Part shown: one piece after another, positions 1-24,667 of the stretch | Numbering within the stretch: position 1 is the first letter of the stretch | How the letters are laid out: each line of letters opens with the position of its first letter | Source of the DNA: Candidatus Zixiibacteriota bacterium | Lineage (GTDB): Bacteria > Zixibacteria > MSB-5A5 > UBA10806 > 4484-95 | Assembly (NCBI GenBank): GCA_029932605.1 | Contig: JAOZPT010000039.1 | Coordinates: 1 to 24,667, forward strand | DNA length: 24,667 nt | Direction of reading: 5' to 3' | Notes under the pieces: generated by a model | Told to the model about the DNA's origin: nothing | The model's database searches: none | Seen by the model: only the letters and a program-made list of their open reading frames with translations | Made by a program: the position numbers and the translations under genes

Positions 1-1514
1 TAATTATAGGATGTGGTAATGATAATGTTGCAGATACAACCGTTAACCATCCTCCGAATATTCCCTCCAATCCTTTGCCACCAACTGGAGCGACCGATGT
101 GGAAACGAACCCCCAGCTTGCCTGGCAATGCTCGGATCAAGATGGAGACTCGTTAACTTATAACTTATATTTTGGAATAAGCCTTGATTTATTTTTACTG
201 GAATCTGGTTTAACGCAGGAGTACTACAACTCTGGCCAGCTTGAGGAACGAACCACTTATTACTGGAAAATAGTGGCAAAAGATATCCATAATGATACGA
301 CCGCTGGCCCGATATGGCATTTCAGCACTACCGGCAACCTACCACCAGCCATACCGTCAGATCCCAACCCTCCTGATGGAGCAGCCAACCAGGATACAAG
401 CATACAACTATCATGGTTATGCACAGACCCGGAAGAAGAAAATTTGACCTATGATATTTATTTCGGCATCGATTCGATTCCACCATTGCTGGACTCAAAT
501 CTCGTTTTCAACATTTACAATGCGAGCCATCTTCAGTATAGTACAACCTACTATTGGAAAATAATCGCCTACGATGGTCATCAGCACCAAACCGAGGGGC
601 CGCTCTGGAATTTTGAGACACGTCCCGAACCGGATAGTGTTATTCTTGTCGGAAGTTATGACACACCGGGATATGCCCATGGTGTTTTTGTCGATGATAG
701 TTATGCTTATATCGCCGACGGTGCTTTTGGACTTTGGATTATAAATATTTCAGATCCATATAACCCATCTTTCGAAGGAAATTATAACACACCAGGATTT
801 TCATCCGACGTTTTCGTCATTAATAATTATGCTTATATTGCAGATGGAACCTCAGGTCTGCAGATTATAAATATCTCAAATCCACAGGATCCATCTTACG
901 CGGGAAACTATGATACGCCAGGATATTCCCATGATGTTTTCGTTTATGATAATTATGCATATATTGCAGATGGTGACTCCGGATTGCAGATAATAGATGT
1001 CTATGACCCATCAAGTCCCCTTTTTGAGGGGGATTATGATACACCTGGTGATGCTCAGGGGGTTTTCGTCTCTGGTTATTATACCTATATTGCAGATGGA
1101 ACATCAGGACTTCAGATTATAGACATCTCAGATCCAGAAATTCCGTCTTATGTAGGAAGTTATGATACCCCCGGAGAAGCTCATGATGTATATGTCTTAG
1201 GAGATTATGCGTTTGTAGCTGATGGTTACACTGGTGGGCTTCAGATAATAAATGTACTCAGCCCCTCAAATCCTACCTTTGAAAATAGTTATAATACACC
1301 CGGAACTGCCTGGAGCATTTTTGTTTCAGGATTTTATGCTTATGTCGCTGATTTTGATGAGGGTCTTCAAATCCTGAATATCTATGAGCCAACGATACCC
1401 GAATTAGTGGCGAACTATATTACTGCTGGATATGCATATAGTGTTTTTACATTTAATGGTTACATCTATGCAGCCTGCCATGATGCTGGTCTTCAGGTTT
1501 TAATAGTTGAGTAA
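1..1514 (+). CDS. Lipoprotein with two Fn3/Ig-like repeats and a C-terminal 7-repeat LVIVD beta-propeller (5' end outside window)
   Basis: The frame of ORF 75..1514 is open back to the window edge and reads IIGCGNDNVADTTVNHPPNIPSNPLPP, a lipobox-like IIGC (Cys codon 12-14). Two related ~90 aa units (N-x-PP-x-IPS-x-P...L-x-W-x-C-x-D...LTY-x-x-YFG...TTYYWKI-x-A-x-D...GP-x-W-x-F) are followed by seven ~42 aa repeats (YDTPG...V..YAYIADG..GLQII.IS.P..P). Confidence 0.88.
   Translation, partial: IIGCGNDNVADTTVNHPPNIPSNPLPPTGATDVETNPQLAWQCSDQDGDSLTYNLYFGISLDLFLLESGLTQEYYNSGQLEERTTYYWKIVAKDIHNDTTAGPIWHFSTTGNLPPAIPSDPNPPDGAANQDTSIQLSWLCTDPEEENLTYDIYFGIDSIPPLLDSNLVFNIYNASHLQYSTTYYWKIIAYDGHQHQTEGPLWNFETRPEPDSVILVGSYDTPGYAHGVFVDDSYAYIADGAFGLWIINISDPYNPSFEGNYNTPGFSSDVFVINNYAYIADGTSGLQIINISNPQDPSYAGNYDTPGYSHDVFVYDNYAYIADGDSGLQIIDVYDPSSPLFEGDYDTPGDAQGVFVSGYYTYIADGTSGLQIIDISDPEIPSYVGSYDTPGEAHDVYVLGDYAFVADGYTGGLQIINVLSPSNPTFENSYNTPGTAWSIFVSGFYAYVADFDEGLQILNIYEPTIPELVANYITAGYAYSVFTFNGYIYAACHDAGLQVLIVE
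655..1511 (+). repeat. Intragenic ~126-bp tandem repeats encoding LVIVD blades
   Basis: TATATTGCAGATGG occurs at 834, 960 and 1086 (126-bp period); the other units are more diverged. Confidence 0.85.
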
Positions 1515-1560
1515 AACATATATATTTGTTTAATGAGCATTATTATCCTGTTAGTGAGTA

Positions 1561-1665
1561 AAAAGATTACCACCGATTAGAAGTCCGGACATCTCCCCCC
1601 AGGATGTCGCAAAGAACTTTATTAAGACAAAGTCTTTAAACTAACTAATCGGCGGTAACCTCTTT
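1561..1665. other. Structured intergenic inverted-repeat element (possible terminator or ncRNA) between convergent genes
   Basis: TTACCACCGATTAG (1567-1580) pairs with CTAATCGGCGGTAA (1645-1658) at 13/14 positions; the odd position is a G-U pair on the minus strand. It encloses hairpins GACATC/GATGTC (1588-1608) and AAGAC/GTCTT (1624-1636). Confidence 0.5.
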
Positions 1666-2377
1666 ATTTGTCAAGTATCATAGTTTGATTACATTCTTTA
1701 TGAAGATTCTCTACGAAATTTTTTAGTTTCTTATTAAGTTCAGTTCTTATTTCGCTGTGCTCTTTCTTGAATATCCCGATTTTCTTTCTAATTTCCTTTA
1801 ATAATCCTTCGATAGATGTTGCTCTATCAAAAAGCGATGGAATTTCACTATTAGAAAATGAGGACAGGTTCCCGGATTCATTATAGGTTACCATATTTGA
1901 TACTTTTTCTGTTTTATTAAAATCCTTTCTTCTACTTAGAAACCTTCTGAGCTTTTTTGTTGATTCATTTTGTTGTCCATAAATATCATTTAATAAGGTT
2001 TTTATTTCGGCTATTTCTTTCTCTATTCCATTTTGTACCTTTTTCATTCTTTCAATATCGCCCCCGATTAAAGCCTCTCTCAGCTTACAAGCTTCTTCTT
2101 TTTGTATTTTAAGAAAATTCTTCAAATATTGTTTGGCCTTTTTTTCGTTTTCTTCTTGGTCCAAGAGGATTCCGGTCATCATCTTGTTGAAATTATTCTT
2201 CATTATAGGTTCATTTGTTTTAAAGCTCATCATTGGTTTTTTCCTTTTAGAATCAACCATGATATGAGAGGTATTATCAATAATCGTTGTTATCTCGTCC
2301 ACACGTGCTTGGTAAGAAGCGATTAGATCTTGCATTGGATTTTTTGTTTGCTCAACCGTTCTCATTTTCGCTATCAA
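1664..2377 (-). CDS. Coiled-coil hypothetical protein downstream of gvpA; possible GvpC-like gas-vesicle accessory protein
   Basis: 237 aa K/E-rich, predicted helical; same strand and 80 bp downstream of gvpA, where gvpC normally lies. Start uncertain (TTG 2377 or ATG 2365). Confidence 0.55.
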   Translation of the reverse strand: MIAKMRTVEQTKNPMQDLIASYQARVDEITTIIDNTSHIMVDSKRKKPMMSFKTNEPIMKNNFNKMMTGILLDQEENEKKAKQYLKNFLKIQKEEACKLREALIGGDIERMKKVQNGIEKEIAEIKTLLNDIYGQQNESTKKLRRFLSRRKDFNKTEKVSNMVTYNESGNLSSFSNSEIPSLFDRATSIEGLLKEIRKKIGIFKKEHSEIRTELNKKLKNFVENLHKECNQTMILDK

Positions 2378-2457
2378 AATCTCTCTTCACACAAATTCCA
2401 CGAAAAACCCGTAAAATACTAGTAGGATATCCTCGCTTTTTATTTTTAGCTGTAGAC

Positions 2458-2670
2458 TCATGTTGCAAAAGGGGCAGGTGACAAGTTAACAGTCTTATCA
2501 TACTTCAAGAATGTCTCAATTCCTGTGCACACTACTCTTGCCTCAACAGCCAAAAGCTCAATTCCTACCAGAGACGCTTTTATCCAGGCATCGGTAGCTA
2601 TGCTTTTATCGATGATTCTATTAGCCAATTCCACCAGGCCATAGGCTCCAATGTCCTGTTCGATTGTCAT
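2458..2670 (-). CDS. gvpA: Gas vesicle structural protein GvpA family, divergent
   Basis: 70 aa; aligns ungapped to the canonical GvpA core ([46 protein letters not shown]) as [51 protein letters not shown] SD-like motif upstream. Confidence 0.9.
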   Translation of the reverse strand: [70 protein letters not shown]

Positions 2671-2791
2671 GTTTAACTGATTCCTTTTATTACTTTGAAC
2701 ATATAATCCCGTATAAACAGTTTAAATCCGTTTTCTTTTTTCAATAATTATCAAATATCCAATATTATTTTCATTTAAGTATTCGACAGGC

Positions 2792-2850
2792 ATTATAACA
2801 CCTTTATTCTGGTGTTTCATTTTGAAACAATGTTACAAAAAAATGAAACA
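2792..2850 (-). promoter_or_regulatory. Putative sigma70-type promoter of gvpA with overlapping palindromic operator
   Basis: Minus strand extended -10 TG-T-TATAAT (2800-2792), 17 bp from ATGAAA (2820-2815). Perfect inverted repeat TGTTTCA-TTT-TGAAACA (2813-2829) and a second site TGTTACA-N6-TGAAACA (2831-2850). Confidence 0.6.
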
Positions 2851-2930
2851 GTTTACGATGCTTCAGATATACGCTCTTTTGAATACAGGATATATTACGG
2901 AAAGCTTAAACCCAAATCAAATTCGTCTGT

Positions 2931-4496
2931 TTAGACTCCGGGTTTCGCAGGATCGATAGTGTTGGAATAAACGAGTCCTAATTCTTTTATAATACTTTTA
3001 TTTGCGAAGAAATCCGCAGTGGATAAATTACAGATAATATTTCCATCTTTCATTCCGACAATGCGATTACATGTAGCGGCGATAAAATCGAGGTCGTGGC
3101 TTATCGTTACTATGGTTTTATCCCGATACGAATTAATCAATTCAATAAGTTCATAGGTTGAGGTGGGATCCAAAGCGGCAGAGGGTTCATCAAGGATGAT
3201 GATTTCTGTTCCCATTGCCATGATGCCCGCTAATGCTGCTTTACGTTTTTCACCGCCAGAAATCGAAAAAGGATGCCTTCTTTTAATTGCTGTTATTTTA
3301 AAATTGGAAAGTTGCTCATCCACGATGCGATGGATGTTACTTTTTCCAAGGTTTTTCGGTCCAAAAGCGATATCATCAGCGATAGTCTCCTCAAACATCG
3401 CCCGTTCGGGAAATTGCATTGCCATTGTTATTCGGTTACGGTTACCCCTGTCAGAATGTCTGTTTGTATCCTTTCCATCCAAACGTACCTCTCCCCTATT
3501 CGGTCTTAAAAGACCGGCCATTATAAGCCCCAAAGTTGTCTTGCCTGAACCCGATGGGCCAACCAGGCCAACTTTTTGTCCACGATATAGCTTAAGGTCG
3601 ATATTATTTAAAACATCTTCGCCTTTATCGTAAGCAAAACATACATTATCAAATACTATCAAAACATCGTTATTATCAATTTCATTGCCCCGAGGTATAC
3701 ATCCTGTTTTTTCCTTCTGGATACTCAAAAACTTCTTTTCTCTGGATATTTTCAGATTGTTCTTATTTAATAATTCCGTATTTTCAAGTATTTCTGAAGG
3801 AGTTCCCTGAGCAACCAATCTGCACTTATTCAGAATAATTACACGGTCAGCTTTCCGTGCTGATAATGGATATTGGGATATCGATATTATTGTTTTGTGG
3901 TGGTGGTATTGATTGATGATATCATCAAGAGTTTTATGGATAGTTGAATCCAGATGAGAATCAGGTTCATCAAGGATGATAGTCAGGGGTTCGGTAATCA
4001 AGGCGGTCGCAATAGCAAGAGAAGTAGTCTGTCCACCGGATAAATCATCCGGTTTTTTATTGAAGGATTCCTTTAAACCGAACCTTTCGCCTATTTCCTC
4101 TATTTTCAATTTAATCTCTTCGTCACCAACACCTCTGTTTCTCAGAGGTAATGCTAGTTCCTCGCGGACTGTTGGCATTAAAAGCTGGAATTGGGGTTCT
4201 TGCAAAACTAATGCCGTATCTTGAAAAATATCGCGGCTGTATTCAACGATCTTTTCACCGTAATAATAAAGTTCACCTGTAAAAGAATCCGCTATACCAG
4301 CAAGTAGTTTACCAAGGCTTGATTTTCCCGAACCGTTAGCTCCGAGAACAACCAGATATTCATTTTCATAAATATCCAGAGTAAAATCCTTTAATGCCGT
4401 AATCTCCCTATATTTTGCCGAACCATCGAAACATGTGTAATTCAAGCAGATATTTTTAAGAGAATACAATAATTTCATAACCGAGAGCAGACTCAA
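2931..4496 (-). CDS. Energy-coupling factor (ECF/CbiO-type) transporter ATPase with two fused nucleotide-binding domains
   Basis: Two Walker A motifs (GANGSGKS, GPSGSGKT), Q-loops (LQEPQFQL, MQFPERAMFEETIADDIAFGPKN), signatures LSGGQ/ISGGE and Walker B ILDEP twice. The true start may be ATG 4478 (MKLLYSLKN). Confidence 0.9.
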   Translation of the reverse strand: MSLLSVMKLLYSLKNICLNYTCFDGSAKYREITALKDFTLDIYENEYLVVLGANGSGKSSLGKLLAGIADSFTGELYYYGEKIVEYSRDIFQDTALVLQEPQFQLLMPTVREELALPLRNRGVGDEEIKLKIEEIGERFGLKESFNKKPDDLSGGQTTSLAIATALITEPLTIILDEPDSHLDSTIHKTLDDIINQYHHHKTIISISQYPLSARKADRVIILNKCRLVAQGTPSEILENTELLNKNNLKISREKKFLSIQKEKTGCIPRGNEIDNNDVLIVFDNVCFAYDKGEDVLNNIDLKLYRGQKVGLVGPSGSGKTTLGLIMAGLLRPNRGEVRLDGKDTNRHSDRGNRNRITMAMQFPERAMFEETIADDIAFGPKNLGKSNIHRIVDEQLSNFKITAIKRRHPFSISGGEKRKAALAGIMAMGTEIIILDEPSAALDPTSTYELIELINSYRDKTIVTISHDLDFIAATCNRIVGMKDGNIICNLSTADFFANKSIIKELGLVYSNTIDPAKPGV

Positions 4497-4558
4497 TAAA
4501 CATTACATATAACATTATATGGATTATGTTCCAAGAAATAAAGTATCTTATACAATAT

Positions 4559-6025
4559 CTATTTGTAAACCTTACTTTTCCAACAAACATCCAGGTTCTT
4601 TGACGCTTTTGCCTCATCAAGCTTACCAACAGGTGTATTTGTGGGGGCAGAATTAACGATTTCCGGATTCTCCTTTGCCTCCCTGGCGATCTGTTTCATG
4701 ACGCTTATGAAATAATCAAGAGACTGTTTACTTTCGGATTCGGTAGGTTCAATCATCAGTGCCTCATGCACAATTAAGGGGAAATAAACAGTTGGTGCAT
4801 GTATGCCAAAATCTAAAATCCGCTTGGCGATGGCCGAAGTCTTGACGCCATGTTCAAGCTGTTTATCGCCAGACAAAACGAATTCATGCATACAGGGAGA
4901 ATCATAAGGTAATATATAGTCTTCCTTGAGGTTTTCTTTTAAATAATTAGCGTTGATTATAGCTGTCTTAGCGATATTTTTCAAACCCTCCGGGCCAAGT
5001 TGCCTGATAAATGCATAAGCCATTATAGCAATTGCCACGTTACCATAAAACCCGTGAACTTTACCAATTGAGTCCGGGCGGTTAAAATCGAGAAAATAAG
5101 TATATTTCTCGGTTTTCCCTGATTTTCTTGAGACAACTGGTATGGGCAGGAAAGGCTCGAGAAATGATTTGACACCCAGAGCTCCACCCCCTGGTCCTCC
5201 ACCTCCATGAGGAGTTGATAAAGTCTTATGCAGGTTGAAATGAACAATATCAAACCCCATATCGCCTGGCCTGACCAAGCCCAGAAGGGCATTCAAATTA
5301 GCTCCATCCATATATAAAAGCCCACCACTTTCATGTACTATCGTTGCAATCTTTTCTATATCGTTCTCGAATAATCCCAGGGTGTTGGGGTTGGTAAGCA
5401 TAAAGCCCGCCGTGTCTTTATCACAAACCGAAGCTAACTTCTCGGTGTCAACAAGGCCCTTGTTGTTAGATGGCAATTTCACCATATTATAACCTGCAAG
5501 CGCCACTGAAGCAGGATTAGTCCCATGGGCTGAATCAGGGATAATGATATTTTTACGATTTTGTTTTTTATGATATGCTTTCATCATCAGCAAAGCTGTA
5601 AACTCGCCCGAGGCTCCAGCCGCTGGTTGTAAAGTAATGCTATCCATACCGGAGATCGCTGCCAGGATGTTCTGCATATCATACATCAGCTCAAGCGTGC
5701 CCTGAACACAATCAGCAGGGCTATGAGGATGTGCCGACGAAAAACCAGGCAATGAGGCTATTACATCGTTAACCTTAGGATTATATTTCATGGTGCACGA
5801 CCCAAGAGGGTATATTCCTTTGTCTATATGATGGTTTTTCACCGATAGAGCGATAAAATGCCGGACTACTTCCGGTTCCGACAACTCGGGCAAATCCAGT
5901 TCGCTTTTACGCAGGCACGATGATGGTAGAATTGATTCGGCACCACCGTAATACTCGGGCAACTCTGGCAAAGAAAAACCTGTATGACCAGGCCTTGATA
6001 GTTCAATCAAAAGTTTATCATACAA
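4559..6025 (-). CDS. gcvPB: Glycine dehydrogenase (decarboxylating) P protein subunit 2
   Basis: YPLGSCTMKYNP, PDSAHGTNPAS, YMDGANLNA and PLP-lysine motif NLHKTLSTPHGGGGPG. Confidence 0.97.
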   Translation of the reverse strand: MYDKLLIELSRPGHTGFSLPELPEYYGGAESILPSSCLRKSELDLPELSEPEVVRHFIALSVKNHHIDKGIYPLGSCTMKYNPKVNDVIASLPGFSSAHPHSPADCVQGTLELMYDMQNILAAISGMDSITLQPAAGASGEFTALLMMKAYHKKQNRKNIIIPDSAHGTNPASVALAGYNMVKLPSNNKGLVDTEKLASVCDKDTAGFMLTNPNTLGLFENDIEKIATIVHESGGLLYMDGANLNALLGLVRPGDMGFDIVHFNLHKTLSTPHGGGGPGGGALGVKSFLEPFLPIPVVSRKSGKTEKYTYFLDFNRPDSIGKVHGFYGNVAIAIMAYAFIRQLGPEGLKNIAKTAIINANYLKENLKEDYILPYDSPCMHEFVLSGDKQLEHGVKTSAIAKRILDFGIHAPTVYFPLIVHEALMIEPTESESKQSLDYFISVMKQIAREAKENPEIVNSAPTNTPVGKLDEAKASKNLDVCWKSKVYK

Positions 6026-6030
6026 TTCTA

Positions 6031-6903
6031 TTACCCCTTTTTCATAACTTTGTTTAATTCATCAATATGTTGTTTCACCCAATCTACATATTTACCCTGG
6101 GGATAATCATCAAGATACTTTTTAAAATAGTTAAGGGCTTTATAGAAATCGCCATTTTGAACCATACAATACGGAATTATTCTTCGGGCATCCTCAACCC
6201 TTTCTGAATGAGGAAATCTTTTGATAAAATCGTTAAATGCCCTGATACTGGATTTATAATCTCCTTTTTCAGTAAATATATTGGCTATTTCAAACATTGC
6301 TTTTTCGACCTCATCCTGCTGGTTTTTATGACCGAGCTTGATAACGTTATTGTAATACTCAAGGGCTTTGTCCCAGCTGGCTCGATTTCGATATTTTTCA
6401 GCAACAATTAGATGATATTCGACTCTTTCAGGTTCATCCTCCAAGCGAGTCAGGTAGTCTTCGAGGGTCTCTTTACCAATAAGGTAAAGTTGAATCTCGT
6501 TGTAAAAATCGGTAGGTGGGTAATATTCAACAAGCCTATCGATCTCTGAACCATCAGGCTTTGTTACCACCACAGTGGGATAGTATACAATTCCAAATCG
6601 ATGAGCCAACGTTGAATCTTTTATAACATCTAACTTCACAAAAACCATCTTTTCCGACATTTCGATAACAATTTTATCACTGAACGTTGAATCGATAAGC
6701 ATCTTGCTCCAGGGGCATTTGCTGTTTAAAAATACAATTACCATTGGTTGGTTCTTATCGGTGGCGATCTTTTTAGCGGTATCTAAATCTGTTTTGAAAT
6801 CGATTTCAGTAGGGCTTTTCTTAGTTTTCCCGCATCCTGAAAGGATAAAAATGGAAATCGATAACCCTAAAATTAGTAGAAATAACTTATTCGTTTTCAT
6901 CAT
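6031..6903 (-). CDS. Lipoprotein with thioredoxin-like domain (CPWS) and C-terminal TPR repeats
   Basis: Signal peptide with lipobox LSGC; KCPWSK at the CxxC position; YYPT cis-Pro loop; TPR/BamD-like C-terminus (AMFEIANIF...FIKRFPHSE, YLDDYPQGKY). Confidence 0.8.
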   Translation of the reverse strand: MMKTNKLFLLILGLSISIFILSGCGKTKKSPTEIDFKTDLDTAKKIATDKNQPMVIVFLNSKCPWSKMLIDSTFSDKIVIEMSEKMVFVKLDVIKDSTLAHRFGIVYYPTVVVTKPDGSEIDRLVEYYPPTDFYNEIQLYLIGKETLEDYLTRLEDEPERVEYHLIVAEKYRNRASWDKALEYYNNVIKLGHKNQQDEVEKAMFEIANIFTEKGDYKSSIRAFNDFIKRFPHSERVEDARRIIPYCMVQNGDFYKALNYFKKYLDDYPQGKYVDWVKQHIDELNKVMKKG

Positions 6904-7252
6904 CAGGCTCCGAGTAATCTGGTAGTATCCTTTCAGCTATCAATTTTGCTTTTTCAAAAGCTGTCTGGGGGACATAAACCATGATGGTTTTTTCCCCATG
7001 CTCAATCGGTAACAACCCCTTTAATGAACCGTGTCGGGATTGAATCAAACATGGAATTCCTTCACTTTTCAACGCCTCTTCTAAAAACTCCACACTGAGC
7101 ATATCACCTGTTTTACAGAGCATTATTGGCTCGCTATCAAAATCGATTGATTCCTCCTTCCCGGGTAGAGTATCCACAAGTTCGCAGCCACAATCCGGAC
7201 ACCTGGTAATACCCGGGGGATATTCAACTCCACATTTTGGACAAAACGGCAT
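6887..7252 (-). CDS. Zinc-ribbon plus DUF2007-like putative signal transducing protein
   Basis: N-terminal MPFCPKCGVEY...CPDCGCELV; C-terminal LKSEGIPC...VYVPQTAFEKAK pattern; abuts the gcvPA stop and overlaps the next gene. Confidence 0.75.
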   Translation of the reverse strand: MPFCPKCGVEYPPGITRCPDCGCELVDTLPGKEESIDFDSEPIMLCKTGDMLSVEFLEEALKSEGIPCLIQSRHGSLKGLLPIEHGEKTIMVYVPQTAFEKAKLIAERILPDYSEPDDENE

Positions 7253-8587
7253 TTATTTAACTTTCGAAAGTCTGTATACAAGCTCATCTATTTGTTCATA
7301 GGTAATTTTCTCGGTAACAGCGATCATCATACATCCCTTAAGACCAATTTTGAATCTGCCAAGATCAACACCTGGAAGGATATTGAATTTACTAAGGTTA
7401 CTTATGATTTTTTTTGGCGATAATGGTGTCTGGACAACAAATTCCTTGAAAAACGGGGCTTTAAATTTCAGATTAAAACCGGGCAACTCGCAAATTTTAT
7501 CAGCCGTGTAATGTGCTTTTGCCAGACTCAACTCAGCTACACGCTTAATACCGGCTTTTCCCATTACCGCTAAATAAATTCCTGCTGCCAGAGCACACAA
7601 CTGTTGGTTAGTGCAGATATTGGATGTCGCCTTTTCCCGGCGGATATGTTGTTCCCTGGTCTGTAAAGTTAATACAAATCCCTGCCTGCCCTGCTCATCC
7701 GTAGTCCGGGCTACTAGACGACCTGGCATTTTGCGAACCAGATCATTTCTAGCTGAAAGTAACCCAAGGTATGGTCCACCAAAAGAAAGAGGTATCCCTA
7801 ACGGTTGTCCCTCAGCACAAGCGATGTCAGAACCATAATCAGCAGGTGATTTCAATATGCCAAGGGATATCGGATCATAGAAAACAACCAATAGTGCACC
7901 GTGTTTTTTAGTATCTCTAGCGATTTCATCGATATCCTCAATAAGCCCTAAGAAATTCGGATTCTGGATAATGAAAGCAGCGGTATTAGAACAAATCTTT
8001 GACCTATGATGATCAAAATCCACAAGGCCATCAAAAGAAGGAATAGTGATTAGTTTTATGTTGGTTCCTTTAAAGTATGTTTTGATAGTCTCAATATAAT
8101 AAGGATTAACCGTGGAGGAAATTATTATTTCTTCCCTATGCGTATGTCGTACCGCAAGAATTGCTGCCTCGGCCAGAGCGGAGGCTCCATCATACATCGA
8201 TGCATTTGTTATTGGAAGGCCGGTTAGATGGCTTATCATGGATTGGAATTCATAAGTTGTCTGAAGAGTTCCCTGGGAGACTTCAGCTTGGTATGGAGTG
8301 TAGGCGGTCCTAAACTCCGGACGCGAGATGATATGCTCAATAACAGCGGGAATAAAATGGTCATAAGCACCAGCACCAGCAAAACATGCATAATAATGTT
8401 TATTTTTTTCAGACAGTTTTGTTAAGTAAGCAACAAGTTCGGATTCAGGTAAAGGTCGAGGGATATTGAGTGGGTGACGGTATCTTAACGAGGCCGGTAT
8501 TGATTGTAAGAGCTCCTCGAAATCATGAACACCAATGCTTTCCAGCATCGATTTAAGTTCTAACTGTGTGTTGGGTATATAATTCAT
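7253..8587 (-). CDS. gcvPA: Glycine dehydrogenase (decarboxylating) P protein subunit 1
   Basis: TAYTPYQAEVSQGTLQ, NASMYDGASALAEA, LQTREQHIRREKATSNICTNQ. Confidence 0.97.
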   Translation of the reverse strand: MNYIPNTQLELKSMLESIGVHDFEELLQSIPASLRYRHPLNIPRPLPESELVAYLTKLSEKNKHYYACFAGAGAYDHFIPAVIEHIISRPEFRTAYTPYQAEVSQGTLQTTYEFQSMISHLTGLPITNASMYDGASALAEAAILAVRHTHREEIIISSTVNPYYIETIKTYFKGTNIKLITIPSFDGLVDFDHHRSKICSNTAAFIIQNPNFLGLIEDIDEIARDTKKHGALLVVFYDPISLGILKSPADYGSDIACAEGQPLGIPLSFGGPYLGLLSARNDLVRKMPGRLVARTTDEQGRQGFVLTLQTREQHIRREKATSNICTNQQLCALAAGIYLAVMGKAGIKRVAELSLAKAHYTADKICELPGFNLKFKAPFFKEFVVQTPLSPKKIISNLSKFNILPGVDLGRFKIGLKGCMMIAVTEKITYEQIDELVYRLSKVK

Positions 8588-8967
8588 TAATCTTGGTCTA
8601 TAAGGTTCTTGTAGCCGTCAGGATCAAGCAGTTTATTGATTTCAGAGGGATCAGATATCTTGACTTTTATAATCCAGCCATCTCCATAAGGGCTCGAATT
8701 TATGATACCAGCATCATCTTCAAGAGCAGTGTTTATCTCAGTAACTTCGCCTGATATCGGTGAGAATAAATCCGAAACAGCCTTAACCGCCTCAATAGTG
8801 CCAAACGGCTTCATGAATTCAACTTTTGAGCCAACAGCCGGTAACTCAATAAATACGATATCACCAAGTTCACCCTGAGCGTAATCTGTAATACCGACGG
8901 TTGCTATATCACCATCGATTTTTACCCATTCATGTTCTTTTGAATATTTTAATTCTTCAGGTATCAA
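8587..8967 (-). CDS. gcvH: Glycine cleavage system H protein
   Basis: [29 protein letters not shown], lipoyl-lysine motif [19 protein letters not shown]. Confidence 0.97.
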
Positions 8968-10346
8968 AAGACCTCCTTGCTTTTTGCCGGATTCTTAGCC
9001 AGAACACCAGCCATGAGTTTATCTATATACGAAGTATCATAGTTGCCAAAAATGAATACAGGGTCTTCAAAAATGCTTTTATAGAAATCGATTGGTGTGG
9101 GGACACCCTCAACTATGAATTCATCAAGTGCCCTTCTCATTCTCAGAATTGCCTCAGAACGGTCTTTACCATGGACTATCAATTTGGCAATTAAGGAGTC
9201 GTAATATTCGGGCATTTCATAGCCTGCATAGGCATGGGTATCAACTCTTACTCCCAGCCCTCCCGGTGTGTGAAATGTTGTAATTCTACCTGGTACGGGA
9301 GTAAAATTATTCACCGCGTTTTCAGCTGTAACACGGCACTCTATAGCGTGACCGTTAAACTTTATGTCCGATTGCTTGCACCTAAGTTGTTTTCCAGCAG
9401 CAATCTCAATTTGCTCTTTAATCAGGTCGATGTTCGTGATTTCTTCAGTAACTGTGTGCTCAACCTGTATACGGGTATTTACTTCCATAAAATAGAAATT
9501 ACCTTCGGGGTCAATTAGAAATTCAACCGTTCCGGCACTTGTATAACCTACCGCTTTAGCGCCCCTAATAGACGCCTTTCCCATTTTTTGGCGTAGTTGA
9601 TCATCAACAATAGCCGATGGTGATTCTTCGATAAGCTTTTGATGCCGTCTTTGTATGGTGCAATCACGTTCGCCCAGATGGATGATATTGCCATGGTTAT
9701 CCGCAAGTATCTGGACTTCAACATGGCGAGGATTTGCAATATATTTTTCAATATAAACCTCTGAGTTACCAAAGGCAACACCGGCTTCCGAACGCGCCAT
9801 GTCAAGCGCTTTTTCAAGGTCCTCCTGATTTTCCACCACACGCATTCCTCTACCACCACCACCAGCAGCAGCTTTTATAATAACAGGATAACCTATTACT
9901 TTTGTTATTTCAATAGCGTCATCGTAACTTTTGATTACTCCATCCGAGCCCGGGATCGTCGGAACACCAGCATTTCTCATTGTTTTTTTAGCAAGTGACT
10001 TATCACCCAAAAGCTGAATGACTTTTGGTGATGGTCCTATGAAAGCGATATCGCATGACTGGCAGACCTCGGCAAAGTCTGCGTTCTCGGCCAAGAAACC
10101 GTAACCTGGATGGATGGCTTCGGTATTTGTAATCTCGGCGGCAGCAATAACCCGCTTGGCATCAAGATAGCTCTCGGCCGGAGGACCCGGTCCAATACAG
10201 ACGTCCTCGTCAGCGAATCGAACATGCAAGGAATCAGCATCAGCTTCAGAATAAACAGCCACGGTCAAAACACCCAGTTCTTTGCATGCACGGATAATCC
10301 GCAGGGCTATTTCGCCTCTGTTTGCTACCAGAATTTTTTTAAACAA
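8964..10346 (-). CDS. accC: Acetyl-CoA carboxylase biotin carboxylase subunit
   Basis: [69 protein letters not shown]. Confidence 0.96.
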
Positions 10347-10416
10347 ATTGTAATCCTACTCAATAAAAGCCAAAAAGCTGAAAAAACAGCTTCTCAAGCA
10401 ACATTGTCATTATTTA

Positions 10417-10444
10417 AATATATCAAACTATTGCCCGCTGTCAA
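10417..10444 (-). promoter_or_regulatory. Putative sigma70 promoter of the accC-gcv operon
   Basis: Minus strand TTGACA (10444-10439), 16 bp, TATATT (10422-10417), about 70 bp upstream of the accC start. Confidence 0.6.
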
Positions 10445-10566
10445 TGATTTGTAAAAAATGATGACTTCAACTTGAATATATTTATTGAAAATCCCAATGT
10501 TATTAAAATATGTAAAATATCGCCAATACTTAAAGTAATATATTATAAAAATAACGTAATATATAC

Positions 10567-10601
10567 ATGTATCATTAGATACATAATCGTGTTTCGATAC
10601 A
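10567..10601. promoter_or_regulatory. Palindromic candidate transcription factor site
   Basis: Perfect inverted repeat ATGTATC-ATTA-GATACAT (10567-10584) and related TGTTTCGATACA (10590-10601) in AT-rich intergenic DNA upstream of accC. Confidence 0.35.
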
Positions 10602-10636
10602 AGATAATAATTTTGCAGCTACAGGAAAATCAGGTT

Positions 10637-11941
10637 TTATTTAACAAGTACCATTGCTTTCGTTTGAGTGAAACGCGGAGTAATCAACTTGTAAAGATAG
10701 GTTCCGCTTGATAATCCCATTCCATTAAAAGTCGTAGAATGTTCACCGGCATCGCAAATGCCATCTACGAGAGTTGCCACCTCTCTACCCAAGATATCAT
10801 AAACTTTTAATGTTACATGTGAGTTCTCTGGAAGCGTGAAGATGATCCTAGTTGTAGGATTAAATGGATTCGGAAGATTTTGATGCAATCCAATTCCATT
10901 TTGGCCAGATGAAATAATGGAATCATCATATGACGTGATATCAAACTCAATTATTTTAACTCTTCTCAAATCTGCTATTCCCAGGCCAAGCTCCTCTGCA
11001 CGTTGTAGTGTCGGTTGTATACGATGGGCATTGAATGTCTCATCATTTTCCTCCATAAGCTGGGCACAATAGGCATCTGTGGCAACCATGTCACCACAAA
11101 TTACAATTTTGTTTACTTCCCTGATTTCACCGCCATATGATAGAAGAGGACCGTTAATAGCCATAATAGAGCGAGCATCCACAATGGACAACTCTGGATT
11201 TATAAGTCCAGCTAATTCGGCAAGTATATGTAAAAATTCAATTGATCGGTCAGGGAAAGTGTGAATATAGTACCTCGTATCCGTTCGGTAAGGGCCAGAA
11301 ATAGTGCCCACATGATGTTTGATGGCACAGGTTAAAAACGCCTTGTAGTGGCGTTTCAAACTACAAAGGTTTACTATGAGGGGGGCATCATATATATCAG
11401 TGTAAACCTTGAAATCGGGGATGTCAGGTTCCCAGGTATCGCGTCTTACATCATAAACGTCTGAAAATGTTATCAATGTTCCACCAGCCTGAGTTATAGC
11501 CTGATATAACTGCAAGAATCTGTAGATGTCTTGATTATTAATAGCCCCAGCATCTCCAACATTGATAGCCCCTGATGTAACCATCCTTACAGATTCAATT
11601 GTTGCTACAACAGAATCAATATCCGAGGTTGTAGGATATTCCTCAGTATAAACACAATTCGGTTTAATCAGGACATCTTGATGGTTACCGATAAGTTTAT
11701 CGAGCCCGCCTATTGCAGATAACCCGGCGATAAGCATCTGCTTAAAATTTGTTCCCTTTACACAAACTAGAATCGGACGGCCATCAGGAGTAACAAAAGG
11801 ATTAGCAATCCTCTCCCTGGGCTGGAGAGTTAATGGTTTCGACAGTAAAGACTTAGTAAATGGTAAAAACGTGACAAGTGAAACGATATATTTAGAAAGG
11901 GTTTTAATAAAGCTTCTGCGGCTCTCAAGTTCCTTAAACAT
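10637..11941 (-). CDS. DUF362 domain protein with Tat signal peptide and C-terminal T9SS type-A/FlgD-like sorting domain
   Basis: SRRSFIK twin-arginine motif; DUF362 hallmarks (AIGGLDKLI...VLIKPN, NLCSLKRH...TCAIKHHVG, PELSIVDA, DMVATDAY, AEELGLG); C-terminal LHQNLPNPFNPTTRIIFTLP...VYDILGREVATLV...LSSGTYLYKL...KAMVLVK. Confidence 0.88.
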   Translation of the reverse strand: MFKELESRRSFIKTLSKYIVSLVTFLPFTKSLLSKPLTLQPRERIANPFVTPDGRPILVCVKGTNFKQMLIAGLSAIGGLDKLIGNHQDVLIKPNCVYTEEYPTTSDIDSVVATIESVRMVTSGAINVGDAGAINNQDIYRFLQLYQAITQAGGTLITFSDVYDVRRDTWEPDIPDFKVYTDIYDAPLIVNLCSLKRHYKAFLTCAIKHHVGTISGPYRTDTRYYIHTFPDRSIEFLHILAELAGLINPELSIVDARSIMAINGPLLSYGGEIREVNKIVICGDMVATDAYCAQLMEENDETFNAHRIQPTLQRAEELGLGIADLRRVKIIEFDITSYDDSIISSGQNGIGLHQNLPNPFNPTTRIIFTLPENSHVTLKVYDILGREVATLVDGICDAGEHSTTFNGMGLSSGTYLYKLITPRFTQTKAMVLVK

Positions 11942-12199
11942 TTTATCACCGTTTTTTAGATGAATAAGAACAGATCACCTACTTGATTAAAATTATACAA
12001 GTCAGGTTAAAAACACAAGCATTTTTTTACATCAATTTTACAGTAATAATTTAAATAAGTTGTGAAACCGATACATTGTAAAAAATTCCGCGTAAGTTCC
12101 ACAATCTCAATGTATTCTGCTGTTCCATAATATCAAAAGTGTGATGTTAACAATAAAAACAGATACTTTTACAAAAATATTTAAGTTTAATATTTTATC

Positions 12200-12227
12200 T
12201 TGACAATTAACCTTATAAATATATTTT
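12200..12227 (+). promoter_or_regulatory. Putative sigma70 promoter of the rhodanese-MauE pair (likely leaderless transcript)
   Basis: TTGACA (12200-12205), 16 bp, TATTTT (12222-12227); ATG at 12234 with no SD in between. Confidence 0.55.
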
Positions 12228-12233
12228 CAATGT

Positions 12234-12737
12234 ATGTTAAGAATTATCAAAGAGACGATCATTTTATTCGTCTTGATTATCCTCATAGCCTTTATAGCTA
12301 ATTCCGTATCGCCCAAGAGAATACCATATATCGGAACCTGGTATGATAATCGCGATAAAATTGCGCTGGATAAACCCCCATCTTATGACCCTGACTATGA
12401 TTCCCTTCTGACTATGGAAGATGCCTTTTATTTATGGAAATCCGGGGATGCTGTGTTCATTGATGCACGTGATAAATCTGAATATAATTCAGGCCATATA
12501 AGTGGTGCAATAAACCTTCCATTCGAACATTGGGATAATTACTGGGATTATGTGTCATCGCTTATCACTCCCCAGACCAAGATTGTAACCTATTGCGGAG
12601 GTTACAATTGCGAGCTATCTGTCGATGCCGCCAGAGAACTTAAAGTTTTAGGATATCCTAATACATATATATTTTTTAATGGTTACGATAAATGGTTAGA
12701 GTTAAATCTTCCCCGAGAAACATCCAGTGAAGAATAA
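12234..12737 (+). CDS. Membrane-anchored rhodanese-like domain protein
   Basis: N-terminal hydrophobic helix; FIDAR...EYNSGHISGAINLP; active-site loop YCGGYNCELS; GGx-like FNGYDKW. Confidence 0.9.
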   Translation: MLRIIKETIILFVLIILIAFIANSVSPKRIPYIGTWYDNRDKIALDKPPSYDPDYDSLLTMEDAFYLWKSGDAVFIDARDKSEYNSGHISGAINLPFEHWDNYWDYVSSLITPQTKIVTYCGGYNCELSVDAARELKVLGYPNTYIFFNGYDKWLELNLPRETSSEE

Positions 12738-13197
12738 ACATCAAAACAAATTAAAGTTGTTTTTAACCAAGAGTCATTGGTCAATATTTGTGATAAGGCT
12801 GGTTATCGGAGGCGTTTTTATCTATGCCTCTATCGATAAAATCATGCATCCCGATGTATTCGCGAAAATCATCCATAACTACCACCTTCTACATCCAGGT
12901 TTAATAAATTTATTGGCTATTACACTACCATGGTTTGAGCTGGTCTGCGGAGTTTGTTTGGTCGTCGGTTATAAATATAGAGGTGCTACTTTAATATTAC
13001 TAATTATGCTGGCTGTTTTCATATTTGCCTTATCAATCAACTACGCCAGAGGAATCAACATCAACTGTGGTTGCTTTTCCACTTCTCGGTCTACAAGAAC
13101 CGATTTATTATGGGGCATAATCGAAGATATTATATTGATCGCCGGCTGTACTATTATTCTATTTAAGAGTAAATTTAAAAAACAAGAAAACCTTTGA
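12727..13197 (+). CDS. MauE/DoxX family membrane protein
   Basis: RLVIGGVFIYASIDKI, LPWFELVCG, and the GININCGCF motif; four hydrophobic segments; overlaps the rhodanese stop. Confidence 0.9.
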   Translation: MKNKHQNKLKLFLTKSHWSIFVIRLVIGGVFIYASIDKIMHPDVFAKIIHNYHLLHPGLINLLAITLPWFELVCGVCLVVGYKYRGATLILLIMLAVFIFALSINYARGININCGCFSTSRSTRTDLLWGIIEDIILIAGCTIILFKSKFKKQENL

Positions 13198-13234
13198 TCA
13201 ACATATAATAGATTTAATATAAATCAGAATAAGA

Positions 13235-14452
13235 TTAACCTTCGGGTTCAGCAATAACCTGGACTTTGACTTTACTACCAGCTTTAATATAACCTGAGTT
13301 AGCTGGAATCACAATTAAGCCATTAATTGTAGAAAAGGCGCTAACTGAATAGGTTTTTTTAAAATTTGGGATAACGGTAAAACCGTTATCATTAAGAGTT
13401 ACCACTCCTCTCATGAAAGTAGTGACGCCATCAGCTCCTTTTATGTCTTTAGTAACAGTTGCCAGAACCTCTGTCCTTTTAACTATCTTTTTACCCATCA
13501 TCTTCATGATAGCAGGGCGTATAAACTGTTCAAGGACTATGTAGAAAGAAAACGGATGTCCTGAAAGGCCAAAAATTGGCACATTCCCGCAGGTGCCGAA
13601 GATTATTGGTTTACCCGGTCTTATGGCAACTTTCCAGAATTTAATATCCATACCAACCTGCTCAAGAATTTTTTTAACATAAGTGAAATCGTCAATAGCG
13701 GGTCCCGCTGAGCTGATAAACATATCATAATCAAGCCCCTTAGAAATCTTATTCAATATTACATTTTTATTATGATTTGAAAGTCCTAGGTCAACAGGTT
13801 CCGCACCGTATTCAGCCAACTGTGAATAAAGCGTAAACCTATTAGATGACCTCATCAAACCAGTTGGTAATGGGCCATTACTTTCGGTTAATTCTCTACC
13901 AGTTGTCAAAAACGAAACTTTGGGAATGCGGTAACATTTTATTTCCGTATAACCAATAGCTGAAAGAAGCCCGATATCAGCAGCGTTTAGACTTTTTCCT
14001 TTGGGTAAAACAAGCTTCCCCTTAGTAATATCTTCCCCTTTCAAGCGGATATTTTCACCGGGTTGAGCTACTTTGTAAATTAAAACCTTCTTGCTTGATT
14101 GTCGAACACCATGTTCCTCCATTAACACCGTATCAGCTCCCTCTGGAAGAGGGGCTCCCATACTTATTCGCAGCGTATGTTTGGATTTAAGAGGTGCTTG
14201 CCACTGTTGTCCGGGAAGTAACTCGCCATCTAAATGGAGCTGAACCGGATTTGAAGAGGTTGTGCCAACGGTATCGGTCGACCTGAGTGCATAACCAGTT
14301 ATCGATGCATAATCGAATGATGGAATATCTTCCGGTGATATTACATCCTCCGCCAGGACCTTCCCTCTGGCATTGAGAATAGGTATGTTCATAGGTTCCT
14401 GAACCTCTATAGAGTCCAGGACAATTTGCAGGGCTTTTTCAACAGAAATCAT
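13235..14452 (-). CDS. moeA: MoeA/Glp (gephyrin E-domain) family protein with degenerate catalytic motifs
   Basis: Full-length MoeA scaffold (MISVEKAL, GKVLAEDV, GAPLPEGADTV, GENIRLKGEDI, FWKVAIRPGKP, NGLIVIP); several conserved motifs are substituted (see findings). Confidence 0.88.
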   Translation of the reverse strand: MISVEKALQIVLDSIEVQEPMNIPILNARGKVLAEDVISPEDIPSFDYASITGYALRSTDTVGTTSSNPVQLHLDGELLPGQQWQAPLKSKHTLRISMGAPLPEGADTVLMEEHGVRQSSKKVLIYKVAQPGENIRLKGEDITKGKLVLPKGKSLNAADIGLLSAIGYTEIKCYRIPKVSFLTTGRELTESNGPLPTGLMRSSNRFTLYSQLAEYGAEPVDLGLSNHNKNVILNKISKGLDYDMFISSAGPAIDDFTYVKKILEQVGMDIKFWKVAIRPGKPIIFGTCGNVPIFGLSGHPFSFYIVLEQFIRPAIMKMMGKKIVKRTEVLATVTKDIKGADGVTTFMRGVVTLNDNGFTVIPNFKKTYSVSAFSTINGLIVIPANSGYIKAGSKVKVQVIAEPEG

Positions 14453-14623
14453 TTTCCCCCTCTCTTTCTCTACTTCTTACTAAGACCGAAAATTAACTGT
14501 AGATATAATATCTAAAAAAACATAAACCCAAAAATGAACATTATTAAAACAACCAGAATGTTTAATAAGGAACAACCTATTTCCTTATTGAGGTTTTTAT
14601 TTTAAATATTTGAAAATGTCAAG

Positions 14624-14658
14624 AAAAAAAATGTCCCTGTAACAAAAATACAGGGACA
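14624..14658 (-). terminator. Rho-independent terminator downstream of the S41 peptidase gene
   Basis: 10-bp perfect stem TGTCCCTGTA (14632-14641)/TACAGGGACA (14649-14658), 7-nt loop, followed on the minus strand by a T run (A run 14624-14631). Confidence 0.85.
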
Positions 14659-14715
14659 AACAGGTTTATTAAAAACAATGAAAAAACCCGGATTATATTT
14701 TAAGTATCTTAAGCA

Positions 14716-16392
14716 TTAACCACCTGATTCAAGTATGTTTGAATACGCATCAGTGGAGGTTAACGTTTCCACAGCTTTTTTTACGCAGGGATCGGTTTTT
14801 AAAACAATCTGTCTGTAAACAGCTTTTTCACCATACAATTTTGTAAGAATATCTCTTTTTATAGACCTTGATAAATATTCAATACTCTCATCAAACTCCC
14901 GTTGCTTGTCAATTTCTACCTTTTGTTTTAAATCGTCAAGGAGTTCGGAGTATTCGGCGGTTTTGTTAGCCTGTTCGATTGTATTTTTCAATTTTTCATA
15001 GTCCTTTTCAATTTGTGACTTATAGGAAAAATCCTTTTCTTTTAAAAACTGTTTAAATTCATCGATAATCTGAGGAGTAACATCGAAATCCTCACGTAAA
15101 TCAGGGTGTTCGGTCGTATATTTTATCGAGAAATCAAAAAACATAGATAATCTTTCAAGATTCAACTCCAGGGAATTCAATTTATGCTCTTCCACTTCTA
15201 TATCGGGAATGACACCTCCTCCACCATAGACAACCCGTCCTCCCTTGGTGAAAAATACATCTTTTTTCTCTTCGGTCTCGTCTACGTTTTTCTCCGCTAT
15301 ATCCATGTTGTCAGGGTGCCGTTTCGAGCGCGAATCCTTTTGGATACATCTTCCCGAAGGTATATACCATTTTGCTGTTGTGAGTTTTAAGGCCACATCA
15401 TCAGAAAGCGGATACACCTGCTGGACAAGCCCTTTACCAAATGTGTCGTTGCCAATGATGATTCCTCGGTCCCAATCCTGAATGGCGCCGGCTACTATCT
15501 CGGAGGCAGAGGCTGACATCCCATTTACAAGGATGACCACCGGTACCGAATCAGGGATTAAAGGTTTATCGCTTGCATATAGAGTTCGATTTTGGTCAGA
15601 TGTTCGTCCTTTGGTCGATGTAACCTCAGCCCCTTTGGGTAGAAAATAATCAGCCACATTGACTGCCTGACTCAAAAGTCCACCGCCATTAGAGCGAAGG
15701 TCAAATATCAAACCGTCGATATTTTCTTTCATTATTTCTTTGAAAGCCACATCGAGCTCGTTTTTAGCCTCTTCGCCAAACCGAGCCAATCTCACATAAC
15801 CCAGCGTCTTACCGTTGGCTTCAAACGTTGTGTAAAAAGGAACGGTTTTAAGCTCGATAACAGCCCTCTCAATCGTATACTCAAGAGCCTCATCAACTCC
15901 CTGTCGTTTAATGGTCAGAGTTACTTTTGTTCCAGCAGGGCCCCGCATAAGGCTTGAAGCCTCCTGAGTACTCATACCCCTGGTTGATTTACCATCAATC
16001 TTGATAATTTGGTCACCCGCCTTTAAACCCATACGGTATGCCGGTGTCCCTTCCATAGGCGCCACAACGGTCACGACCTCATCTTTTAACATGATGGTCA
16101 TACCCAATCCCTGGTATTTTCCTTTGGTGGTTTCCTGAAGTTTATTGTAATCCACCTCTTCTAAAAATTCCGAGAAAGGGTCAAGAGTATTCATCATGCC
16201 TTTTATACCAGAATATATTAACTCCTTGGCATCTACATCATCAACATATCGGGCAGATATTCGGAAAGCGATATCGGATGATAACCTTATGAAACTATAA
16301 AGAGAATCATTCGGTTTCTGAGCGGAAACGGACAAAAATATGAATGTAATTATTACAGCTGATATGATAATAGTTCCAGCTCTCTTAAACAT
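14716..16392 (-). CDS. S41 family carboxyl-terminal processing protease (CtpA/Prc-like, PDZ domain)
   Basis: Signal peptide; LDPFSEF; PDZ (GLGM...PAYRMGLKAGD); DLRSNGGGLL; catalytic SASASEIVAGAIQD and TFGKG; LKLTTAKWYIPSGRCIQ. Confidence 0.95.
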   Translation of the reverse strand: MFKRAGTIIISAVIITFIFLSVSAQKPNDSLYSFIRLSSDIAFRISARYVDDVDAKELIYSGIKGMMNTLDPFSEFLEEVDYNKLQETTKGKYQGLGMTIMLKDEVVTVVAPMEGTPAYRMGLKAGDQIIKIDGKSTRGMSTQEASSLMRGPAGTKVTLTIKRQGVDEALEYTIERAVIELKTVPFYTTFEANGKTLGYVRLARFGEEAKNELDVAFKEIMKENIDGLIFDLRSNGGGLLSQAVNVADYFLPKGAEVTSTKGRTSDQNRTLYASDKPLIPDSVPVVILVNGMSASASEIVAGAIQDWDRGIIIGNDTFGKGLVQQVYPLSDDVALKLTTAKWYIPSGRCIQKDSRSKRHPDNMDIAEKNVDETEEKKDVFFTKGGRVVYGGGGVIPDIEVEEHKLNSLELNLERLSMFFDFSIKYTTEHPDLREDFDVTPQIIDEFKQFLKEKDFSYKSQIEKDYEKLKNTIEQANKTAEYSELLDDLKQKVEIDKQREFDESIEYLSRSIKRDILTKLYGEKAVYRQIVLKTDPCVKKAVETLTSTDAYSNILESGG

Positions 16393-16456
16393 TTAACCTC
16401 CTATTTCGCTCTATCATAACTTCAGTAAACCCCCCGATAGGAGCTTACAAGTTTAT

Positions 16457-18559
16457 TTACTTTCTGGCCCACCTATTTGTTGCAAATAGGACTACACCTA
16501 ACAAACATATAATATAAAAAACAGATCTAAAAGGCAAAGCCGAAATTAAAATTGCCAGTCCAGCCAATGTACCTATCATTGCCCCTCCCAGATCAACCGC
16601 ATACGGCAAACCGGGTTTTGTATCAAAAGGTTTTGAACTTGAGGTAAAACCGAGTCCGCCCGCAAAACCTGCCATAGTTACTATCATTAACAAGATCCAT
16701 TCCCGGCCTGGAGTCAGTAAAAGCAAACCAGATAATAACACAAATAAAACACACGCTACTAAAGATCCATTATATTTATTCTTCGGCAGAACTGGATGTT
16801 TATTATAATGAGTGCCCAAAAATGCTCCAAGGGCCATTCCTATCATAAAAAGGCCAAGTATAATTCCAAGGGCTATATAAAGATAACCTCCTAAAAGCTG
16901 TGTGTAAAATAACACGATAATTTCCAATATAAACGAGGTTACTCCAAAATAGAAGATATTCAACAATTGTAGGAATTTTTTACCATGAAAACCGGATGAC
17001 ATTAAAATCAAAAACAATATAATCACAGTAATTATAGTCAAAACTGGAAGGTTAATAATCCTCTTTAAATTATATTTAAATCCAAACTGGGAAAAATAGT
17101 AGGAGAGACCGTATCCTATTGATAATGGCCCGGTCATTCTTACCGGTTGATTAAGTTGAGCTTGCACCTGGTTCGTTTTGAACGGATTTGTGCGGGACCT
17201 TATTAAGGCAGGATTAAAATAAGGAGAATCGATCTGAAGCGTATTATATCTATTTATCAATTCTTCAGAGGTTAAAGCGATATCAATATTATCGCCACAT
17301 ATAAATGTAATTTTTTGCCCTGGTATAAAATAGACATTGATGAAATTGTCCTTAAGAATATTATAGATTGAGACCAATCTCTGTTTTAAGTCATCACACC
17401 AAAGGCCATCATAAGCGGATACGGATACTGATAATACTCCATCTCCCGTAAGTTTATCTTTACAAAAACCGAAAAATCTTCTTGTCTCAAGACGGTAATC
17501 ATAAAGGGATAAGAGGGGCCCAAGATTAAGAATAATAGCATCAAATCTATCCCGGGTTTCCCTGAAAAAAACGACGGGATCATTCACCTGACAATTATCA
17601 TCTGACGGCAGATATTCCGGTTTTATCAGTTCCCTCCAGCTTCTCTCGGGATATATGTACAACCTTTTTATATGGGAAGGAATAAATCTATCTACCATAT
17701 GAGACTCTGCTCTTACAAGAGCGATGTTACTCATGTCGGGTTTTACCAGATACGGCCAGTAAAATAATTCCTGGCCTGTTATTTCATCAGGAAAATCGGC
17801 TATTTTAATACCACCCGAATATAGAGAGGTTATCCTCTTGGTTTTAATGCTGTCATACCTGACAAGCCTTCCTGAAACTGACTTTAAAAATATATAAGGT
17901 CGAAAACGAATTTTTAATAAAAGGTTTTCCAATGGGTCTCCAGCTCCAAAGACCAAAAGCATAATGCAAGCGATAAAAACAATCGCCTTTATCGAGGCTT
18001 TAGTTCGTATGAATGCTATAAGGCAAACAAAAGCGATAAAGATCAAAAATGAGTAATCCCTGCCACCACTAACATAGTAGATTGTTGTAATCACACCACC
18101 AATTAAGGCACCGAATGCTTCTCCCCAATATGTTCTGCCCGAGCGCCCCGAACCTTTGATATTCGAAGCTATTGATGAAAACAGACCACCATTTATCAGA
18201 CAAATCGGGAGAAGTGTAATGATAATTGTGATCGTGTATATAAATGGTGGTATTAACTGGCCTGGTATTATACCTGCTATTCTAGGCGACAAGAAGAAAA
18301 CAAGAGCAGATACAGGCGTTAGAAATGCTAATATTAAAAACAGACGTGAAGGATTTACTTTTTTTATAAAAAACGCACCTGTAGATGTAAACAACAACCA
18401 GAAAAAGAAGAACAGACTTAGATAGACCTCGTTACCACCGGCGAAACCAACTGCCAGTCGGGCATAGGAGACCTGTATAGATAAGCTGATAAGACCTAAA
18501 TAAAATGCGCCTGATATTAATTCCAGACGCCGGGGATCTGGCTTTTGCAGTAGGGACAT
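16457..18559 (-). CDS. Multi-pass membrane protein of the fused membrane/spermidine-synthase-like family, with degenerate methyltransferase-fold motifs
   Basis: N-terminal TM block (IQVSYARL...GGNEVYLSLFFFFWLL, YWGEAFGALIGG), central soluble domain (FDAIILNL...FFGFCKDKLTGDGVL), C-terminal TM block (GYLYIALGIILGLFMIGMALG, YAVDLGGAMIG). Overlaps amrS by 43 nt with GAGGGG upstream of its ATG. Confidence 0.75.
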   Translation of the reverse strand: MSLLQKPDPRRLELISGAFYLGLISLSIQVSYARLAVGFAGGNEVYLSLFFFFWLLFTSTGAFFIKKVNPSRLFLILAFLTPVSALVFFLSPRIAGIIPGQLIPPFIYTITIIITLLPICLINGGLFSSIASNIKGSGRSGRTYWGEAFGALIGGVITTIYYVSGGRDYSFLIFIAFVCLIAFIRTKASIKAIVFIACIMLLVFGAGDPLENLLLKIRFRPYIFLKSVSGRLVRYDSIKTKRITSLYSGGIKIADFPDEITGQELFYWPYLVKPDMSNIALVRAESHMVDRFIPSHIKRLYIYPERSWRELIKPEYLPSDDNCQVNDPVVFFRETRDRFDAIILNLGPLLSLYDYRLETRRFFGFCKDKLTGDGVLSVSVSAYDGLWCDDLKQRLVSIYNILKDNFINVYFIPGQKITFICGDNIDIALTSEELINRYNTLQIDSPYFNPALIRSRTNPFKTNQVQAQLNQPVRMTGPLSIGYGLSYYFSQFGFKYNLKRIINLPVLTIITVIILFLILMSSGFHGKKFLQLLNIFYFGVTSFILEIIVLFYTQLLGGYLYIALGIILGLFMIGMALGAFLGTHYNKHPVLPKNKYNGSLVACVLFVLLSGLLLLTPGREWILLMIVTMAGFAGGLGFTSSSKPFDTKPGLPYAVDLGGAMIGTLAGLAILISALPFRSVFYIICLLGVVLFATNRWARK

Positions 18560-19644
18560 TGCCCCTCGTCAAGGTTATTAGTAGTTACCTGAAAGCCTCG
18601 ACGACCAATCAATAGCTTTCCGCAACTATGACAGTAAGTATTTTCCCCTTTATGGCCATAAACATTGCCAATATAGGGATAATGTAAACCCTTTTCTTTA
18701 GCGATATCATAAGCCTGTTCAAGAGATTCTAAGGGGGTAACAGGCAAATTTTGCAATAGATAGGCAGGATGAAACCGGGTAAAATGAATTGGCACGTCGG
18801 GACCAAGATTGTCCAACAACCAATCACATAAACCTATAATCTCCTCTTTACTATCGTTTAGGCCCGGCAACATCAGATATACGATTTCAAGCCATCTACC
18901 GGATGATTTTATGGTAATAAGTGTCTCAAGGACTGGTTTTAGTTCACCCCGACATATTTCGTGATAATATTTTTCAGTAAAAGCCTTGAGATCTATTTTA
19001 ATAGCATCAACTACAGGAATCAAGTCTGTAAGGGGTTCTTTTTCGATATATCCCGCAGTTACCACAACCGAGCGGACACCGATTTTGCTGGCGGCTATGG
19101 CACAATCGTACATGTATTCATAAAATACAGTGGGTTCAGAATACGTATATGCAATTGAGACGGAGCCACTCTTAAAGGCATATTGGGCGCATTCTTCGGG
19201 TGTTAAACTAAAATGGTTGACATCCTCCGGTCGAAACTGCGAGATACTCCAGTTCTGGCAGAATTTACAATTTATATTGCAACCAGCGGTAGCAATTGAA
19301 AATGCTGATGTTCCCGGCAAAAAATGGAAAAACGGTTTTTTCTCTATCGGGTCGATATTGGCTGAGCATACCCGCGAATGTACAAGGGTATAGTATTCTC
19401 CGCCAACATTCTCTCGCACACCACAATAACCCCTCTCATGGTCACTCACCCGACATCGACGAGGGCATAGGTGACACTCCACCACTCCATCAGCCAGTTT
19501 TTCGTAATAGCGGGCTTTATGATAAGTCTCATCAAGCTGGGATTGTGTTTTAGGTAGAGGAACGCCCTGCGAAAAAACAAGCCTTGGACAAAAAACCAAA
19601 CCCGAACCGATAGCAGTAGCCTTGATAAACTCCCTTCGCTCCAT
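18517..19644 (-). CDS. amrS: AmmeMemoRadiSam system radical SAM enzyme with Tat-type N-terminal signal
   Basis: CHLCPRRC...GYCGVREN, DPIEKKPFFHFLPG, CxxxCxxC motif GCNINCKFCQNWSISQ, IAYTYSEP, HFTRFHP, C-terminal CHSC/CPYC; N-terminus MERREFIKATAIGSG. Confidence 0.93.
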   Translation of the reverse strand: MERREFIKATAIGSGLVFCPRLVFSQGVPLPKTQSQLDETYHKARYYEKLADGVVECHLCPRRCRVSDHERGYCGVRENVGGEYYTLVHSRVCSANIDPIEKKPFFHFLPGTSAFSIATAGCNINCKFCQNWSISQFRPEDVNHFSLTPEECAQYAFKSGSVSIAYTYSEPTVFYEYMYDCAIAASKIGVRSVVVTAGYIEKEPLTDLIPVVDAIKIDLKAFTEKYYHEICRGELKPVLETLITIKSSGRWLEIVYLMLPGLNDSKEEIIGLCDWLLDNLGPDVPIHFTRFHPAYLLQNLPVTPLESLEQAYDIAKEKGLHYPYIGNVYGHKGENTYCHSCGKLLIGRRGFQVTTNNLDEGQCPYCKSQIPGVWN

Positions 19645-19653
19645 TATAATTTG

Positions 19654-20442
19654 TTATCCTCCTGGTAGGTCTATTGTTCCCAGCTCGATTACATTGTCCG
19701 GCAATACATGCAAATCTATAATCTCCCAGTTGCCATACAATGTATCATGGGGGAATAAATACAGATTATAAGTGCCCTCCGGTAACCCGAAAAAGCCGAA
19801 ATAGTTTGAATCAGGCTCTGAAGTGGTGAAACCGGTGGTATCATCATCTTCGACACTAAACAGAAATATATCCGCCGAGGGATTTGTATAACCAAACATA
19901 CCCCCTGTGGAGTCGATATCTATAAATATAAACTCAGGAGAAAAATAGTATTCGCTGCTATCGGTGTTATACAGGATTGATGAAAACAGGTTGATATCCA
20001 CCAGTGCGGAGACATTCCGATCATTTGAAACCTGAATTATTCCCTCGCTGATGGCGCTATAGCCAGATGGGAAGTTCAGATCATGCGAAACACTATCCAC
20101 AACTATACGGCTTGAGCCAAAAGTGATTTTCAATGAACCGATATAACCGACTGGAATTTCCCTTTTAAGCAGAAGCTCACGTTGGCCATTCCGCAGACTT
20201 ACCAAGTTAAACGATTCACCGTTGTTATAGATCATATTCCAACCTGATGTTGAATCCGGAAAGTTATATAATGTGGATCGAAACGCAATCTCCTCAATGG
20301 TGACGATTACCGAGTCATAATCAGCAGGACTATCCTGAAGATACAACTCAAATTCCGCTGTTGGCGGGCCTGTGGTTGAGTTATCGGTACATGAAAGGAT
20401 AACTACATACAACAGAAGTGATAAGATCGCATATATCCTCAT
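19654..20442 (-). CDS. DUF4382 domain lipoprotein
   Basis: Lipobox ILSC; LYLQDSPADYDSVIVTIEEI and FNLVSLRNG patterns typical of DUF4382; C-terminal beta-sandwich (GLPEGTYNL); GGAGG SD at 20455-20451. Confidence 0.75.
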   Translation of the reverse strand: MRIYAILSLLLYVVILSCTDNSTTGPPTAEFELYLQDSPADYDSVIVTIEEIAFRSTLYNFPDSTSGWNMIYNNGESFNLVSLRNGQRELLLKREIPVGYIGSLKITFGSSRIVVDSVSHDLNFPSGYSAISEGIIQVSNDRNVSALVDINLFSSILYNTDSSEYYFSPEFIFIDIDSTGGMFGYTNPSADIFLFSVEDDDTTGFTTSEPDSNYFGFFGLPEGTYNLYLFPHDTLYGNWEIIDLHVLPDNVIELGTIDLPGG

Positions 20443-20531
20443 TATTTAATCCTCCATCTAAAAGCTAACTCTGTAAGCGAATATTTTCAAGTTAATTTTT
20501 CACTTTATATGATTTGTACATACTATATCTA

Positions 20532-21176
20532 TTAGCTCATCTTTTTTATATTTCTAAAATGGGTCTTTGCCACTAAATGGAGTTTGTCCCGACCGTGTCT
20601 TTTTATAAATTCTAAAAGTGCCTGGTCGGTTGGCGCGCCTGCTCCTGGATGCAAATGGATCTTAAATTGTATAGAAAGCGACTCCAGACGTTTCAAAAAT
20701 TCGTCACGGGCTAAAATCGAAGCTGCTGCTACAGCCAGGTTTGCTTCGGCCTTGGTCTGCTGAATAAGGTTTACTTCTTTGCCTTTTTTTTGTAATGCGG
20801 ATTTGACAAAACGTTCATCAGCAAACTTGTCAGTCAGGACATTATGACAATCGACTTTGGAGAGGAGATTTTCAATTGCCTTAGCATGCCCCCAAGCCAG
20901 AAGCCTGTGCAGATTTTTCATCTTAGGGTAAAGCTGGTTATATTTCTCCGGTCCGATTATTATGATATTGTGAGGGCAAACATTCTTTACTGATATTGCC
21001 AATGTCTTAACACGATTATCTGAAAGCTTTTTTGAATCTTTTATACTGGTAGATGGTATCGAGGAGAGGATTTCCGTATCGATATAACAAGCGGCGCAAA
21101 CAAGGGGCCCGAAAAGGTCTCCTTTGCCAGCCTCATCAGTGCCGATTAAACCATCGGCGATAAGTTCATCATACAC
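20532..21176 (-). CDS. rnhC: Ribonuclease HIII-type catalytic domain without the N-terminal TBP-like domain
   Basis: IGTDEAGKGDLFGPLVCAA, KDSKKLSD, PEKYNQLY, LLAWGHAKAIENLL, TDKF, KAE...AVAAASILAR, AKTHF; only ~10 aa precede the first catalytic motif. Confidence 0.88.
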   Translation of the reverse strand: MYDELIADGLIGTDEAGKGDLFGPLVCAACYIDTEILSSIPSTSIKDSKKLSDNRVKTLAISVKNVCPHNIIIIGPEKYNQLYPKMKNLHRLLAWGHAKAIENLLSKVDCHNVLTDKFADERFVKSALQKKGKEVNLIQQTKAEANLAVAAASILARDEFLKRLESLSIQFKIHLHPGAGAPTDQALLEFIKRHGRDKLHLVAKTHFRNIKKMS

Positions 21177-21182
21177 TCCTGT

Positions 21183-21740
21183 TCAAGCCCGCTCAAGGTA
21201 TTTGCTTTCACGAGTGTCTATTTTTATTTTGTCCCCCGTTTTTATAAAAAGCGGCACTCTGACTTTAAGACCGGTTTCCACCGTGACCAGTTTGGTGATA
21301 TTCGATACGGTATCACCCTTAACCGCCGGTTCAGCCTCGGTTACCTCAAGCACTACCGACGATGGCATCTCAACATTAACGGGATTACCCTCAAAAAAAA
21401 GGATTTCATATTCAATGTTCTCCTGGAGATACCATTTGTGATTTCCGATCTGATCCTCGTTAAGTGCTACCTGGTCATAGGTTCTTAAATCCATGAAATG
21501 GAAACCCTCCTGGTCAGCGTAAAGAAATTGCATCCTTTTTGCTTCAAAATCAGGCTCTTCGAATTTTTCTCCAGCAGAAAACGTCTTTTCCAGTACCTGG
21601 CCGGTGCGAATGTTTTTCAATTTCGTCCAGACATTAGCCCGACGCTGAGCAGTCCGGGCATGCTGGAAATCAACTATATAATAAATATCATCCCCAACCT
21701 TCAATCGCATACCTATACGAAAATCGGACGTACTTATCAT
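21183..21740 (-). CDS. efp: Translation elongation factor P with non-canonical tip loop
   Basis: MISTSDFRIG, TKLKNIRTG, MQFLY, FMDLRTYDQ, PAVKGDTVS, VETGLKVRVPLFIKTGDKIKIDTR, YLERA. ATG 21740 is preferred over TTG 21746 because GGAGG lies 7 nt upstream. Confidence 0.96.
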   Translation of the reverse strand: MISTSDFRIGMRLKVGDDIYYIVDFQHARTAQRRANVWTKLKNIRTGQVLEKTFSAGEKFEEPDFEAKRMQFLYADQEGFHFMDLRTYDQVALNEDQIGNHKWYLQENIEYEILFFEGNPVNVEMPSSVVLEVTEAEPAVKGDTVSNITKLVTVETGLKVRVPLFIKTGDKIKIDTRESKYLERA

Positions 21741-21898
21741 TAGCAAACCTCCATTCCTATCACAAAATATATAATAAACTACAATTTCAGCAAGGGAAAG
21801 TTTAATTTATGGTATTAATTAATAGTATGATAGAATATCTTTATTAAGTTATAGAAATTCAACAACCAAACAGTCTTGAACATTAAATAACAACGAAT

Positions 21899-23095
21899 TT
21901 AAATACTCCCTGAATTAATCAATTCCATCATCTCATCCTCAGTCTTTCTCCAATTCGCCAGATATGACAAAGCTGGTTTATCTTCCTCTGTTTGGTCGGG
22001 TGCGGTTTCAGGAAGACGTTTTAGACGGAGTTTAATAGGGGTTTTTAATCTTTTAACCCTGCTTTTGCTAGTCTCTTCATATGAACGTTTAATAATCTTT
22101 CTTATTTCATTTGTCTGAAGAGAATAATCCGGTTTCATATAGCTATAAATATTTTCAAGCATTGGCTGACCAGGCTGGCGTCGAAAACTGTCATTGGGAA
22201 TGATGTTTTCATGAAGATGGGTTTCAACATTGTATTTAATCACTGCATTTTTATACCGGTTCAATCCACATAATGTTGCTGCTCTTTCATCTGCTTTCAA
22301 CTCTAAGATCTGATTAAAACCATGTGTTAAATAAAGTGTAATAGCTTGACCCAATAACAAAAACAGGGCAACAGGATTAAGCATAAATAAAAATCCGTAA
22401 CTAAGGACATTATCAGTAGCGGATTTGAGGTAACTGTTCAATCGCCGGATATATAAGCCCGTTGATTTTTCCCCATCCATGTAAAAAGCATATTGTCGGG
22501 CAAACATCGCCTTTAGCTCGTTAGCTGTTAAAAACTGCAGTGCTGAAAGACCAACCCTCATCACTTTACTACAACCATAGAAAACGTTGTCTAAAGTAGC
22601 TATATCATCCTTTATAATGACTTCTGCTCCAGGAGTGATTTTGATTATTTTTACGGGAGCAACTTTAAAATATCGCGATAGTTCAGCAGACAATTTATAT
22701 AACTCCGGCTCAGTGGCGGGAGTGGCTGTTATAAAATGATCATCGTTTGTCGATTTCTTTTTAAACACAACCGTTAAAGTCAAAAGTCCGTTCAGGCTTA
22801 ACCAGGTCAATATCGCTAATATCACAAACGACAACTCACCGGTAATAGATAGAACATAAGATATTGATAAAACTGACATTATCACAACCGAAACGCCTAA
22901 AATCGGTATGCTAATAAAGTATACAACTGTATAAGATTTCAAGAACAACAGATATAGATACCCAGAGATTTCGTTAATTAATCTATAAGGTTGTTCATAT
23001 AAATATAATAATAACCTATCTAATAGAAAGCATACAACTCCCGAAACGCTAACAAGCCCGAGAAAAACTAAATTCAACTTTAGGACAAAAAGCAT
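21899..23095 (-). CDS. M48 (HtpX-like) metallopeptidase homologue lacking the HExxH zinc motif
   Basis: N-terminal TM helices; EPELYKL; VGLSALQFLTANELKAMFARQYAFY where LxxxELxAVLAHExGH is expected; downstream ELKADERAA; TPIKLRLKRL where HP..R is expected. Confidence 0.7.
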   Translation of the reverse strand: MLFVLKLNLVFLGLVSVSGVVCFLLDRLLLYLYEQPYRLINEISGYLYLLFLKSYTVVYFISIPILGVSVVIMSVLSISYVLSITGELSFVILAILTWLSLNGLLTLTVVFKKKSTNDDHFITATPATEPELYKLSAELSRYFKVAPVKIIKITPGAEVIIKDDIATLDNVFYGCSKVMRVGLSALQFLTANELKAMFARQYAFYMDGEKSTGLYIRRLNSYLKSATDNVLSYGFLFMLNPVALFLLLGQAITLYLTHGFNQILELKADERAATLCGLNRYKNAVIKYNVETHLHENIIPNDSFRRQPGQPMLENIYSYMKPDYSLQTNEIRKIIKRSYEETSKSRVKRLKTPIKLRLKRLPETAPDQTEEDKPALSYLANWRKTEDEMMELINSGSI

Positions 23096-23223
23096 TTATA
23101 ACTCAACCCAAAATTCAATGCCAGCCCCCATATTAAAGGTCGGAAAATGCGTGAATATATTTAGACTGCTATATATCTATATATTGACATTTTATATAAT
23201 TGTATCTTCCAATATCAAATTGT

Positions 23224-23754
23224 CTATTCTGAATCGTATTGGATGAGTGAGAAAAATGGGTATCTGGAAATTTTATCTCTACCTTTTAAAAATGCCAGTT
23301 CCATTAAGACCCATATTTCGGTTACTTTGCCACCGAGACGTTCTACAAGTTTGCATGTAGCCTCAAGAGTGCCACCTGTCGCCAGGAGGTCATCTATAAT
23401 TAAGACATTCGTACCGGAAGTTATGGCATCTTTATGTATTTCTAAAGTAGCCTGACCGTATTCTAGATCATATGACTCTGAGACAGTTTCTGCGGGAAGT
23501 TTACCTGGTTTACGAGCGGGAATAAATCCTACTCCAAGCCGGTCGGCAAGCACACCGCCGAATATGAAACCACGCGATTCCACACCGACAATAGCATCAA
23601 TACTACAACCTTTGTAACGCTCATGTAAATGGTCTATGACAGCTTTAAAAGCCCGTGGATCTTTTATCAATGTGGTGACATCGCGGAATACTATTCCTTT
23701 CTTAGGGAAATCCGGAATATTTCTTATCTTTTTTTTCAACTGCTCAATGTTCAT
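23224..23754 (-). CDS. apt: Adenine phosphoribosyltransferase
   Basis: IPDFPKKGIVFRDVTTL, ESRGFIFG, RKPGKLP, YDLEYG, PRPP-binding VLIIDDLLATGGT. Confidence 0.97.
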   Translation of the reverse strand: MNIEQLKKKIRNIPDFPKKGIVFRDVTTLIKDPRAFKAVIDHLHERYKGCSIDAIVGVESRGFIFGGVLADRLGVGFIPARKPGKLPAETVSESYDLEYGQATLEIHKDAITSGTNVLIIDDLLATGGTLEATCKLVERLGGKVTEIWVLMELAFLKGRDKISRYPFFSLIQYDSE

Positions 23755-24032
23755 AATCTTATCCTGAAATTTTTAAATTCACCGGTGAATTTCTCCCATT
23801 TAACTTCAACATCCGAGACAAAACCTGCGCTAGGGCCGATTTTTATATCTCTAAGCAAATCATTAAGCATACCAACAGTTCCTTCCGCCACAAATTCAAC
23901 TCGTCCATCGGGGATATTTCTGACCCAGCCTGTTAAGTCGTATTGATGAGCCTTAGCTTGAGTGAAATATCTAAAACCCACCCCGTGAACATGTCCGGAA
24001 ACAAAACAGTGAAGCCTAGCATAATCTACCAT
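23751..24032 (-). CDS. acyP: Acylphosphatase
   Basis: VSGHVHGVGFRYF and GWVRNIPDGRVE motifs; 93 aa. Confidence 0.93.
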   Translation of the reverse strand: MVDYARLHCFVSGHVHGVGFRYFTQAKAHQYDLTGWVRNIPDGRVEFVAEGTVGMLNDLLRDIKIGPSAGFVSDVEVKWEKFTGEFKNFRIRL

Positions 24033-24478
24033 CAGATACCCTCTATTGCTAAATCTACCGCCTGCTGAGGCGTATCGGCTTTAACTATACTATCAATATC
24101 CCAAGTACCAAGGCCAACTACTTTTTTGCCAGCATCAAGGGCAAAGGCTATCTCTGAAAGTGTACCATATTTGCCGGAGATGGCGATAAAAGCCTGACCG
24201 GTGTTTACGATTATACTATTTCGTGCCCTACCTATGCCGGTGGCAATCGCAATCGAAACATACTCGTTAGCGGTGTTTGGATCATCATACGGAAGGATGC
24301 CTACTGTTATTCCTCCCGCCTTTATAGCGCCTTTGCAAGCGGCTTCCATTACTCCACCAAGCCCGCCGCAAATCAGGATGGCATCTTTCTCGGCTATGTG
24401 TTTGCCCACCTGATAGGCATATTCAAGGTATTCAGGTTCAACCGTAGAACCGCCGATTACACCGATTATTTTTTTCAC
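24032..24478 (-). CDS. TIGR00725 family protein (LOG/SLOG superfamily Rossmann fold)
   Basis: IGVIGGS, CGGLGGVMEAACKGA, TVGILP, ATGIGRARN, YGTLSEIAFAL. Confidence 0.92.
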   Translation of the reverse strand: MKKIIGVIGGSTVEPEYLEYAYQVGKHIAEKDAILICGGLGGVMEAACKGAIKAGGITVGILPYDDPNTANEYVSIAIATGIGRARNSIIVNTGQAFIAISGKYGTLSEIAFALDAGKKVVGLGTWDIDSIVKADTPQQAVDLAIEGI

Positions 24479-24533
24479 AATGGAGATTTAATATGATATA
24501 TATTAGATGTCAATTGGAAAGTGGACTATGTCG

Positions 24534-24661
24534 AGTTTATCTAAACTTCGTTCGCTTCGGAAAAATAACCTACTGTTTCCTTTTATTAGGTATAATTTAA
24601 GTTAATATTTCGCGGATAAAAGAAGTTACCGAAGGCAATTTGGGCGAAGTGTAGTGAAACT
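24534..24661 (+). other. Rod-like imperfect hairpin (~130 nt); candidate ncRNA or palindromic element
   Basis: Nested complementary blocks: AGTTT 24534/AAACT 24657; ACTTCG 24545/CGAAGT 24645; CTTCGG 24555/CCGAAG 24629; TAAC 24566/GTTA 24625; CTTTTAT 24580/ATAAAAG 24616. Confidence 0.4.
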
Positions 24662-24667
24662 TTTTAT

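What the first reader, a model, noticed from the sequence alone, without database searches (positions are those of the whole stretch)
21627..21662. EF-P with a novel tip loop: HARTAQRRANVW, Gln at the normally modified Lys
Seen: from ATG 21740 the protein aligns ungapped to Bacillus-type EF-P (VDFQHVKPGKGAAFVRSKL), giving T30-A31-Q32-R33-R34 in place of P30-G31-K32-G33. Established: the tip residue is a Lys (beta-lysylated by EpmA, 5-aminopentanolylated, or unmodified in PGKGP types) or an Arg (rhamnosylated by EarP, or unmodified in EfpL); Gln cannot take these modifications. The rest of the protein is canonical with a strong SD. Inference: a modification-independent EF-P using the Arg pair to contact the tRNA CCA end, or a substrate for an undescribed modification.
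Basis: partly seen in the sequence, partly recalled or inferred. Interest (0 to 1): 0.7.

Follow-up and report, generated by a model that had tools for sequence, protein, structure and literature searches.

The report
Glutamine-tipped elongation factor P
This bacterium's only copy of the protein that helps ribosomes through runs of proline has a neutral glutamine where a charged, usually tagged residue sits, and it likely works untagged by using the arginine next door; similar loops are already listed in print, but no test of a natural one was found.

Summary
Window 21183-21740 (-) is an intact EF-P, the only copy in a 99.96% complete genome (Zixibacteria, judged from named relatives). Gln32 aligns without gaps to Lys32 of S. 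aureus and Arg32 of T. thermophilus. EarP and EpmA were not found. Proline triplets are enriched (125 against 60 by chance), so nothing suggests lost function. The loop is strongly conserved. Of 93 phylum genomes read, 49 have Gln32, all with Arg33; 44 have Arg32, 43 of them with Gly33. The tip switches at least 6 times on the tree. Arg33, not the 'Arg pair', is what goes with Gln. The same loop is the sole EF-P in 13 genomes of other groups, with no shared neighbouring enzyme gene. Most likely the factor is unmodified and its arginine has moved one place along (0.55). Against this, some published Gln loops lack that arginine. Gln tips are already tallied (Volkwein 2019: 0.6%; Sieber 2024 lists Erysipelothrix KTAQRQM), E. 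coli K34Q is inactive, and no test of a natural Gln-tipped EF-P was found. This scan noted the loop three times before on other DNA. Verdict: a real, untested variant of a known kind.

The parts
21183..21740 (-). efp, elongation factor P, 185 aa; only copy found in the genome
   Evidence: TIGR00038 232 bits over cut-off; one PF09285 match; one hit at E<=1 in a six-frame profile search; EF-P fold
21747..21752 (-). Shine-Dalgarno-like GGAGGT, 6 nt before the ATG
   Evidence: read from the sequence
21627..21662 (-). beta3-beta4 loop region H27-W38; the loop lies between predicted strands 18-27 and 36-43
21645..21647 (-). Gln32 (CAG), at the position of the modified Lys/Arg
   Evidence: ungapped alignment to K32 (6rk3) and R32 (1ueb); alternates with Arg in relatives
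21642..21644 (-). Arg33 (CGT), in place of the usual Gly; candidate replacement for the tip charge
   Evidence: Arg in 49 of 49 Gln-tip phylum genomes, with all six Arg codons used; Gly in 43 of 44 Arg-tip genomes
21639..21641 (-). Arg34 (CGG); basic in most Gln-tip and many Arg-tip relatives, so not specific to the Gln loop
21654..21656 (-). Arg29 (CGG), at the position of the conserved Lys29
21309..21317 (-). domain III G142-D143-T144 motif (E-site codon contact), kept
   Evidence: role from passages of PMC12856214
20532..21176 (-). rnhC (RNase HIII), usual downstream neighbour in both Gln-tip and Arg-tip phylum members; not part of a modification system
   Evidence: TIGR00716 193 bits over cut-off; neighbourhood clustering

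Best explanation
This is the cell's only EF-P, with glutamine at the loop tip, and it likely works without any modification, the arginine one place further on (Arg33) likely supplying the positive contact to the P-site tRNA end that a tip lysine or arginine gives elsewhere. Shown: sole intact copy, Gln32 at the tip position, Arg33 in every Gln-tip genome of the phylum that was read, EarP and EpmA not found. Inferred: that the protein is active; that it is unmodified; that Arg33, helped by Arg29 and Arg34, binds the CCA end or nearby 23S rRNA phosphates; that Ala31-Gln32 shape a turn pointing Arg33 there. On this reading Arg32-Gly33 and Gln32-Arg33 are two interchangeable forms of the unmodified, proline-free EF-P loop.
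For: (1) Covariation in 93 phylum genomes: 49 Gln32, all Arg33; 44 Arg32, of which 43 Gly33 and 1 Arg33 (G025, TARRR, a possible intermediate). (2) With the loop columns removed the tip state changes 6 times on the tree, and one clade of all Arg-tip rows is rejected (AU p=0.0012, 17 against 37 rows, quick tree). (3) Among relatives of the genomes outside the phylum, found without the loop pattern, 9 of 9 Gln/Met/Ala tips have Arg next (5 Gln, 3 Met, 1 Ala; 3 Asn-type loops and 1 misaligned row set aside). Erysipelothrix species show the same Gln/Met swap in print (KTAQRQM, KTAMRQM). A tip that can be Gln, Met or Ala is a poor site for a specific enzyme. (4) E. coli EF-P K34Q is inactive (PMC6544042 section 19), so Gln needs a changed loop around it. 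(5) EarP in 0 of 208 phylum genomes (control 5 of 13). EpmA over cut-off in none of G000, 20 further phylum genomes or 13 outside carriers. (6) The loop is the only EF-P match in 13 outside genomes, three of them 0.8-1.0 Mb, with unrelated housekeeping neighbours. (7) Arg-tip EF-Ps without EarP can work unmodified in E. coli (PMC12931083). (8) Demand persists: 125 PPP against 59.8 +/- 8.6 in shuffles; the conserved proline motifs of ValS-, IleS-, Lon-, FtsH- and Clp-like proteins are kept.
Against: Gln tips without Arg at +1 exist. Of 12 Gln rows seen in Sieber's table, 5 have Gly next (Caldimicrobium KVAQGQA, two Dictyoglomus HMAQGQA, two Thermodesulfobium RKAQGAA), and the Dictyoglomus loop holds no Lys or Arg. 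Sixteen Calescibacterium-like proteins have Ala or Ser at +1 and Arg/Lys at +2. Only 1 independent Gln/Arg pair rests on strongly supported branches (6 on all branches), so the sign test cannot reach significance. Most PGKG-type relatives also lacked EpmA at the cut-off, so its absence is not special to the Gln loop. There are no activity, mass or RNA data.
Confidence: 0.55

Rival explanations
1. Unmodified, but Gln32 itself makes the working contact: its amide hydrogen-bonds the CCA end or the 23S P-loop, and Arg29/33/34 add only general affinity.
For: Ala/Gln-Gln recurs in Brachyspira, Erysipelothrix, Caldimicrobium, Dictyoglomus, Thermodesulfobium and Calescibacterium-like proteins, whether or not Arg follows. 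Q32 is invariant in 49 genomes with both codons used.
Against: K34Q is inactive in E. coli. Met and Ala replace Gln while Arg33 stays.
Confidence: 0.2
2. The loop is the substrate of an undescribed modification: for example a polyamine joined to the Gln32 amide to give a hypusine-like arm, Gln methylation, or a group on Thr30 or Arg33.
For: The loop is far more uniform than the Arg-tip loops of the same phylum: 44 of 49 are identical over residues 29-35, against 13 forms among 44, as enzyme-recognised loops often are. G000 has two DHS-like genes and 7 transglutaminase-core matches over cut-off.
Against: No neighbour cluster was specific to Gln-tip loci across families, and none is shared by the outside carriers. 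The tip can be Met or Ala. G279 has the loop but no transglutaminase-core match (incomplete genome). One PrmC-family gene over cut-off in each of 5 genomes. One DHS-like gene sits beside a pyruvoyl arginine decarboxylase, which fits polyamine synthesis.
Confidence: 0.13
3. A weak or narrowed EF-P: domains II and III still bind tRNA-Pro, the tip adds little, and an ABCF ATPase or similar factor covers most proline stalling.
For: G000 has an ABCF-type linker match. EF-P is dispensable in several bacteria and has back-ups (PMC13602936). K34Q is inactive in E. coli.
Against: The loop residues are held while their codons vary freely. PPP enrichment and the conserved PP motifs are kept. Gln-tip genomes G063 (99% complete) and G275 gave no ABCF linker match.
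Confidence: 0.1
4. Artefact: an assembly error, a misaligned register, or an inactive second copy.
For: The register is unsure in print for such loops: KTAMRQG is scored as Arg-tipped in Sieber's table, while other T-x-M loops of Mollicutes are scored as Met in Volkwein's.
Against: Four runs agree. Alignments to solved EF-Ps are ungapped. Gln and Arg alternate in one column among close kin. Single copy.
Confidence: 0.02

Closest known systems
Gln-tip EF-Ps tabulated in print: Erysipelothrix KTAQRQM, Brachyspira RAQQRKA, Caldimicrobium KVAQGQA, Dictyoglomus HMAQGQA, Thermodesulfobium RKAQGAA (PMC11611912 supplement; PMC6544042, Gln 0.6% of 1166)
   Same: Seven-residue loop, Gln at the tip, no Pro at -2, single copy, no EarP. 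Erysipelothrix shares T-A-Q-R.
   Different: The RTAQRRA form was not in the searched table ('QRR' 0 hits; file cut when stored). Here it runs through 13 families of one phylum and switches repeatedly with Arg-Gly loops. No functional test of any of them was found.
Arginine-type EF-P without EarP (T. thermophilus 1UEB/4V6A, KLGRGGA; Deinococcus radiodurans EF-P active unmodified in E. coli, PMC12931083)
   Same: Same register and loop length, no Pro30, basic residue 29, no EarP. Arg-tip members of this phylum carry such loops (KIGRGGA, KMGRGGA).
   Different: Tip is Gln and the next residue is Arg rather than Gly.
EfpL (YeiP)
   Same: Unmodified factor that relies on an arginine.
   Different: EfpL has a loop extended by two residues and is a second copy. 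This protein has a 7-residue loop, is the sole copy and scores far below the EfpL cut-offs.
PGKGP-type unmodified EF-P (Actinobacteria)
   Same: Likely works without modification; the best fold match is C. glutamicum EF-P (6s8z, Z 20.7, rmsd 2.1, 183 aligned; tied with the next rows).
   Different: No prolines in the loop and no lysine at the tip.
EpmA-, YmfI- and EarP-modified EF-Ps
   Same: Same three-domain fold and tip position.
   Different: The acceptor Lys/Arg is absent, and EpmA and EarP were not found.

Membership tests
EF-P (TIGR00038) | full-length three-domain protein over the family cut-off | tested here: met
   232 bits against 185.8; model pLDDT 88.3 and EF-P entries as top fold matches
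EF-P (TIGR00038) | relieves ribosome stalling at proline runs | not testable with these tools
   indirect only: sole copy, PPP enrichment
EpmA-type (beta-lysylated) | P-G-K-G loop with tip Lys | tested here: not met
   T-A-Q-R
EpmA-type (beta-lysylated) | epmA and epmB in the genome | tested here: not met
   best EpmA match is LysRS; the KamA-family gene scores 135.8 against the EpmB cut-off 369.3 and sits beside a GlmL-family gene
EarP-type (rhamnosylated) | tip Arg | tested here: not met
   Gln32; Arg33 is the +1 position
EarP-type (rhamnosylated) | earP in the genome | tested here: not met
   0 of 208 phylum genomes; positive control 5 of 13
YmfI-type (5-aminopentanolylated) | tip Lys | tested here: not met
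YmfI-type (5-aminopentanolylated) | ymfI/ynbB/gsaB in the genome | not tested
   not searched
PGKGP unmodified type | Pro30 and Pro34 flanking Lys32 | tested here: not met
   Thr30, Gln32, Arg34
EfpL | extended loop with tip Arg; occurs beside a canonical EF-P | tested here: not met
   no insertion against solved EF-Ps; below cut-offs; sole copy
Gln-tip EF-P class (catalogued, no functional test found) | Gln at the tip of a 7-residue loop without Pro at -2 | tested here: met
Gln-tip EF-P class (catalogued, no functional test found) | unmodified in vivo | not testable with these tools
   needs mass spectrometry

The most novel reading that the evidence does not exclude
Gln32 carries an undescribed post-translational modification, for example a polyamine on the side-chain amide that gives a hypusine-like arm. 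That would be a fourth bacterial way of activating EF-P, by an enzyme not encoded next to efp.
Probability: 0.1. Interest if true: 0.8.

Novelty: new variant of a known kind. Interest (0 to 1): 0.4.

Why it matters
[quoted passage not shown] Yet a Gln-tipped loop is the only EF-P in dozens of genomes that keep their proline-run proteins. If Arg33 does the job, the charge can move by one position, and the Gln/Met-Arg loops of Erysipelothrix, Brachyspira and Mollicutes get a common explanation. Close relatives that differ mainly in the loop (G000 and G001; G241 and G025) make this directly testable. It extends the known variety of unmodified EF-Ps; it is not a new kind of system.

Tried and rejected
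Second efp copy: none. EarP, EpmA, EpmB: not found. The first EarP searches had no positive control, and the Ferrimonas genome was also negative; a working control came from its family. A modifier gene linked to efp: none specific to Gln-tip loci within about 1.5-2.5 kb; the clustering was blurred by antisense ORFs, and unlinked genes were not profiled. Extra PrmC-type methyltransferase: none in 5 genomes. Transglutaminase-core genes: present in Gln-tip and Arg-tip genomes alike, so uninformative. Compensating change in 23S rRNA: G000's 23S was not found; in one Gln-tip (G063) and one Arg-tip (G043) genome the P-loop, the AAAGACCCC stretch and the A-loop core read the same (n=2). The two tRNA-Pro found were not compared with references. 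Expression: no RNA holder listed, which is no evidence either way. The promoter scan was at chance level. The independent-pairs test was underpowered. The careful tree searches did not finish; all trees are quick trees. The root of the Gln/Arg history is unresolved: Gln rows lie on both sides of the phylum's base, but the inner forks are open. Six of the 90 pattern hits were not EF-P. Three representative hits (P0127, P0129, P0149) were set aside unread because their lengths or repeated matches did not fit EF-P. Source names for several metagenome proteins with Gln/Met loops (P0140, P0139, P0130) could not be obtained. No complex was predicted, because that tool folds proteins only and the partner here is RNA.

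Full report
Observation. The - strand ORF 21740-21183 encodes a 185-residue EF-P. It passes TIGR00038 (232 bits, cut-off 185.8) and fails the EfpL models. The stretch 21662-21627 reads HARTAQRRANVW, and a GGAGGT lies 6 nt before the ATG. Alignments to solved EF-Ps are ungapped over the loop and put Q32 on K32 of S. aureus and R32 of T. thermophilus. The AlphaFold model (67-row alignment, mean pLDDT 88.3) has strands 18-27 and 36-43, so residues 31-32 lie at the middle of the loop; the block 31-40 scores 77. Its best fold matches are EF-Ps (6s8z Z 20.7, rmsd 2.1, 183 aligned; 1ueb Z 19.5). Side-chain directions could not be measured. Contigs of 4 of 4 runs laid show no different letter in the loop.

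One copy, no known modifier. The genome (2.53 Mb, 99.96% complete) has one PF09285 match and one hit in a six-frame search at E<=1. Named relatives place it in Zixibacteria. EarP was found in 0 of 208 phylum genomes; the same search found it in 5 of 13 genomes of a control family. The best EpmA match is lysyl-tRNA synthetase. Of 56 further genomes only 1, a Lys-tip one, passed the EpmA cut-off, so many PGKG relatives lack it as well. A KamA-family gene is far below the EpmB cut-off and lies beside a GlmL-family gene. Of two DHS-like genes, one is next to a pyruvoyl arginine decarboxylase; DHS chemistry needs a lysine amine (established knowledge). YmfI was not tested.

Demand for EF-P. In 2012 crudely called ORFs there are 125 PPP against 59.8 +/- 8.6 in 50 within-protein shuffles; part of the excess comes from one repeated motif. 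Proteins that I identify from recalled motifs as ValS, IleS, Lon, FtsH and ClpB/C keep their proline motifs. Loss of these motifs is the published sign of EF-P trouble (PMC11388002, passages).

Distribution. 118 of the 120 best protein hits have Q32. A pattern scan of 185,579 species genomes gave 90 stretches, 84 of them EF-P. In the phylum, 248 of 257 genomes gave a match, nearly all a single one. I read 93 of them, picked from the places listed, which favours those most like the query; only 12 of 96 genomes of the largest family were read, and family f15 not at all. The Gln loop occurs in 13 families; five families read had only Arg tips. Of the 93, 49 have Q32 and all 49 have R33. The other 44 have R32, 43 with G33 and one with R33. 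Position 34 is Arg or Lys in 48 of 49 Gln-tip and 33 of 44 Arg-tip genomes, so it does not mark the Gln loop. In the 49, T30, A31, Q32, R33 and A35 are invariant while their codons vary (all six Arg codons at 33), which points to purifying selection.

History. With residues 25-39 removed, a tree of 105 rows needs 6 changes of tip state (shuffled mean 34; only 1 is forced by strongly supported branches; the long row L206 was left out). A thinned set of 54 rows rejects one clade of Arg-tip rows (AU p=0.0012). Arg loops sit inside the window's own family (G001), inside f2 and inside f4. The direction of change is not settled. Thirteen genomes whose titles or relatives place them outside the phylum carry the loop as their only match to the query. 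Relatives were read for four of these carriers: mostly PGKG for three (15 of 16 further loci around G283; 8 of 11 around G275) and mixed for G279. This fits transfer or independent origin; no donor test was run. Their neighbours are unrelated housekeeping genes. Among those relatives, found without the pattern, 9 of 9 Gln, Met or Ala tips have Arg next. Four of the five Gln cases lie in genomes of 0.7-1.3 Mb, likely Patescibacteria (inferred from size only).

Results against the reading. Sixteen Calescibacterium-like proteins have Ala or Ser after Gln. Five of the 12 Gln rows seen in the Sieber table have Gly after Gln, and two have no Lys or Arg in the loop. So Arg33 is not needed by every Gln-tip EF-P. 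The phylogenetic pairs test has too few pairs to be significant. There are no activity data.

Mechanism. [quoted passage not shown] That T. thermophilus R32 and K29 touch tRNA and 23S phosphates is recalled from the 70S structure paper, which I did not read. E. coli K34Q is inactive (PMC6544042 section 19 part 1), and some Arg-type EF-Ps work unmodified (PMC12931083 passages). Inferred: the Gln loop is a co-adapted form in which the arginine has moved from 32 to 33 (0.55). Rivals: the Gln amide makes the contact (0.2), an undescribed modification (0.13), a weak factor with back-up (0.1), artefact (0.02).

What is in print. Gln at the tip: 0.6% of 1166 EF-Ps, never with the -2 proline (PMC6544042 passages; its table gives three Brachyspiraceae rows; I did not find the other Gln rows). 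It is also named in the discussion of the EfpL preprint (10.1101/2024.04.15.589488, passages). The table of PMC11611912 lists Erysipelothrix KTAQRQM and others but no QRR loop; that file was cut when stored and one supplement could not be read. Of 10.1101/2023.09.18.558224 I saw passages only; preprint supplements were closed. The supplement of PMC11388002 did not mention Zixibacteria or glutamine. Full-text searches for EF-P with Zixibacteria, with Brachyspira and polyproline and with K34Q gave nothing; with Erysipelothrix, three unrelated listings. Subscription journals are mostly outside the library. Three earlier notes of this scan describe the same loop on other DNA; I checked their paper leads myself.

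Verdict. Real, conserved and likely functional. It is a new variant of the catalogued Gln-tip class, for which I found no functional test, and probably one form of unmodified, proline-free EF-P. The added value here is the tight Arg-Gly versus Gln-Arg alternation among close kin, which gives a clean experiment. Interest 0.4.

Noticed in passing
window 21899-23095 (-): A 398-aa membrane-rich ORF just upstream of efp with no NCBIfam or Pfam match. Its 'ELKAMFARQY ... ELKADERA' stretches recall an M48-type peptidase that has lost the HExxH motif (resemblance from memory). Related ORFs flank efp in 4 family-f1 genomes.
   Followed up: partly
L277:3548-3806 (G063): A group I intron (RF00028, 81.4 bits, over the gathering score) in the 23S rRNA gene, near model positions 1850-2030.
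   Followed up: partly
L164, L165, L166 (family f17); L267, L272: The domain III G-D-T motif reads G-D-R, and many phylum members have G-D-S; this may alter E-site codon contacts.
   Followed up: no
L128, L132, L133, L135, L136, L141, L143, L145 (families f13, f16): Arg-tip loops ending in Arg-Pro-His (KMGRGRPH), with Pro at position 35.
   Followed up: no
L244-L261 (relatives of G279): Very mixed EF-P loops among small genomes of one group: Lys-Gly 5, Arg-tip 8, Gln-Arg 4, Ala-Arg 1 of 18.
   Followed up: partly
L020, L021, L026, L153, L156 and other phylum loci: efp-rnhC is often followed by an IF-2B-family gene (methylthioribose-phosphate isomerase-like) in both tip types.
   Followed up: partly
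G000:C51:17195-22622: A 598-aa KamA-family radical SAM protein with a long N-terminal extension, between a GlmL-family gene and a 375-aa ORF without an NCBIfam match; substrate unclear.
   Followed up: partly
G000, many contigs: About 20 proteins, many of them long, carry a repeated 'Y(F/L)KG.G.PPP' motif near the C-terminus, a large share of the genome's proline triplets.
   Followed up: no
L037:510-1001: A Lys/Ala-rich histone-H1-like protein with a C-terminal SWIB-like stretch (by eye) near the second DHS-like gene.
   Followed up: no
window 4559-10346 (-): Glycine cleavage genes (P subunits, H protein) and biotin carboxylase, by inspection of the translations; ordinary.
   Followed up: no
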